Virus record (IMG/VR): IMGVR_UViG_2869455143_000004
Span: 21,318 to 85,317 of that record
DNA: 64,000 nt
Strand: one strand, 5' to 3'
Source: a virus
Taxonomy: Duplodnaviria; Caudoviricetes
Both the position numbers and the translations under genes were made by a program. A model generated the notes under the pieces. The model saw only the letters and a list, made by a program, of their open reading frames with translations. It did no database searches and was not told the DNA's origin. Below, piece by piece: positions 1 to 64,000 of the stretch; position 1 is the stretch's first letter, and every line of letters begins with the position of its first letter.

Positions 1-7
1 TGGTTTT

Positions 8-601
8 ATGTTCGTTGCGCGTTCAGGGAATGTATGGCTGCAGCAATATTTCAGTCATACCGGGGCGAGCGCCAGTCGCCAGACGTGGAATGGAGACATG
101 TCCGAACGTACGCCATGGGTTATCGACTACAGCACAGCAAATAAGCCAACAGCCACTGATGTAGGCGCATTGCCTATTACTGGTGGCGGGTTGAATGGCA
201 ATTTGGGTATCGGAACAACTAACGCTCTCGGCGGTAACTCAATTGTTTTGGGCGACAACGACACTGGTTTTAAACAGAACGGTGACGGCATTCTGGATGT
301 TTATGCCAACAGCGCCCATGTTTTCCGTTTTCTCCCCGGCTCCGTTGAAAGCGCGGTGCCGTTAAAAGTTAGTGGAGTTGAAGTTGCAACACAGGCATGG
401 GTGCTACAGAACTTTGTCCAGAATATCGACCTGACGGCACCTGCTGAAGTTGGATTCTGGGATGGGCGGGGCTATCCGCGAGGAACAGATGGGGCAGCCA
501 TGTACAATTTTAAAATGGTTGGTGGGAGCAGTAACGTTGGTAACTATATCATTCGTTATACGCGAAAACAGGTTAATAACACCTGGTATGTAATTAACTA
601 A
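8..601 (+). CDS. Tail fibre protein, C-terminal variable part in the expressed orientation (5' end lies outside the window)
   Basis: Frame is open to the window edge. Contains ALGGNSIVLGDNDTGFKQNGDG and ATQAWVLQNFVQNI, shared with the two inverted cassettes, and is followed by an assembly chaperone. Confidence 0.9.
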   Translation: MFVARSGNVWLQQYFSHTGASASRQTWNGDMSERTPWVIDYSTANKPTATDVGALPITGGGLNGNLGIGTTNALGGNSIVLGDNDTGFKQNGDGILDVYANSAHVFRFLPGSVESAVPLKVSGVEVATQAWVLQNFVQNIDLTAPAEVGFWDGRGYPRGTDGAAMYNFKMVGGSSNVGNYIIRYTRKQVNNTWYVIN

Positions 602-613
602 AGGTAAATAAAA

Positions 614-1144
614 ATGCAACGTTTCGGTAGATTCACCCCCTATACACCTGATACCACTGACAGACCAAAAATTATCGATGGTCAGAATGTTCTATTTTTG
701 CAGGATGATAAAGGTAATGACTGGTATGACGTTATTAAATTATTTAATGAATCTGAAACACTGAAAATTGGCTATGACGATGATGGTCGTGTCAGAACGT
801 TCACGACAAATATTCATGCCTTTTTTCCGGTCAATATGAGTGTTGTAGAGCTTCCGGCTACAAAAGCTAATTTGCGCGTCACGCTGGGGGATGACTGGTT
901 TTATAAAGACGACAAATTGCAGCAAATCCGCAATTACCTGGCTGACGCAGAAGCGGAACGCGACCGCCGCATGGCTAAAGCTACAGCGCGTATTGACTGG
1001 CTTGAAGCTGCGCAAAAAGATGGTGATATATCAGCCGACGAAGAAATGGAACTGGCGGCGTTACGGGCTTATCGTACCGCGCTACGCCGCCTTGACTTAA
1101 CTACAGCACCAGATGTTAAGTGGCCTGAATATTCGGTGGCGTAG
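614..1144 (+). CDS. Tail fibre assembly chaperone (Tfa/U-like) of cassette 1
   Basis: FLQDDKGNDWY motif and C-terminal YR..LRRLD....PDVKWP, typical of the Caudovirales tail fibre assembly family. Confidence 0.88.
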   Translation: MQRFGRFTPYTPDTTDRPKIIDGQNVLFLQDDKGNDWYDVIKLFNESETLKIGYDDDGRVRTFTTNIHAFFPVNMSVVELPATKANLRVTLGDDWFYKDDKLQQIRNYLADAEAERDRRMAKATARIDWLEAAQKDGDISADEEMELAALRAYRTALRRLDLTTAPDVKWPEYSVA

Positions 1145-1655
1145 GCCATTCAGGTTTTGTTGTATCAACACGCATAACTCTCACCCTATATTTTTTCCAT
1201 TCTGACAATGCGGCGGTTTCTTCTGCCGTCGCCATTCCTTCATCGACAGCATCTTGTAGAGGTGCAATAGAGGCAGCTGCGGCAGATAATAGCTCCGTTT
1301 TCTTCGCTTCAGCCTGCGCGTACAATTCCTTTTGTGAATATTGGCGTGGTTTAATTTCACCGTTGTCAAAAACCCAACCACCTGATATATCCACATTTTT
1401 ATTTTCAGTGCCGATTTCAACTTCAACAACACTTAAGTTTCGCGGGTAAATGTTTGAAACGTCTCGGCTAATGCTGCGAATAATACCGGCTTCATCGTAA
1501 GCAATTTTCAATGTATCTGGTGAGAAATTTGTCTGTGATTGATACCAATCTTGTCCATCCTCAGAAACATAAAATTCAACATTATGTTCTTTGATAAGCA
1601 ACAGGCTATTTTCATCGTTTGGTGTGTATTTTTTTAGATTTTTAAGGTGCTGCAT
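1116..1655 (-). CDS. Tail fibre assembly chaperone of cassette 2
   Basis: SEDGQDWY and WKKYRVRVMRVDTTKPEWP motifs; lies downstream of the inverted fibre cassette. Confidence 0.88.
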   Translation of the reverse strand: MQHLKNLKKYTPNDENSLLLIKEHNVEFYVSEDGQDWYQSQTNFSPDTLKIAYDEAGIIRSISRDVSNIYPRNLSVVEVEIGTENKNVDISGGWVFDNGEIKPRQYSQKELYAQAEAKKTELLSAAAASIAPLQDAVDEGMATAEETAALSEWKKYRVRVMRVDTTKPEWPTPPNIQAT

Positions 1656-1670
1656 TTTATCCTTTACCTC

Positions 1671-2981
1671 TTATTCGATGACATTATACCAGGTGCCGTT
1701 AATCAGTTTTTGAATATAACGGACAAGTAGACCACCAACGTTCGAGCTACCACCGACCATCCATATTGCTGTCGCAAATGCGCTGTCATTGCTGGACCAG
1801 CTAGCACCATCCCAAAACTTACGCTCCTGCGGCGCACTGACGCGAATATTCTGGACAAAGTTCTGTAATACCCATTCCTGCGTTGCGTAATTACCTCTCG
1901 GCTGATATCGACCATCAAAATTTTCGTAGTTTCCCGGAAGAATCCGACCACCGCTTACCCAGTCCCCATCACTGTTCATGAAGGCTTGCCCATCTGTACC
2001 ATTTACAGAACGGGACTTATTAATCATGTAAATGCCAAACTGATGATTACCCAGCCCACCAAGGATAAAATGTCTGTCCGGGTGTTCCTGCCTGACAATT
2101 GCTGATGCGCCGTCTTTGTCCACAGGTGCAACGCTGGAAAAACAAGTCTGCTCGCGCATGTAAATCCAGCTCCCCGTTGAGCCAAATACCTGCACACCAC
2201 CGGGAACAATCCTCATCACCTGACGACTATTGGAATAAGCATCAAGAACGCCGTCACCGTTCTGTTTAAATCCGGTATCACCGTCGCCCAAAGCAATTGA
2301 GTTACCACCGAGGGCGCTCTCAATCCCAATACCCAACGCACCGTTAATCTGAGCACCACCGCTGGCGAGTAATTTGTGAGACATCGAAATCTCACCCGTT
2401 CGGAGGTTAATGCTGATTGGTCGCAGTGGGCCGATATCGCCATTCTCCCCCTGATTTTCCAGCGTGGGGATAAGATGCAGGCTCTCTTCCGAACGCCGGA
2501 AAATCAGGCCAAACTGTGCATTAAATATCCTCAGCGCATTGGCTCCTGGAATTTTCAACTCACCACTCATGGTGTCACCGGAACGCTTCAAATCCCTGCG
2601 CCATCCGGGTAAATATCCATCACCATGATTGATATAGGTAAACTGAGCGCTGAGTGCACCTTCACCTGTCGTGGCTGTAGTGACACGAATAGTCATCGCG
2701 CCACGGTCGCCCATTACCTCGACCACAGCCCCAGCCAACTGGATATTTCCACATCCCGTATCGGTGATAGTTCGGTTATCACCGTAAGACCATGAACCCT
2801 TGCACATCCAGTACGGATGATTAAATGCCCCCTGCGATTCGAGCCAGACGATAAACTCCGCAGTTGTCCAGTTGCCGCCTCCACCAATGCTAATACCGCC
2901 TCTGAAAGCTCTCGCAGCACCGACATTACGCACGAATAAATCTTTGTCGGGAACATCCGCGCCGTTCTGGTCTTTTTGCAA
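1671..2981 (-). CDS. Silent alternative tail fibre variable segment (Sv', cassette 2)
   Basis: Frame stays open upstream to the crossover site (NVGLVETINRAAGALQKDQNG). No RBS of its own. Near-identical N-terminal part to cassette 3. Confidence 0.88.
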   Translation of the reverse strand: MQKDQNGADVPDKDLFVRNVGAARAFRGGISIGGGGNWTTAEFIVWLESQGAFNHPYWMCKGSWSYGDNRTITDTGCGNIQLAGAVVEVMGDRGAMTIRVTTATTGEGALSAQFTYINHGDGYLPGWRRDLKRSGDTMSGELKIPGANALRIFNAQFGLIFRRSEESLHLIPTLENQGENGDIGPLRPISINLRTGEISMSHKLLASGGAQINGALGIGIESALGGNSIALGDGDTGFKQNGDGVLDAYSNSRQVMRIVPGGVQVFGSTGSWIYMREQTCFSSVAPVDKDGASAIVRQEHPDRHFILGGLGNHQFGIYMINKSRSVNGTDGQAFMNSDGDWVSGGRILPGNYENFDGRYQPRGNYATQEWVLQNFVQNIRVSAPQERKFWDGASWSSNDSAFATAIWMVGGSSNVGGLLVRYIQKLINGTWYNVIE

Positions 2982-3004
2982 CGCCCCGGCAGCGCGATTT
3001 ATCG

Positions 3005-3030
3005 TTTCTACTAAACCAACGTTTTAGCTC
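3005..3030. other. Invertase crossover site (cix/mix/hix-like)
   Basis: TTTCTACTAAACCAACGTTTTAGCTC resembles the hix/gix/cix consensus with an AAACC-AA-GTTTT core. It sits exactly at the 5' end of cassette 2 and contains the stop codon of the 3024..3554 chaperone. Confidence 0.82.
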
Positions 3031-3554
3031 CCAGGAGCCGTAGGCCATTCTGGTTTTGACGTATCTACCCGATTCACCATGACGCTGTAGCGTTCCCAGA
3101 TTTCAAGCAAGCCGGTTTCTTCACTGGTAGCAATGCCCAGTTTTACCGCCCGTTCAAGGGGAGCAATTGCCGCCATAGCCTCTGCCAGCAGGCTGGATTT
3201 TTTTCTTTCGGCCTGCTCTACTAACTCTGCCTGCGTATAAACACGAGGAGATACTTTCCCGTCCCGATACTGCCAGCCGCCATCGATCCAAACGTCATCG
3301 AATGACGTGGTGTACTCCACCTCTGCAACACTTTTGTCGACTGGCCAAAGCGTCGTTATATCACGGGAAAAAGAGCGTATAATTCCCTCGTCATCAATGA
3401 CAAGTTTCATTGTATCTGCGGAAAATTTCTTCTGTGCTTCATACCAGTCCGTTCCATCTTCTGCCCGCAAAAACATTACGTTGTGCTTTTCTGCTAATTC
3501 AGCCTGTTCACCTTCCACAGGATGATATCGAGTAAATCTTTTAAAAAACTGCAT
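3024..3554 (-). CDS. Tail fibre assembly chaperone of cassette 3
   Basis: AEDGTDWY and RVDTSKPEWP motifs; paralogue of 1116..1655. Confidence 0.88.
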   Translation of the reverse strand: MQFFKRFTRYHPVEGEQAELAEKHNVMFLRAEDGTDWYEAQKKFSADTMKLVIDDEGIIRSFSRDITTLWPVDKSVAEVEYTTSFDDVWIDGGWQYRDGKVSPRVYTQAELVEQAERKKSSLLAEAMAAIAPLERAVKLGIATSEETGLLEIWERYSVMVNRVDTSKPEWPTAPGS

Positions 3555-3557
3555 TCT

Positions 3558-4970
3558 TTATACCCGTCCAATTGTGAGCCAGTTACCGTTGATATTCTGC
3601 TGAATCCAGGTGTAATAAAACCCTTCGTTGTTGTCCCATTCCCCATTAACCTGAGAGCCAATTAGCACACCTCCGGCTGGCACCAGGCGCTGACCTGAAT
3701 TTTTTTCTGCGTCAATATAAGCCACACCTGATTGTCGGATATTCTGAACAAAGTTTTGCAATACCCACGCTTGAGTTGCGTAATTATCTTTTGGCTGATA
3801 ACGAGCATCAAAGTTTGCGTAGCTGCCTGGAAGAATCTGACCGCCACATACCCAGTCTCCGTTTTCATCCAGATAAGCATGCCCATCAGTTCCATTTTCT
3901 GAACGGGATTTATTTATCATGTAAATGCCGAACTGATGATTACCCAGCCCGCCAAGTATAAAGTGTCTGTCCTGATGTTCCTGCCTGACAATTGCTGATG
4001 CGCCGTCATTATTCACAGGTGTAACGTTGGAAAAACAAATCTGCTCGCGCAGGTGAATCCACATCCCCGTTGAGCCAAATACCTGCACAGCACCGGGTGC
4101 AATTCTCATCACCTGACGACTATTGGAATAAGCATCAAGAACACCGTCACCGTTCTGTTTAAAGCCAGTGTCGCTATCGCCCAAAACAATTGAATTCTCG
4201 CCCAGGGCATTATCAACCCCAATACCCAGTGAGCTGCTAATCTGAGCACCACCGCTGGCGAGTAATTTATGTTGAATCATAACCTCACCCGTTCTCAGAT
4301 TAATACTGAGTGGGCGCAGTGGGCCGATATCGCCATTCTCCCCCTGATTTTCCAACGTGGGGATAAGATGCAGGCTCTCTTCCGAACGCCGGAAAATCAG
4401 GCCTCGTTGTTCATCAAATATCCTCAGGGCATTAGCCCCATGGATTTTCAGTTCACCGAGCATTGTGTCGCCTGAGCGTTTCAAATCTCTGCGCCAACCC
4501 GGTGAATACCCATCACCATGGCTGACGTAAGTGAACTGCGCATTTACAACACCACCCGTTGAAGTAGTTGCTGTTGTGACACGAATGGTCATCGCACCAC
4601 GTTCGCCCATAACCTCAACAACTGCGCCGGATAACTGGATATTTCCACACCCTGTATCAGTGATAGTTCGGTTATCACCGTAAGACCACGAACCTCTACA
4701 CATCCAGTACGGATGATTAAATGCCCCTTGATTTTCAAGCCAGACAATAAATTCCGGTGTCGTCCAGTTTCCGCCTCCACCAATGCTTACAAAACTGCTA
4801 AATGCTCGTGCCGCACCGATATTACGCACGAACCAATCAGGTTGTGGAACATCCGCGCCGTTCTGGTCTTTTTGCAGTGATCCAGCTGCGCGATTTATGG
4901 TTTCCACTAAACCAACATTTCTGATATCCCCCTCATAAGTATCGGATACAATTCGCCGTTTTTTTCTCAC
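3558..4970 (-). CDS. Silent alternative tail fibre variable segment (cassette 3); functional part begins at the crossover site near 4915
   Basis: NVGLVETINRAAGSLQKDQNG start shared with cassette 2; distinct C-terminal tip. Confidence 0.88.
   Translation of the reverse strand: MRKKRRIVSDTYEGDIRNVGLVETINRAAGSLQKDQNGADVPQPDWFVRNIGAARAFSSFVSIGGGGNWTTPEFIVWLENQGAFNHPYWMCRGSWSYGDNRTITDTGCGNIQLSGAVVEVMGERGAMTIRVTTATTSTGGVVNAQFTYVSHGDGYSPGWRRDLKRSGDTMLGELKIHGANALRIFDEQRGLIFRRSEESLHLIPTLENQGENGDIGPLRPLSINLRTGEVMIQHKLLASGGAQISSSLGIGVDNALGENSIVLGDSDTGFKQNGDGVLDAYSNSRQVMRIAPGAVQVFGSTGMWIHLREQICFSNVTPVNNDGASAIVRQEHQDRHFILGGLGNHQFGIYMINKSRSENGTDGHAYLDENGDWVCGGQILPGSYANFDARYQPKDNYATQAWVLQNFVQNIRQSGVAYIDAEKNSGQRLVPAGGVLIGSQVNGEWDNNEGFYYTWIQQNINGNWLTIGRV
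4901..4926. other. Invertase crossover site (cix/mix/hix-like)
   Basis: TTTCCACTAAACCAACATTTCTGATA, same orientation as 3005..3030 and adjacent to the invertase gene. Confidence 0.85.
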
Positions 4971-4989
4971 AGAAAATAGGTTAAAAAAT

Positions 4990-5631
4990 ATGCGAATTGG
5001 TTATGTTCGAGTGTCAACAATTGACCAAAACCCTGAACTTCAGCGCGAAGCTATTGAACGTGCAAATTGTGAGCTAATTTTCGAAGACAAAATGACCGGC
5101 ACGAAAGCTAAAAGACCAGGGTTAAACCGCTTACTCAAAAAATTAAAACCTGGCGATACGGTTGTTGTATGGAAGCTGGACCGGTTGGGGCGTTCACTCA
5201 TAAACCTGGCGGATCTGCTACAAACATTTAAACAGAAAAATATCAAGTTTCTGTCTCTGACCGAAGGCATAAATACCGATACATCAATGGGGCGTTTCAC
5301 ATTCCATATTATGTCGGCGCTGGCGGAAATGGAGCGTGAAATCATCATTGAGCGAACGCGCGCGGGCTTGGCTGTTGCACGTAAAAAAGGCCGAATAGGT
5401 GGTCGCCCACCAAAATACTCACAGGAAGATTGGGCGCAGATGGGACGCCTGATTCTCGATGGCATGAGCCGTAATCAGGTAGCCATTATTTTCGATGTTG
5501 GTGTCTCGACGCTCTATAAAAAGTTTCCTGCATCACAGATGGAAAGCCTGGACGATGCGTATACGGATGCCTATGAACAAGCCGAGTTCAACAAGCGACC
5601 GATATGGGAGCAGGCTCTGGAGGAAGGCTAG
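4990..5631 (+). CDS. cin: Serine DNA invertase (Cin/Min/Hin family)
   Basis: IGYVRVST catalytic motif, VVWKLDRLGRS, GRIGGRP and a C-terminal HTH (VGVSTLYKKFP); next to the invertible fibre cassettes. Confidence 0.95.
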   Translation: MRIGYVRVSTIDQNPELQREAIERANCELIFEDKMTGTKAKRPGLNRLLKKLKPGDTVVVWKLDRLGRSLINLADLLQTFKQKNIKFLSLTEGINTDTSMGRFTFHIMSALAEMEREIIIERTRAGLAVARKKGRIGGRPPKYSQEDWAQMGRLILDGMSRNQVAIIFDVGVSTLYKKFPASQMESLDDAYTDAYEQAEFNKRPIWEQALEEG

Positions 5632-5680
5632 ATAGGTTCTAAGTTCAAACAGCCCCAGCCAACTCCTTTCATTTGCAATA

Positions 5681-5697
5681 CACATACTCACTACTCT
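5681..5697 (+). promoter_or_regulatory. Putative late promoter (lydA operon)
   Basis: CACATACTCAC-TACTCT; shared activator-site plus -10 motif (see findings). Confidence 0.6.
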
Positions 5698-5731
5698 GCA
5701 CCTTTCAAATCAGTAGTTTTACGGAGGGTTT

Positions 5732-6046
5732 GTGGCAGAAGTAGAAGCGAATCTCATACAGGCGCTTTTCCTGTCGCTACTCAGCGGCATTGGCGTTTTC
5801 CTGCATGGGGTGCGCGAGGAAAGGATAAAAGCGTCATCCCTTAACTTGCTCACCGAATTGGTGTTAGCGGTACTCGCAGGATTGACCGCTTATTACATCG
5901 CCAGACATAAGGCCTGGGACGATAGCTTGCTATATCTCGCCGTGCTCGTTGTTAGCAACAACGGTCGCGAGGTGTCTACAGCTCTCAAAAACCGACTTAT
6001 CGACACAATCCAATATTTATTTGGGCCAAAAGGGGGCCGGGGCTAA
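5732..6046 (+). CDS. lydA: Holin LydA-like
   Basis: Two or three hydrophobic segments; LSGIGVFLHGVRE and VSNNGREV match P1 LydA; P1 synteny. Confidence 0.85.
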   Translation: MAEVEANLIQALFLSLLSGIGVFLHGVREERIKASSLNLLTELVLAVLAGLTAYYIARHKAWDDSLLYLAVLVVSNNGREVSTALKNRLIDTIQYLFGPKGGRG

Positions 6047-6495
6047 TGAACGATATTCAACAATATTTCCTTGTGGGAATGGCTGCGATAGCGGTGCTCG
6101 ATCGCTTTTTGTGTAAAAGAAAGCAGGTCGTGTTGCTGGGGGCCGGTGAAGGCGTCGTTAAGGACAATGCGATAGCTTTCCCGGTTAAGTTTAAGGTCAA
6201 TTGCGAGAAGCTAACCGGCGCGCATATCGAATATTGGTTGCGCGACTCCAGTAACCCCACTGCGGTAATTACGGGTAAGACCAGAACACTGGATTTAACG
6301 CCCAAAGGCTTAAACCAGGAGTATTTACTTATTGATACTCGCTATCTGGATACGGGGACCTGGGAACTAACGATCCGTGTAACGCACGGCAATAGTCGAA
6401 TGAATCCGCTGTATCGTATTTTCCCGCTTCAGGAATCAACTTCCCGTAATTACCTCATCACAAAGGAGAAAGGGGGATACAGTGTCATCAACTAA
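6046..6495 (+). CDS. lydB: Antiholin LydB-like
   Basis: THGNSRMNPLYRIFP motif as in P1 LydB; overlaps the lydA stop codon. Confidence 0.85.
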   Translation: MNDIQQYFLVGMAAIAVLDRFLCKRKQVVLLGAGEGVVKDNAIAFPVKFKVNCEKLTGAHIEYWLRDSSNPTAVITGKTRTLDLTPKGLNQEYLLIDTRYLDTGTWELTIRVTHGNSRMNPLYRIFPLQESTSRNYLITKEKGGYSVIN

Positions 6496-7114
6496 AGATA
6501 AGGGCTACATCACGCTTAACTTTGACGAGTTGAACGAGAAAGGCCTTGATAAGCTGAAGAAGGCTATCTCTAAATCAGGGTATGAGGTTGTCAAAATCAT
6601 ACCTGCAGGCACAGCCCGTCGAAAAGATGGTATCCCGGTAAAAACTTTCGAGCTGAAAGGGATTGATGAACAGGCTATGGTTGTTCAGGTCAACAACACT
6701 GGCGATATCTCTGGCATTAAGCTGAACGGCAAGAACGCACCATACACCCCCGTAAAAACTATGGCTGAGCTGGGTAAATCATTAGCTGATTTATTCCGTA
6801 AAGGCTCCACCGCATTTCAGAAAGCGCTAGCCAGAAAACTCGCGCGGGCTGCGAAAAAAGATGAGGCTGGCAATAAACCAAAAACTACCAAAGGCGTTAA
6901 ATCCAGTGTGCAGATCCTCAGCGATGCGCGCGCACGTCGTGAGGAACTGAAGGGCGGTATTACCGCGACTCAAAAGAAAATTGAGTCCTTATCCTCTGAT
7001 TCCGACATGACGCAAAAGTCGCGTGAAAACATCCAGGCCGAGCTAAATCTGGAGCTGGCAAAAACCAGTCAGTTAGAGAAAGAGATCGCACAACTGCAGA
7101 AGGGGGAAAAATGA
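6482..7114 (+). CDS. hdf: Hdf (DarA-associated antirestriction/head protein)
   Basis: About 210 aa, NFDELNEKGL start, C-terminal coiled coil; lies between lydB and darA as in P1. Confidence 0.75.
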   Translation: MSSTKDKGYITLNFDELNEKGLDKLKKAISKSGYEVVKIIPAGTARRKDGIPVKTFELKGIDEQAMVVQVNNTGDISGIKLNGKNAPYTPVKTMAELGKSLADLFRKGSTAFQKALARKLARAAKKDEAGNKPKTTKGVKSSVQILSDARARREELKGGITATQKKIESLSSDSDMTQKSRENIQAELNLELAKTSQLEKEIAQLQKGEK

Positions 7115-9009
7115 CCGTAATACTGACTGACAAAATTCTTCTGAAAGACGTGCCTGGCTATATAGCGCCTGCAGTTTCTGATGATATTTACAACGAACTG
7201 ATGAAGGGCCAGAGCGCCGATTTGATGCTGGAAAGCGCCACTATTGAAGAAGTGGACCAGTCTTATCTTGGCGATGAGCTGGTCTATGTCTCTCATGCAG
7301 CAATGTTTGAAGCGATTAGCACTGAGCGCATGCGTTTGTCGCAGACCATGCGCGCGTTCGTAAGGGCATTAAATCGCGGTTTGAACGGAACCGACATTAA
7401 AGCAGGTACGGATGATGCTGGCCTGGACGATAGCGGTGAAAAAACGATTGGAGGGGCTGTCATCGGTAAGGTTCGCCGGGTGAACAGTATTCCAATTATG
7501 ACGGCGTTGATTCCATTATCAGATGGGCAGTCAATTTCCCTGGTTTTCCACTCCCCGACTGCAGATAACGGGCGCGTAAAGAACAATGATTTGCTGGTGG
7601 CCTTCCGTTTCTTGCTGAACAAGCGCGATGTAACACATATTGTGGCCCCCATTGGCGGTCGCGATGTGTCTTTGCAGCAAGTAACGCAAGCTCTTGCAAA
7701 CCTGGCAGAGCGTAACAGTGCAAAATTCACGAAGCAGCAAGATGCTCAGGTTAAATTACGCAGTGATATAGACGCGCTGAACGCTGAAAATGATCAGTTA
7801 AGCGAACAACAATCCTCTCTGCTAACTCAGGTCGAATCACTCCAGACCAAGTTAATCGCACATCAGAGCGATGAGCGGGACGTGCGGGAGAAGCTCGCTA
7901 ACCAGCGTCGAATTAATGCCGAACTGGAGGCTAAAATTGTAGCTTTGCAGGGAGTATCTCAGGCCGGTACCACTGATACCGGTTCATCTTTCACGGATGC
8001 AACGCGCAAAGTGAAAGACCGTATGGGTATTGATGGTAAGGCAACTCTGAGTAATGGGGCCATAATCCGTTACAACTCATATGATCATGACGGCGAGCTG
8101 CAAGGTAGCGTAATTATTACCGATCCTTCTGGTAAGGTTTATGAAATGCCATCCCCATCATCCCAGGGCGGGGCTATGGGGGTTACTGCAACTAAATTAC
8201 TGAAAGCCTATCGAGAGAACCGCGCTGATCGTTACGTTGTCACGACACCACCACCACCAGAACTTCCCCCGGAGCAACCGCCAGAACAACCGCCGGAGTT
8301 GCCACCAGAACAACCGCCAGAACCAACCGCTAAGTACCGTTATGCGCTTACAAGTCGCCCAGCGAGTATCGGTGCTGTCCCGGCAGATCACACTGCAATT
8401 TTGGATGCGCCGGAACAGAGCGATAAATATGGTCGTTTGGCTCGTCATGGTTTCATTGAATACGATCGTAAGCTGACAGAGCAGGAAGCCTCTAATTTTG
8501 AGTTGAAGCTGATTCCGACCGAGGCGGATCTCGATGTACTGGCGAAAACCGTCGTTAGTGATTCAATGGCTAATTACGCACAGCAATATGTTGAAATGGC
8601 TGAGAGTGACCCGGCAACGTTCGGCTCTCAGGTGAAGCTGAATACGAAGAAAGCTGCGCCGAACATTGCTTACCCGGAAGGCGACGATCTCGATTACTTT
8701 ATGGAGAAAGTTAAGGCCGAGTTGGTAAGCCAAACACCTCCCACGCCGCCGCAGACTAATGAGGAAACTCCCGTGGTATCTGAAGCCGATACAGCAGCGA
8801 ATGATGCGTTGAGTTATCTGGATGCCGTAATGCAACTGCAGTCGAAAGACATAGCGGAAATCCGTGACGCCCGTAACAAGGTTCGCGGGGCTATTGCCGC
8901 ACTACAGAATGCTGGTCGTTTTGACGAAAATGAAGACAAAGTGAATGCCGCTGCGCAACACCTGTCTGATTTACTGGTGGCAATTCAAAGAGAGGGGGCT
9001 GGAGCATGA
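7111..9009 (+). CDS. darA: Defence-against-restriction protein DarA
   Basis: 632 aa. N-terminal domain LSDGQSISLVFHSP...RFLLNKRDVTH.VAP, central coiled coil; P1 synteny. Confidence 0.88.
   Translation: MTVILTDKILLKDVPGYIAPAVSDDIYNELMKGQSADLMLESATIEEVDQSYLGDELVYVSHAAMFEAISTERMRLSQTMRAFVRALNRGLNGTDIKAGTDDAGLDDSGEKTIGGAVIGKVRRVNSIPIMTALIPLSDGQSISLVFHSPTADNGRVKNNDLLVAFRFLLNKRDVTHIVAPIGGRDVSLQQVTQALANLAERNSAKFTKQQDAQVKLRSDIDALNAENDQLSEQQSSLLTQVESLQTKLIAHQSDERDVREKLANQRRINAELEAKIVALQGVSQAGTTDTGSSFTDATRKVKDRMGIDGKATLSNGAIIRYNSYDHDGELQGSVIITDPSGKVYEMPSPSSQGGAMGVTATKLLKAYRENRADRYVVTTPPPPELPPEQPPEQPPELPPEQPPEPTAKYRYALTSRPASIGAVPADHTAILDAPEQSDKYGRLARHGFIEYDRKLTEQEASNFELKLIPTEADLDVLAKTVVSDSMANYAQQYVEMAESDPATFGSQVKLNTKKAAPNIAYPEGDDLDYFMEKVKAELVSQTPPTPPQTNEETPVVSEADTAANDALSYLDAVMQLQSKDIAEIRDARNKVRGAIAALQNAGRFDENEDKVNAAAQHLSDLLVAIQREGAGA
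8248..8325 (+). repeat. In-frame Pro-rich tandem repeat (PPEQ/PPEL units) in darA
   Basis: CCGCCAGAACAA-like 12-nt units encoding PPPPELPPEQPPEQPPELPPEQPPEP. Confidence 0.85.
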
Positions 9010-9353
9010 ATTTAAGCGCGCTGGAACGCCTTGACCTGAATGATCGCCTGGATGAATTGATGGTTCAGGCCACAACAGCTAAAGGGCTGGATTTGCTGGA
9101 TTTGAATGACGAAATCGACGCTATTTTGGTGAAGCTGGGTTACGGTACCGAATCAATCCCAGCCGACCCAGCTGAAGATAATACGCCGTCTATCGTTAAA
9201 GACTTTCTCTCCGGGAAGTTTGTAAAACAGGCCCAAATGGATTTTGTGGATACGCTTCGCCAGGTCGGTGAGTACCTTAACGAATTTCTGACACTGGACG
9301 ATATGAAGGGCCAGGCCAATGCGTGGGTTGCTCAGAATGACTACGCCATCTGA
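9006..9353 (+). CDS. ddrA: DdrA-like protein
   Basis: 115 aa acidic protein immediately after darA; P1 synteny. Confidence 0.7.
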   Translation: MNLSALERLDLNDRLDELMVQATTAKGLDLLDLNDEIDAILVKLGYGTESIPADPAEDNTPSIVKDFLSGKFVKQAQMDFVDTLRQVGEYLNEFLTLDDMKGQANAWVAQNDYAI

Positions 9354-9365
9354 TCTCTGATAACC

Positions 9366-9389
9366 AGCCCCGTTAATCGGGGCTTTTTC
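9366..9389 (+). terminator. Rho-independent terminator after ddrA
   Basis: AGCCCCG-TTAAT-CGGGGCT followed by a T-run. Confidence 0.75.
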
Positions 9390-9406
9390 TTCTCCCCTCT
9401 GAATAA

Positions 9407-9423
9407 CACACACTCCTTATCCT
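9407..9423 (+). promoter_or_regulatory. Putative late promoter (ddrB)
   Basis: CACACACTCCT-TATCCT, directly after the terminator. Confidence 0.62.
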
Positions 9424-9454
9424 TCACGAAACCTAAAACGTGGAGGTATGACCG

Positions 9455-12400
9455 TTGGAAACAGCACAACAGGCCATTAGCAACACACCAGGTCTGGATA
9501 GCCTAATTACGCTGGTGGCGTCACTGCAGTTGAGACAAACCCCCATAGGGCGAACGTCGTTTGTTGTGACGAGCAAAGGGGATGAGGTCAAAACGGGCTT
9601 TAAAGTTGTTAATGCCAGTAGCCTGATAATTTCGAATAACCTTGATGGGACGATAAACCCTGCATTCCCAACGGAGCTGCAGCCGAGGGATCGTACCCGA
9701 ATGTCGAGTAAGATTCAGGTGAGCAAGATCGCCGGAAACTTACGTCCAGCACAATTAACCGATTCAGGGTTAAGTAGCCACGGTGCGCCTATTGTCGGCC
9801 CTGACAACGTTGTTGAGTCGGGGAATGGGCGCTCAATGGGAATACTACGGGCCTATGAGCAAGGGCAGGCTGACAGCTATCGCCAGTATCTGATCGACCA
9901 TGCAGCCGACTATGGGGTTAAGGCTGAAGATATTGCCCGGATGGATATGCCGGTGCTGGTGAGGGAGCGTGTCACCGACGTTGATCGTGCTCAGTTTGCC
10001 AGAGATTCCAACCTCTCAGATCTGCAGGAAATGGCAGCGAGCGAAAAGGCATTCGTAGATGCCGAAATGCTCGATGAGCGGCTTATGGCGATGTTTTCCC
10101 CTTCCGAAGAGGGAAATCTACTTGCCCGGTCTAATGACGGCTTCATTCAGTCGTTTATGCGCGAAATTGGGGATACTGCAACTGCAGGTCTGGTAACGAC
10201 TGACGGCAGGCCGACCAAGCAGCTGATTGATCGCATTCAGAACGCTATTTTTGCAAAAGCGTACAAAGACGAACGACTTGTAAAAATGGTCGCAGAAGAA
10301 CCCGATCCCGAGATGCGTAATATCCTGACTGCACTCAACACCGCAGCCAGTGATTTTGCACAAATGCAGATGCTATCTGGTGACGTTCACAAAGAGGCTG
10401 TGAATGGGCTGGTGGGTGGTATTGAGGAAGTGGACGGTCTTGATAAACAGGCCATTGCCGCGCTACAGGAGGCCATTAACCTTGTGCGCCGGGCCAAAGA
10501 CTCAGGCCAGGCAATCGAAGAGGTGATCGCACAACAAGGGCTGTTTGAAGACACCAGCAAAGAGGCTGAGGCCCTGGCGCTATTTATCGTTGCCAATAGT
10601 CGCAGTTCCAAGCGTATAGGCGCTGCCTTCAAGAAGATGGCGCAAAAAATAAATGATGAGCTAATCCACCAGCAGCAGGCGTTGGGGGATATGTTTGGCG
10701 GCGGTAGCCTGTCACTTGTTGATGTGTTGTCTGCAGTCTCTACCGAAATTGAAGATGAGTTTGGTGAGGGGAAAGGGCTTAACTTTGCGATGTTCGAATC
10801 AGCACCGGGTGATAACCGTGCCTATATATCGCAAATGATCACGAGTGCAACAAGCGTTGACGAGCTGGTAAACGTCATCAAAATGACCGGAAAGCTTGCT
10901 AAGGCCAATCCGAATACTGAAGAAAATCTCGCGCGCCTGAGTGCTTCTGTGGGCAGAAACATGCTTTATTCACAGCGACCTCTAATTCAGCCATGGGTGG
11001 AAGCGCACGGTTATAGCGGCAATCTGCTTGGCGAAATGGCAACTTCTTCAGAAAATAGCGCCTTCTACTACAAGGCGTTGCAGGAAGCCATTAAAAATAA
11101 TGAACCTGCGCCGTCACTGGCGGATGCCAGAAATATTGATTACCGGGTGAAGTTATTTTTGGAAGCATCAGAGGGTGGGGCCAGTCCGGATCGATTGTTC
11201 ATGCTTATGCACAAGCTTGAAGACTTAATGCAATCAGACTTGAGCTGGCAGGAGTTGCGTAAGGCCTGCAGAACCTGGCTGGACAAATTCATGAAAATGC
11301 CGCATGCCATCTATGCGAAAGTCACGAGTAAGTTTGATAAAAAACTGGCTGATGCAAAAAGTATCCCTGAAACGATAGCCGCTCTGCAGTGGGCGATCGC
11401 TGCAGGCAAAAAGGCACTCACGGACATTAGCGATGTAATGGAAAGTGGAAAGGCTTCGCTCGATGCGGTAGGGCTGTCGAAAGACTTTAGCGGCGACGAG
11501 CTGGCAGATGCTTACATCGATGTTTTACGCCGCTTGAAAGCGCTTGCCGAAACTAATGATAAGGATGGTCGTCTAAAGCTACCTGAAGAGGTCGATTATT
11601 ATATTGAGCAGATTAATAAAGTTCGTGACCGGCCTGAAAAGTTGAAACCATATTTGAAAGATGTTTTCACGCCACATGGCGGGATAGGTCTGGAGGTAGA
11701 TCGGCTTAAATGGTTTATAGACCGTGAATCAGATGAAGCCGTTCAGCTATATGAACTTGAGAGGTTATTCAAGGATAAAGCTCCATACCCGCCTCTAATT
11801 GTTGAGAAAATACACAGTAAAGTTAAAGCGGCTATGGATGCCGTGATGCAGGCATCCCCAGTGTCAAAAGAAGATGCCGAAGCGTGGGGCAATGCGATTG
11901 AACTGGATAGCGACATTATTGAGAAAACCACTGTTACAGCAGGATGGCGTACTGGGTACGATGCGCGCGATGTTGCGGAAAAGGTCTTTACCTTGACCGG
12001 CGGCAAGCTGGATACGCTGAAAAAGATTGAGCACCAGGCGAAGGTTAGAGCGAGTGCAAGCCAGAGCCGCCAGTCTGTGACGATCGACGCGGATACGGAT
12101 GCCGAACATGTTATGTGGCACGAACTTGGACACCATGTGGAATTTTCTAACCCCCATTTGCTGGAGCGCGCAAAAGGCTTCATTAAATCAAAGACTGAAG
12201 GACGGTTGGTATACAGCAATTTTGGCGGGTACGGCGATGCTGAGTACAAGGTCAAAACATCACTAAGTCATTACTACATGTCAAAAATCTACATGGATAA
12301 TAGGGTAAGTCTCGCGAGTGGTAAGTTATTATCGAAAGCACCATCGTTGAACAATTGCCGCTCTACTGAAGTGTTTTCAATGGCGCTGCAGTGCTACGCC

Positions 12401-12493
12401 GATCCTGAATTGACTGCAACTTCATACTTAAACGGTGACGGCATTATCGAGTTTTTACTGGGATGCTTTAAGGAGCTGCAGAATGCGCATTAA
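9455..12493 (+). CDS. ddrB: DdrB: N-terminal ParB-like domain and C-terminal zincin-like metallopeptidase motif
   Basis: 1012 aa, TTG start 8 nt after GGAGG. LQPRDR and VESGNGR in the ParB-like region; HELGH (HExxH) plus downstream TEVFS. Confidence 0.85.
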   Translation: METAQQAISNTPGLDSLITLVASLQLRQTPIGRTSFVVTSKGDEVKTGFKVVNASSLIISNNLDGTINPAFPTELQPRDRTRMSSKIQVSKIAGNLRPAQLTDSGLSSHGAPIVGPDNVVESGNGRSMGILRAYEQGQADSYRQYLIDHAADYGVKAEDIARMDMPVLVRERVTDVDRAQFARDSNLSDLQEMAASEKAFVDAEMLDERLMAMFSPSEEGNLLARSNDGFIQSFMREIGDTATAGLVTTDGRPTKQLIDRIQNAIFAKAYKDERLVKMVAEEPDPEMRNILTALNTAASDFAQMQMLSGDVHKEAVNGLVGGIEEVDGLDKQAIAALQEAINLVRRAKDSGQAIEEVIAQQGLFEDTSKEAEALALFIVANSRSSKRIGAAFKKMAQKINDELIHQQQALGDMFGGGSLSLVDVLSAVSTEIEDEFGEGKGLNFAMFESAPGDNRAYISQMITSATSVDELVNVIKMTGKLAKANPNTEENLARLSASVGRNMLYSQRPLIQPWVEAHGYSGNLLGEMATSSENSAFYYKALQEAIKNNEPAPSLADARNIDYRVKLFLEASEGGASPDRLFMLMHKLEDLMQSDLSWQELRKACRTWLDKFMKMPHAIYAKVTSKFDKKLADAKSIPETIAALQWAIAAGKKALTDISDVMESGKASLDAVGLSKDFSGDELADAYIDVLRRLKALAETNDKDGRLKLPEEVDYYIEQINKVRDRPEKLKPYLKDVFTPHGGIGLEVDRLKWFIDRESDEAVQLYELERLFKDKAPYPPLIVEKIHSKVKAAMDAVMQASPVSKEDAEAWGNAIELDSDIIEKTTVTAGWRTGYDARDVAEKVFTLTGGKLDTLKKIEHQAKVRASASQSRQSVTIDADTDAEHVMWHELGHHVEFSNPHLLERAKGFIKSKTEGRLVYSNFGGYGDAEYKVKTSLSHYYMSKIYMDNRVSLASGKLLSKAPSLNNCRSTEVFSMALQCYADPELTATSYLNGDGIIEFLLGCFKELQNAH

Positions 12494-12776
12494 GGTAACA
12501 ATGCCCGGAGGAAAAGCCGGTATGGTTGAATGCAGTAATGCCGGTACGCTGGTAATAGTTGAGGGAGATATCACCCAGGATGATATGCGCAATGCTCTTA
12601 ACGGTGTACGGCCTAACTCTGCCGTGGGAGAGGTGAACTCTTTAAATGCTGACGCACATTTGGTCTTACGTAGCCTGGAAAGCGCTGGTTGGCAGGTGGA
12701 CTGGCCTGAAGTTGACGCTGGCGATGATGATCCGAATGATGAAGATACCCCGAACATAGCCAGCACAATCCACTAA
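12483..12776 (+). CDS. hxr: Hxr-like protein
   Basis: About 97 aa, overlaps the ddrB end, acidic C-terminus; P1 synteny. Confidence 0.6.
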   Translation: MRIKVTMPGGKAGMVECSNAGTLVIVEGDITQDDMRNALNGVRPNSAVGEVNSLNADAHLVLRSLESAGWQVDWPEVDAGDDDPNDEDTPNIASTIH

Positions 12777-12781
12777 GAAAC

Positions 12782-12806
12782 GCCCACTTCGTGTGGGCTT
12801 CTTTTT
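12782..12806 (+). terminator. Rho-independent terminator after hxr
   Basis: GCCCAC-TTCGT-GTGGGC followed by TTCTTTTT. Confidence 0.75.
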
Positions 12807-12826
12807 GCTCGCTACCGGTTGCAAAG

Positions 12827-12843
12827 TACAGAGCGGTTACTGT
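12827..12843 (+). promoter_or_regulatory. Putative late promoter (endolysin)
   Basis: TACAGAGCGGT-TACTGT. Confidence 0.5.
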
Positions 12844-12873
12844 TTCGGCTCATTGCTAACAGAGGAAAAAAGC

Positions 12874-13365
12874 ATGAGTCAGCCCAATGAACTCCGTTGG
12901 ATAGTTGAGGCCCGTAAACACATCGGGTTACGTGAAATCAAAGGTGCGGAACATAACCCCGAGATCCTACAAATGTGGAAGGACATTAAACGTGGTGGCA
13001 TCAAAGACGATGAAACTCCGTGGTGTGCTGCATTTGTAGGTGCGATGCTTGAGCGTGTAGGCATCCAGTCTACTCGATTTGAATCGGCACGAAGCTACAC
13101 CTCTTGGGGAACCGCGCTGCACGATCCGGCATATGGTTGCATTGTGACGTTTACCCGTGAAGGTGGCGGTCATGTCGGCTTTGTTGTTGGTCAGGATGCA
13201 AACCGTAATTTGTTAGTGCTGGGGGGCAACCAGGGCGATGCTGTAAACATTCGTGCATTCCCGCGTAGCCGTGTAACCGGTTATCGCTGGCCTGCCGGTG
13301 AGCCGGGGCCGGAGTCATACAAGCTACCACTGCAGAATGCGCAGACGTCCACCAGCGAAGCGTAA
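12874..13365 (+). CDS. Endolysin, CHAP/NlpC-P60-like (TIGR02594-type)
   Basis: Start MSQPNELRW after AGAGGA. DETPWCAAF (Cys), GGHVGFV (His) and LGGNQ motifs. Confidence 0.8.
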   Translation: MSQPNELRWIVEARKHIGLREIKGAEHNPEILQMWKDIKRGGIKDDETPWCAAFVGAMLERVGIQSTRFESARSYTSWGTALHDPAYGCIVTFTREGGGHVGFVVGQDANRNLLVLGGNQGDAVNIRAFPRSRVTGYRWPAGEPGPESYKLPLQNAQTSTSEA

Positions 13366-14283
13366 TTACCGAAAACCATCCGGTTTTTTGCTGTAATCCA
13401 CGTCTTTAAAGCTGGCACGGAATATACCGTCATCACGCTGGTGGATAGATTTTTTCATGGTATCCATCAGCTTGATGAACATGTGCTTGTAACGCTTCTC
13501 GTTGGCACCGAGTACAGACTGTCGTTCGTGGTAATTGCGTTCTGCTGTATTGAGCTGCCCCTGAATCCGTGTTTTGTTAATGCGCTCATTCCACTGCTTC
13601 AGCGTTTTGCCTTTCACTCCTTCTTGCTTATCCACAGGATCACTTTCACCGGTCCCAATATTTGTCTTTTCTTTCTGACTTTTAGAAGGGGTTAATATCT
13701 TCTTTTGTGACGCATTTTGCGCCCCCTTTTCGGGTTGCGTTTTGCGCCCCCCTGATTTGTTGAAAAGCACAGCTGACGCGGCTTTCAAAGCGAAGGCCAT
13801 TACTTTTTGTTTCACTCTGCTGGTGGTTTTACGAAACAGTGCGATCGCAAGGCAAAACAGCATGGCACCGCGCGTTAGTGTGCGTCTGGCAGTTTCAATA
13901 CCAATTTTGTCTTGGGGTATTTCAGAAGTAAAAATAGCGCGACCGGAAGCGCCTGCAGTGAAGCGGTCGAGTGTGGCTATGGAAACTTCGGCATCGAGCG
14001 CGAGCGTTTTACGGCTGGCATAGCAAACGCCGGTGTGGGACGGATTTACTTTGTTGGCGATGCTGGCAGCAATCAGTTTCCCGGTCCGGCTGATAAGCGC
14101 CGCTGGCAGGAAAAGAAAAGCGTGACTTAGTTTATATCCCGTGGGGTAGTTCTTTTGTACTTCAAGCCAGAGAGCCTCATTGTCCATGTGGTGATAGTGT
14201 TCAAAATCTGGCAGGTCAGCGCTAATGACACAGCCCGTGATAGCCGACGACATGTCATTCCATAGTTCCTTTGCGTTATCCAT
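13366..14283 (-). CDS. repL: RepL-like lytic replication initiator (HTH)
   Basis: HTH-like segment YASRKTLALDAEVSIATLDRF, Lys-rich linker, and C-terminal PDGFR resembling the P1 RepL end (PAGFRG). Operator upstream. Similarity is distant. Confidence 0.5.
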   Translation of the reverse strand: MDNAKELWNDMSSAITGCVISADLPDFEHYHHMDNEALWLEVQKNYPTGYKLSHAFLFLPAALISRTGKLIAASIANKVNPSHTGVCYASRKTLALDAEVSIATLDRFTAGASGRAIFTSEIPQDKIGIETARRTLTRGAMLFCLAIALFRKTTSRVKQKVMAFALKAASAVLFNKSGGRKTQPEKGAQNASQKKILTPSKSQKEKTNIGTGESDPVDKQEGVKGKTLKQWNERINKTRIQGQLNTAERNYHERQSVLGANEKRYKHMFIKLMDTMKKSIHQRDDGIFRASFKDVDYSKKPDGFR

Positions 14284-14766
14284 TCTGCTTCATTTCCATC
14301 GTTATATTGATTTAGAAAACCTCCAGACGCGGGGCTTCCTGTCACTGAGTAACATTTGGACAAAGATGGTTACGGGTGAGCAAAAAAAAGACTTGAGTGC
14401 CGAGATCGGCGCTAGTAAACTGGACGCTAGTCTAGTAACCAGACAACAAAAGGCCTCCGCTCAGTAAAGAACGTTTTCATCTTTGTGGGCTGGGAAAAAC
14501 GGATCGGGTTAATTCATATTTGCCTCCTTTTTGTCTCCTTTTATTGTTGCCTCTTTGTTTCGGCATGGTTGTTGGCTTATCACATTGAATTTCAGGGGCT
14601 TAACCCCCGGCAAGAACCACCTGGCAGGGTGGTTTTTTGCTTTCAGCGGGTAATATCACCCACAGATTCCCAAAAAGCACGATCTTTTTAGCCTCTACGA
14701 TCCTGATCGTCGGGTACTGGATACTATTCTGATCTCTTGTTTTTGACAATGCTGTGTTTATTTACA

Positions 14767-14777
14767 CCTTAGAATTA
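14767..14777. promoter_or_regulatory. Putative C1 operator (upstream of repL-like gene)
   Basis: CCTTAGAATTA. Confidence 0.65.
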
Positions 14778-14806
14778 AAGTTATTAATGTATTGAGGAAA
14801 TGGCAT

Positions 14807-14830
14807 AAAAAACCGCCAGTTAAGGCGGTT
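14807..14830 (-). terminator. Terminator of the prt-pro operon
   Basis: AACCGCC-AGTTAA-GGCGGTT with an A-run on the plus strand (U-run on minus). Confidence 0.75.
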
Positions 14831-14849
14831 TGAGAGGTGTGCTACGAAG

Positions 14850-15863
14850 TTATTTATTCGGACGTAACCAGAGTACATCCTCATCGCTGGCGATGTTGGT
14901 TTGTTTCGCCGGATCGCGTTGGCGGGGAGGGTGATCGCCGATAGGTAGGCTGGAAGACATATTTCCTGCAGCTGACTCCAACATCGCAGACAGTACCTGA
15001 ATATCCTCTTCAGATTCCATACGTAGCAGCGCCTGGCGTTGTTCTTTGCTGATAAAAACAGGCAGGCTGTTTAATGTTTCCCGCATAATACGGCGGCGGG
15101 TTTTCGCCAGCTCACCGGCGCTTTCCAGCATAGCGTTTTGCTCACTAACTCGCGCCTGCATTTCCGCCAGTTGCCCCTGCAGCGCCCACATCTTACTTTC
15201 CAGGTGGCTGGTATGCTCTACGGCCTCAAACATAGCCTGATCTTCTCGCAAGGTTTCAAAGTGATGGCAAAGGTCCGTTGCCGCGTTTTCACTGAAACCT
15301 GACTCAATCAGCCCAGCAATCATAAGCTCGGTGCGTGTACCGGCAGACTCAAGCATTAATGACGCCCTGTCCAGGCTGATATAATTTGGCGTGGTTACAT
15401 AGTCGAAACCATAAAAGCCGGTGACTACTGAACGGAGTGAACTGTCATTGCCGCCGGTAGCCCAACTCCAGCCACCAGCTCTTGACGCCTCCATGCCACT
15501 GACAATATGGCCTGGCTCAGTATCAAGAATCTCCTGTGTGTGCGTGACCACGCCATCATCATCTACTGATACTGAAAGGGTGCGGTTGGACGGGACATTC
15601 GTCAGAGTTACGGGTTTGCCTTCCACAACCGCTACGGAGACTTCAGGGAGAGTTAGTTTTCCTGTTTTGGCGTAGTGAATTTGTCGGCGACCATGACCAT
15701 AGTAGCCGTACATTTCACCGAGAGAGATGCATTCTTTTACTTCAGGATCGTTGAAGGTATCTCTAACCGATTTCAGGATGTAATTGCGCGTATTCTGCGG
15801 TGTGTGGCGACGAATGGTGTCCACCAGAGAAAAGCGATCGGTAACTGTCTTTAGTGATTTCAA
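14850..15863 (-). CDS. pro: Prohead processing protease Pro
   Basis: 337 aa. YGYYGHGRR, GGWSWA and FYGFDYV motifs of the P1 Pro family; downstream of the portal gene. Confidence 0.8.
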   Translation of the reverse strand: MKSLKTVTDRFSLVDTIRRHTPQNTRNYILKSVRDTFNDPEVKECISLGEMYGYYGHGRRQIHYAKTGKLTLPEVSVAVVEGKPVTLTNVPSNRTLSVSVDDDGVVTHTQEILDTEPGHIVSGMEASRAGGWSWATGGNDSSLRSVVTGFYGFDYVTTPNYISLDRASLMLESAGTRTELMIAGLIESGFSENAATDLCHHFETLREDQAMFEAVEHTSHLESKMWALQGQLAEMQARVSEQNAMLESAGELAKTRRRIMRETLNSLPVFISKEQRQALLRMESEEDIQVLSAMLESAAGNMSSSLPIGDHPPRQRDPAKQTNIASDEDVLWLRPNK

Positions 15864-15876
15864 GGTGTGCTCCGTA

Positions 15877-17565
15877 TTACTGTTGTGTCATAACAAATTT
15901 GGCGAAGTTAAGCAGTTGTTCCCGACTCCATGTTTCCGGGTTACTGTCATCACCTCTACCTGGGGCGGATTCGTACATCATGTCGTCGTGTTCTCCTGCG
16001 TCTTTGGTCGCATTGAACTCTTTGATCATGGACTGCAGCATCTGCTCATCCATTTTTAGCTGGTCGCAAAACAGGTAACGCATGAACGTTTCACTACCAG
16101 CCAATTTGGGGCTTTGCTGGATCTGGTCGAGAATTTGCGTGATAACAGCGATGAAGTTGGCACGGGAATCCTGATCTCGGGCTTCTTCCTGCATCAATGC
16201 TGTGTTCATTGAGTTGAACTGGACGGAGTAGGGGCGCTGGTTAGACAGGTAGGCTTTACCGTGTTTGTATGCCAGATGAATATCCGTGAGCCGGTAAATC
16301 ACATCGCTTGCTGCCTGGCGGAGCCATTGAGCACGGATCGCGGCTTGAATAGCTGTTTGCGCCCAACCACCTTCACCTAATCCCCCTGACATTTGGTCTG
16401 CCCAGCCGAGCATGGTCGAGTCTATGCCCAGGCTTGAGCACAGCTGGCGAAGATGAAACATGACGTCTTCAATGCCGGTGATATCAGCTGGAATGTACTG
16501 GGTATCAATAGTGATGTTATTCTTGCCATCCCCCATAACCGGTATCAGATGGTTAAGCACCGTCGGCATGGTATTCGCCTGCAGAGAACGGCGTGACATA
16601 GCTTCGCTGTTACGCTTCAGGGATTGGCTGACCGTGCGCGTGTAGTTCGCGGCGTTTACCGGATCGAGAGTGCCGGTTGTCAGTGCGATCAGCCGGTCAA
16701 TTTTTGCAGCGTTGTAACGTGTGGCCTTCAGTGCATTCAGTGCGCCGCAAAGGTTCATAAACGCTTCATACGAGTTTTCCAGAAAGCTGGTCCCGTAGTT
16801 CTGCGTTTCGGTGATAGGGTGCTGGTTTTGTTCCGTTAATAGGGAATATCCACGCGTACCGGTTGTGACCGGAATAATTTTCCCTGATGGCGTCCAAAAC
16901 GGGTTTTTCATTGCCACGATCTCCCACGGGTCAGCCAGCATGCGTTGCATTGTTTCCGGTGAAAGAAGGTAATCGCCTGAGAACCCCGCGAGAGTCCCGC
17001 CTTTGTTAAATTCCTGAATGAAGTACGGGAGGGTGTAGTAAGACGATTCGATATTTACGATCCCGCGACCAGGCTCACCGTAGGGGCGCATATATCCGAC
17101 GCCGAAAATAGCCATGAGTAACCCCCACGACGGCAGGCCGGTATCAATCATTTCCCCCAGGTCATTCATTAGCTCATTGCAGCGCGCCACGGTTTCTTTA
17201 TCCCCTGGGTCTTTAGCAACGATGGAGAACGCCAGGCCCGTCCGTTTACTGGGAGATAAGGCTTGCGCGAGGTGGATATTTAACGCCTGGGAAACCGTGG
17301 CGCTTTTTGCCATTTCCTCCAGCACTGTGTACCGCGACAACCTTTCCAGAGGCAGCTCAAGGTTGATACCTATCTGATCCGCCTGTGTTGTCAGTTCTCC
17401 AGGCGCGTCTTGCCGGTTGCCAGTCAGAAATGACAGCCCCGACCGTGAAACCACATTGTGACCACTGCTGATGGGGAGTTGTGCCAGTGGCGCGGCAGGC
17501 GCACTGGAGAACATTTTTTTCAGGGCCGCAAGTGGCCCGGAGCTTGTCGTCTTTCTGTTAGCCAT
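15877..17565 (-). CDS. prt: Portal protein Prt
   Basis: 562 aa, helical portal-like protein divergent from darB as in P1. Confidence 0.82.
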   Translation of the reverse strand: MANRKTTSSGPLAALKKMFSSAPAAPLAQLPISSGHNVVSRSGLSFLTGNRQDAPGELTTQADQIGINLELPLERLSRYTVLEEMAKSATVSQALNIHLAQALSPSKRTGLAFSIVAKDPGDKETVARCNELMNDLGEMIDTGLPSWGLLMAIFGVGYMRPYGEPGRGIVNIESSYYTLPYFIQEFNKGGTLAGFSGDYLLSPETMQRMLADPWEIVAMKNPFWTPSGKIIPVTTGTRGYSLLTEQNQHPITETQNYGTSFLENSYEAFMNLCGALNALKATRYNAAKIDRLIALTTGTLDPVNAANYTRTVSQSLKRNSEAMSRRSLQANTMPTVLNHLIPVMGDGKNNITIDTQYIPADITGIEDVMFHLRQLCSSLGIDSTMLGWADQMSGGLGEGGWAQTAIQAAIRAQWLRQAASDVIYRLTDIHLAYKHGKAYLSNQRPYSVQFNSMNTALMQEEARDQDSRANFIAVITQILDQIQQSPKLAGSETFMRYLFCDQLKMDEQMLQSMIKEFNATKDAGEHDDMMYESAPGRGDDSNPETWSREQLLNFAKFVMTQQ

Positions 17566-17589
17566 GTTTTGACCAGTACCTTTGTTAAA

Positions 17590-17606
17590 TACAGACCGCT
17601 TAGATT
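17590..17606 (+). promoter_or_regulatory. Putative late promoter (darB)
   Basis: TACAGACCGCT-TAGATT. Confidence 0.6.
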
Positions 17607-17613
17607 TACGTGG

Positions 17614-17630
17614 ATTTTATTGGGTCTATG
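17614..17630 (-). promoter_or_regulatory. Putative late promoter (prt-pro)
   Basis: Minus strand CATAGACCCAA-TAAAAT. Confidence 0.55.
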
Positions 17631-17653
17631 TTTTACGGACATAAGGTTAAAAA

Positions 17654-20600
17654 ATGACAAACCAGCTTTCAGAGGCAATTGGTGGGGCATCAACACTAAG
17701 TGAGTTGATAACAGCCATACTTCGCGCGCGTAAGGTGCGATCGGTTGTGCAATTCGGCATTGAAAAGGAGAGCGGCGTAAGTATCCAGCGAGCCAGGCGA
17801 CAAGCGAACAATGACGCTATGCGATTGCTGAATGAGCTACCTCAAAATTTTAATGGGAACAACCTGAGCGCTGAACAGCGTGAAATTCTTGCGGGTTACA
17901 CCGGAGAAGGTGGCCTGACCGATGGGGGAAGCCAGTACGAATACTACACGCCGCAATTTATGGCTGAAGGTGTGTGGGATCTTCTGGCTGATTATGGCGT
18001 AACGTCTGGTCACGTTCTTGAGCCGTCTGCAGGTACCGGTATTTTCCAGGAAACGAAGCCTGCAGGTGCCATTATGACTGCAGCGGAGATCTCGTTAGTT
18101 TCCGGTCGTATTAACCAGTTACTGCACCCTGAAGACAGCGTACAGCTGGGGGCGTTTGAGACTTTAGCGGCTAAAGTACCGGATGATACATACGACCATG
18201 CAGTCGGAAACGTCCCATTTGGCGAAAGCCGAACTGGTTACGCTGAGCTTGATCCCGCTTACAAAAACGAAACGAACGTCGGGCATTACTTCATCCTACG
18301 AACCATAGACAAGGTGAAGCCTGGTGGCCTGATTGTGCTGGTGGTACCGAACGGTATGACCGACGGCGGAGGGACGAACAAGAAGCTGCGCGACCGCGTA
18401 TCCCGTAAAGCGGAGTTTTTGGGTGCTCACCGTATGCCGTCCGGTACCTTTGCCGAGAGCGGAACATCAACGGTGGTCGATGTATGGGTGTTACGTAAGC
18501 ACACGAAACCCCTGGCGGAGATCGTCAATGATGCCACTGACAAAATGCTCACCGGCGCGAATGTGCTGTGGCCTGTATTCATTAAGGGTAAATGGTTCCT
18601 TAGCCCCGAGGGGAAACGCTTTGTTCACGGAGAAACAGAGCGCTCATCATTCAATAATATTTTGACGGTCAAGAAGGATGGCCAACTTACCAATGCGGCA
18701 ATGAAACAGGCGCTGTCACGTCGCTTTGATAGCCGAATTGACTGGTCCATGCTCACCATTGAACAGGATTTGTATCAGGGGGCCGTCGAAGGTGACAAGC
18801 GGCTGGTGGGCGATATCTGGCATACGTTCGACGGCGACAAGTGGATACGAGACACAACGACTAACCATGCCGCCATTGATGCTGCCAGATTCGGTGTAGC
18901 AACGTTTGGGGATTTACAAACGAGATGCCGATCTCTGCAGGGGCTGCTATCGCTGACCGCCAGCCAGATCGCCGCCGTCATGGATGTTTACCCGTCCCTT
19001 CTTTCCGATCGTCAAAAAGGTATTGTTTCATTTGCTCTAAGGCAGAAAGCCAGCCAGCGTGAACGAGTAATGCGTGGGGGCTTGATTGGCCTGACGATTA
19101 ACGATGCACAGGACATGATCGCCCAGGGGCGTGACGCGGGTTCTTTGCTGGTGGACGCGGCAAGGATTACCGCCGAAGAGGTAGCGCGAAACGGATCACC
19201 TAATGGCCTGCGGTTATCCGGGTTGTCCGATAGTACCGCGAAGGCCTGGCTCACCTTCCAGGCGAACGTAACCAGAGAAGGCCAGCTGTCGGATTTGTTG
19301 ACCGGTAATATGAATGAGACTGAACTGAAAACGCTGGATACCGCTAATCCAGAGCAAGTAGTCAGTCATTTATTTAGCCAGATTGACCTGATTCCCGTCA
19401 CGCTGGAGCAATTTAGAGAGGTCTGTACTGCAAAGCTTCCTGAAAGTGATGACGCATTACTGGCGTATCTTGCCGGGTTCCCTGAAATTGCGCTCGATGG
19501 CTATGGAAACATGCTGCCAATGTCCCGCGCCACCAGCGGAAATGTACGCGGCAAAATCAACCACCTTGCAGGGCTGGTAAACGAGTACCCGGACGGACCC
19601 GAAAAGCAAAACTTTGTTCGCCAGATGGAGCTGATTAATGCCCGTCGAAAAGCGGCCCCAATCGACAAAATTAAAGTCAACCTCAACGCCCGTTGGCTTG
19701 ACCGTCGCCTGATTAAAGAATTTCTCGCCGAACAGGGTTATGACGCCTTCCGCTATACAAAGGATCTGGAAGTTGAGAATGGCTACCTGGTGTCGGCGGA
19801 TGATTACGAAGGTAAAGACGGTATTTTTACCGGGTATCAGCTGCGAACCGTCACCAGCAATAGCGGTGTAACTGAGTTTAAAAAGGCTAATAACAGCGAT
19901 GGTTTCCTCAACCAGCTGGAGAACTACCTTAACGGTGTGAAGCCGCGCGGCCCGAAGGCGGGGGAATACCTTTCTCGCATAGCTAAGCTGGAAGGTAGCT
20001 TCAACGATTGGTTGCGATCACATCCTGACGTTGAGGGTGTTGTGAACGACTACAACGATGCCTTTAACAACTACATTCCGTTCGAACATTCCAGTGAGTC
20101 ACTTCACCTGGAAGGACTGTCTGGCAAGCGCATCCCATTAAGCTATCAGAACTCTGAGGTTCGCCGCCTTTCGGAAGATGGGCGCGGGATCATGGGCTTT
20201 GGTACCGGCCTGGGTAAAACGACGACGGCGCTTGCCCTTGAAGCATTCAACTACCAGCACGGACGTTCAAAACGCACTGTTTTTGTCGTTCCAAAGGCGG
20301 TCTACCACAACTGGTACCACGAGGCGCGGGACTTCTACAGCCCGGAGGTCTTTGCGCAAATGCTGTTTGTCGGCATTGACGAGGTACGTGGGGAAGATGG
20401 CGAGATTCAGACATCCCAGGTTCGCAACGAAAACAACGAGCCGATGACTGATCGTGACGGCAACCCGATAATGCGTAACGTCATTAAGGATGCCGATAGC
20501 GCCACGATTCTGGAACGAATGAACCGCATACCGGCGTCGAATTACCGTAGCGTCATCATGACCAAAGAACAGTTTGGCATGATCCCGCTGCGTGAAGAAA

Positions 20601-23600
20601 CCATAGAAGAGAACTCGGCACAGGCGCTCTATAACGCTATTGATATGGGCCGTACCGATCTTCTGAAAAGTAGCCATCGTGCTGAGCTGGCTAAGAACAA
20701 AATTAAGGACAAGGCCGCTGACACTGGCACAGCGAAAAAGCACCAGGTTCCGTACTTTGAGGACATGAATTTTGACAATGTGATCGCCGATGAGGGCCAC
20801 AACTACCGAAATTCACTGGCTGCTGGTCGAGAAACCGCGCAGTTGGCCTATTTGCCGAATCCTGCAGTCTCGCAAATCGCGCGCGACATGGCTGTGAAAA
20901 GCGCCTACCTGATGAAGAAATTCAACGGTCGCGGCGTAACCCTGTTAACAGCTACTCCACTGGTAAACAGCCCGTTAGATGCCTTCAACATGCTATCTCA
21001 CGTCGTGCCGGTTGAAGAGTGGAAAGCCATGGGGATATTAACCCCTGATGACTTTGTTCGCGTATTTGGCGAAACCGCTAATGTGGTGGTGCAGAAGATA
21101 TCCGGCGAGGTTGTTGATAAGCAGGGGCTGGTGGGCTTTAAGAACCTGGACGGCTTACGCGGTATTTTCCATCGCTGGACCACTCTCAAGACCGCTCAGG
21201 ACGTCAAGGAAAGCGTCAAAATCCCCGACCTGAACGAAATCAACGTAGACGTGCCGCTAACGCAAGAGCAGGTCGATATCTACGAGGAATTGCGCCAGCG
21301 CGCGGCGAAGATCGGGCAGAAAGACGTCATTGAACGCAATGAGGATGGCACGATTTCCATCACGGCGAACAAAAACGATGACTTTATTTTCTCGGTGATC
21401 CGCGACATGGATAAGCTGGTCATTGACCCTGATCTATATCGGTCGTCAATGACGTTTATCTTCCCCGAAGACCAACGCGAAAAGGTTATGGCTATTGCCG
21501 CCGGTCTTCCCGCTGCAGCTGGTGGGGTAGAGGCTGATGACGATGAGTCTGACACGGGCCTGGTGAGCACGTTATCCAGTAAGGTAGTCGAAACCAAAGT
21601 TAGTACCCGTGGGGATGCCGTCGAGCTGGTGGTTAGCGTAGACCTGGAAGCTGCAGTGCTTCAAGCCATTGCGAAGGCCGGGATCGACATGAAGACGGTC
21701 ACGCACCCGATCCCACCGAAATATGCCGCTCTGATTGCCAACCTTAAAGCCGGACTGGTTAACGGTAAGCAAATCATCTTCATGGATGAGAAAAGCCAGC
21801 ACGGTAAGCTACGCCGCATTTTGTCGAATGCGCTGGGTATGGATGAGAGTCAGATCGGGATCATCAATGCCACCAGCGTACAGCAGGCCACCGGCGTGAA
21901 GCTGAAAAAGGTTAAAAAGCCGGTCGAACCGACGGAAAAAGCCGACGGTACATACAAAGACGGTGCTTGGGAGAAATATTACAGCGAGCTGGCAAAATAT
22001 GAGGACTACATTTCCGCGCTGAATGATATGTCGCTCACCGGCATGGAAGGGATCGCCGCTGATTATAACGAAGGTCGAACGCCGATCGTCATCTGCAACA
22101 AAAAGGCTGAAGTAGGGATTAACCTTCACAAAGGTACCACGGATATTCATCATCTGACGCTACCATGGACCCCTGCCAGCATCAACCAGCGCAACGGGCG
22201 CGGCGCGCGCGTAGGTTCATCACAGGATAGCGTGAACGTCCATTACTACTGTGGCAAAGGTTCATTTGACGAATTCCGGTTAGGTACGCTGAAACGCAAG
22301 GGTAATTGGATTGGCGAAATCATGACGTCTGATGCCTCAACGCTCAAGAACGGCGACATGGATGAAAATGACGATATTCAGCTGCTGCTGGCGGCGAACC
22401 AGGATGAGCGTAAAGCGCGTCTTGAAGCGCAGCTTTCAGCCCGACGCGAAGCGGAACGCCGTAAGGCCGAAAAAGAAGCTGAGGTAGCGCTTGATGTGTA
22501 CCTGCGTTCGTCCATTGCGGCAAACGAAGATCCGACCGCGCTGGCTGACAATCTCAACGAACTGACTGCACAGCTTGGCACCCAGGAGGAAGCGGTAGAA
22601 GAGGCGCGCAACGAAGTTACGAAGGAGGAATCCGAATATAACAGCTGGGCGGAGATCCACGGTAAGCGAAGCGCTGATGTTTATCACGGTTCGTCACGAC
22701 GCAATGCCCGGACCATGTTGAAATATCAGATTGAGAAACTAACCGACCTGAAAGGCCAGGTTAAAACAGCCCGTAATACCCTAACGCGCAATAAAAACGC
22801 CGCCACCATGCTAAAGCGCGCCAAAGGCGATCTGGAGCGTAGCATTGCTGCAGGTGTGATCGATATTGACCCGGATGTATTGCTGAATCCGTCTAATTAC
22901 ATGAAAACGAATAGCGGTCGAGTGTTAAAAACCGACGCTTATTACACCATCAATACTGATACCTCACAGCAAGTGATTGTGCGCATTACTCGCCTGTTAC
23001 CGGAAAAACAGACGGTAGAAACTGAAATCACTTACACCTCCGTTTATCCGTACTCCACGTATCGCATCGGATCGAAGAGAGAAATGCCGGTGAGCGATAT
23101 TATCAACCAGGTTGATGTTTCACTGGATACGGTAGAGGCAAGACGTCGGGCAGCTGAAGGCCTCACACCAGACAAGGTTGCCAGTGTCCTTACCCGTGCG
23201 CAGTTTTACGATGCGGTGACGGAGAACGTCTTACGCGTGAGGGATGATTACTGGATGGCATACAATGACGGCAAACTTGAGCTGGTCTATATCTTGCGTG
23301 GAGCCTTGCCGGATGATATCGCGCCAACGTCTTATGTTTACCCGGACAGTAGTGATGATGGCCTAAAACGTGCTCTGTTTGCATACAGCCGTAGCGGTTC
23401 GAGCATGTACTCGGCAAGACTCTTTTTCATTGCTGTATTTGGGGAAAACTACACCGCCGAGCTGGAGGCCTTTGGCGAGCAGGGGACCGTAGAGGATGTA
23501 TTACCGGTGCTCAATGAATCAATCGCTAAGGCTGAGGCCATGTATAACGATTCATTGGCTGGGGCGTCGGATAGCGACATTCGCGCCCAGTTTAACGGTA

Positions 23601-24496
23601 ACTATGAGTCTGTTAGGGCTATGTGGAAACACCGCATTTCAACGTCATCCCTGTCACAGCTACACGAGCGATTCTCAAATAAGAGCCAGCTGGAAAACCT
23701 GTTCCAGAAACTGCGTGATGAGCGCCTGGTGGCAAAGCTACAGGTCATGAAAGATGGCAATGAAAAGTTGGCGCAAAAACTGTATGAGCAATACTCCCGC
23801 CTTAGTGGTGTGCGGTCGCTGAAGGTGATCCGCGATCTGGTTGACTCATCCACTGCCGACTTAATTAAACAGGTGAATAGCCATGATTCGCTGCTGACGT
23901 CTTCCCTCGCTGATTACCTGATGGCTGGGGTGCTGGTGGGTGCATACTCCGAAAGCCGTATATCGGTAGAGGATTTCCGCAGCGTTGATCTGGTGCGCCG
24001 TCACATTGACCTAATTAAATATAAATTACAGGAAATTAAGCACGGGGGGGGTAAACAATTTGCTTCATCATGGGAAGAATATCTCTCTATGATGGCTGGG
24101 GAAAAAACTGCTGAAGAGATTGAAGCCGAAAAGCAGGAGCGAGAGGCAAAACAAGCGGAAGCAACAGAGTTTACCCAAGAGCAAACTGACGAGAAAGAAT
24201 TAGGCTTCAGCATTCAGCAAAACTCACTGAATCTTGAGGGAAGGCGTGTCTGGCGTCGTAGAACGTTCAAGCTCAGCTATCCGGCTGGTGGTGCGTACGT
24301 TCTGTGTGATACGTCGGGACGGGCCACGCTCAAGAAAAAATCCGTGCGGGAAATGCTTAAAGAGAAATATGGTGCGACGTTCTGGAATTTTGAAGACGAT
24401 CCGGTTGAAGGTAACGAGTTTACCCAGCCAGCATGGGTTGTCTCTAGCCGGTACGACAAAGCCGAAATCCAAGCCAGCATTCAGGCCATCATTTAA
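17654..24496 (+). CDS. darB: DarB: N6-adenine methyltransferase plus SNF2/helicase antirestriction protein
   Basis: 2280 aa. LEPSAGTG and VGNVPFG methyltransferase motifs; GTGLGKT, DEGH and QRNGRG.R helicase motifs. Confidence 0.95.
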   Translation: MTNQLSEAIGGASTLSELITAILRARKVRSVVQFGIEKESGVSIQRARRQANNDAMRLLNELPQNFNGNNLSAEQREILAGYTGEGGLTDGGSQYEYYTPQFMAEGVWDLLADYGVTSGHVLEPSAGTGIFQETKPAGAIMTAAEISLVSGRINQLLHPEDSVQLGAFETLAAKVPDDTYDHAVGNVPFGESRTGYAELDPAYKNETNVGHYFILRTIDKVKPGGLIVLVVPNGMTDGGGTNKKLRDRVSRKAEFLGAHRMPSGTFAESGTSTVVDVWVLRKHTKPLAEIVNDATDKMLTGANVLWPVFIKGKWFLSPEGKRFVHGETERSSFNNILTVKKDGQLTNAAMKQALSRRFDSRIDWSMLTIEQDLYQGAVEGDKRLVGDIWHTFDGDKWIRDTTTNHAAIDAARFGVATFGDLQTRCRSLQGLLSLTASQIAAVMDVYPSLLSDRQKGIVSFALRQKASQRERVMRGGLIGLTINDAQDMIAQGRDAGSLLVDAARITAEEVARNGSPNGLRLSGLSDSTAKAWLTFQANVTREGQLSDLLTGNMNETELKTLDTANPEQVVSHLFSQIDLIPVTLEQFREVCTAKLPESDDALLAYLAGFPEIALDGYGNMLPMSRATSGNVRGKINHLAGLVNEYPDGPEKQNFVRQMELINARRKAAPIDKIKVNLNARWLDRRLIKEFLAEQGYDAFRYTKDLEVENGYLVSADDYEGKDGIFTGYQLRTVTSNSGVTEFKKANNSDGFLNQLENYLNGVKPRGPKAGEYLSRIAKLEGSFNDWLRSHPDVEGVVNDYNDAFNNYIPFEHSSESLHLEGLSGKRIPLSYQNSEVRRLSEDGRGIMGFGTGLGKTTTALALEAFNYQHGRSKRTVFVVPKAVYHNWYHEARDFYSPEVFAQMLFVGIDEVRGEDGEIQTSQVRNENNEPMTDRDGNPIMRNVIKDADSATILERMNRIPASNYRSVIMTKEQFGMIPLREETIEENSAQALYNAIDMGRTDLLKSSHRAELAKNKIKDKAADTGTAKKHQVPYFEDMNFDNVIADEGHNYRNSLAAGRETAQLAYLPNPAVSQIARDMAVKSAYLMKKFNGRGVTLLTATPLVNSPLDAFNMLSHVVPVEEWKAMGILTPDDFVRVFGETANVVVQKISGEVVDKQGLVGFKNLDGLRGIFHRWTTLKTAQDVKESVKIPDLNEINVDVPLTQEQVDIYEELRQRAAKIGQKDVIERNEDGTISITANKNDDFIFSVIRDMDKLVIDPDLYRSSMTFIFPEDQREKVMAIAAGLPAAAGGVEADDDESDTGLVSTLSSKVVETKVSTRGDAVELVVSVDLEAAVLQAIAKAGIDMKTVTHPIPPKYAALIANLKAGLVNGKQIIFMDEKSQHGKLRRILSNALGMDESQIGIINATSVQQATGVKLKKVKKPVEPTEKADGTYKDGAWEKYYSELAKYEDYISALNDMSLTGMEGIAADYNEGRTPIVICNKKAEVGINLHKGTTDIHHLTLPWTPASINQRNGRGARVGSSQDSVNVHYYCGKGSFDEFRLGTLKRKGNWIGEIMTSDASTLKNGDMDENDDIQLLLAANQDERKARLEAQLSARREAERRKAEKEAEVALDVYLRSSIAANEDPTALADNLNELTAQLGTQEEAVEEARNEVTKEESEYNSWAEIHGKRSADVYHGSSRRNARTMLKYQIEKLTDLKGQVKTARNTLTRNKNAATMLKRAKGDLERSIAAGVIDIDPDVLLNPSNYMKTNSGRVLKTDAYYTINTDTSQQVIVRITRLLPEKQTVETEITYTSVYPYSTYRIGSKREMPVSDIINQVDVSLDTVEARRRAAEGLTPDKVASVLTRAQFYDAVTENVLRVRDDYWMAYNDGKLELVYILRGALPDDIAPTSYVYPDSSDDGLKRALFAYSRSGSSMYSARLFFIAVFGENYTAELEAFGEQGTVEDVLPVLNESIAKAEAMYNDSLAGASDSDIRAQFNGNYESVRAMWKHRISTSSLSQLHERFSNKSQLENLFQKLRDERLVAKLQVMKDGNEKLAQKLYEQYSRLSGVRSLKVIRDLVDSSTADLIKQVNSHDSLLTSSLADYLMAGVLVGAYSESRISVEDFRSVDLVRRHIDLIKYKLQEIKHGGGKQFASSWEEYLSMMAGEKTAEEIEAEKQEREAKQAEATEFTQEQTDEKELGFSIQQNSLNLEGRRVWRRRTFKLSYPAGGAYVLCDTSGRATLKKKSVREMLKEKYGATFWNFEDDPVEGNEFTQPAWVVSSRYDKAEIQASIQAII

Positions 24497-24534
24497 TTTT
24501 TATGGAGAGGCCCAGGTTACTGGGCCAAAAAGAA

Positions 24535-24972
24535 ATGACGACGTTAATCGACACCATTAAGCCGACAGAAGAGTACATAGAGTCAGTATTGCAGGAGCAT
24601 GCCCTGTCAGGACGCAGCGAAGAAGAGTTTACCGCCGCATATCTGAAGGGGCTGGTGGAGCGCCTGAAAGCAGATGTTAAAACATACCGATCGTTTGGCC
24701 CATGGTGGCCTTCTCTCAAGGTCTTGCTATTGAAAGATGGCCATACTGACTTTGGGCAAGTCGTTGATGGGGATGTGGCGGCGATTTACACCATGAGTCG
24801 CCCAGCTCTGACGCTGGTGGCGGCACACCTTTATGCTCAAGAAGTGCTGGAGTCTGGTAATATTCACAGTGCTGTTCATTTTCTCAGTGTTATGCCGTCG
24901 GCGGATGATACTGAGCCATACCAATACACCAGCTACGACGAGTCCATCGAAAAATTCAAACTGACCAGATAA
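24535..24972 (+). CDS. ulx: Ulx-like protein
   Basis: 145 aa directly after darB; YRSFGPWWP motif; P1 synteny. Confidence 0.7.
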   Translation: MTTLIDTIKPTEEYIESVLQEHALSGRSEEEFTAAYLKGLVERLKADVKTYRSFGPWWPSLKVLLLKDGHTDFGQVVDGDVAAIYTMSRPALTLVAAHLYAQEVLESGNIHSAVHFLSVMPSADDTEPYQYTSYDESIEKFKLTR

Positions 24973-24982
24973 AGGAGCATAC

Positions 24983-25252
24983 ATGTCAAAAGTCAGACCC
25001 CAAACTGAACGCCGGTTTTACACTTCGGACCAGTTGCGGGAAAAGGCTGCAGCAATGGGTTGTTGCTTACGATTTGCGCGGTCACAGGGGGTTTTCGAGT
25101 TGACGATTGATAATCAGCAGGAAAAAAACTGGACGTGGGTAATGCGTCCTGGAAGCAATGAGCGGGTACGGCTGGTGCGAGAGTTGACGCGGGATGAGTG
25201 GGATCTTGCGCTCGCGAACGCACGGGAAACACTTCTTAGTTTTTCAATCTGA
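24983..25252 (+). CDS. lxc: Lxc-like modulator of C1 repression
   Basis: 89 aa after ulx. RRFYT and RELTRDEWD..L.NA weakly match P1 Lxc. Confidence 0.5.
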   Translation: MSKVRPQTERRFYTSDQLREKAAAMGCCLRFARSQGVFELTIDNQQEKNWTWVMRPGSNERVRLVRELTRDEWDLALANARETLLSFSI

Positions 25253-25294
25253 AGTTTTCTAACAGAAAAATACCTTGCTTTAAATATATTAAAG

Positions 25295-25305
25295 CCTTAG
25301 ATTTT
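25295..25305. promoter_or_regulatory. Putative C1 operator
   Basis: CCTTAGATTTT in an AT-rich intergenic region. Confidence 0.5.
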
Positions 25306-25403
25306 AATGGAGCAAAAGAAAAGCCCGGCATAGCCGGGCCTCACATTCACCTGTAGGTTTTCGCCGTCAAACTTAGGCCTACAGAGAACAACGGGACTAT
25401 ATC

Positions 25404-25571
25404 ATGAAAACTTACGCGCAACGCGATTTTGTAAACCACCCTCAGCTTTCTGCGAAAAAAAACGACGTTTCCTCTCTGGAAAAGACCCTCATCGTATGGG
25501 GCGCACTGCTTCTTTCAACCTTCGGCGCGGCCTGGATCTTGAGTCTTATCTACCAATTCGCGATCCGTTGA
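25404..25571 (+). CDS. Small membrane protein (55 aa, not in the ORF track)
   Basis: MKTYAQRDFVNHPQLSAKKNDVSSLEKTLIVWGALLLSTFGAAWILSLIYQFAIR, with one C-terminal hydrophobic helix. GGGA lies upstream and hairpin terminators downstream. Confidence 0.55.
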   Translation: MKTYAQRDFVNHPQLSAKKNDVSSLEKTLIVWGALLLSTFGAAWILSLIYQFAIR

Positions 25572-25780
25572 ACAATCTAACCTAAGCCCACGCGACAACC
25601 GAACAATATCATCGGTTTTTGCATTCTCTTCGGCGTTTACATAGCTAACAGCCATAAGCTTGGCTGTTGCTATTGTGTTTTTTTTGAAACGCCGTGAGAA
25701 TAAATGTAATTATTCATTATCTCTTAGATAGCTTGATATCTTTCGGGGTGTGATACTTCATTAAGCTTCATGGAAAGGGT

Positions 25781-26338
25781 ATGCGATTTTCATCGGAATG
25801 GCTTGAAGGATACAAAAAGAAGCGTCCAGTTCGCGCCGCCTCTTCTGACTCAGACTGGTTAAAAACAGTTGTTAAGGTTTCAGTTCACGCAGCAGCACTC
25901 GCGGCCCTGATAAAAAAACCAGAGCTGCTTAAAGGCAACCAGGAACACTACGATCAAGTACAAGTTTTTGATCGCATAGAACGGAAACACCCCGATCTCT
26001 ACTCACTTCTTCATGCGACTCCGAACGGCGGATATCGCACCAAAAAAAGCGCGGCGCAAATGCCAGCGGAAGGGCAGAAAAAAGGCTATCCAGATATGTC
26101 TCTTGATAAGCCAGCCGGTATTTATCACGGGATGCGAGTAGAGCTAAAACACGGGAAGAAAAAGCCAACAAAAGAGCAGATTGAATGGCTCAATTTGCTG
26201 ACAGATCAAGGCTACTACTGCATCCTGGCATTCACACCGGATGAAGCCGTCGCGGAGATGGTGGCTTACTCACAGCTTGCCGCCGGTGAATCGATGCCAG
26301 AGCACCCAAATAACAGCTACTGGAGGGCGGCGGCTTAA
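25781..26338 (+). CDS. VRR-NUC domain nuclease
   Basis: HATPNGG, G.PD and VELK...KKPT.EQ..W (PD-(D/E)xK VRR-NUC pattern). Confidence 0.85.
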   Translation: MRFSSEWLEGYKKKRPVRAASSDSDWLKTVVKVSVHAAALAALIKKPELLKGNQEHYDQVQVFDRIERKHPDLYSLLHATPNGGYRTKKSAAQMPAEGQKKGYPDMSLDKPAGIYHGMRVELKHGKKKPTKEQIEWLNLLTDQGYYCILAFTPDEAVAEMVAYSQLAAGESMPEHPNNSYWRAAA

Positions 26339-26427
26339 ACGTAAGGCGATGATAGTGAAGTCAGATGTGCTGGTGGCGCGTTGCCAGCAGTTTTTTTTAC
26401 ATAGCATGGGTAGAGGATCGGGGTTAC

Positions 26428-26634
26428 ATGGACATTAATTACGTATACAACACACTCGAAAATAACCCCGAAATGATAGGCCAACGGGAAGGCTCTGCCG
26501 ATTTTGTAACGTATGAGCCAGATGAATCTGAGGAAGGGGGAGTGTTCGTAGTCAATGATATGAAGGGAGGGATGGCACCGTTTGAGCCGTCTTTAGATGA
26601 TTTGCTTGCTGATAACTGGGTGTGTCATGCGTAA
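26428..26634 (+). CDS. Small acidic protein with a DUF2829/Tad2-like C-terminal motif
   Basis: 68 aa ending FEPSLDDLLADNW. Confidence 0.55.
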   Translation: MDINYVYNTLENNPEMIGQREGSADFVTYEPDESEEGGVFVVNDMKGGMAPFEPSLDDLLADNWVCHA

Positions 26635-26917
26635 ACACTACTACAACCTGTCATTTGTCGGAGAAAAGGGGCATTTCAGGAGTGCGGTACTCGCATTGGA
26701 TTATGACGTAGTGACCATACCTGATATCAGTTTAGCCAAACAGTCATTGGACATGGATGAGTCCACTGGCCTGATCTCAGTAAGCTATCTTGGCCTCATG
26801 ACTGAGAACGAATACTTTCATGGGCTGGGGAAAGGTAGGGTATGGCGTAGATGGCTAAACGTCGCTGCATGGTTCGTACCGTTCCTGGTATTAGGTCTGG
26901 TGCTATTACTACAGTGA
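26627..26917 (+). CDS. Hypothetical protein with C-terminal TM helix
   Basis: 96 aa, VSYLGLMT motif, hydrophobic tail; overlaps the previous stop codon. Confidence 0.6.
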   Translation: MRKHYYNLSFVGEKGHFRSAVLALDYDVVTIPDISLAKQSLDMDESTGLISVSYLGLMTENEYFHGLGKGRVWRRWLNVAAWFVPFLVLGLVLLLQ

Positions 26918-27042
26918 TATGCGCATTAAGGGCTGCAGTGCGGCCCTTTTTTATGTCCGTTATCAATAGACTATTAGGAAATTACAGATTATTATTCGCC
27001 TTGTTAAATACCATAAATTCTAACAAGGAATCTTAGAGAAAA

Positions 27043-28344
27043 ATGTCTAATGCCGCAGAACAACTCACCACTCCTACCCGCATCACCGATGAGGTTCTTC
27101 ACCTTTCCTTTGTCGGCGTCTATAACCAACTGAATCTGACATTACGCCGTATCAGCGGTGACGACCTCGACCGGCGCGCGCTGGAAACCAGTATAAGCAT
27201 GATCGAGCAGCTGCAGAGTGACGTTAATACGCGCCTGGATGATGAAACCAACGACTGTAACGCACTCATTGAACAGCTTGAGACAACGAAAAACCAACTA
27301 CTGGAGATGAACCTGTACAAAGTAGGTGTGCAGGAAGAGGCACAGGCGAAAGAAGACGAGCTGGAAGGGTTACGTCATGACGCCAAAATGAAGGCGCTTG
27401 AGCTGGAAAACTCAATTATTAATTTGCAGAGCCAGATTGAGTCATCAGCACAGGAATTAACAACGATGCAGCTGGCCTACAATTCATTGAAAGCGTCCTT
27501 TGATACCTATAAGCGCTTACATCCTGAATCTCTTCTCCGTGAGCGTGACGATCTGACAAAGCAAGTCTCCAGGTTGCGAGCAGAGCGCAAAGACACAAAT
27601 AAGAGACTTCAAACCATGCAGGGCAAGCTCAATATCGCCGATAAAGAGGTCGCTACAGCCCGTTCGAACCTGATCACCAAACGTCAGGATTTGGACCGGC
27701 TTAATGCTTTGTACGAGAACCTTAGAAAGCGGGTGGATTTTCACGACGGTCGCGAACAAGTGAAACTTCATACTGTCGTTACTGAGCAAGGGACTGAGCT
27801 TAACCTGTATATCTACAACTTCCACTTTGGGTTATTGGCGCGCAATAGCTACATTAAGGGGCATGTGATTGAGCTGGCTGATTTCCATTTCCAGATCCGC
27901 ACAGCCATGTTGGTAGCGATGGACGTGGTGCCTGGTGTGTGGGGCAATCCGATTTACGAACGTCTGAGCGTATTTAAAAATGCCTGGAACCCAGCGATAG
28001 ACGAAGAATTACACCAGCGGATCATGACCCGGTTAGAAATGGACTTCCCGAAAATCCACAAGCGCGCGCTGGATGCTATCGCAGCTGGCATTGATGAGTT
28101 GACGTTACCGGCTAAAGTGCTCTCTACCCTGAAATGTGCGGGATTTAAGAACGTTCAAGCCATTGCATCCGTGTTACCTTTTGAGCTGGTGGATATTAAG
28201 GGGATTGGAGAGCAGACCGCTACGGAAATCACTAACGCGATAAACAGCTGGGCTATACGCTGGGCGCGCGAGAACGGCGACATTGAAGCGTATAAATCGA
28301 ATGTGATCAGCAGCGCTAAACCAGTAAAAAACAAACGTAAATAA
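27043..28344 (+). CDS. Long coiled-coil protein with a C-terminal HhH domain (RpoA-CTD/NusA/Rad51-N-like); possibly PdcB-like by synteny
   Basis: Heptad-rich residues about 40-235; IDELTLPAKVLSTLKCAGF...ELVDIKGIGEQTA. Confidence 0.65.
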   Translation: MSNAAEQLTTPTRITDEVLHLSFVGVYNQLNLTLRRISGDDLDRRALETSISMIEQLQSDVNTRLDDETNDCNALIEQLETTKNQLLEMNLYKVGVQEEAQAKEDELEGLRHDAKMKALELENSIINLQSQIESSAQELTTMQLAYNSLKASFDTYKRLHPESLLRERDDLTKQVSRLRAERKDTNKRLQTMQGKLNIADKEVATARSNLITKRQDLDRLNALYENLRKRVDFHDGREQVKLHTVVTEQGTELNLYIYNFHFGLLARNSYIKGHVIELADFHFQIRTAMLVAMDVVPGVWGNPIYERLSVFKNAWNPAIDEELHQRIMTRLEMDFPKIHKRALDAIAAGIDELTLPAKVLSTLKCAGFKNVQAIASVLPFELVDIKGIGEQTATEITNAINSWAIRWARENGDIEAYKSNVISSAKPVKNKRK

Positions 28345-28351
28345 ATTAAAT

Positions 28352-28362
28352 CCTTAGAATTA
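28352..28362. promoter_or_regulatory. Putative C1 operator
   Basis: CCTTAGAATTA. Confidence 0.65.
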
Positions 28363-28531
28363 GCTTGATAATAAATGGAGCTGTACGTAAAGTACGAGGC
28401 GACATTACGACATTAATTCCTTTGCAAACGGGCTGACCATTTAATCAGCCCTTTTTTTTATCCATTTTTCTCCAAAACGTATCAGGCGCACTCAAAATTT
28501 GAGGGTACGTGATTACCTATGCTTATATTTT

Positions 28532-28542
28532 CCTTAGAATTA
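28532..28542. promoter_or_regulatory. Putative C1 operator (upstream of lpa-like gene)
   Basis: CCTTAGAATTA. Confidence 0.65.
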
Positions 28543-28569
28543 ACGGTAATGTTAAGCGGAGGAAATGGA

Positions 28570-28980
28570 ATGTCTGAACGTATAACCAGTGTCGAAGTAG
28601 CCGCAGTTATGCTGAAGTGCGGTCGTTACATGACGATTTCTGAAATCATGGCGGCACTCACCGAAGCCTATCCCGAGCTTGAGAACGGGCATACATCAGT
28701 CACGAACATCGTGCGTACCTTCATGAAATCCCCGTCTGCCAGCTGCTTCTCTTTCCCCGGCGCATATCCTCGCATGTATCTGCTTACGTCGGTTTCAGGT
28801 TATCTATTCAAGATCAGAGGTAACAGGCAGGTTTGCTACGACGATTTGCCGTTTCATAGTGGGAGTAAGAAGGATCTGGAGTTAGAGAATAAAAAAAGCC
28901 AGGAGGTTTCCCGGCTGGCTTTTAACTTATTCAACAGCATTTGCCGTGAGCGGATCGCATCAGGTATTACTATCGTCTGA
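28570..28980 (+). CDS. lpa: Late promoter activator Lpa-like (winged HTH)
   Basis: 136 aa with a wHTH-like N-terminus (MTISEIMAALTEAYP...FMKSP). Operator-controlled and upstream of pacA, where P1 has lpa. Confidence 0.5.
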   Translation: MSERITSVEVAAVMLKCGRYMTISEIMAALTEAYPELENGHTSVTNIVRTFMKSPSASCFSFPGAYPRMYLLTSVSGYLFKIRGNRQVCYDDLPFHSGSKKDLELENKKSQEVSRLAFNLFNSICRERIASGITIV

Positions 28981-29451
28981 AGGACGGCTAAGCCTTGCTA
29001 TTGGGCGTGATACACGTTCACTCTCCACCTGGTAGGGCTTAGTGCCAGGAGTGCTGCTTTCCACTGGTTTAACAGACGTTGCATCATTCGGTAGTGGAGC
29101 TGGCTCAGACACCTTGCCCGGTACCAAAGCCTCAGACTCAACTGGGGCAGCTTGTCTGTTTTGTTTCTTTGGCTGGTGGTCAGCCGCAACCATTCCCATC
29201 AATGACATAGCCATACTGATAAAGCGCTCAGCGCGTTCGCTTTCCGGCAATGCCATCAGATCCTGACGTTCCATTAGTGCAACCAGAGCGCCCAGCCCCA
29301 TTTTCTCCAGTGCATAACCGTAACGCAGACAATCCAGCATCAGCCGACGTTTAGCGGCGTTACTCTGCAGACCGTTGTATTCATTTGCCAGCGCGTCAGT
29401 TAAGGGGCTGTACTCAGCCAGCCCGGTAATCTTGATGGTTTGTTTTGTCAT
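28960..29451 (-). CDS. parR: ParR/StbB-like adaptor of a type II partition system
   Basis: RHH-like N-terminus (AKRRLMLDCLRYG), disordered C-terminus; translationally coupled to parM. Confidence 0.7.
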   Translation of the reverse strand: MTKQTIKITGLAEYSPLTDALANEYNGLQSNAAKRRLMLDCLRYGYALEKMGLGALVALMERQDLMALPESERAERFISMAMSLMGMVAADHQPKKQNRQAAPVESEALVPGKVSEPAPLPNDATSVKPVESSTPGTKPYQVESERVSRPIARLSRPSDDSNT

Positions 29452-30530
29452 TAATTCCGCTCGCTAAGTTCAGCCAGTATCTCGTCACGCACTGGGTCAA
29501 GTGCGAAGTAAACGCCGCGTACAATGCTTGTTTCCGGGTATTCAGGAATGAATACCAAATCATGCCAGTCGGCGGTGTAATCAGGCATGCCATGTAGACG
29601 ACCACCAATATAGTTTGCACCACCGCCTACCAGCAATAGTGCATCAATATCCAGCATGTTTCTGTGAACCTTGCGAATATCAGCGCGGATAATCTCAGCC
29701 AGTTCACTGGCGGCCTGACTGATAACGCCAGATACATCAATGCGCTTGCTGCGAGCTGCTTCCAGGCGCGAACCAATGAACCCCTGACGAATTATCGTAT
29801 CAATGCTCTCGATGTTAAGGCTCTTGGCGTTGATATTTTTCCCGCTGGTGGCCTCAAACTCCTGCAGTAGAGCATAAACGCGCTCAATCATGCGATGAAT
29901 ACCGTTCTCAGTCGTTCGACGGCTAATAACCTGCAGGTCTTTATCCACCACAGCCATGTCACAGGTGAAGCGCCCTAAATCAACGACCAGGATGCTTTCT
30001 GCTTCTAACAAATCTGGAAAGTCAGACTGGGCAGAAATCACGGCAGGAACAGCTTCAGGGAATACCTCAACATGTGCGATACGGGCTGGCTGAATATCGG
30101 CGCTGTAATTGCGAACGGGTATCAAAAGGTTGTCGGCTTTAGCCTTGGTACGGACGCGATCAATCTTACCAATGTCAGAGTAGAACTGGTTCACCGGTAG
30201 TGTTTCCGCAAGTATCACGTCAGCACCGTCAAGACCGGCACGAACAAGGGCTTCATTAACTAATACACGATGTGCTGCACTTACCTGATAGTCAGGGTCG
30301 CAGGTATCAACCAGGTCCGTCCCTTTGTTAACGACAACATAGCTGCGCTCACGACCATCATCGGTGGTTAACCATGAGGATGATGTTTCACTGGCTAACG
30401 TTTGCTGGCTACCTGAGCGAATCAGGGACGGAGTTACATAAGTCTCCATCTTGCCATCACGTTCAAAGGTCAGGGCCACATTGCCGGAGCCTGCATCCAC
30501 TGCAACAAAAACGTAGTTTTTCTTACTCAT
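29451..30530 (-). CDS. parM: Actin-like partition ATPase ParM/StbA
   Basis: VAVDAGSGN (phosphate 1), VFPEA, VVDLGRFTCD (phosphate 2) and LVGGGA motifs. Confidence 0.9.
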   Translation of the reverse strand: MSKKNYVFVAVDAGSGNVALTFERDGKMETYVTPSLIRSGSQQTLASETSSSWLTTDDGRERSYVVVNKGTDLVDTCDPDYQVSAAHRVLVNEALVRAGLDGADVILAETLPVNQFYSDIGKIDRVRTKAKADNLLIPVRNYSADIQPARIAHVEVFPEAVPAVISAQSDFPDLLEAESILVVDLGRFTCDMAVVDKDLQVISRRTTENGIHRMIERVYALLQEFEATSGKNINAKSLNIESIDTIIRQGFIGSRLEAARSKRIDVSGVISQAASELAEIIRADIRKVHRNMLDIDALLLVGGGANYIGGRLHGMPDYTADWHDLVFIPEYPETSIVRGVYFALDPVRDEILAELSERN

Positions 30531-30666
30531 ATCCTAATTCCTATTAGCTAATTTCAAAGTAATAAATCGCAATGGGAATGTACCATAAAGACTTAAAAAG
30601 TCCATATTCAAAGAACTATTTAGCAACCATATGGGCAATAAATGTGCTTATTAAAAGGACAGATAA

Positions 30667-30737
30667 TGATCAATAAGCAGGGGGAAGCCTAAGTGATCAA
30701 ATAAGTGATCAAAAAAAAGTGATCATTTGCGTGATCA
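30667..30737. other. Cluster of five TGATCA Dam sites, candidate pac element
   Basis: TGATCA at 30667, 30694, 30706, 30720 and 30732, with more at 30967 and 31119 inside pacA. P1 pac uses methylated TGATCA/G hexamers. Confidence 0.65.
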
Positions 30738-30745
30738 CTCTAAAA

Positions 30746-30762
30746 ACCAGACCGCCTATCCT
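30746..30762 (+). promoter_or_regulatory. Putative late promoter (pacAB)
   Basis: ACCAGACCGCC-TATCCT. Confidence 0.6.
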
Positions 30763-30793
30763 CGCGGCAGTGTGGTTTTTGGCGGTAGGCGTA

Positions 30794-32023
30794 ATGGCAA
30801 AGATTGACTGGGATTGGCACAGGGAAAATTATAAAAAACATAAACTTGAGTCAGGCGTGACTTACAAGGAGTATGCCGAATTCCATTCCTTAAACCCGAA
30901 TACCGCACGTCGCGAACTGAGCAAAAAGACGGATGAAGAGGGGCTGGCGCCCACGCTGTCGGCGCGTGATCAGGCAGATGATCTAACCATCAGAAGGAAG
31001 GGAAGAAAACTCAAGCACAGCAGTGCCTTAGAGGAAATTACAGGAGAGAGTGAACCCGGCGAAACACGCGCAGGCACGAAAAATAAAAAAAATAATTCCA
31101 AAGGCACACGCGCCAAAATGATCAAACCAGTGCATGAGGGGGAAGTGATCCCACATGTACCGAAACAACGAGGTAAGGGTAAGCAATTCGAAACCGGTAA
31201 TGAGGTGAATGTTGTCGCGAATACCAGAGGGAAGCCCCGCGAGGTTGATCGTGATGCTGCTGTCTCATTGTTGGAAGCTGGCCTGGAAGAATGCGAGGCG
31301 TCCACAGTTAAAACAGCCGTCGAGCATATGCAACTGTTGTCGCGAACCACCGCCAGGGCGGTAGAGCTATTCGAAACAGAAATAGCCAACATGAATACCC
31401 CACGAGAAAAGGGTGACAAGGAGGGCGATGACGATGCACCGTCCGGGCCACACCCGCTGTTAAAGCTGACAAAACTCCTGATTGAAGTCGGCTACAGGAT
31501 GGATGACCACGCTACCCGTATCAGTTCTATCCGTTCCTCACGAGAAAAGCTCAAGATTGACCGTGAAAAGCTGGGCGCAAAAGCGACCGAGGCACAGGTT
31601 ATTGCCACCGCCTACCAGCTGCGTGATGAAAACGACTGGGATATAGCAGAAACCGCTGAGTATATCGAGCGTCACGGGGTAAAACTGCCGGACTCCATTG
31701 CCTTGAGGCTGGCTAAGGAGATCAAGGAAGCAGAACCGCCAGTAAGTGACGCCGGTGCTGTTGATGATGACCAGCTGGAAGAAGAGGCCCGTAAATATCG
31801 CGAAGCGCAGGCCGGTAAAGAAGCCTTCCTGAAAGAGCGCCGGGAAACCGTCGCCAGGATTGTAGACGAGGGCGGGTATGGCGATACGAACCATGACGGC
31901 ATCCGGCGCGAAGGGGAGTTAGACCCGGATGAAGAGGGGTTAGATCTCGATTACGAGGCGACCCGCGAGTTATACGGCGAAGGCGATGAAATCGCGATAG
32001 CGCCCCCGGATGAGGACGAATAA
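30794..32023 (+). CDS. pacA: Terminase small subunit PacA
   Basis: Probable start MAKIDWDWH; N-terminal HTH (YKEYAEFHSLNPNTARR); acidic tail; coupled to pacB. Confidence 0.85.
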   Translation: MAKIDWDWHRENYKKHKLESGVTYKEYAEFHSLNPNTARRELSKKTDEEGLAPTLSARDQADDLTIRRKGRKLKHSSALEEITGESEPGETRAGTKNKKNNSKGTRAKMIKPVHEGEVIPHVPKQRGKGKQFETGNEVNVVANTRGKPREVDRDAAVSLLEAGLEECEASTVKTAVEHMQLLSRTTARAVELFETEIANMNTPREKGDKEGDDDAPSGPHPLLKLTKLLIEVGYRMDDHATRISSIRSSREKLKIDREKLGAKATEAQVIATAYQLRDENDWDIAETAEYIERHGVKLPDSIALRLAKEIKEAEPPVSDAGAVDDDQLEEEARKYREAQAGKEAFLKERRETVARIVDEGGYGDTNHDGIRREGELDPDEEGLDLDYEATRELYGEGDEIAIAPPDEDE

Positions 32024-33534
32024 TGGCATCCGGGAAGAAGAAAATAAAATGCGTAACCTCTGATCCGCGCTGGCGTGACATGGCTATCCGCTATCGTCAT
32101 GACTGGGGATTAGCGGTCGTTGAATTGTTCGGAATGCAACCGAGCTGGCAGCAGGATGAAATACTGCAGTCGGTTCAGCAGATAAAGAGCATGACGACCG
32201 TTACATCGGGGCATGGTACCGGTAAGTCATCCCTGACAGCTATGATGCTGATGATTTACATGATTCTGTACCCGGATGCGCGCGTCGTTATCATCGCGAA
32301 CAAAATTGCGCAGGTAAAATCTGGCGTCTTCAAGTACGTAAAAACCTTTTGGGCCAACGCCGTAAAACGTCACCCGTGGCTGCAGAACCACTTTGTTTTA
32401 ACCGACACCATGTTTTATGAAAGAAGCCGGAAAGGTGTGTGGGAAGTTCTCTGTAAAGGCTATCGCCTGGGTAATGAGGAAGGGCTGGCAGGGGAGCACT
32501 CCAAACACTTACTGATAATTCTGGATGAAGCGTCCGGTATCTCTGATAAGGCTATCGGCATCCTTACCGGCGCGCTGACGGAAGCTGATAACCGCATGCT
32601 CATGCTTTCCCAGCCGACGCGCCCGTCTGGTTACTTCTACGACTCTCATCACAGCCTGGCGAAGACTGAACATAACCCTAAAGGGATCTGGACGTCGATT
32701 GTCCTCAACTCTGAAGAATCACCGTTTGTAACTGACGACTTTATTGTCATGAAGCTGGCGGAATATGGCGGTCGTGACAGCATGGAGTACAAAATCAAGG
32801 TACTGGGCCAGTTCCCGTCCGTGATTGATGGCTTCCTGTTGGGCCGCGATGCCTGTGAGCGCGCCCAGCGTCGTAAAGTGTACCTTGAGAAAAACTGGGG
32901 CTGGGTGGCGCTTGCTGACGTCGGGAACGGTCGAGACAAATCCGTCCTGAACATTATGAAGGTAAGCGGCTATCGTGAGAAACGTCGGTTCGTTCCGTTC
33001 GTTGTGCTTGAAATGCCGGGTACCATGAACCCTACAGAGTTCGGTGACTTTATTGCGAACGAATGTACTCAGGAGCGGTTCCCCAATATCACTATAGGCG
33101 TGGATAGTGACGGCGTAGGCTCAGCTACCGCCGACCAGCTGGAGCGCAGGGGAGTTAACGTCGTCCGTATCCGCTGGGGTAAGCCTATGTTCGCCAAAAC
33201 AGATAAGGACCGATTTGTAAGCCAGAGAGCCTATGCCAACATAGCAGCTCGTGACGCCATACAGACAGGCCGGATGAGGCTGGATTCGTCGCCTAAAACA
33301 GCAGAACAGGCCTCTAAAATACCCTGGAAGATAAACGAGGATGGGCGTGTTGCGATGATGAAAAAGGACTACATGCGGCAGAAGATGAATATCAAGTCAC
33401 CTGACCGTTGGGATACGTACTGTTTTTCAACGCTGATATCGTATCGCCCTGCTAATGATGACCTGGGTGGAGACATGGAAGAAACCCGCGCAGATGCACT
33501 GGCAGAACTGTCGAAATATGATGATGTGATTTAA
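32023..33534 (+). CDS. pacB: Terminase large subunit PacB
   Basis: Walker A SGHGTGKS, Walker B IILDEA, RNase H-like nuclease domain with ADVG, VDSDG and SPDRWD. Confidence 0.95.
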   Translation: MASGKKKIKCVTSDPRWRDMAIRYRHDWGLAVVELFGMQPSWQQDEILQSVQQIKSMTTVTSGHGTGKSSLTAMMLMIYMILYPDARVVIIANKIAQVKSGVFKYVKTFWANAVKRHPWLQNHFVLTDTMFYERSRKGVWEVLCKGYRLGNEEGLAGEHSKHLLIILDEASGISDKAIGILTGALTEADNRMLMLSQPTRPSGYFYDSHHSLAKTEHNPKGIWTSIVLNSEESPFVTDDFIVMKLAEYGGRDSMEYKIKVLGQFPSVIDGFLLGRDACERAQRRKVYLEKNWGWVALADVGNGRDKSVLNIMKVSGYREKRRFVPFVVLEMPGTMNPTEFGDFIANECTQERFPNITIGVDSDGVGSATADQLERRGVNVVRIRWGKPMFAKTDKDRFVSQRAYANIAARDAIQTGRMRLDSSPKTAEQASKIPWKINEDGRVAMMKKDYMRQKMNIKSPDRWDTYCFSTLISYRPANDDLGGDMEETRADALAELSKYDDVI

Positions 33535-33562
33535 GGAGGGGGCTGGTGGCCCCCTGCCAATT

Positions 33563-34597
33563 TCAATCTTTCTTAATCAGAATGTTAAAATTCTTACCGC
33601 GTCGGCTGCGTGTATCTCCAAACATGGAACGCAGCTCTGAGATAGAAAGAATATTGTTATTATCGGTCGCAAATTTTCGCTCAAGTAATTTCCGATCCTC
33701 TTCTGTAAGCAATTCGAGCTTACGCCTACCCGCCTCTATTGAGCGGTTAGCTTTTTCTATTTCAGCCTCTGTTTTAGCCTTTGCCAGCTTAGTTTTAGCC
33801 CGTCTTTCAAAGTGGGTAATACGGCTTAAAATTGATTGCTCAACGATAGTTTTTTGCGCAGCCTTAGCCTCTGCAATCTCTATTTGATCAATGCCGTAAA
33901 TATCCCCAACCGTAAATATTGAGCATTTCAATGGTTTTATAAGACTATACTTATTGAAATATTCTGTTTTAGGCTCTGTTGATATTTTTATGTCGTCCTT
34001 TGTCCATTGCGGGTGATAAATCATGACGCCATGAGTCCCGCAACGTGCGCGCGTACTCTCGTTTTCACCTTTAAAAACAACATCTAAGACAGTATCCTGA
34101 TACCCACTAACACGGTGTCGGAACTTGTGTCCTTCGGGGTATGCTTCAAATGTTTCCATTTCCTCAGTGAGCGCTTTAACGGCTTCATTTGTATGAGGAA
34201 ACTTTCTAAGTTTCTTTATTTGCTTTTCATATCTATTAAGCAAATCCTCGCGTGTATGAGTGCATGTTGTTGCAGCATTAAAAAAACCAATAGCTACGGA
34301 CACTGGTTCAATTATTAACATTGGAACCGGTGAATATATAGCTGTCGATATGGCTATGCTTTTGTTTTTCTTCATCTCAGTAGCAAGTTCAGCAAACTTT
34401 TTCCACCGAATTTGTAAATCAACAGCTTTATTAAAAATAGCCTCATCGTTTGAAAATGCGATAGGACGAATCTTCTCGTCTTTGGCATTTCTGCTGTGAC
34501 AGATGGCGAGTGAATCAACCAGTTGCATCCAGTCTTTTTTGGTCTGCAAAAACAACTTGTACTGCTGCTCAAACATCACGTCATTAAACGCTGGCAT
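33563..34597 (-). CDS. c1: Lytic repressor C1 homologue
   Basis: AIYSPVPML, YPEGHKFRHRVSGYQDTVLDV and FNKYSLIKPLKC align with P1 C1 (ILYPVPNI, YPEDEKFRMRVHGFSETMLRV, FSLYDSIEPIIC). Convergent with pacB as in P1. Confidence 0.88.
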   Translation of the reverse strand: MPAFNDVMFEQQYKLFLQTKKDWMQLVDSLAICHSRNAKDEKIRPIAFSNDEAIFNKAVDLQIRWKKFAELATEMKKNKSIAISTAIYSPVPMLIIEPVSVAIGFFNAATTCTHTREDLLNRYEKQIKKLRKFPHTNEAVKALTEEMETFEAYPEGHKFRHRVSGYQDTVLDVVFKGENESTRARCGTHGVMIYHPQWTKDDIKISTEPKTEYFNKYSLIKPLKCSIFTVGDIYGIDQIEIAEAKAAQKTIVEQSILSRITHFERRAKTKLAKAKTEAEIEKANRSIEAGRRKLELLTEEDRKLLERKFATDNNNILSISELRSMFGDTRSRRGKNFNILIKKD

Positions 34598-34680
34598 TGT
34601 GTGATTGTCCTTTTGGTTGTACTAACACGTTCTTACCCACTTGCTACCCACATTGAAAGTAATCAACGAACACGATAAAG

Positions 34681-34691
34681 CCTTAGAAAGA
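34681..34691. promoter_or_regulatory. Putative C1 operator (c1 autoregulation)
   Basis: CCTTAGAAAGA upstream of c1; a variant ATTCTAAGC lies at 34903. Confidence 0.55.
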
Positions 34692-34944
34692 CAGCGATCT
34701 CAATAAAGCCATGCTTCCAGCACCTTATGTGTCACGTCGTCTGGCAGGTGATCACGCAAAATGATCACCAATCTGAGGTAACGACGACCAGGTAACACAA
34801 TGACCGACCTGAATCCCATCGCCCTCATCCTGAGTTAGCTCATTCATGTGGCCTGTCATGGGTACATACTAAAGCAAACCTTTCCCTTTATATATACTTT
34901 TGATTCTAAGCTCACTCACGTTTGAGCCAAAATAGGCAAAAAAA

Positions 34945-34976
34945 TAACTATAGATAATGGGGGTTATATAAAGTTA
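34945..34976. other. lox/rox-like recombination site
   Basis: TAACTATAGATAAT-GGGG-GTTATATAAAGTTA, a 32-bp imperfect inverted repeat between c1 and the recombinase gene. Confidence 0.85.
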
Positions 34977-35153
34977 CGTGCTATGATCAGTTTAACGGGT
35001 TATCTTGGTGATCATTTTAGAGGCCTGTGAAAGATTGGGACCATTGGCGTTGCTGGTGGCCTTATTTTTTACGTAGCACGTCGTTTCTTAGAAAGTATGT
35101 ATTTTGCATGAGGCCGTTTCACACGGTTCTCACGTTATCAAGGAGGTCATAAC

Positions 35154-36179
35154 TTGAACTATCCGAATATTATCGACATGAATTCGAGTTTTCCCGAGCT
35201 TACGGGGATCACTCCAGAGGAAGTTGCACAGAATCTACGCAAATTCATGGCGGATAAAGAGGCATATTCTGAAAATACGTTCAAAAAACTAACATCGGTT
35301 GTCCGGGCGTGGGCTGTGTGGTGCCAGAAAAATCAGATCGCGCCGCTGCCGATTATGCCCGATTGCGCCAGAGCTTATTTTCTGGAACTACATGAAGCCG
35401 GTGTTGCATCCACCAGCATCACCAATCATTTTGCGATGCTTAACATGTTGGCCCGAATTTGTGGGCTTCCCGATCTAAAAAACAGTACAGAAGTGCAGCT
35501 GGCGATGAAGAAAATTCGCCGCCAGTCCGTTCTTGGCGGAGAGAAAACCGGACAGGCCGTCCCGTTCCGGCTCGCCGACCTGCAGTTAGCCAGTCATATT
35601 TTGTCCCAGTCCGACCGGCTTGCCGATTTGCGAAACCTCGCTTTTCTGTATGTAGCCTATAACTCGCTTCTTCGAATACAGGAAATCGCCCGAATCCGGG
35701 TAAAAGACTTATCCGTTAACGATGAGCGGATAATCATGGACATTTCTCACACAAAAACAGTCGTGACCGCCGCAGGTGTCATCAAGCATCTGAGTGTTCC
35801 AGCCAGTAACATGTTGAAAAAATGGCTAAATACTTCAGAGCTGATCAGCCATCCCGACGCGGTTGTGTTTTGTCGTGTATTTAAAAATGATCGGGTACAG
35901 ATATCAGAAACGCCGATGACGACGCCTTCACTGGAAAAAATATTCCAGGATACCTGGCGGCTGCTGGGCAGACCATCGCAAACTACCAACAAAGGCAGGT
36001 ATGAAATGTGGTCTGGACATAGCGCCCGGGTCGGAGCTGCACAAGATATGGCTGAGCGCGGTGTGAGTATGGCGCAGATAATGCACGAAGGAACATGGTC
36101 AAAACCAGAGACAGTAATGCGCTATTTACGACGCCTGAAGAACGAAAACAGCGCCATGAGTGACATCATGGAAAGGTAG
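35154..36179 (+). CDS. cre: Tyrosine recombinase, Cre family, closest in motif to Dre
   Basis: TTG start after AGGAGG. Catalytic set intact: LLRIQE, SHTKT, GHSARVG, EGTW, MRYLRR. Confidence 0.93.
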   Translation: MNYPNIIDMNSSFPELTGITPEEVAQNLRKFMADKEAYSENTFKKLTSVVRAWAVWCQKNQIAPLPIMPDCARAYFLELHEAGVASTSITNHFAMLNMLARICGLPDLKNSTEVQLAMKKIRRQSVLGGEKTGQAVPFRLADLQLASHILSQSDRLADLRNLAFLYVAYNSLLRIQEIARIRVKDLSVNDERIIMDISHTKTVVTAAGVIKHLSVPASNMLKKWLNTSELISHPDAVVFCRVFKNDRVQISETPMTTPSLEKIFQDTWRLLGRPSQTTNKGRYEMWSGHSARVGAAQDMAERGVSMAQIMHEGTWSKPETVMRYLRRLKNENSAMSDIMER

Positions 36180-36186
36180 ATACATA

Positions 36187-36197
36187 TTATTCTAAGG
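36187..36197. promoter_or_regulatory. Putative C1 operator
   Basis: TTATTCTAAGG. Confidence 0.62.
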
Positions 36198-36260
36198 CTT
36201 TTATTTGTTGTAACGTGACTGTTATTAGGACAAAATCGGACACACGCCAAAGGAGGTGTT

Positions 36261-36581
36261 ATGTCGGATCTTGTCCTGCTTCACAGACACTTTGTCATTG
36301 ACCATTGCAAGGTTAGTTTTACTGCAGGCATCAAACATGGTCGTGCCGTGGTAGTTTTTGGCATTGCCACCCAATCCGAAGTAACCCCCCTCCTGACGCT
36401 TGAAAAAGAGTACCCGGACCGTAACGCCGCTTGCCAGTACGTACAGCGAGTGACCGAAACGGCAGCGCGCAAGTTGCTGGTTTACTACCAGAACGAGCAC
36501 CAGCCATTAGTTGACCGCATCAATAACGTGTTTTCCGGGCCAATCCGACTGGAATATTCCAGTCGCCACAAACCAGCGTAA
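36261..36581 (+). CDS. Hypothetical protein
   Basis: Strong RBS (AAGGAGG), 106 aa, downstream of an operator. Confidence 0.65.
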   Translation: MSDLVLLHRHFVIDHCKVSFTAGIKHGRAVVVFGIATQSEVTPLLTLEKEYPDRNAACQYVQRVTETAARKLLVYYQNEHQPLVDRINNVFSGPIRLEYSSRHKPA

Positions 36582-36590
36582 GAGAAGCGA

Positions 36591-37043
36591 ATGTCCGTAT
36601 CGTCAAACGTTGTGCGCCTGTTCGTCGCCGTTGCAAGCGCCCATGACATAAATGATCCAGTCGGCAACTTCAGCAACGGGTCTTATGTGGACTCATACAG
36701 TGGATATTACTTCGGTCCTGACATTTTCCAGCATCCCAAGACATTAGCCACTCTGGTTAAGAACGGGGTGATCGAGTTTTGCCGCGACCAGGAGCATGGA
36801 GAAGTGATCCGTTTCGACGACCGGCGCGACGTTCTTGACGAGTTCCAGCGCGGGATAATTGACGCGGAGGCCGGTAATCCTGATGACGCGGAGGACTCCA
36901 CCAGCCCTTACGCCTACCTTGCCGGTAGAAAGTTCTTCAATCAGCGCCAGCGCTACGGGGGAATGGCGTACAGAGAGGACCAGGGACGTGTCTGTCATGG
37001 AATGGTGTGTGCTGACACCGGGGAACGATGGGAACAAGGGTGA
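36591..37043 (+). CDS. Hypothetical protein
   Basis: 150 aa ORF in the same operon, followed by a terminator at about 37051-37081. Confidence 0.6.
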   Translation: MSVSSNVVRLFVAVASAHDINDPVGNFSNGSYVDSYSGYYFGPDIFQHPKTLATLVKNGVIEFCRDQEHGEVIRFDDRRDVLDEFQRGIIDAEAGNPDDAEDSTSPYAYLAGRKFFNQRQRYGGMAYREDQGRVCHGMVCADTGERWEQG

Positions 37044-37125
37044 TAGACAGAAAAAAGGGGGCCATTACAGCCCCCCTTCTTCATTGCGATTTAGCCTTTG
37101 AAAAAGCCACTGACAGGATAGCAAA

Positions 37126-37608
37126 TTGAACAACGCCTTCCCACAATTACAGATCTTTTCTTCTCCATACCCGGACGTTGCCGCCGCCATTATCGCGATC
37201 TATTGCGGTGAAAAGCGCGGCCTGACGCTTTCCCGCCGGGATTTTACCGCCCTTCTACCTGGCGTCAGCACCGATCACATTCGCAAAACGCTACGTGACT
37301 TTCTTGAAAACAAGACGCTGGCCCGGAGCGGATGCCGGTACCGGCTCGCGGTTACTCCCGCCAGAATTATTGGCATGAAGCCGTACCGCCTTTATCGCGT
37401 GGATTTACAGATTCTGCGACTCATTCAGTCAAGAGGCGTCATTACGGCAAGCGACATGCTGCGGGTAAACGGCGTGTCACGAACGATATTTCTGAGATCT
37501 GCCGCAAGGCTGAAAAAGCTGGGACTGATTGAGTCCTATCAAGACAAACCACTCCCGGCAGCATGCCGGTACTACAAATTTAAAACACAGGAAAATATCC
37601 ATGAGTAA
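37126..37608 (+). CDS. Tandem winged-HTH protein (possibly Mat-like)
   Basis: Two HTH-like segments (GVSTDHIRKTLRDF; GVSRTIFLRSAARLKKLGLIE). Confidence 0.55.
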   Translation: MNNAFPQLQIFSSPYPDVAAAIIAIYCGEKRGLTLSRRDFTALLPGVSTDHIRKTLRDFLENKTLARSGCRYRLAVTPARIIGMKPYRLYRVDLQILRLIQSRGVITASDMLRVNGVSRTIFLRSAARLKKLGLIESYQDKPLPAACRYYKFKTQENIHE

Positions 37609-38071
37609 ATTACAGATTTGCAAGATTGATGAAGGCGCAACGGTACCAATGCTGGCTGGTGGCTCTACTTTCCCTATTGAGGCTACAGACATTCGTTTTG
37701 AGGCCGTCATCCGCAATGCCGGTAATCACGCAAAGGCGTACTGGCTGAAAACAGGGCTGGCGTTTAACGTCCCTGAAGGCCACGTGCTGAAGGTTTACTC
37801 TGCACCTGATATCGCAAGAGCTAACCATGCCAGACTTGCCGAATGCGTAGCGCTGGTGGAGCCTGGCGACCATTCAGAGCTTATTCTGCGTATGGTGATC
37901 GACGATGGCGGTAAATCATTTGAGCCTAAAGCGGGGATGATTGTCGCCCGTGCAATGCTGGAAAAGATTGTCTGCCCGGAGCTGGAAGAAGTAGACAGCT
38001 TTGATGTGCCGAAATCAGCTAAAAGCACCAGTCAACCCAAAGGGGATGTAACCGCAAAGGCTGGTAAATAA
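37601..38071 (+). CDS. dUTPase-fold protein with degenerate catalytic motifs
   Basis: KTGLAFNVPEGH strand pattern of trimeric dUTPases; motifs I-V altered or absent. Confidence 0.7.
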   Translation: MSKLQICKIDEGATVPMLAGGSTFPIEATDIRFEAVIRNAGNHAKAYWLKTGLAFNVPEGHVLKVYSAPDIARANHARLAECVALVEPGDHSELILRMVIDDGGKSFEPKAGMIVARAMLEKIVCPELEEVDSFDVPKSAKSTSQPKGDVTAKAGK

Positions 38072-38072
38072 C

Positions 38073-38747
38073 ATGGAATACATCATCGGCAAAGGGGTGA
38101 GTGTCTTCACCCTCGATGGCAACGAAATCGACCAGAACAATATTGATCTGGCCTTGTTTACCCTTACCGGCTTCACCCCCATTAATACCAATGGCGTTAC
38201 GGTATGGGAGCGCGGTAGCGAGCGCTACTGGACGCCACCAGACACGCAGATAGAGGACGCGGATAGCATTTCTGAACATCTGAATGCGAAGGTAATGGTA
38301 CCGTCACAGGATGCCAGTTTCGCGCAACGGCTATTGCGCCTGGTGCCGATGGTAGTCAATCCGATCGTGTTTATTGAAGGTCGTTTAGTTGGTGGCTGGC
38401 AGGTCGAGAATAACCCGGAGCCGAGCACCGGCGACATTATGACAAACGGTCATCAATCCCATTCTTACCAGGACACCGTTTTACCCATGGCTATTGCAAT
38501 GGTGTTTCTGCAGGTACAGGGGCTGGGCCAACAAGCCTGGGTCTATATTGGGGAGCACGATGCCGCGCAGCCGGAGCTACATTACGTGGTCCCTCACCCG
38601 CGTACCCTGGCATTGTTGGAAAGCACACCTGCATTCATCCGCGCGCCGGAGCTTGATAAGTTCGCGGTAGTCGGTCCGTCGCCAGACTTGATACAAGAAG
38701 CGTTTACGACCGCTAAGCTAAAGCAGGCCGCGCTCGTTCCTGAGTAA
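38073..38747 (+). CDS. Hypothetical protein
   Basis: 224 aa ORF coupled to the dUTPase-like gene; terminator at about 38756-38779. Confidence 0.65.
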   Translation: MEYIIGKGVSVFTLDGNEIDQNNIDLALFTLTGFTPINTNGVTVWERGSERYWTPPDTQIEDADSISEHLNAKVMVPSQDASFAQRLLRLVPMVVNPIVFIEGRLVGGWQVENNPEPSTGDIMTNGHQSHSYQDTVLPMAIAMVFLQVQGLGQQAWVYIGEHDAAQPELHYVVPHPRTLALLESTPAFIRAPELDKFAVVGPSPDLIQEAFTTAKLKQAALVPE

Positions 38748-38779
38748 TCACCGACCGGCCCCCACCAGGGGGCTGTTAT

Positions 38780-39211
38780 TCACCCTTCAGCATCTTCCGC
38801 TAACAATTCAAGCATTGACGGTTTAGGGTTATCAGCCACGATCTGAGTTGGTGAGCTGCAGGCGTCTACTTCCGCCTCTTTGCGGGGCTTGCTGTCGGCA
38901 TTCAGCCACTGATGGATTAGCGCAGGCATCTGGCCCTTCGTTAAATCGGGTTTAAACCACAAGCTGTACGCCGTCCGGGAGCCACCAGCAGCTGCATACT
39001 CCGCGAAATTGACAATGTAACCCTCCACTCCCTTTTTAAACTCTACGTCATCCATTTTATTACCATTTAACGCGACCATGCCTGAGTCCTGATAAATGAT
39101 AACTTTGCGCGTACCGCACTCGAAATTAAGCGCACGTAAGCTGGTGGATTGTCCTACTGTCGGAACAGAGATTAGCAATGCAGAAATTAAAACCCGTTTT
39201 ATATTTTTCAT
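38780..39211 (-). CDS. Secreted/periplasmic protein with signal peptide
   Basis: MKNIKRVLISALLISVPTVGQS N-terminus; two Cys in the mature part. Confidence 0.65.
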   Translation of the reverse strand: MKNIKRVLISALLISVPTVGQSTSLRALNFECGTRKVIIYQDSGMVALNGNKMDDVEFKKGVEGYIVNFAEYAAAGGSRTAYSLWFKPDLTKGQMPALIHQWLNADSKPRKEAEVDACSSPTQIVADNPKPSMLELLAEDAEG

Positions 39212-39404
39212 ATTTCCCTACCAGACTAAAAAGCAATAAATATGCTTTCACTTATATCTGGCGAGATAGGTTATAGGACTTTCCGCAACAATAGTATGTT
39301 ATTAAGCAATAATCTTTAACGCCCCAACCTGAGCGCGTCAGCTGCCGCGCGTCCTGTGGCTCATGGCTTCTTGCTATGACTGGGCGTGTTGGCTATTAGA
39401 CATT

Positions 39405-39415
39405 ATTTTCTAAGG
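39405..39415. promoter_or_regulatory. Putative C1 operator
   Basis: ATTTTCTAAGG. Confidence 0.55.
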
Positions 39416-39696
39416 GTTTACTTTAATTTTAATTATAACAACTAAAGGAGGGCAATGAGCAGGTTACTATAAAAACTCATTTGCTCACCTGCCCCTGAAG
39501 AAAATAACATAGCCACCAACGAGAAATGATAAAAACAAAGGGCTGAACATGAAAATCAAACTAAAGCTTGTTATCTTTACTTTTAAAATAAATCTTCATA
39601 TTGAAAGATTGTGTAATTGAATAACCAACAGTACGTTTACGCTCCGTAGTGGTCTATGATTAATCCGCTATTCAATAAACAAAAACGAGGCTTTAC

Positions 39697-39906
39697 ATGG
39701 ATGAAGAATATATCGAGGCTTTAAACCTGAACCCAAACCATAGATTTGAGTTAATCAGTAGCCGAAACGAGGACCGCAAAGGGCGTGATACGGACTATTA
39801 CACGTATCGTGAGTATGACGAACAAGGCAACGACCTTGGTACCATTACAGTCGCCGATACGACGTCACATTTCCCGCCACAAAGACGGACGATTACACGG
39901 GCTTAG
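39697..39906 (+). CDS. Small charged hypothetical protein (moron-like)
   Basis: 69 aa, GAGG RBS, preceded by AT-rich DNA. Confidence 0.55.
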   Translation: MDEEYIEALNLNPNHRFELISSRNEDRKGRDTDYYTYREYDEQGNDLGTITVADTTSHFPPQRRTITRA

Positions 39907-39947
39907 AAAGTTAGGTAGGAAAGGGGGTAATTGTACCCCCTATATGG

Positions 39948-40439
39948 TTAGTTACCGACGGCTACTGCAGCATACGCTTCACGCATCGCCTCATGGAGTT
40001 CCGCAAACTTCTCTGCCTTGTACATCGTTTCCCATGACAGCCAGTTGGTTGTGACCATGGCCCAATGAGGCCCGCAATTAAGCATAGGGTCCAGAGGCAC
40101 CTTTGCCCCTTCCTGGTACACCGCCTCTATCATTCGAACGCAGCGCCCAAAATCATCAACGTCACGGGGGTAAGCATGCTCAGCGCTACAGCTCCCCGTC
40201 AGCATAGCTGCCATATAAAGACTGCTGTCCCCCACATCATCACTGGCAAGCCACGCATTCAATCCTACCCCCTTCAAGCCCACGACAGGCTTACGGGCGA
40301 ACTCCTTAACGATTAAATTGGCTGCTTCGATTATCGTGTTGTAACGGTGGTCTACAGTGAGGCCAGGAATCTGGCGGCACAGTTCTGTAGAAATGGCACT
40401 TATTAAAGCAATCTGGTCTATCTGGTGGGTGTCGCTCAT
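39948..40439 (-). CDS. Hypothetical protein
   Basis: Probable start MSDTHQ; AWLASDDVGDSS and YPRDVDDFGRC motifs. Confidence 0.6.
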   Translation of the reverse strand: MSDTHQIDQIALISAISTELCRQIPGLTVDHRYNTIIEAANLIVKEFARKPVVGLKGVGLNAWLASDDVGDSSLYMAAMLTGSCSAEHAYPRDVDDFGRCVRMIEAVYQEGAKVPLDPMLNCGPHWAMVTTNWLSWETMYKAEKFAELHEAMREAYAAVAVGN

Positions 40440-40461
40440 TGCTGGCTTCCTTGTAATGGAT

Positions 40462-40902
40462 TCAGGCGACCTGGTGGCAGGTAACGCCCATAGAACGGAT
40501 AGCGGCGCACACGTCCGGGTTATCATCGAACGCACACAAAATGTTTTCGGTACCGATGTTCCTGATCCAGTCGCGCTTAACCTCAGCTGGTGGTCGGTGC
40601 TCTTTCTCCCCACGCATGATCAGGCGGTCATAAGGGATCTGGAATAGCGATAACCAGGCAGCGGTTTCCGCATAGGCCACCTCTCCCCGGCTGGTAAGTA
40701 TGAAAATCCTGTAATGTCTGCTCAGTGCCACCAGCAACGCGATATTCGCCATGATGGGAGTATCTTTCTCACACGCCAGGCTAAAACGGTCCCAGTTCGG
40801 CGCGTAACCCATCATGTCCGGGCCAGGAATCAGATACTCACGGTGGCGGTGGTCAGCCAACGTATTGTCCAGGTCAAACACCACGATATCTGCAGTGGTC
40901 AC
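40462..40902 (-). CDS. pap: HAD-family phosphatase (PNK phosphatase-like, P1 Pap-like)
   Basis: VVFDLDNTLAD, ILTSRGE and AFDDNPDV motifs. Confidence 0.85.
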   Translation of the reverse strand: MTTADIVVFDLDNTLADHRHREYLIPGPDMMGYAPNWDRFSLACEKDTPIMANIALLVALSRHYRIFILTSRGEVAYAETAAWLSLFQIPYDRLIMRGEKEHRPPAEVKRDWIRNIGTENILCAFDDNPDVCAAIRSMGVTCHQVA

Positions 40903-40946
40903 AAAAACACTCCTGTCATTCGTAAGTGAACAATAAAAATTAAATG

Positions 40947-40957
40947 TAATTCTAAGG
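40947..40957. promoter_or_regulatory. Putative C1 operator
   Basis: TAATTCTAAGG between the divergent pap and ref genes. Confidence 0.65.
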
Positions 40958-41017
40958 TGTTTGTATTTATCGAATGGATAAATTACAACATTCCGTTTTA
41001 TACTCTGAGAATACCAT

Positions 41018-41028
41018 TAAATCTAAGG
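41018..41028. promoter_or_regulatory. Putative C1 operator (ref)
   Basis: TAAATCTAAGG. Confidence 0.6.
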
Positions 41029-41047
41029 TATTTTAAAAGGGTTGTTC

Positions 41048-41686
41048 ATGCTTAGTACAGAGGATCGGGATGCACTCTACGAAAAACAGCGAATCGCAGC
41101 GCAACGGCAGCGCGAGCGTCAGAAAACCAAGCTGGCTGACCCAGCTTATCGGCAACATCAACAGGAAAAACGCCAGGCGGCAGCACAACGATCCGCCGAA
41201 AAACGATTAGCCCGTATCCGTTCGCCGGAGTATCAGGAAGCGCAGCGTGAAAAACAGCGCATTAAGCGACAGGAATCGGCACAGAAACCACGTACAACAC
41301 TTACCGTTACCAAACCCCGCAAAACCTCAACGCGAGGACTGAAAGGCCGAACCCCAACTGCAGACGAACGGCGCGTAATGGATGCGTTAGCCAAACTCCC
41401 CTGCACCGCTTGCTGGCTGCATAAGCACCACCAGCCAATTGTCAGCCTGCATCATGTAAATGGGCGCACTGCAGCTGGCGCGCATATGGATGTTTTACCG
41501 TTGTGCCGGTGGCATCACCAGGACGCGGCCTCAAAAGCAGATCGAGAGCAATACCCGTGGCTGGTGCCGGTTCATGCCAGCGGCAATGTTGGCGGAAAGG
41601 CCGAATTTACGCGCCTGAACGCCTCGGAAGAGGATTTGCTACTCATGGCCTACAAACAGGCTGGAATAACCAGAGAGGGGCGCTAA
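41048..41686 (+). CDS. ref: Ref, RecA-dependent HNH-like nuclease
   Basis: SRGLKGRTPT-like segment, LPCTAC, SLHHVNGRT, LPLCRWHHQ and YPWLVPVHA match P1 Ref. Confidence 0.93.
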   Translation: MLSTEDRDALYEKQRIAAQRQRERQKTKLADPAYRQHQQEKRQAAAQRSAEKRLARIRSPEYQEAQREKQRIKRQESAQKPRTTLTVTKPRKTSTRGLKGRTPTADERRVMDALAKLPCTACWLHKHHQPIVSLHHVNGRTAAGAHMDVLPLCRWHHQDAASKADREQYPWLVPVHASGNVGGKAEFTRLNASEEDLLLMAYKQAGITREGR

Positions 41687-41913
41687 TGGCTCGCACAACA
41701 ACGGAACGGGCCTTAAATCCCCACGGTCACGTATATGTACTGGATGGATTGACCAAACTCCATATTTGCAAGATTTGCGGAACCTGTGAGCGCCGGAACG
41801 GACAATATTGGTGGGCTGGTAAGTGGAGTAAGACAGAGCCGCCGTGCGGCCTCAATACTGAGGAACAACGGGACTGGCATAAAAGCGCCAACCCCGACAA
41901 CGAAGACAGCTAA
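41686..41913 (+). CDS. Small Cys/His/Trp-rich hypothetical protein
   Basis: 75 aa, coupled to ref; HICKICGTC. Confidence 0.55.
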   Translation: MARTTTERALNPHGHVYVLDGLTKLHICKICGTCERRNGQYWWAGKWSKTEPPCGLNTEEQRDWHKSANPDNEDS

Positions 41914-41932
41914 CACACTGCCTGCTTTCTTA

Positions 41933-42163
41933 TCACCACATCTTTCTGGCGCGATCAATTTGCTTACGAACATGCTCGCTGGTTGCATTAGGATGCGCGC
42001 CACCAAGATACGAAGTCATTTCTTTAGCAAAATCATCAAATGAAGCACCATTCGCTTTTGCGTCTTTTATTGCTGATTTTGCTTCTTTTTGGTCAATTGG
42101 ATGACCAGCAAAAACTCCATCAGCACATCCAAAGCTACGCCCAACCTTTTTCTTCCAAGGCAT
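41933..42163 (-). CDS. Small hypothetical protein (moron-like)
   Basis: 76 aa, AAGGAG RBS, opposite strand to its neighbours. Confidence 0.6.
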   Translation of the reverse strand: MPWKKKVGRSFGCADGVFAGHPIDQKEAKSAIKDAKANGASFDDFAKEMTSYLGGAHPNATSEHVRKQIDRARKMW

Positions 42164-42379
42164 CTTCTTCTCCTTTTTTGATTGTCATAATCGCCGAGTA
42201 CACCGGCTGCGAAAACGTCACCGAAAACAAGCGGTTGAATTCACGCAGACCAGTATGGCGTAAACGATACATAATTCCACCGCTTAAGCTGCCTATTCTT
42301 GATTATGAAGGAGGTCAACCAACCCTTACTCAACTCACCGTGACTAATAATTTTTCCTTTGACATGAAAAAACACAAAG

Positions 42380-42396
42380 TACAAACCGCATAAAAT
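42380..42396 (+). promoter_or_regulatory. Putative late promoter (tail/baseplate operon)
   Basis: TACAAACCGCA-TAAAAT. Confidence 0.58.
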
Positions 42397-42525
42397 CCTC
42401 GCAGCTGTTGTGTTCCCTTGAGGGTACTTTTGACAATTTAACTTCCTGCTTTAGCGCGGTTGGGAACATCAATAGCCAGTAAGGGGCCGCAATCGCGGCC
42501 TTTTTGCTTTCTGGAGGATAGAAAA

Positions 42526-43185
42526 TTGAGTCAAAAAATAGCTGTTTTCAGTCTCTCAACATCAAACCCGCTCTATGTCACCGCTATCTATAACGATGAC
42601 AACAACCTGATAATGAGCATCCCGAAACCACTCCCCAACTCATTAAAACAACAACGAGTAAAAGTGATCCCCGCCATCGAGAAGCTACTTAAAGCTGACT
42701 TTAAGGTGCTGGTGGATGAAACCAGTGGGACCATTGCGAGTGAAAGCGGCGCTCACCATGTTTCACTGAAGACGCGACATACAGACTCGCGCGCAGCCGT
42801 TCTCGTCGGCATCGAGCGCTACAACGAATTGCGCCTCCAGAAAGCCATTTCTCTTCCTGAGAAAAACCCCGGCGCATATGAGATCCCGTCTTCTATCGTG
42901 GACATTGATTACAACGCCGCCGGTGACGAGGTGTATCACATCAACTGGCAGGATATTCGACCCGAGCACCTGCTCACGATCATGTGCTGTTTTGCCACGG
43001 TATACCATCCTGTCACCTCTGCTGCGTACATCAAAGCAATGACCGGCGGCGGCGAAGAACGCGAGCAGCACCCGCTATTACGCGTTTTCGGGAACCTCAT
43101 TAAGCATCAGGAAGTGACCAGTGCAAACGCCGTTCCGCCATCGCTAACCGGGCAGCGAATCAGTGATAACGAGGTCATTCTATGA
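42526..43185 (+). CDS. P1-like morphogenetic protein
   Basis: TTG start after GGAGG; first gene of the tail/baseplate operon. Confidence 0.55.
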   Translation: MSQKIAVFSLSTSNPLYVTAIYNDDNNLIMSIPKPLPNSLKQQRVKVIPAIEKLLKADFKVLVDETSGTIASESGAHHVSLKTRHTDSRAAVLVGIERYNELRLQKAISLPEKNPGAYEIPSSIVDIDYNAAGDEVYHINWQDIRPEHLLTIMCCFATVYHPVTSAAYIKAMTGGGEEREQHPLLRVFGNLIKHQEVTSANAVPPSLTGQRISDNEVIL

Positions 43186-43511
43186 GTTACAACCGCCTGG
43201 ATGACCGCACAATTGACGATCCTATCCTGCTGGCATTGTTTCATCAGGAAGTCATTGCACGGGCCACCAGCTACAGCGCCGACAACATCTCTTACACCAT
43301 CAAGCCCGATGAGGTTTACCGTTCTGATTTGTCGGCGTTTCGCTGTTACGGTAATGAAGAATTACGCTGGGTATTCCGCCTGCTGGTGGGGCATGAATCT
43401 GAAACTGAAGCCATGCCGGTTGGCACAACATTAACCGTGCCGCCGGTGGCCTGGATACGTGACCGGATGCGCGACTATGCGTCGGGAACGGTGGAGTTAA
43501 TCAGTGGCTGA
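43182..43511 (+). CDS. Baseplate protein with LysM-like fold (P1 gp26-like)
   Basis: YTIKPDEVYRSDLSAFRCYG..ELRWV and MPVGTTLTVP. Confidence 0.7.
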   Translation: MSYNRLDDRTIDDPILLALFHQEVIARATSYSADNISYTIKPDEVYRSDLSAFRCYGNEELRWVFRLLVGHESETEAMPVGTTLTVPPVAWIRDRMRDYASGTVELISG

Positions 43512-44706
43512 TTTTCCCCGCGCCAGTAACGGGCGATACCAGACAGAAGGCCTCAGCGCGCGCGAGTTCGAACGCCTATTCAACCAGATTGAGAAGGATA
43601 AGCGAAGCAAGCGCCGCGCCGCTCGCCGCACTCTGACGCCGTTTTCACTGAAGAACAAAACAGCCGAAGATATCCTCTCGCTTGGCAAGAAGAAAAAAGG
43701 CGGTACGTTCTTCACGGTCGAAGACCTGAAGGCATTTGAAAGCCGCCGCAAGGATATCCGACAGACGTTCAATTCAGGCGTTGCCGGGATCACCTATGCC
43801 CAGCTCATAGCCGGAAGTGAAGCGATCGACGTTAAGCGTGCTAACAACGCCGTAGACGACGGTTCCGGCATTAAGCGCGCCGTGCCTTCATCATTGAAAC
43901 ATAACGTCGTCACGGTCAGCGTGGAGGCATCAGATCGCTCCGAAGACCAGCATCACCGCGTGAAAGTGCGTTTTGAGGAATGGGATTCACTAATTGATGA
44001 GCTGGGGGATGAGACTAGCGCGGTAAAAGTGACGAAAAAGCTGTGTGCCGGTCGTGTATCCTTTGATTGTGATTGTGGTCGTCACCAATACTGGTATCGC
44101 TACATCGCGACCGCCGGTAACTTTGCCCTGGCACCACCAAAGGAATACGCCTTCCCCAAAATCCGTAACCCTAATCTCAAAGGGATCGCCTGTAAGCACG
44201 TGATCCACGCAATGACCCGACTCCAGTCGGCAAGCTGGCAATTGCGGATCGGTCAGGCCATGCTGCAGGCCGCTAAGCGTGTAGGGTTCGGTGACGACAA
44301 GCGGCGTACTACTAAGCATTTCACCGAGGAAGACCGGAAAAGATTCAACAAGAACCGTAACTCACAGACTAACCAGGGGGCGATGCGTCAGGAGTGGGAT
44401 AAATACCAGCGCCGCCAGAAAGCGCTGGGTAATCAGATTGCGCGAGACAGTACAAAGCTACGCACCCTCAGCGACAAACTGCTAAAAGCCCGGAAAATGA
44501 CGCAAAAACAACGGGCAAAGGCAGAAGAAAGTCAGCAAAAGCTTAAAGCCGAGCAGGATAAAAACAAGGTGCTGCAGCAGCAGCTCGCCGACCGTTTCAA
44601 GGTGGAACGCCAGGCGTTTATTGATGCGATGGTTATGACTGGTGTATCACGTCAGGATGCCGAAAAACGCTTCCTGGACTACGTGAAAAACAAAGGCAGG
44701 GGTTAA
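43504..44706 (+). CDS. Tail protein with SWIM-type Zn finger (P1 gp25-like)
   Basis: FDCDCGRHQYWYRY...ACKHV; 400 aa; P1 synteny. Confidence 0.7.
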   Translation: MADFPRASNGRYQTEGLSAREFERLFNQIEKDKRSKRRAARRTLTPFSLKNKTAEDILSLGKKKKGGTFFTVEDLKAFESRRKDIRQTFNSGVAGITYAQLIAGSEAIDVKRANNAVDDGSGIKRAVPSSLKHNVVTVSVEASDRSEDQHHRVKVRFEEWDSLIDELGDETSAVKVTKKLCAGRVSFDCDCGRHQYWYRYIATAGNFALAPPKEYAFPKIRNPNLKGIACKHVIHAMTRLQSASWQLRIGQAMLQAAKRVGFGDDKRRTTKHFTEEDRKRFNKNRNSQTNQGAMRQEWDKYQRRQKALGNQIARDSTKLRTLSDKLLKARKMTQKQRAKAEESQQKLKAEQDKNKVLQQQLADRFKVERQAFIDAMVMTGVSRQDAEKRFLDYVKNKGRG

Positions 44707-44742
44707 TGCAAAAGCCCCCAACCTTTCGGTCAGGGGGCTGTT

Positions 44743-45162
44743 TTACGCGTCCATGAATGAGCTTGGCGGAATGTTGAAGCGCCGCGCAAGTGCTTTCATG
44801 TGATCCAGTGTTAATGAGCGAGTCCCGTTAAGGATGCGGCTCACCAGCGATTTCTTACCAATCTCTTCCTCAAAATCACTCTGAGTCAGTTTGTGCTGGT
44901 CCATCAGGACACGCAGCAGGGCCACGCCACTTGGTAACGCTGCAATACGGTCGTTGAACTCCGCGAACTCTTCCGCCTCATCTTCATACTGGGCAATTTT
45001 CGCAACCAGCATGTCCACCAGCGGATGATCTGGCTCGTGTTCAACCAAGTATTCAACCAGCGTCAGCGCGTCTTCATAGTCCTTGCGAGAGGCATTGCCC
45101 CCCAGGAGGGGGACAATGCTAACCAGGCTGTTTGCCGCCTGGATAGCATCGGTGTACATCAT
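44743..45162 (-). CDS. higA: Antitoxin HigA (HTH-XRE)
   Basis: LMDQHKLTQSDF..IGKKSLVSRILNG.RSLT..H. Confidence 0.92.
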   Translation of the reverse strand: MMYTDAIQAANSLVSIVPLLGGNASRKDYEDALTLVEYLVEHEPDHPLVDMLVAKIAQYEDEAEEFAEFNDRIAALPSGVALLRVLMDQHKLTQSDFEEEIGKKSLVSRILNGTRSLTLDHMKALARRFNIPPSSFMDA

Positions 45163-45470
45163 TCTTTAGTTCTCCGGTAAAAATCTGTCAGCTTGTCGTA
45201 TTCGGCGTGTGTGGTTATGTGCTTTATAAAGATTTTCCCACGCTCAAAATCAGCAAAAAACATCACCCTTAAATTCCCACCGCCAACATCGATCACCCAC
45301 CACTTCTCCCGATATTTCATTCTGTCCAGCGAGGCAAATCGTTTTTTCATTTCGTCCGGTGAAGTGTAGTTCTCTCTCTTCAAAGTCCGGTATACGTCGT
45401 CTAGTGCCGCTGCCTGATTGGGGAATTGCCTGGTGGCTGTATCGAAAGGTGCTCTCGATACAACATGCAT
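45159..45470 (-). CDS. higB: Toxin HigB (RelE-superfamily mRNA interferase)
   Basis: Probable start MHVVSR; WVIDVGGGNLR and THAEYDK motifs. Confidence 0.92.
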   Translation of the reverse strand: MHVVSRAPFDTATRQFPNQAAALDDVYRTLKRENYTSPDEMKKRFASLDRMKYREKWWVIDVGGGNLRVMFFADFERGKIFIKHITTHAEYDKLTDFYRRTKE

Positions 45471-45485
45471 CCTTCGCTCTCCTTG

Positions 45486-45541
45486 TGTTTCCATCTTGGA
45501 AACATAATATCGCACTCCCGCAGAGTTGACAAGTTGGAAAC
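45486..45541 (-). promoter_or_regulatory. higBA sigma70 promoter and operator palindrome
   Basis: Minus strand TTGTCA-17 nt-TATTAT; palindrome TGTTTCCA-TCT-TGGAAACA at 45486..45504. Confidence 0.7.
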
Positions 45542-45567
45542 TGAAAATAATTAGTGCCTCTGCAATT

Positions 45568-45584
45568 CACAATCTCCATACAGT
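45568..45584 (+). promoter_or_regulatory. Putative late promoter
   Basis: CACAATCTCCA-TACAGT. Confidence 0.5.
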
Positions 45585-45611
45585 GCTCACATACGCAAAT
45601 TAACCCCGTCA

Positions 45612-46385
45612 GTGAGGCACAGAATGGGCCGTTTTGATGAATGGTTTGACGACATAAGGCCGGTAACAGTCACTCCGGTTAGCCCTGTCGTTATCCAGCC
45701 AGAGGAAACAACCGAAGCCACCCCACCAGCAATTACCGATATGGATGAGCTGGTGGAGGTGGATATTGCTGCCCCGCAGCAGCCAGAAGAAACGCTTTTT
45801 GATGAGATAGGCTCAACAGAAAGCGCGCCGGTCGCAGCATTGCCAGGTGAACTGGCGACACGCGACCAGGACATAAGTCTGAAGCCGCGTTTTAAAGGCC
45901 ACTCCCCGCTCAATTCGATGGTGCGCCAGGACTGGATGAAATTCATAGACCTGCACCCGGATAACTTTGACGCCCTGCTCTTTCGACCAGACCCCGAGGA
46001 TGTGGGCGAGGTTGACGAAGAAAGCGGTATTGAAGGCCCGTCCTACACCGAACTGAACAACAACCAGCGTGACCTACGCTATCTCGATCCGGTCCCGGTC
46101 AAGGTGTTGGATTGTCCTGATGAACGGGATTCATTTCAGGCCGTTGATTCTGACGGCGAACAGGACGGGCTGAGTGATGAGCTTCAGTTACTGCGTATAG
46201 CCGCAGAAAACGTTTCTATCGGTTCAATACTCACCTGGAATGAAGAAATGGCATCCGGGAAGTTGGCCCAGCGCTGGTGGTATGTACATCGCATTTACAG
46301 CTTAGGTACACAGCACGTCGGCTCGCTGTATTACTGCATTCCTGCACGAAACATGGATACAACTGAGGGAGGGATCGTTAAATGA
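45612..46385 (+). CDS. Tail protein (P1 gp7-like)
   Basis: 257 aa, acidic; position in the 26-25-7-24-6-5 cluster. Confidence 0.6.
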   Translation: MRHRMGRFDEWFDDIRPVTVTPVSPVVIQPEETTEATPPAITDMDELVEVDIAAPQQPEETLFDEIGSTESAPVAALPGELATRDQDISLKPRFKGHSPLNSMVRQDWMKFIDLHPDNFDALLFRPDPEDVGEVDEESGIEGPSYTELNNNQRDLRYLDPVPVKVLDCPDERDSFQAVDSDGEQDGLSDELQLLRIAAENVSIGSILTWNEEMASGKLAQRWWYVHRIYSLGTQHVGSLYYCIPARNMDTTEGGIVK

Positions 46386-47146
46386 GTAGAGAACTTTTAG
46401 CCAAAACGCGCCAGTGGAAAAAAACACGTACAGGGAAGTTCGAAATAACCGGATTTTCCGCGATCGATGAAGCAGTGGCGCGGGAAATTAATAAAATTTT
46501 CAGCGACGTCGTAGTGACTCACCCCAACAGGGGCCGTGAGCGGTTTGCTGAGTTCCTGAAGCGTAAGCCGGAAGACCGCGTATTCGTGGGCAATTTTGAT
46601 AACGTGGTTGAATTTTTGGGCGCGGTTCGTCGCGCAGCTGCTGGACGCCGTAGCATTCCATCCGATAAAAATATTAACCGCGATGCCATGCCGTTTATCA
46701 ACATTTCACGGACCTTTGACGCTGACTACGAAAATAACGACAACCAACGTCATCGGCGCGAAGTAGGAGACTTAATGGCTGATGATGGCGAAACACCGAT
46801 CGCTGAGGTGGACGCCATGCAGGTATTGCTAACCTACAGCGTTACGTTGATTGCTGCCGAAAAATCCACTCTCAGCCTGATGTGTAACACCTTAGCGTCA
46901 TCATTACGCTGGCGCGAATCCACCAGCTTTACGGCTATCGACTATCTGGTTAACGCAAAAACGGAAATTGATTGCTCTTTCCAGGATGCAAAGGCTATCG
47001 GCTACAGCGATTTATCAACTCCGATTACCGAAAACCGGATATTTGCAGCCCAGGCGACGTTAACGGTTATGGCAGACATGCTAACCGCGTTCGAGGTCGA
47101 TGCGAGCGAGGTTCGTGTTCATACGTACAGCGGCACTCAGGGTTAG
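46382..47146 (+). CDS. Tail/baseplate protein (P1 gp24-like)
   Basis: 254 aa; synteny. Confidence 0.6.
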   Translation: MSRELLAKTRQWKKTRTGKFEITGFSAIDEAVAREINKIFSDVVVTHPNRGRERFAEFLKRKPEDRVFVGNFDNVVEFLGAVRRAAAGRRSIPSDKNINRDAMPFINISRTFDADYENNDNQRHRREVGDLMADDGETPIAEVDAMQVLLTYSVTLIAAEKSTLSLMCNTLASSLRWRESTSFTAIDYLVNAKTEIDCSFQDAKAIGYSDLSTPITENRIFAAQATLTVMADMLTAFEVDASEVRVHTYSGTQG

Positions 47147-47148
47147 TT

Positions 47149-48129
47149 ATGGCTCAGTTACAGCAATACTTTCTTCAGTCGGCAACGCTTAACGATCAGG
47201 TCATCCCCCGAGAATGGATAAATTCGGTTCTCTATATTGAGAAAACAGCGCTTACCGGCCCCCTTCTGCGTCTGGAGGTGAGGGATGCCACGGGTTCTAT
47301 TGTTGACGAATACAAAGCGGCCTACGGCGCTAAGCTGGTGGTCGAAACGGGCGATCCCACCGGCGACCGCAAGACGGTAAAAGAAACCTTTTTCGTTACG
47401 TCAGCACCGGCACAGGGCGATGTGGTCCAGATAACAGCGATCCTTGACGCTCTGAAGACAATCAAGACGCCCACCAGCGCAGCAAAACTGTTTTCAAACA
47501 GACAGCCAAGAGACATTCTCAAAGACTTTGCAGGTTCTTTAACCGTTGAGGCTGATACGTTTAAAAAAGCAGGAACGTATCACCTAAATATGGGAGAAAA
47601 GCCATCGCTGGTGCTCAGCCAAATAGCTGCCGATCATGGCGCTCTGGTGTGGATAGCGCGCGGTAAGTTTTACGTGAAGGAAATGGCGCGCTTAATCAAG
47701 ACAAAAGCGGCGATGGTGTATGAGTCCAATAACCCCTCAGCTCAATACACGATCAGCCGTTCCGAGCACATCAATCAGGATTTTGCCGCCACACAGGATA
47801 GCCAGTATCGCTTTGTTGGTTACTCAGAAACTGATGGGTATGTCGAAACTGGGGACGCCTCCCTGCCCGTTCGCTATGTTTCCGATGCAGATATGTCCAC
47901 GCTGAAGAACATGCAGCAGGTCCTGGTACCGAAATTAGACATTGAGGTATCAGGTAACACAGATATCACTGCAGGCATGGTGATCGGTATCCAGATCCAT
48001 CGCTACGACCAGAAAAACCAGGTAGATGAATCCCTCCCGAAAAACTTCATTGTTGAGCGAGTAGCGCATTACGAAGACCGCATATCGTATATCACGCGCA
48101 TGATATTAGGAGTGCCATACATTGAGTAA
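47149..48129 (+). CDS. Baseplate hub protein (P1 gp6-like)
   Basis: Start MAQLQQY; hub-like beta architecture; upstream of the spike gene. Confidence 0.65.
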   Translation: MAQLQQYFLQSATLNDQVIPREWINSVLYIEKTALTGPLLRLEVRDATGSIVDEYKAAYGAKLVVETGDPTGDRKTVKETFFVTSAPAQGDVVQITAILDALKTIKTPTSAAKLFSNRQPRDILKDFAGSLTVEADTFKKAGTYHLNMGEKPSLVLSQIAADHGALVWIARGKFYVKEMARLIKTKAAMVYESNNPSAQYTISRSEHINQDFAATQDSQYRFVGYSETDGYVETGDASLPVRYVSDADMSTLKNMQQVLVPKLDIEVSGNTDITAGMVIGIQIHRYDQKNQVDESLPKNFIVERVAHYEDRISYITRMILGVPYIE

Positions 48130-48778
48130 GAAAAGAGCTGTCATTGTGGGAACTAAGCACCCTGGCGGATTAATGCGCGCGCAAGTAAGGGTTTTGCCGG
48201 ATTGGGTTGGCGTACCGGATGAATCGTTACCGTGGGCGGAATACATGATGCCCATTGGCAATGCTTTTACACCAACAGTTACCGGTGATCTGGTGTGGGT
48301 AGAGTTTCCATATACCGATGTTCGGGGAAAGCCTGATACACGACGACCGTTGATTGTCGGCGCAGCCTCCGATTCGCCTGGCGGGGTTCCTAACGTTGCG
48401 CCTGAAGCGTCCGGGCAAGGTTCCGCGTGGGAGCCGCCGCCGGTTGATGGTGCGCCAGCGCGCCCACAATTCACACCAAGTGAAGATTTTGTTGTGCATC
48501 GCAATAACGTTTTTGAGGTTCGTACAGCTGGTGGCGGGTATGAGATAGCCAATACTGCAGCTGGTACGCGCATAGGCATGAATGAGGACGGTAAAGCCTA
48601 CATTATCGGACCTGGTGATGTGGTCTTTGATGCTGGTGGAGACTTCATTGTAAAAGCTGGTGGAAAAATCAGCCTAAAATCTAAGGGTAAAACAGAAATA
48701 ACAGCAGGCACAGCAATGGACCTAACTGCAGCTGGCAAGCTGAGCGGCAAAGCATCGCAAGTTGATTTTTCAAAATAA
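48122..48778 (+). CDS. Baseplate spike protein (P1 gp5/gpV-like)
   Basis: OB-fold LPWAEY..P.G...GDLVWVEF, followed by C-terminal beta-helix repeats. Confidence 0.78.
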   Translation: MSKKRAVIVGTKHPGGLMRAQVRVLPDWVGVPDESLPWAEYMMPIGNAFTPTVTGDLVWVEFPYTDVRGKPDTRRPLIVGAASDSPGGVPNVAPEASGQGSAWEPPPVDGAPARPQFTPSEDFVVHRNNVFEVRTAGGGYEIANTAAGTRIGMNEDGKAYIIGPGDVVFDAGGDFIVKAGGKISLKSKGKTEITAGTAMDLTAAGKLSGKASQVDFSK

Positions 48779-48785
48779 ATAACAT

Positions 48786-48796
48786 CAATTCTAAGG
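48786..48796. promoter_or_regulatory. Putative C1 operator (rdgC-dmt)
   Basis: CAATTCTAAGG. Confidence 0.62.
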
Positions 48797-48844
48797 CATA
48801 ATGTGATTTAATCGACCTGTCTTTATCAGGTAGGTAATCACAGG

Positions 48845-49753
48845 ATGAAATCTCCTTTCTTAAAAAACGTCTGTATCTATCGCCTTTCGCGTGATTTTTC
48901 CCTGTCACGCGAGGCGTTTCACGAGCAATTAGCCCAGTTCGCTTTCACGCCTTGTGCAGCTCAGGATATGGCTACGTCTGGCTGGGTTAACGTTACCCCG
49001 GAGACAATGGTTATTGAGCATGAAGGCTCTTACCTGATCTGCTATTGCAATGAAAGCAAGATACTCCCCACGCATGTAGTCAACGAGGAAGTGGCGAAGC
49101 GTGTAAACAAGGTAGAAAACACGCAAGGCCGTAAAGTTCGCCGCGCCGAACGTCTGGCCCTCAAAGATGAAGCGCTGATGGCTCTCATTCCGCGCGCATT
49201 CACCAAGTCCTCCATGCACTACGTCTGGATAGACCTGAACCTGCAGCGGGTTATCGTCGAAGCCGGTAGCGCCAGAACTGCAGAAAACATACTGGCCCTG
49301 TTACGTAAAACCATCGGTTCTCTGCCCGTTGTGCCGTTGATGATGGAAAACCCCATTGAGCTGACGATGACCGATTGGCTCAAATCAAATCAGATGCCAG
49401 CAGGTTTCACTATTGGCTCTGATGCCGTGCTTAAAGCCATTCTGGAAGATGGCGGCGCACTCCGCGTTAGCAAACAAGATCTGTTTAGCGATGAAATATC
49501 TACGCACCTGGAAGCCGGTAAGCTGGCGACCGCTGCGGGACTGCACTGGCGGGACCGAATGTCGTTTCGGTTGATGGATGATATGACGATCAAAGCCATT
49601 AACTTCGCCGACGAGCTGCGCGACCAGAATGACGATATCGATCGTGAAGACGCTCATTCCCGGCTGGTGGCTGATTTCATACTTTTCTCAGGCGAGTTCA
49701 ACGCCATGATGAGCGATCTCACCGTTGCGCTGGGTGGCGTCTGTGAGCGCTAA
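48845..49753 (+). CDS. rdgC: Recombination-associated protein RdgC (P1 HrdC-like)
   Basis: FTPCAAQDMATSGW, ESKILP, LRKTIGSLPVVP and DFILFSGE motifs. Confidence 0.92.
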   Translation: MKSPFLKNVCIYRLSRDFSLSREAFHEQLAQFAFTPCAAQDMATSGWVNVTPETMVIEHEGSYLICYCNESKILPTHVVNEEVAKRVNKVENTQGRKVRRAERLALKDEALMALIPRAFTKSSMHYVWIDLNLQRVIVEAGSARTAENILALLRKTIGSLPVVPLMMENPIELTMTDWLKSNQMPAGFTIGSDAVLKAILEDGGALRVSKQDLFSDEISTHLEAGKLATAAGLHWRDRMSFRLMDDMTIKAINFADELRDQNDDIDREDAHSRLVADFILFSGEFNAMMSDLTVALGGVCER

Positions 49754-52076
49754 CCAAGTAATACGCCACCAACTGACCTATGGATCAGTGTGTAGCGGCG
49801 TAGAGGCGGCAAGTCTGGCGTGGGAACCGCTGGGCTTACGTCCTCTCTGGTTCGCTGAGATCGAAGAATTCCCTTCTATGGTACTGGCTGAGCGCTGGCC
49901 CCATGTACCGAACCTGGGCGATATGACAACTATCGCCGATCGTATCCGCGTGGGTGAAATTCCTGCTCCTGATGTGCTGGTGGGTGGTACACCCTGCCAG
50001 GACTTTTCTCTTGCTGGCTTACGCGCTGGGATGAAAGGAAAACGCGGTCAATTAACCCTCGCATTTGTTGAATTAGCCAATGTCATTGACGATAAACGCG
50101 CCGAAGAAGGCAAGCCGCCTGTCATCATCGTCTGGGAAAACGTCCCAGGCATCTACAGCGATAACAACAACGCTTTCGGAAACTTCCTCGCTGCACTGGC
50201 TGGAGAATTTGAAGCGTTTGAACCTGGCCCAAGACCTGCCCACGGAAAAACCTCTGACTACTGGGGCTGGAACAAAAAAACCAGCGTACAGTTTCCAAAG
50301 TGGTCAAAGCACGGTGGTGTTATTGGAAGAAGCCGCCGCCTGGGATGGACAACCAAAGACGCTCAATATTTCGGAGTGGCACAACGACGCCGCCGTTGTT
50401 TCCTTGTGGCAAGTGCTCGAACGGACTTCGATCCCACGTCGGTATTTCTTGAGTCCGGCAGCGTGTGCAGGGATTCTGCACCGAGCCGCGAAGCGTGGTC
50501 GGTCGCTTCCTCCCTTACTAGAAATGGGGTTGGTGTCCGTGGCGCAGACGACAACCAAGCCCAAGCCCAGCACCTGATATGTATGGCGCACGGGCAAGCT
50601 GGCGCAGAAATCAACGATAACCTGTCACCTACCCTGACGTGTAACCATGAGCAGCCGATCATCTTCACTGAGCAGTCTGTGAAGACATTCCGCATGGAGG
50701 CGTTAGGCCAATATTCAGAATGCGACTTCGCCTCAACGATTAAAGCCCGTGACTTCAAAGAAGCGACTGATCTCGTGTTGAGCTTTCCGGCACAAATGAC
50801 CGGCACACAATACGCCAGCGCAGATCCAGACGTCAGCCAGACTATTCAGGCACTAAACCCAACCGCCGCTTGCTATCCCACCAGCGACAAAACAATCGGA
50901 ATGGTTGTGCGCCGCATTACCCCCGTGGAAGCCGAGCGCTTACAGGGAATGCCGGATAATCACACCCTGATCCCCGTACATAAGACCAAGCGCCTTACTG
51001 ACGACGAGGTAGCGTACCTGCGCCACCACTACCCAGACATTACGGACGATATGATTTTCAAGATGGCGAAGGATGGCCCACGACATAAAGCCATTGGCAA
51101 CAGTATGGCAGTTCCGGTTATGCGCTGGCTGATGACACGCATTCTTTGCGAATTACCGGTTAATGCACCACTGCAATCCCCCTCTCCTGTACCTAAAACC
51201 GTTGAGAAAATGACAAAGAAAAAACGCAAAACCTCTAAGTCTGTGAATACGTCGTCTTTTGTACGCCCGTTCCTCAAATGGCCCGGCGGGAAATATGCCC
51301 AGCTGGACCAAATCATGCCGTTTATTGGATCGGGTAAGCGCCTCATTGAGCCGTTCGTCGGTGCTGGTTCGGTATTCCTCAATGCACAAGGCTTTGAGCG
51401 ATACATCGGCGGGGATACCAGTGCAGACCTTATTGGCCTTTACCATGCACTACAGAAAACCCCCGGCGCGCTGGTGGATAAAGCCAGGGCAATGTTTGAT
51501 GGGTATAACTCCGAAAAGGGTTACTTCGACATTCGCGAGAAGTTCAACCGTATTCACTACACGCCACTGGAACGCGCTGCGGCACTTCTTTACCTCAACC
51601 GCCATTCTTACAATGGCCTGATGCGTTACAACCTAAAGGGCGGGTTCAACTCATCATACGGCAAGTATAAAGCCCCCTATTTCCCTGCAGATGAAATGGA
51701 GGCCTTTAGCAAGCTCTCTCCTTCATGCGAATTTCACTGCCAGTCCTTCGTGGACACTATCCGCCAGGCCGGTGAAGGCGATGTGCTGTTTTGCGATCCT
51801 CCCTATATGCCGTTACCGGGTAAGGAAGGATTCACAACATACACCGGCACTACGTTCACAGACGAACACCAATGGCAGTTGCTCAATGAAATGGTTGCAG
51901 CCCACCAGCGAGGCGCGCGCGTGGTCGCCACGAACTCCAGCAACGAAAAACTGGTTGAGGCATACCGCAAAGCTGGCTTTAACGTGCGCGACCTGTTTGC
52001 GCGCCGCTCTATGTCATGCAAAGGCGACTCACGTGAGGTTGCTATTGATATCGTAGCCACACTAGATGTGGCCTAA
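49725..52076 (+). CDS. dmt: Bifunctional DNA methyltransferase: C5-cytosine MTase fused to Dam-like adenine MTase (P1 Dmt-like)
   Basis: CSGVEA, GTPCQ, WENV and GNSMAVP (C5 domain); LKWPGGK, EPFVGAG and CDPPY (Dam domain). Confidence 0.92.
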   Translation: MRWVASVSANQVIRHQLTYGSVCSGVEAASLAWEPLGLRPLWFAEIEEFPSMVLAERWPHVPNLGDMTTIADRIRVGEIPAPDVLVGGTPCQDFSLAGLRAGMKGKRGQLTLAFVELANVIDDKRAEEGKPPVIIVWENVPGIYSDNNNAFGNFLAALAGEFEAFEPGPRPAHGKTSDYWGWNKKTSVQFPKWSKHGGVIGRSRRLGWTTKDAQYFGVAQRRRRCFLVASARTDFDPTSVFLESGSVCRDSAPSREAWSVASSLTRNGVGVRGADDNQAQAQHLICMAHGQAGAEINDNLSPTLTCNHEQPIIFTEQSVKTFRMEALGQYSECDFASTIKARDFKEATDLVLSFPAQMTGTQYASADPDVSQTIQALNPTAACYPTSDKTIGMVVRRITPVEAERLQGMPDNHTLIPVHKTKRLTDDEVAYLRHHYPDITDDMIFKMAKDGPRHKAIGNSMAVPVMRWLMTRILCELPVNAPLQSPSPVPKTVEKMTKKKRKTSKSVNTSSFVRPFLKWPGGKYAQLDQIMPFIGSGKRLIEPFVGAGSVFLNAQGFERYIGGDTSADLIGLYHALQKTPGALVDKARAMFDGYNSEKGYFDIREKFNRIHYTPLERAAALLYLNRHSYNGLMRYNLKGGFNSSYGKYKAPYFPADEMEAFSKLSPSCEFHCQSFVDTIRQAGEGDVLFCDPPYMPLPGKEGFTTYTGTTFTDEHQWQLLNEMVAAHQRGARVVATNSSNEKLVEAYRKAGFNVRDLFARRSMSCKGDSREVAIDIVATLDVA

Positions 52077-52153
52077 GGCCTGTAAAGCAAAAAGGCCGCG
52101 TTAGTAGCGGCCTCTTTCACACAGCATGCACATACATTGGCAATACTACGTAA

Positions 52154-52432
52154 TTACATTTTTGGAAACTCAAGCAACCAGTGATTTCTCTCGTTCTCCG
52201 GCATTTTTGAGTATGCGCACAACGCAGCTTTCAAGATATCAGTATTCCCAAGACCAGTACGCAGGGCTTCCGCTTCCATAATATCAATGAACGCCGGATT
52301 CAAACGATACGTGCGCTGCACCGTTTTAGCTTTGCTGGGACGTTTATCACCTTCATTGATGAATCTGGATACTTCATAGTTTGAAGGCGTTTCCGTTGAT
52401 TTTAAGTCAACGCTTGGTGGTTTTAGCTTCAT
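52154..52432 (-). CDS. Small RHH partition protein (ParG/type Ib ParB-like)
   Basis: Disordered N-terminus followed by TVQRTYRL..AF..IM...A...G....DILKAAL. Confidence 0.7.
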   Translation of the reverse strand: MKLKPPSVDLKSTETPSNYEVSRFINEGDKRPSKAKTVQRTYRLNPAFIDIMEAEALRTGLGNTDILKAALCAYSKMPENERNHWLLEFPKM

Positions 52433-52481
52433 GAGTACCTACCGTATATTTACCATGTACATACAACGCAATTACATTAAG

Positions 52482-52517
52482 GTAAATACATTGTATTGTC
52501 CATTCGTATTTACATCG
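52482..52517. repeat. GTAAATACA repeats between parA and its partner (candidate centromere/operator)
   Basis: GTAAATACAT at 52482 and an inverted GTATTTACAT at 52506. Confidence 0.5.
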
Positions 52518-52523
52518 TATTTC

Positions 52524-53186
52524 TTACAGGATGCCAATTTCTTGAGCCACCAGCTCGATTTGTGCCTTAGCTTTTCCAAGGCTATTACCGCGCGCTACAT
52601 CATGAACACCGGCCCCTTCATTGCATGCGCTTTCAAAAATATCGAGAGCCGCAAGGCGGTTTTTTAACGGTTGAATCCATACAGGATCTGAACGCAGATA
52701 CTTATCCAGCTCGATGGCATCTTTAACTTTGCTTGGCTTATTGGTTTCTATCCTGGTAAGAAGAACCCACGGGGATAGTTTGGGGTTGGCGTTTTGAGCC
52801 TTACGCACTTTCTCGGTTACAGCTGTAAGCGTATTGCGTTCAAATTTAGATGATGGCTTAACCAGGGTGATAAGGATATCCGCAACGGTCAGGGCGCTAC
52901 GGAACTCCTTGCTGTCGTGACCAGCACAGTCAACCAGGACGTATTCAAACATAGCCGTCAGCTTAACGATCTCTTTGCTAATCTCGCCATACGCCTCATA
53001 AACAGGAACAACGGGTAAACCATTGCTTCTGCGGTCCTCTCCCCAGTTAACCATATCCTGGTTTTTATCGGACTTCAGAATGCAGCACGTCTTTCCCTTA
53101 TTAACGAGCATTGACGCCGTATTAGCTGCAGTTGTGGATTTCCCCACACCGCCTTTATCCGACACATATACAATCGACTTACCCAT
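52524..53186 (-). CDS. parA: Walker-type partition ATPase ParA (type Ib)
   Basis: KGGVGKST deviant Walker A, VLVDCAG; 220 aa with no N-terminal HTH. Confidence 0.92.
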   Translation of the reverse strand: MGKSIVYVSDKGGVGKSTTAANTASMLVNKGKTCCILKSDKNQDMVNWGEDRRSNGLPVVPVYEAYGEISKEIVKLTAMFEYVLVDCAGHDSKEFRSALTVADILITLVKPSSKFERNTLTAVTEKVRKAQNANPKLSPWVLLTRIETNKPSKVKDAIELDKYLRSDPVWIQPLKNRLAALDIFESACNEGAGVHDVARGNSLGKAKAQIELVAQEIGIL

Positions 53187-53298
53187 AAATCATCCCCATA
53201 GCGCACATAGTATTAACAATGTAATTACACTGTACATGCGTGTAATGTTTGGCATATCCGCATGAAGTGTAATGCGTAACCAGTTCATGTCAATACTT

Positions 53299-53359
53299 TG
53301 TATTTACATTACTGACACTACATCGTAAATACATAGACAATACATTATCGTAAATACAT
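53299..53359. repeat. GTAAATACA repeats upstream of parA (candidate centromere/operator)
   Basis: ATCGTAAATACAT at 53322 and 53347; inverted TGTATTTACA at 53299. Confidence 0.6.
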
Positions 53360-53405
53360 CGAACATACAGAGCATTTACACCCAACCTAAGACGTAAAAC
53401 CAAAT

Positions 53406-53422
53406 CACAGACTCCCTATCCT
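53406..53422 (+). promoter_or_regulatory. Putative late promoter (PAAR-spanin operon)
   Basis: CACAGACTCCC-TATCCT. Confidence 0.62.
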
Positions 53423-53452
53423 CACCTCTGCGTAACCAACACAGGAGGCGTT

Positions 53453-53737
53453 ATGAGCGCAGCAGGAACTATTGATTCCGTTTGCTCTGGTCATGGTGGA
53501 TTTCCATCCAGGAAAACAGCAGAAGCAGAGCCATTCCTAACCATCAATGGAAAGCCGGTGCTGGTGGATGGAAACCTCTTTCCCGATCACTCAGACGGCA
53601 ATTCCACTCACAGCGGCGTAGCGGTATCTACACGCCCCTGGTTCACCATAAACGGGAAACCTATCGCATGCGTTTCCGATCCCGTGTCGTGCGGCTCAGT
53701 GGTAGCCACCGGCGATGATTTTTTTCAGGTGGCATGA
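53453..53737 (+). CDS. PAAR-domain spike tip protein
   Basis: CSGHGGFP, INGKPV...D..PDH and INGKPIAC..DPVSCGS. Confidence 0.88.
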   Translation: MSAAGTIDSVCSGHGGFPSRKTAEAEPFLTINGKPVLVDGNLFPDHSDGNSTHSGVAVSTRPWFTINGKPIACVSDPVSCGSVVATGDDFFQVA

Positions 53738-54516
53738 TGTTAGATAACGATAAACAAATTGATGCTTTCGGCATCCTGACGGCACAAGGCTCAGCGACCC
53801 CAGCGCCCATTATTAGTTACCGCAAAGCGACAGGCCTGTCTGACAGCCTAAAGAGTGCCGTTACCGCTCTTTACCTGGCTGACGTCACATACCCTCCATC
53901 AATATCCGGGTACACGGATATGCTACCCAAATACATCAATACACTGGCTGCAGCAGCTGCGGAGGCCAGCCGATTTATTGCAGCGATTCAGGGGTACACC
54001 ACGCCATCGGATCTTCTGCAGATGAAAATCGGCTGGGAATGCTATGCAAAAGGCAACCGCTTAACGCCGGTACCGCCATTTGCGCTGGTGGAAGGGTTAT
54101 GTGACACCGCCACCAGTGAAAGCATGATCGACGCACTGAATCATATTGAGCTAACGGCACTGTCAGATGCGATGACCCTCATTAACGAAAAAATGCTTGC
54201 CGCCGCCGTTCCGCCCGGAGGCGAAGGAGAAGCAACTCCCCCGCCGGTACCGCCCAGCTTTACACCAGCTGAAATTGAAGCGCTGAAAGTTGCAACTGAA
54301 ACGCTTTCCCCGCTGTTTTCGGTACTTGATGCCACCAGCACAGTAACCAGCGATTACACAGACCGGGTAAATAACTCTACGGCTGTAGCCACAAAATCAC
54401 TGGCTAATGCCGTAGCCATAACACTGACGGTAGGGTTAACCGCCGATCCTGTTATGTCACAAGCCATAGCGTCAATCATGCCCCCCGGCGTTATAGACGC
54501 ACTCAAAGAGGAATGA
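53734..54516 (+). CDS. Putative structural protein (P1 UpfB-like by synteny)
   Basis: 260 aa, Ala/Thr-rich, coupled to the PAAR gene. Confidence 0.5.
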   Translation: MMLDNDKQIDAFGILTAQGSATPAPIISYRKATGLSDSLKSAVTALYLADVTYPPSISGYTDMLPKYINTLAAAAAEASRFIAAIQGYTTPSDLLQMKIGWECYAKGNRLTPVPPFALVEGLCDTATSESMIDALNHIELTALSDAMTLINEKMLAAAVPPGGEGEATPPPVPPSFTPAEIEALKVATETLSPLFSVLDATSTVTSDYTDRVNNSTAVATKSLANAVAITLTVGLTADPVMSQAIASIMPPGVIDALKEE

Positions 54517-55025
54517 ACATGTTAAGTGCCTGGCGAACGCCGGTTATAGCAGTCACGCTGGCCCTATTCAGTTACGTATTGATTAAGGGATATAACGCCT
54601 ATTCAGATCACGTTAAGTACGTAAAAGGTCTGGAAACCGACAACAAAACGCTGCAGGAAGACAACGACAACCTTGATGCCCAAAAACGCGGCCTGAGTGT
54701 CGCTCTCCAGCAACAGCAATCGCAAAACGAAGAGTTGCGGCTTGAACTGCAAAGGCGCGCCGACCTTCAGGCTGAAAGCGATAAGAAAGAGAGTGATCTG
54801 GAAGAACAGCTAAGCAAACAGAAACAGGAAACAGCAGATGCAATTTCAAACCTTACTAAGCAGCTCCAGAAGGCGGGTCTTCGCAATTTGCGTCTTCCTG
54901 ACAGTGTTATCAGGATGCAACGGGAACGCGCCGAGGAAGTCAACCGCAGAGCCAATAGTCGTTACAAAGGTAGTGAGCCTACCAAAGCAGAAAGCCAAAA
55001 CGTACCTACCGTGCCTGATTCCTGA
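54513..55025 (+). CDS. i-spanin (Rz-like)
   Basis: N-terminal TM helix, long coiled coil, LPDSVIRM motif. Confidence 0.8.
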   Translation: MNMLSAWRTPVIAVTLALFSYVLIKGYNAYSDHVKYVKGLETDNKTLQEDNDNLDAQKRGLSVALQQQQSQNEELRLELQRRADLQAESDKKESDLEEQLSKQKQETADAISNLTKQLQKAGLRNLRLPDSVIRMQRERAEEVNRRANSRYKGSEPTKAESQNVPTVPDS

Positions 55026-55140
55026 AGATACTCCCGAATACCTGGAACTATACCCGGTGTATACGAGAGTGCTTTTTGATGCAATTGAGGAATGCAATTC
55101 GCGTAACGCAATCCGGTCCGATTACAACATGAAGCTATGA
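54838..55140 (+). CDS. o-spanin lipoprotein (Rz1-like, overlapping)
   Basis: Lipobox VLSGC, Pro-rich region, IEECN; overlaps the i-spanin 3' end in another frame. Confidence 0.8.
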   Translation: MQFQTLLSSSRRRVFAICVFLTVLSGCNGNAPRKSTAEPIVVTKVVSLPKQKAKTYLPCLIPEDTPEYLELYPVYTRVLFDAIEECNSRNAIRSDYNMKL

Positions 55141-55202
55141 TGGTGTGATGATGGGTATTGGAAAGGCTGCGTTTGCGGCCTTTTTTTCGGCCCGGGTTTA
55201 AT

Positions 55203-55385
55203 TACGGTTACTTTCATAATGGAGCCAGTAAATACGGTTACTTTCATAAAACATCGCGCCTGCAGGTCTACTATTCAGCCCTGCGACCACCAGCAACGGG
55301 GCAAAACATGCAACTAACCGTACAGTAAACTAACCGTATACACATGCAGGAGCATGCAACTAACCGTATTATGAAACTAACCGTA
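55203..55385. repeat. Copy-control (incA-like) iterons downstream of repA
   Basis: TACGGTTACTTTCATAA twice (reverse of the origin iteron) and AACTAACCGTA four times. Confidence 0.8.
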
Positions 55386-55389
55386 ATCC

Positions 55390-56262
55390 TCAGCTGGAGG
55401 CAGTCAGCTTTGGCGAACGGGAATGGATAATAAACTGTACCTCCCTGCCCTTCTTCGCTTCAGAGAACTCCAGATAACCTATAGACACAAGGTCAGCCAT
55501 AGCGCGACGAACTACAACGTTCTGGTCGCAGACGCGAGATTGCATCGCCAGACGCTCACGTAAGCGCTTCAGTGACACGTACAACGTGCCGGAAGGCATG
55601 GACTCGAAGTAGATATACAGCGATTGAGCGGCTTCCTTACGAGATAACTCACCCAGCGCCTTTAAGCCCAGTAATACCTTATGGTCGTAGCGGTACAACT
55701 CCCACAGGTTCGGATCGCCAACAATCTCAACCTGGTCAGAGTCTGTATCAAGCGTGGCTTTCTGCACCAGGTGCGTAACCATGGCCTTTTTTCCGTCTTT
55801 GGAGCGGAAGGAAAGAGTCACACTGGAAAGGTTAAACATGGAGTCAAACAAGCGTTTACGCGCGCGCTGGTTAATATCCGTTGGGCGTAGACCACACATC
55901 CGCGCAAACTCAGTAAATGGCAGTGTTATCTTTTCCGATGTGAAGCCATAGACACTAAAAGCGCTAATGATCCCTACCCACGTTTTAAAATCCGTGGACA
56001 TATTTAGCTTAGCGCCGTGAATTTTAATGTCTGTGTAGCCCTCTCTACGGGCCACCTCAAGGCTGGAAAGCTCATCCGAGGCATCTATGAGGAAATCACG
56101 TTTGCCGCGCTCACGTGGCGATACAGGCGTGAATACGCTAAGTCGGAGCAAAGCGACAGGCTGAACCGTCTTATTGCTGTTTGGCGTCAGTTCATAAACT
56201 GTGTCTGAATCTTTTTTAGTGACAGCAAAGGGGCTGACGATCTCATTGTTATTCAAAGACAT
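55390..56262 (-). CDS. repA: Plasmid replication initiator RepA (P1 RepA/RepFIB family)
   Basis: TVQPVALLRL.VF, EGY.DIKI.G..L.M.TDFKTW.G and KEAAQ.LY match P1 RepA. Confidence 0.93.
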   Translation of the reverse strand: MSLNNNEIVSPFAVTKKDSDTVYELTPNSNKTVQPVALLRLSVFTPVSPRERGKRDFLIDASDELSSLEVARREGYTDIKIHGAKLNMSTDFKTWVGIISAFSVYGFTSEKITLPFTEFARMCGLRPTDINQRARKRLFDSMFNLSSVTLSFRSKDGKKAMVTHLVQKATLDTDSDQVEIVGDPNLWELYRYDHKVLLGLKALGELSRKEAAQSLYIYFESMPSGTLYVSLKRLRERLAMQSRVCDQNVVVRRAMADLVSIGYLEFSEAKKGREVQFIIHSRSPKLTASS

Positions 56263-56268
56263 TCCTAT

Positions 56269-56521
56269 TTATCCACATAGGGAGCTTAAAAAACAAGCAA
56301 ATTATGAAAGTGACCGTAATCGGATTATGAAAGTAGCCGTATTTATTATGAAAGTAAACGTATTATTTATGAAAGCGACCGTATTTATTATGAAAGTGAC
56401 CGTACGATCTGCTGTTTTCTTTACTTATATCAAATAGATACAGCGCCGGTGATCTTTATTGATCTTTTAATGATCTCTATTGGACTAAAAGAATTGATCT
56501 ATCAGGTGGATATGTGGATAA
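56269..56521. other. Plasmid replication origin (oriR-like)
   Basis: Five TTATGAAAG(T/C)NNNCGTA iterons at 56302, 56325, 56346, 56367 and 56388 (21-23 bp period). Five GATC sites at 56406-56499. DnaA boxes at 56269 and 56513. Confidence 0.88.
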
Positions 56522-56980
56522 ACGCAAGCGGTAAACCTGCGCATCTTTCCGCAAGAGTGGAACCACAAAAGTGCAGTTACAAAAAATGCTACTCATCGTA
56601 AACATGCCGGGATATGTGATGTTTGCTGTTAAAAAGGCGTAATTGAGTAGAGAATTTCCTCTCTTCAGATGAAGAAATCAGCACTCGATCAAAATTTCTA
56701 TTTTTTTTCTCAATTATTGACATCCTCGCCAGGCCTTATAAGACGTGCGTTTCATGTTTTTTATCCTTTTGCAACCTCAATTTATCGCGAAGGTCAACTC
56801 TTGAACGAAAAGTAAAGCTCTCTACAATACTTGGGAGAAGCAAGATGTGAGGCTGTATCAGGGTGCAAACCCCTATATGTGGTATTTGAAGGGCTATCCG
56901 GGACAGGTATGAAAAAGCCCGGTTGATGAGACCGGGCCTTTCAATCGGTATGAAGAGTTCGCACCTCTTCCACCGCGCCA

Positions 56981-57147
56981 AATGTATCTGGCAGCTCGGG
57001 TAATCTTAACCAGTTGAACAAAACGCTTCAAACCTTTTTAGACGTAAAACAGATTCACCACTGATTAAGAAGTGAATTTAGTTCCAGGTTCTTGGTGATG
57101 CTTGAACCTTACTCAAACCAAAATTCGAGCCGAATGTATCTGGCAGC
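56981..57147 (+). repeat. Direct repeat AATGTATCTGGCAGC x2
   Basis: Exact 15-mer at 56981 and 57133, with partly conserved flanks (GCC...C.GGTA). Confidence 0.85.
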
Positions 57148-57217
57148 ACAGGTACGATAACTGCAAAGGAAAACCCAAGAGTGTTTGCAGCTAGGCGCGA
57201 AAAAGTAAGGAACCAAC

Positions 57218-57304
57218 ATGCAAATGTTGCTGTTGTTTTTACAACTTGCGCACCCTGTAACGGTCATCGTTCTGACCTTGTGGGGATTCTTTAAAGGCCG
57301 CTAA
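57218..57304 (+). CDS. 28-aa hydrophobic peptide (type I toxin-like)
   Basis: MQMLLLFLQLAHPVTVIVLTLWGFFKGR; TAAGGA RBS; not in the ORF track. Confidence 0.6.
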   Translation: MQMLLLFLQLAHPVTVIVLTLWGFFKGR

Positions 57305-57328
57305 CACTGAAGCCTATGGAGGCTCAAT

Positions 57329-57412
57329 ATGGTCACTTTGCTACTCAAGATCGTACCGCCAATAATCGAAATTGCTATGGCGGTTATTGATTACCTAAAC
57401 CAATGCCTGTAA
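57329..57412 (+). CDS. 27-aa hydrophobic peptide (type I toxin-like)
   Basis: MVTLLLKIVPPIIEIAMAVIDYLNQCL; GGAGG RBS; not in the ORF track. Confidence 0.6.
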   Translation: MVTLLLKIVPPIIEIAMAVIDYLNQCL

Positions 57413-57427
57413 GGCATGTTATTAGAC

Positions 57428-57452
57428 AAAGACCCGCGCCTGCGGGTCTTTT
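57428..57452. terminator. Bidirectional terminator
   Basis: AAAGACCCGC-GCCT-GCGGGTCTTTT. Confidence 0.8.
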
Positions 57453-57533
57453 ATGACATACCACTACCATCAATGGGCAAGTCTTCTTCAGATAGACACG
57501 AAATAAATTACCTGCAGAATGATAGTTGACCAG

Positions 57534-57842
57534 CTACCCAGCTTGTTTACGGCATTTTGGGCATCGGTTGTCGCAGTAATACGGAAAGCTGTTATCCAGC
57601 TCGTCAACCCAGCGCTTGTGATCGTAGCAGTAGAAAACCTCCCACGGCAGACCATACTCAAACATCCATTCTTGGACTTGCGCTGTCATCGGTATTGGCG
57701 GGATCGTACTCTGGTTGGTGCTGTAGCAATTTAAGCGTTCTTCTGCCTCACGCAGCTGGCGCTCAAGGCTCGCTATTTGCTGACGCATCAGCCGCCGTTC
57801 TCTCAGCATTTTGAAGTAAATGCTCTCGTCAGTGACTGCCAT
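57534..57842 (-). CDS. Coiled-coil plus Zn-finger protein, paralogue B
   Basis: Probable start MAVTDES; PWEVFYCYDHKRWVDEL..SFP...CPKC. Confidence 0.7.
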   Translation of the reverse strand: MAVTDESIYFKMLRERRLMRQQIASLERQLREAEERLNCYSTNQSTIPPIPMTAQVQEWMFEYGLPWEVFYCYDHKRWVDELDNSFPYYCDNRCPKCRKQAG

Positions 57843-58125
57843 CTTCCCCCCTACATCCCGGACACGTCCCGTAGGTATCGTGCGGGAAGCTACTACACAA
57901 CTCATCAAGCCAGCGTTCGTGCTCATAGCACCAAAAAACCTCCCACGGAACCCTGTGCTTTTTCATCAGCGCCATCAGGTTTGTCGGCATATCTGCCGGT
58001 TGGCATTCTTCAGGAAGCAGTTGCCCGGAGAGCTGCCTTTCCATGCGCTGCAGCTGGCGCACAAGTTCTGCATTATCCCTTTCCAGTTGCTCACATTTGG
58101 CCTGGAGTTCAGCTTTAGTTGGCAT
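57829..58125 (-). CDS. Coiled-coil plus Zn-finger protein, paralogue A
   Basis: PWEVFWCYEHERWLDEL..SFP...CPGC. Confidence 0.7.
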   Translation of the reverse strand: MPTKAELQAKCEQLERDNAELVRQLQRMERQLSGQLLPEECQPADMPTNLMALMKKHRVPWEVFWCYEHERWLDELCSSFPHDTYGTCPGCRGEDGSH

Positions 58126-58132
58126 AATTCCC

Positions 58133-58462
58133 CTAAATTACGGGAAGCTCATCAGTCACAGCATTTAATGCGGAGTTGATGAGGAATGTAACGACTCCCA
58201 TGACTGTTACATCATCAAGAGCATCCCCTTCAATGGCTTCGCCGTCGTCGGTTATCAACGCTTTCCCCATTACACGTGCAAAGTGAGTACGACCGCAGAA
58301 TGAGATCAGCACCAGGTTGCTCTGTTTTGGCTTAAATGAGCGGTTAACAACGGCGTAGCCGGTCGATGTTTGTATGGTCAAACAGTTAGCATCGTTATGG
58401 CAGATATCGTCTACGGTAAGACGGCGTTCGACATAATCGTTTGCTGGTGATGGAAAGCCCAC
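58133..58462 (-). CDS. humD: HumD-like (pre-cleaved UmuD'-like) protein
   Basis: Probable GTG start giving MGFPSPANDYVE after GAGG; ends DELPVI like P1 HumD; no recognisable S24 catalytic Ser. Confidence 0.75.
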   Translation of the reverse strand: MGFPSPANDYVERRLTVDDICHNDANCLTIQTSTGYAVVNRSFKPKQSNLVLISFCGRTHFARVMGKALITDDGEAIEGDALDDVTVMGVVTFLINSALNAVTDELPVI

Positions 58463-58482
58463 GGGAATACCTCGCACAATAA

Positions 58483-58502
58483 TACTGGTTTTATATACAG
58501 TA
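58483..58502. promoter_or_regulatory. LexA (SOS) box
   Basis: TACTG-GTTTTATATA-CAGTA, a perfect CTG-N10-CAG site just upstream of the humD RBS. Confidence 0.88.
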
Positions 58503-58533
58503 TTACTGTGCAGGGGCATGGTGTCAATTCCGG

Positions 58534-58830
58534 TTACATACGATATTTCTCGGTAATGTGCTCTATGGTGCGATCAATGACGTGTACAAGGCATTTTGCG
58601 TCCAGTGTATCAGCTAACTGAGGGTTGCCGTTCTTTACCTCATACTGAAGCGGTGCTTTGACAATATTCAGTACATCGAGCGCGCGCTGAGGATCGTCCT
58701 CATGAATCATCAGCTCCGCCAGCTCCAGCTGTTGCGCCGCGATCAGGTCGGTAATTTCCTGCTGGTGGCCCACCAGCATTTGCTGCAGCCGGTGCGCATG
58801 ACGTGCCAGCAATTCTTCACGCTTACTCAC
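58534..58830 (-). CDS. Hypothetical protein
   Basis: 98 aa helical ORF in the minus-strand accessory operon. Confidence 0.6.
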   Translation of the reverse strand: MSKREELLARHAHRLQQMLVGHQQEITDLIAAQQLELAELMIHEDDPQRALDVLNIVKAPLQYEVKNGNPQLADTLDAKCLVHVIDRTIEHITEKYRM

Positions 58831-59189
58831 AAATTAATCTCCACATATTCCTTGCAACAGCATTTTGCCCATTCAGAGTCTGCACTCATTTCCCAGGTAA
58901 TGTATTCCCCCCACAAACTGAAGCGCGTGATAGGCCACAGATAGATAAAACCGTCCTGATTTTCTGCCTGTCGCCACGGCTTGTCTTGCGAGGTATAGGC
59001 ATAGTGGCCTGTACGACCGCACCAGCTCGCGAAGAATGCCTCTGGTGAGAAAACTAGATCGTAGAATCGACCAAGTTCCTCAGACCCACGTGGCGGCGTT
59101 CGGAACTTTACCCCTTTCCGCTGCGGGGGAATAAACGCCGGTCCTTTAACTTCGACCGCCTCAACACCTGGGATGAAAAACTTAGCCAT
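58827..59189 (-). CDS. Hypothetical protein
   Basis: Probable start MAKFFIPG, coupled to the upstream gene. Confidence 0.55.
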   Translation of the reverse strand: MAKFFIPGVEAVEVKGPAFIPPQRKGVKFRTPPRGSEELGRFYDLVFSPEAFFASWCGRTGHYAYTSQDKPWRQAENQDGFIYLWPITRFSLWGEYITWEMSADSEWAKCCCKEYVEINL

Positions 59190-59979
59190 CTTGTTTATCC
59201 TCCCCACAACCTTCTTTCTGAGGCTCTGCCAGAAAAGCAAGGCACAAACTGGCCCAGGTATCTTTAGCGTAATCTGATGCCTCGATATCCTTGCGTGAAG
59301 TGACGCGCCATTGTCCATTCTCGTTCAACCGTCGGAATATTTTGGTACCGACATTTTCGATCTCAGGTACGTGTTTAAGGTAAAGACGGCACTGCAGTAA
59401 CGCCTCCCCTGCAGCTATGTTGGCATAGGCCCATGGATTAAAATAACGCGTCGAACGCAACCCTTCGGCTTCAGGTCTTGCCATAGATACGCGCTGCGGT
59501 TTCACTCCTGACCTCTCCAGTGCCTCAGCTAAATGTCTGCCCAGCCCCTCTTCAGCAATAACAACATGCCAGACATTTTGTTTTATTCGGGACAGTACCT
59601 CTTCTTCGGTCAGATGCTCACCAATATCAACCGCAATAAAGCGTCTTTCGTTCATTTCTCCTGATACGCGGAAAAGAGAAAAATTGATACCTGAAAGGCG
59701 ACTGCTATAGCTACAGCAAGCTACCAGCTGTGAATTAGTCCATTCAAAATTGACCACTGCTGTATTGCTCTGCTTTGCCTCGTTAAGTTCAGTTTCGGTG
59801 TATAACGGCATCCATAAATTATCTGAGCCGCAAGGTACCACTCCACTATTTAGTAATGTACTGCTTAATTTTGCTCTCAGTTGCTGTGTATTCTGGTATT
59901 TAATTGCTGTATCAAATAGTGCGTTTACCAGGTCCCGATAAAGATGCGGTGGTAATGGGTATAAGTCTGAGTTAGGCAT
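59182..59979 (-). CDS. Stand-alone paralogue of the PacB terminase nuclease domain, with a short N-terminal accessory module
   Basis: Colinear blocks shared with PacB in this window (VSG...RRF, EG.G...A..LER.GV, AYANIAA, K....NE.G, D.W). Catalytic Asp residues substituted. Confidence 0.85.
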   Translation of the reverse strand: MPNSDLYPLPPHLYRDLVNALFDTAIKYQNTQQLRAKLSSTLLNSGVVPCGSDNLWMPLYTETELNEAKQSNTAVVNFEWTNSQLVACCSYSSRLSGINFSLFRVSGEMNERRFIAVDIGEHLTEEEVLSRIKQNVWHVVIAEEGLGRHLAEALERSGVKPQRVSMARPEAEGLRSTRYFNPWAYANIAAGEALLQCRLYLKHVPEIENVGTKIFRRLNENGQWRVTSRKDIEASDYAKDTWASLCLAFLAEPQKEGCGEDKQDG

Positions 59980-60280
59980 TGATATTCACCTTAATTGCAA
60001 ACACCTTCACCGGCTCGGCACCAAAGTGAGGATGAGTTATTGTCTCTATGTCATAGCCGTCATACGGAACAACTATGCGCCGATCCGCGTCGTCTTTGCG
60101 TGGATAGCCCCTGGTAATAATCAGGCGGTCATATGAGCGGCCTACCAGCCGCTTAGTCCAATATTCAGTACACAAACGGTACTCTTTGGGTTTTTCTCCA
60201 CGCTTCATAGCGTCAAAATATTCGCCTTTCACTGCCAGGTGGAGATCAGCCATTCTTTTTATTCCGGTTATATGTAGCAC
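59972..60280 (-). CDS. ASCH-domain protein
   Basis: LAVKGEYFDAMKRGEKPKEYR (ASCH GxKxxExR motif). Confidence 0.8.
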   Translation of the reverse strand: MLHITGIKRMADLHLAVKGEYFDAMKRGEKPKEYRLCTEYWTKRLVGRSYDRLIITRGYPRKDDADRRIVVPYDGYDIETITHPHFGAEPVKVFAIKVNINA

Positions 60281-60479
60281 GTACCAGGCGAATAATTTTT
60301 TCTATTACAATCCAGAAAAACAGTATTGGGGTAATTACAACCCACAATAAACCGAATACAAAAGCTTCACGTGGGTTTCTTTCAAGGCCGCATTCGTCAT
60401 CGCGTTTTAGCGAATAGAAATACATGACAGCAAATCCCAGCAGGTAAACAATCAGAGAAGTTAAAGAATCATTATCCAT
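60246..60479 (-). CDS. Small membrane protein
   Basis: Two hydrophobic helices, 77 aa. Confidence 0.6.
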   Translation of the reverse strand: MDNDSLTSLIVYLLGFAVMYFYSLKRDDECGLERNPREAFVFGLLWVVITPILFFWIVIEKIIRLVRATYNRNKKNG

Positions 60480-60483
60480 TAGT

Positions 60484-60690
60484 TTATTTCCGGCATCCTA
60501 AGGTCGTTGTTTTTAATTCCAGTTCCGCCTTACGGTGTTCCTGAAGTTCATCAAGCGCGTAGCAAATATCAGCAATCTCACGACTGCAAAGCATATGGTG
60601 GCTGTAATTTCTAATATGCTTTAACTCGTTAATGCGCTCGTCTGTTATATGGTCACTGTTTGCTGCTAGTTGCAGGTTCGCCACCAGCAA
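60484..60690 (-). CDS. Small Eaa/Ead-like protein
   Basis: ITDERINEL and ALDELQEHRKA patterns. Confidence 0.45.
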   Translation of the reverse strand: MLVANLQLAANSDHITDERINELKHIRNYSHHMLCSREIADICYALDELQEHRKAELELKTTTLGCRK

Positions 60691-61495
60691 TCTCCTTATC
60701 CATGTGTTTTAGTAAATTCTCGTACCCTCCGAACTCTTCAATCATGAAGCCAAAGCGATTAAACATCGCATTTAGCAAACGGATTCCGCGTGGTTTCAGG
60801 CGAGGTGTTTCGCCCAAGTGAGCGAGATATCCACTTTCGTTGGGTTTATCAAGAATTAGAAGTTTCGCGTATAAATACTGTCGGTAAGCCAATGTCCGAC
60901 GCTCTGCAAAGTATTCATCTACAAAACAAGCGATCGTCTGGCAACTAAGCATTATGTCGCCATTCTCATGGCGAAATACCGGACGACGATGTAAAGACAC
61001 CAAATGGACTAAATAGGATTCACTCAGCCACATTAAGGCAGGCGATGGCTGAGTCTGGCTTTTATTCAGTGAATATTCAGCCAATTTAGCATCCACATCT
61101 AGCTCTTCTTTGAGGATATTGAGATGCGTTTCTTCCACACTGAATTTAGGTACAGGGCGAAGCTCACCGCATATCATACGGTGCTCATAACCAATGATTT
61201 CAGGAGATTGTTCTACCGGCGCTGGTGGCTCGGCGTATACAATACGGATCGGTGAACCATGATCACGATGGTCTTCATAACGCTCTTTGGTTACATCTCT
61301 CCATTGCTGACCATATTGAACCTGATAAATAGGGGTGGCATGCGACGATGCCAGCGCAATACGCGCCAGTTCAAGGACTACACCAGGCGGTGCCAGCTTT
61401 TCGAACTCAAGCCAGTAATTTGGATCAGGATGGCACGTTGCCTCACCTGCAAAAAAAATAATCTGCTCCAGTTGTTCTCTGGTAATAGTGGTCAT
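60653..61495 (-). CDS. Ead/Ea22-like modular protein
   Basis: MTTITREQLEQ, VLELARIALAS, WRDVTKERY and RIVYAEPPAP modules. Confidence 0.7.
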   Translation of the reverse strand: MTTITREQLEQIIFFAGEATCHPDPNYWLEFEKLAPPGVVLELARIALASSHATPIYQVQYGQQWRDVTKERYEDHRDHGSPIRIVYAEPPAPVEQSPEIIGYEHRMICGELRPVPKFSVEETHLNILKEELDVDAKLAEYSLNKSQTQPSPALMWLSESYLVHLVSLHRRPVFRHENGDIMLSCQTIACFVDEYFAERRTLAYRQYLYAKLLILDKPNESGYLAHLGETPRLKPRGIRLLNAMFNRFGFMIEEFGGYENLLKHMDKEIAGGEPATSSKQ

Positions 61496-62454
61496 TTTGC
61501 ATCCCCTTTAATCATGGCGGCGCGGCTGTTCCATACTGATTTCAAATTTTCTTTAAATCCAAATTCAACATGGGATGAAGCCCCACATTCAGTACAGGTA
61601 ATAACATCGCCACCAAAATGCGGATCGTTATCTTGCTCAATGGTGAGTTGACGCGCTTTACCGCCACAAAATGGGCATGGAATAAGCCCATTTTCTGAAT
61701 CCGGCATTACTGGCGCTGGCGGTATACCAGCATTTGGGTGCAATGCCCGGATCCCCTCAGCTATCTCTGCTAACGTGTCGGAATATTCACGCTGCGCGTC
61801 GTTGCCAAACTCAAATGAACCAGTGTCATTGTCACGGCGACCGTGTTCGTTGTCGTAGGATTCGCGTTGCTGGTCTACCCAATTAGCTGCGGCTTCTATG
61901 CCATCACGGTAGAACGAGACTGTAGGCACCTTGTCAGTCTCGCTTACAGATTTGGCGGTAGGCGTGTTCTTGTGGTTGTTCCATGAGCCTACTTCATCAT
62001 CAACTTTGCCCTGAAGCATGGCGGCGCGGCGGATTTCGCTCTCCAGTTCTTCAGCCCAATCCTGCCACTCTTCCGGTAATCCGTTTTTACTGCTGGCTAC
62101 GTGATTTGCCAGTTTATAGAGTTCATCATTCACTACCGGCGCTGGCGGTGCGGTGTAGAGAATGCGTACTTCACAATCCGTCTTTTTAGCGAATCCGTCG
62201 TACTGTGCTTTGGTGCAGTCATCCCAAAGGCTCCCCTCTTCATAACGCTCACGCCATTGGTAAATAGGATCAGAGCTATCAGCATCGCGACGTTGCTGCA
62301 GCTCCACCAGCGCAATGAGCGTAAGGGACTGAATGGCATGTTGAACTTTATTCCCCTCGCTGGCGTGGTGATCTACGCCACTTTTGCGTATCTCTATCAG
62401 ATCCGTTAGGGCTTCATCGTCCAAGCTATCCGGCGTAATTGGCTGTAGTTCCAT
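61492..62454 (-). CDS. Ead/Ea22-like modular protein with a C-terminal Lar-like Zn-ribbon
   Basis: RILYTAPPAP module; LIPCPFCGG...ITCTECGA...WNSRA. Confidence 0.72.
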   Translation of the reverse strand: MELQPITPDSLDDEALTDLIEIRKSGVDHHASEGNKVQHAIQSLTLIALVELQQRRDADSSDPIYQWRERYEEGSLWDDCTKAQYDGFAKKTDCEVRILYTAPPAPVVNDELYKLANHVASSKNGLPEEWQDWAEELESEIRRAAMLQGKVDDEVGSWNNHKNTPTAKSVSETDKVPTVSFYRDGIEAAANWVDQQRESYDNEHGRRDNDTGSFEFGNDAQREYSDTLAEIAEGIRALHPNAGIPPAPVMPDSENGLIPCPFCGGKARQLTIEQDNDPHFGGDVITCTECGASSHVEFGFKENLKSVWNSRAAMIKGDAK

Positions 62455-62744
62455 TATTTATCCTCCTGCAGTTGAGGCCCATACACCGGAAACATGCGCA
62501 CAATATTCACTTTTGAGAACGGGAAAAGCTCGTCATATGGATAGTTTACCGGTAGTGAATCTTCGTTAACCCACATAAGTGGCTCGGCTGTTAGAGCTGT
62601 CAGTGTGATTTCAGCCAGGCGAAGATGAATTCTTGCAATCTCAGAGTTGCCTGGTAATCGGGTTACGGCCCCCTTCAGCACTTCAATATTTTTTCGCGCC
62701 TGTTCAATTAACTGCTCTTTGGTGAATGTGGTCATGCTGCCCAT
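62454..62744 (-). CDS. Eaa-like small protein
   Basis: MTTFTKEQLIEQA and LAEITLTALTAEP. Confidence 0.65.
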   Translation of the reverse strand: MGSMTTFTKEQLIEQARKNIEVLKGAVTRLPGNSEIARIHLRLAEITLTALTAEPLMWVNEDSLPVNYPYDELFPFSKVNIVRMFPVYGPQLQEDK

Positions 62745-63058
62745 CCTCTGCGTTGATGGCCCAGCGCGTAACGCGCTTCTATCGGGTCTTCTTCTTCGTA
62801 TTCACAATTGACGCTTTTAACCATTGCCATACAGCACTCGTTGCAACACCGATATGACATGAGTTCGCCGTCGAATTTCCACGTCGTACTACGATGGTTT
62901 TCACCCTTCAAAATTTCGCCAGCGCAAATGTGGCATTTGTATTCACCGCGAGAGGTAACAATTTTGTTCGATAGTTCGGTATCGCATGGCGTACCGAAAT
63001 CACCTTCGAAAAGGTCAAAGTCCAGTGCGTCGTCTAATTCCTGTTTGTTAGTTGTCAT
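62732..63058 (-). CDS. Zn-finger hypothetical protein
   Basis: YKCHICAGEI..GE and RCCNECC. Confidence 0.65.
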   Translation of the reverse strand: MTTNKQELDDALDFDLFEGDFGTPCDTELSNKIVTSRGEYKCHICAGEILKGENHRSTTWKFDGELMSYRCCNECCMAMVKSVNCEYEEEDPIEARYALGHQRRGWAA

Positions 63059-63285
63059 GATTTACCCCATGATTTTGGTTTCTTATGTCCAGGAGCCAGC
63101 GCATGCATCTTGTTTCGGCTTAGTTTCCAGCCATAGCTACGTATCAGCGCGGCACATTCTGCGTAAGTCTCTCCGGCTGCGCTGGTCATTTCTTGACGAC
63201 ACCAACGCCCAACGGGGGCAATATTGGTTACGCATTGTTCGCAGTCGCAATAAGCATCAATTGAGTATCCTGATGTAATTGCCAT
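63055..63285 (-). CDS. Small Zn-binding hypothetical protein
   Basis: YCDCEQC and GW.L motifs. Confidence 0.6.
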   Translation of the reverse strand: MAITSGYSIDAYCDCEQCVTNIAPVGRWCRQEMTSAAGETYAECAALIRSYGWKLSRNKMHALAPGHKKPKSWGKS

Positions 63286-63286
63286 A

Positions 63287-63976
63287 TCAATCCCCCTTCA
63301 CGACAATGCCAGCGTCTGGAGCGTGGCAATAATGTGAGCCGTCCGGCCTGTGTGTCAGGTCTATCTCACGGTCACAGCGCTTACAAAATGCGACTGGCTT
63401 TCCGCCCGCCTCCACAATAGCGGCGATAACCTCCAACTCATCAACTGCCAGCGGCGCATCAATATCGCCGTCTGGATAGAATGACTCTGGCATTTCAACT
63501 TTGAATTCCCGCGCCTCCAGGTGTTCGATATATTCCCTGAGAACATCTGCCCTGTGCTTACCCAGTGGGCGCACAACGGCAAAACGTTTATCGTGCTGTA
63601 CCCACTCCGTTTTATCGTTCTGCTCTGTAAATGCGGCTCGGTAACGCTCCAGTTCTGCTATGCGCTGGCGTAATGCTGCAATTTCCATCTCGGCGGCGTC
63701 AGCATAATGGACGTTTGCATGCTCTTTCAGGTGGTTGCAGGCCATCATGAAGCCGCGATGATGCTCACGATTAGCTCGGCAAATGCCCTCTTCAATACGC
63801 TTCTCTGCGTCCTCCAGAGCGCCAGTAATCACCTCAAATTCATCCCAGCGAATAATTGGCGCGTAAACGTCACCAGAGCCGCGCTTCAGCCTGATATCTG
63901 AAATAATCGCCTGAGCCTGTTTATCAGTCATTCCAGGCCTCCAGCTCGTTCTGGATTTCCTCGTCGATCTCGTCAT
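63287..63976 (-). CDS. Ead/Ea22-like protein (true start uncertain at the window edge)
   Basis: ALEDAEKRIEE and ALRQRIAELE modules; C-terminal CKRC...CH. Confidence 0.65.
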   Translation of the reverse strand: MTRSTRKSRTSWRPGMTDKQAQAIISDIRLKRGSGDVYAPIIRWDEFEVITGALEDAEKRIEEGICRANREHHRGFMMACNHLKEHANVHYADAAEMEIAALRQRIAELERYRAAFTEQNDKTEWVQHDKRFAVVRPLGKHRADVLREYIEHLEAREFKVEMPESFYPDGDIDAPLAVDELEVIAAIVEAGGKPVAFCKRCDREIDLTHRPDGSHYCHAPDAGIVVKGD

Positions 63977-64000
63977 TGGTGGCGTCTTCGTTTAGATAGT

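Follow-up and report, generated by a model that had tools for sequence, protein, structure and literature searches.

A selectively maintained pseudo-nuclease paralogous to the nuclease domain of the PacB terminase in a Citrobacter P1-like phage-plasmid

Gene organization at the locus

The gene analyzed here, P0002, encodes a protein of 265 amino acids on the minus strand at positions 59182 to 59979 of a 64,000-nucleotide window, which is the whole stretch of DNA that was analyzed and which derives from a Citrobacter P1-like phage-plasmid. The protein is composed of an N-terminal module, a pseudo-nuclease domain resembling the C-terminal part of the large terminase PacB and a short acidic tail, and its reading frame is unbroken in all relatives examined. 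P0002 is part of a tightly overlapping minus-strand operon together with ASCH, Ea22-like/Lar-like and UmuD-like genes. On its upstream side is the ASCH-domain gene (59972 to 60280, minus strand; named ASCH in annotated relatives and phrog_625 here), whose stop codon overlaps the P0002 start codon (ATGCCTAA), and the two genes adjoin and overlap in this way in each of the six relatives whose sequence extends upstream. On its downstream side is a gene for a 120-amino-acid protein (58827 to 59189, minus strand), whose start codon overlaps the P0002 stop codon (ATGGCTAA) and which is considered a cassette insertion because it is found only in the window and in one relative. The overlaps at both ends constitute translational coupling of P0002 to its neighbors. 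The surroundings of P0002 are mosaic among relatives and the accessory operon is variable. Scanning the window for the P1 C1 operator consensus gave no match at up to three mismatches, and promoter and terminator scans performed no better than chance. The paralogous reference for this study is pacB (P0001; 32023 to 33534, plus strand), which codes for the 503-amino-acid large terminase of the same element and whose C-terminal domain is encoded at about 32836 to 33450. An earlier note on this DNA, prepared from the sequence alone, had placed P0002 in an Ea22/ASCH accessory operon 26 kb from pacB; the operon context is confirmed and the distance is 25.6 kb.

The N-terminal helical module (residues 1-57; 59809 to 59979, minus strand) is a mobile segment common to unrelated phage accessory proteins; the earlier note had described it as a helical module of a type known from such proteins. 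Its PHROG matches are confined to residues 10-45, fall at shifting profile positions and are of unknown function, while matches to Serratia and Acinetobacter phage proteins reach 54-62% identity. For example, a stretch of approximately residues 2-45 shares 58% identity with the C-terminal portion of a 233-amino-acid protein of Serratia phage BZS1. A low-confidence AF2 model built from a 10-sequence alignment (pLDDT 46) represents the module as two helices. At the other end of the protein, the short acidic tail (...EGCGEDKQDG; 59182 to 59223, minus strand) stands where the PacB C-terminal tail is missing, and at this same position the Hafnia homologue carries a 37-amino-acid Cys4 zinc-ribbon insertion.

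Relationship of P0002 to the nuclease domain of PacB

The central domain of P0002 (residues 58-252; 59224 to 59808, minus strand) has a terminase-nuclease (RNase H-like) fold and is homologous to PacB residues 272-476. BLASTP against the PacB of the same element gave an E value of 7e-14 with 25% identity over 190 amino acids (P0002 residues 85-264, PacB residues 311-487), and all five peptide pairs that had been quoted from the two proteins fall inside this one alignment. Similarly, tblastn against PacB of P1, P7, RCS47 and SJ46 gave 29.8% identity with E values of 2e-10 to 3e-10. The two proteins have the same order of secondary structure elements and share the motifs RVSG, GxG...LE..G, R[YF]xNxxAYANxAA, KIxxxxNExG and DxW, with the best kept stretches corresponding to core helices. 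The homology begins at about residue 58, equivalent to about residue 272 in the inter-domain linker of PacB, which agrees with the claim that the ATPase domain is missing. Unlike PacB, P0002 has neither an ATPase domain nor the PacB C-terminal tail; it carries an N-terminal module of foreign origin, and its gene belongs to an accessory operon. Neither tblastn nor hhalign detected a second PacB ATPase-like sequence in the window, and PacA was ruled out as a hidden relative of the nuclease-like domain (hhalign probability 0.1%).

Sequence relatives of P0002 are few. A phmmer search of 1.84 billion representatives returned only seven matches, all belonging to P0002's own family or to PacB-type proteins with the exception of a 3,639-amino-acid repetitive protein that we take as a chance match. 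P0002 has no Pfam match at E values up to 10, and Pfam barely detects the PacB C-terminal domain as well (Terminase_6C in one of 75 alignment members, E value 0.004). Additionally, phmmer against PDB sequences gave only chance matches for both P0002 and PacB, and megablast against a phage collection gave no match for P0002. A language-model search did lead from P0002 to terminase fragments and to Terminase_6C.

The AF2 model of the nuclease-like domain has a pLDDT of 85 and a pTM of 0.83, and is based on a 75-sequence alignment of which PacB rows make up the majority. All of the top 13 matches to this model in a Foldseek search of the PDB are TerL nuclease domains or whole TerL proteins, with nuclease domains of TerL from Sf6 (gp2), E217, HK97, G20c, D6E, P74-26, SPP1, T4 and P22 as the top names. 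Structural matches in BFVD are likewise terminases, so the fold proposed in the earlier note is upheld by both collections. The matches also include 8dgc_E, the terminase chain of an Avs3 complex. We compared P0002 with the solved structures of Sf6 gp2 (5c15/5c12), E217 (8dkr), HK97 (6z6d), G20c (5m1f), SPP1 (2wc9), T4 gp17 (3cpe) and P22 (4dkw). It shares the RNase H-like fold of these nuclease domains (Foldseek E values of 4e-7 to 2e-2, probability 0.9-1.0, TM 0.4-0.6, identity 9-15%), but lacks their catalytic Asp triad and is not fused to a packaging ATPase. P0002 is thus a true, distant, stand-alone paralogue of the PacB C-terminal nuclease domain.

Replacement of the catalytic residues and loss of positive charge

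An alignment with 67 PacBs established that D299, D361 and D464 of PacB are kept in 65, 67 and 67 of these proteins, respectively, which confirms the residue numbers given earlier. All five members of the P0002 family have replaced these three positions, with serine (or glycine), alanine and alanine. In the 75-sequence alignment Ser90 (59710 to 59712, minus strand) lies opposite the motif I residue D299, while in a smaller alignment it is Leu85 (59725 to 59727), and not Ser90, that faces D299; the position is non-acidic in both placements. The other two codons could be read directly, with Ala142 (59554 to 59556, minus strand) replacing the invariant D361 of motif II (VDxDG) and Ala243 (59251 to 59253, minus strand) replacing the invariant D464. 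By hhalign, PacB D464 falls on the catalytic D444 of Sf6 gp2, with the C-terminal helix of PacB and P0002 lying on the Sf6 helix that bears D444. Invariant PacB residue D305 is replaced in P0002 as well. Two adjacent acidic positions survive, as PacB D363 corresponds to E144 and PacB D461 to D240 of P0002, and both are invariant across the P0002 family.

The net charge has also shifted. Using net charge as a proxy for DNA-binding character, the nuclease-like domain of P0002 is at -3 or -4 (pI 5.9 for -3), compared with a median of +10 for the PacB domains (5-95% range +2.3 to +14.7, n=67), 66 of which are positive and one of which is at or below 0. From these sequence features we infer that P0002 can neither cut nor hold DNA.

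Distribution and selection

P0002 is rare. The gene is present in 5 of 735 PacB-bearing plasmids and in two further IMG/VR contigs, was found in none of the species-representative genomes, and is missing from about 99% of PacB-bearing plasmids, P1 included. This answers the call in the earlier note for a survey across P1-like elements. Neutral decay, which had been raised as a possibility, is not what we observe as the gene is unbroken in both Citrobacter and Hafnia and is under purifying selection, with a dN/dS of 0.20-0.26 at a dS of about 0.44 between the two genera. Among the nearest copies dN/dS is 0.3-0.67, values that derive from small counts. One candidate for a natural pseudogene, P0007, was rejected given that it comes from a long-read assembly full of indels (24 gap openings in 2.9 kb). 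The flanking ASCH, p98 and humD genes evolve more slowly than P0002, and the stem branch of the P0002 family is very long (3.73 substitutions per site), with a placement in the tree that is uncertain for a branch of this length. P0002 is thus a selectively maintained pseudo-nuclease. The literature searched contained no account of a catalytically dead nuclease half of a large terminase that is encoded on its own and kept by selection.

Additional PacB nuclease-domain copies without the motif I aspartate

The motif I Asp is also missing in three other sets of proteins, namely the P0012 family (eight clusters, P0012 and P0113-P0119, of 223-241 amino acids), P0010 (217 amino acids, known from one 4-kb contig only) and a 431-amino-acid protein from the Pseudomonas fluorescens plasmid CP048608.1. 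Like P0002, these are copies of the PacB C-terminal domain that either stand alone or are embedded in a larger protein. Their genes sit among small accessory genes of elements that carry P1-type genes such as a cre-like recombinase, DarA/DdrB-like genes or a pacB-like terminase; the gene for the 431-amino-acid protein is 2.3 kb upstream of pacB on the same Pseudomonas plasmid. The stand-alone copies without motif I are acidic, with net charges of -2 to -7. Two additional candidates for stand-alone forms, P0112 and P0120, were rejected because they are real PacBs cut off by contig ends, with motif I still in place.

There are also clear differences from P0002. The P0012 family and P0010 keep the Asp residues of motifs II and III, while the 431-amino-acid protein keeps the motif II Asp and has Glu at motif III. 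Identity to the local PacB is 43-49% for the P0012 family and P0010 and 33% for the 431-amino-acid protein, far above that of P0002, and none of these proteins has the P0002 N-terminal module. In the tree, the P0012 family and the 431-amino-acid protein group with Pseudomonas-type PacB while the P0002 family groups with the enterobacterial/Vibrio-type PacB, a separation of the two families that has 97% SH-aLRT support and is subject to a long-branch caveat. A common clade of both families apart from the PacBs was not recovered in this tree. That the motif I Asp and the positive charge have been lost in more than one PacB lineage speaks for a look-alike of the terminase having been put to selective use repeatedly.

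Possible functions of P0002

The reading that we tentatively prefer is that P0002 is a non-catalytic, protein-binding mimic of the PacB C-terminal domain that serves as a poison or regulatory stand-in in PacB-type packaging. Since a protein that is unable to cut or hold DNA would be expected to act through protein-protein contacts, P0002 probably works by binding a protein. It may occupy a site at which the PacB nuclease domain would ordinarily engage a partner, be it the PacB ATPase domain, neighboring subunits or PacA, and such a non-productive subunit would restrain or block packaging by PacB-type terminases. Because the gene is rare, because copies of this type have recurrent independent origins and because the operon is a variable accessory one, the data point to a function in conflict and not in core packaging, the opponents probably being P1-like elements that share the cell or superinfect it. 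The long stem branch, the fast evolution relative to flanking genes and the Lar-like domain encoded in the operon are in keeping with such a conflict. The earlier note had proposed either a decoy for terminase sensors or a dominant-negative modulator of packaging. Retention of the fold with loss of catalysis and positive charge fits the second of these, a packaging stand-in, somewhat better than an Avs decoy; the pattern is also compatible with a decoy and with some unrelated binding function. One difficulty is that the identity of P0002 to its own PacB is much the same as that to other P1-like PacBs (25-30%), so that nothing explains how the terminase of its own element would be spared. In several other phages, the large terminase binds the portal through its extreme C-terminus. 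P0002 is without this PacB C-terminal tail, an observation that counts against a packaging stand-in.

It is also conceivable, if rather unlikely, that P0002 is a co-opted scaffold whose partner lies outside both packaging and terminase sensing, for example the ASCH protein or a host factor, and for which the terminase ancestry is merely historical. The very long stem branch and an identity of about 25% leave room for such a new function, as do the gain of a mobile N-terminal module and the zinc ribbon of the Hafnia form. The overlap with the ASCH gene in all six informative relatives could also be read in this manner, but adjacency constitutes weak evidence for binding. Furthermore, conservation with PacB is best in the core helices and not at a new surface, and a historical ancestry leaves unexplained why several P1-type lineages independently made PacB C-domain copies that lack motif I, with those that stand alone being acidic.

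A hallmark enzyme of tailed phages, the large terminase is also among the proteins that bacterial pattern-recognition immunity mainly targets. P0002 could be an immune decoy, a dead domain that binds terminase sensors of the Avs1/Avs3 type and some of the Avs2 type without activating them and that shields PacB during lytic growth. We consider this, the main rival to the packaging reading, unlikely. In its favor are the retention of the nuclease fold with removal of toxicity-prone features (catalysis and DNA-binding charge), the presence of a Lar-like anti-restriction (restriction-alleviation) domain in the same accessory operon, and the match to the terminase chain of the Avs3 complex. The gene also has the scarcity, rapid divergence and repeated emergence that characterize arms-race genes. 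In addition, SeAvs3 binds the natively folded nuclease domain of the terminase, and certain nuclease domains are able to trigger KpAvs2 (PMC13601566). Against a decoy, it is the ATPase domain of the terminase that EcAvs2 and Upx detect, with little response to the nuclease domain, and SeAvs3 recognizes residues of the terminase active sites (PMC13601566), of which those of the nuclease site are lost from P0002. A charge shift of about 13 units would also alter the surface that a sensor recognizes. A search of the literature gave no description of a terminase-mimic decoy. Overall, the evidence leans away from a decoy of Avs proteins, and it is doubtful that P0002 and its independent analogues are charge-inverted mimics that bind such sensors without triggering them, which would make them the first known case in phage-bacterium immunity of decoys modeled on a core protein of virion assembly.

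A role as an accessory subunit of the element's own pacase, one required for normal timing or fidelity of pac cleavage, is quite improbable. Skorupski et al. (1992) reportedly described a second, in-frame protein encoded inside P1 pacB, and P0002 is a paralogue of precisely the PacB segment expected in an internal product of this kind. The Pseudomonas 431-amino-acid protein, a domain of the same kind encoded close upstream of that plasmid's pacB, could be viewed similarly. However, the P1 record has no annotated second pacB product, P1 and nearly all other PacB-bearing plasmids do without the P0002 gene, and P0002 is distant from pacAB in a variable accessory operon instead of in the late packaging operon.

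Very improbable is an active nuclease with a remodeled site formed from E143/E144, D240 and E/D79. A remodeled metal site is conceivable because the family-invariant E144 and D240, which lie opposite conserved PacB residues, survive beside the canonical site; position 79 is moreover always Glu or Asp in the family, and R229/K230 aligns with Sf6 K428. Nevertheless, all three canonical two-metal ligands are replaced, as is D305, and the domain is acidic. E79 was dropped as a motif I equivalent as it is upstream of strand 1 and opposite Gly/Arg in PacB and P0010. Finally, it is hardly credible that P0002 is a functionless remnant, now decaying, of a second terminase gene that recombination between P1-like elements left behind, as its rare distribution, its mosaic surroundings and the higher dN/dS of the nearest copies might imply, for the frame is unbroken in every properly assembled copy from two genera, dN/dS is low at a dS of 0.44, the start and stop codons are coupled to neighboring genes, and the sole apparent fragment (P0007) is from an indel-ridden assembly.

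Comparison with known systems

In Enterobacterales, resistance genes are to an important extent carried by phage-plasmids. If P0002 poisons or regulates PacB-type packaging, as we tentatively propose, then it would represent a new mode of competition between these elements; if it is instead an immune decoy, it would define a new class of anti-defense protein. Ppi of SaPIs and Rpp of PICIs are satellite proteins that bind terminase subunits of the helper. Tab of Pseudomonas phage JBD26 is a prophage-encoded blocker of virion assembly (PMC10884400). We found no sequence or fold relation of P0002 to Tab, Ppi or Rpp. These three proteins are precedents for mobile elements that hinder the assembly or packaging of a competitor by means of a small binding protein, and they differ from P0002, a paralogue of PacB, in that they are not paralogues of their own targets.

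Results

The gene at 59182-59979 (minus strand; hereafter the ORF) encodes a 265-residue protein. At the DNA level it matches the 88-kb Citrobacter freundii plasmid NZ_CP125312.1 at 100% identity, and four further C. freundii plasmids of 85-95 kb at 97-99%. The window, bases 21318-85317 of an IMG/VR virus record of 85,317 bases, carries a P1-type phage-plasmid gene set that includes lpa, pacA (30719-32023), pacB (32023-33534; product 503 aa), a c1-like gene and a cre-like gene. No P1-type C1 operator occurs in the window when the P1 consensus is searched with up to 3 mismatches, and a promoter scan of the window performed no better than chance.

Around the ORF, about 27 small genes whose ends overlap form a ~10-kb run, flanked by the major capsid gene on one side and a RepB-type replicon on the other. 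This run also encodes an ASCH protein, a UmuD-like protein and Ea22-like proteins, one of which, a 320-aa mosaic (61492-62454, minus strand), has a C-terminal Lar-type restriction-alleviation zinc ribbon (Pfam PF14354, E 5e-7). The stop of the ASCH gene overlaps the start codon of the ORF (ATGCCTAA), and the ORF's own stop overlaps the start of the following gene (ATGGCTAA). This translationally coupled gene (58827-59189, minus strand; 120 aa, without a family match) is confined to the window and plasmid NZ_CP114569.1, while other relatives have the ORF followed directly by a 98-aa gene (window counterpart 58534-58830), indicating a cassette insertion. The block ASCH-ORF-p98-humD-p98b is kept among relatives, whereas the genes upstream of ASCH are strongly mosaic among otherwise similar plasmids. 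The UmuD-like (HumD-type) protein of the conserved block (58133-58519, minus strand) matches PHROG 3469 (E 2e-46) but has no Pfam match within an E limit of 0.01. Two further minus-strand reading frames, 57534-57926 and 57829-58125, both match phrog_3797, of unknown function; they overlap by 98 bp, so that the former probably starts further downstream, and the RefSeq label 'antitoxin PHD' on a homologue of the latter looks doubtful.

BLASTP aligns ORF residues 85-264 with residues 311-487 of the element's own PacB (E 7e-14, 25% identity over 190 residues), and the peptide pairs from which the earlier note recognized a terminase nuclease copy all fall inside this one alignment. A tblastn search of 50,697 phage records returned only two kinds of match: the C-terminal half of PacB from P1, P7, RCS47, SJ46, D6 and relatives (29.8% identity, E 2e-10 to 3e-10), and short segments at ORF residues 2-42. 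An exhaustive phmmer search of 1.84 billion representatives with residues 56-265 returned only seven matches: members of the ORF's own family, PacB sequences either whole or fragmentary, the small PacB-like proteins P0010 and P0012, and a 3,639-aa repetitive protein that we take as a chance match. The similarity is thus genuine and specific, within a gene family of very small size.

A model of residues 56-265 was built from an alignment (A4) of 75 sequences that comprises the ORF family, stand-alone relatives and 67 PacBs (pLDDT 85, pTM 0.83; pLDDT 46 from 10 sequences instead). Its strands and helices follow one another as in an RNase H-like domain bearing a terminase-type beta-hairpin. The terminase fold expected in the earlier note was borne out by Foldseek, as every one of the best PDB matches was a large-terminase nuclease domain or a whole terminase (Sf6 gp2 at E 4e-7, E217, HK97, G20c, D6E, P74-26, SPP1, T4/RB49 gp17 and P22), with the terminase chain of an Avs3 complex also among the matches. 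Matches in BFVD were terminases too, and a protein-language-model search returned terminase fragments and Terminase_6C. The prediction shows the ORF to be compatible with the PacB fold and, with A4 dominated by PacBs, is no independent fold determination.

Six conserved acidic positions of the PacB C-domain, its nuclease part, were scored over the 67 PacBs and five members of the ORF family. The aspartates of motifs I, II and III, namely D299 (kept in 65/67 PacBs), D361 (67/67) and D464 (67/67), are S or G, A and A in the ORF family, so the claim that all three canonical metal ligands are replaced stands, and its PacB numbering was right. Among the others, D305 (65/67) is S, D363 (63/67) is E, and D461 (67/67) remains D. 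A smaller alignment places the motif I equivalent a few residues away, at Leu85, and it is non-acidic in both. When the PacB/ORF profile was aligned with Sf6 gp2 by hhalign, PacB D464 (ORF A243) fell on the catalytic Sf6 residue D444, and ORF R229/K230 on K428, which lies near the Sf6 active site.

There is a second loss, which the earlier note did not include. PacB C-domains are strongly basic: their net charge has a median of +10 (5-95% range +2.3 to +14.7, n=67), with a single chimeric sequence among the 67 at or below zero. The ORF domain, with a pI of 5.9, carries -3 or -4, and its Hafnia counterpart +1. A domain without catalytic metals and positive charge is unlikely to act on DNA, and the two losses together push the explanation towards protein binding. 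Compared with functional terminase nucleases the ORF retains homology and fold, but lacks the catalytic triad, the fusion to an ATPase domain and the basic character.

The N-terminal segment of the ORF is a mobile helical module without a known role (LPPHxYRxLVNxLxDTAxKYxxTxQLRxxL, roughly 40 aa; 59809-59979, minus strand; also L010:2501-2623 and L011:2501-2617). Nine PHROGs of unknown function match residues 10-45, at profile positions that differ from one to the next. Hypothetical Serratia and Acinetobacter phage proteins, otherwise unrelated, contain segments of 54-62% identity to the module in N-terminal, internal or C-terminal positions. Phage BZS1 has it close to the C-terminal end of a 233-aa early-region protein encoded next to xis and int; the window contains no second copy. 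At the other end, the homologue from a Hafnia sp. metagenome bin (L007:1-864) has a 37-aa CxxC...CxC zinc-ribbon insertion directly before the common GCGEDK tail (window counterpart 59182-59223); the sequences would fit loss in Citrobacter as well as gain in Hafnia.

C. freundii, C. europaeus and the Hafnia bin all have an uninterrupted reading frame (82-98% identity). The Nei-Gojobori dN/dS, which the earlier note proposed as a check, is 0.20-0.26 between Citrobacter and Hafnia (dS about 0.44), and 0.3-0.67, on small counts, among very close copies. The only apparent fragment, P0007, was set aside as an artefact, because the long-read assembly from which it comes shows 24 gap openings within 2.9 kb. 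The ORF evolves faster than its conserved neighbours, as at the C. europaeus locus it is 90% identical versus 96-99% for ASCH, p98, humD and p98b. Carriers are rare: five C. freundii plasmids among 735 PLSDB plasmids with a PacB-like match, two further IMG/VR contigs (86 and 90 kb) and none of 185,579 species-representative genomes. A maximum-likelihood C-domain tree separates enterobacterial/Vibrio-type from Pseudomonas-type PacB (97% SH-aLRT) and places the ORF family on the former side, with a stem 3.73 substitutions per site long, against 0.1-0.4 for internal PacB branches; this long stem makes the attachment point unsafe.

Additional PacB C-domain copies occur without the ATPase half. The P0012 family (L003:8001-8693, L004:1359-2051 and L005:1748-2440, together with P0113-P0119) comprises proteins of 223-241 aa in eight clusters at 90% identity, every one with a start codon of its own; they are encoded among small genes, adjacent to DarA_N/DdrB-ParB/InPase/LPD1 polyvalent-protein genes. 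The family shares 43% identity with the PacB-like terminase of Pseudomonas plasmids, has Val at the motif I Asp, retains motifs II and III and has a net charge of -2 to -7. P0010 (217 aa; L002:2681-3334) is represented by a single 4-kb contig, on which it is encoded downstream of a cre-like recombinase and followed by a 216-aa protein with a C-terminal zinc ribbon. It shares 49% identity with a Citrobacter PacB and also has Val at motif I. A 431-aa protein of P. fluorescens plasmid CP048608.1 (L012:1610-2905) is a second, larger architecture, present in Pseudomonas plasmids that have a PacB-like terminase. Its central domain shares 33% identity (E 3e-32) with the terminase encoded 2.3 kb downstream (L012:5200-6750) and has Arg at motif I. 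In all three the motif I Asp is thus non-acidic (Val or Arg) with motifs II and III acidic, and the stand-alone copies are acidic (-2 to -7) versus 0 to +2 for Pseudomonas-type and about +10 for enterobacterial PacB. The P0012 family and the 431-aa protein group with Pseudomonas-type PacB, which indicates an origin separate from that of the ORF family. That one domain has repeatedly and independently given rise to motif-I-less, de-charged copies argues more strongly than anything else for their usefulness.

Discussion

As these comparisons show, the ORF is a paralogue of the PacB C-domain that is both dead and de-charged; it is maintained, rare and evolves fast, and we rate it a pseudoenzyme derived from the large terminase. 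Poison and regulatory pseudo-subunits classically keep a core and lose catalysis and substrate binding. As the ORF does the same, its protein may bind a partner that normally meets the PacB C-domain and would then act as a non-productive stand-in in PacB-type packaging, either as a poison or as a regulatory pseudo-subunit. We favour this reading, though only tentatively and at less than even odds.

About as likely is a role unrelated to terminase, perhaps together with the ASCH protein to which the ORF is coupled. The decoy for terminase sensors proposed in the earlier note is less likely and is weakened by published work, since EcAvs2 and Upx sense the ATPase domain and SeAvs3 reads active-site residues (PMC13601566), of which the nuclease ones are missing here. 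The surface charge of the domain has changed as well. It is improbable that the protein is an accessory subunit of the element's own pacase, although a second, in-frame protein from P1 pacB was reportedly described by Skorupski et al. 1992. Survival of the acidic E144 and D240 leaves a small probability of residual nuclease activity, and a decaying relic is the least probable of all given the intact, constrained frame.

For the stand-in in packaging, rarity and recurrence together argue for conflict, e.g. with co-resident or superinfecting P1-like elements, over housekeeping. Blocking of a competitor's assembly by a prophage-encoded protein has a precedent in Tab (PMC10884400). We found no description of a stand-alone dead terminase nuclease paralogue in the literature searched, and the convergence of motif-I-less PacB-C copies provides a concrete, testable hypothesis on their use.
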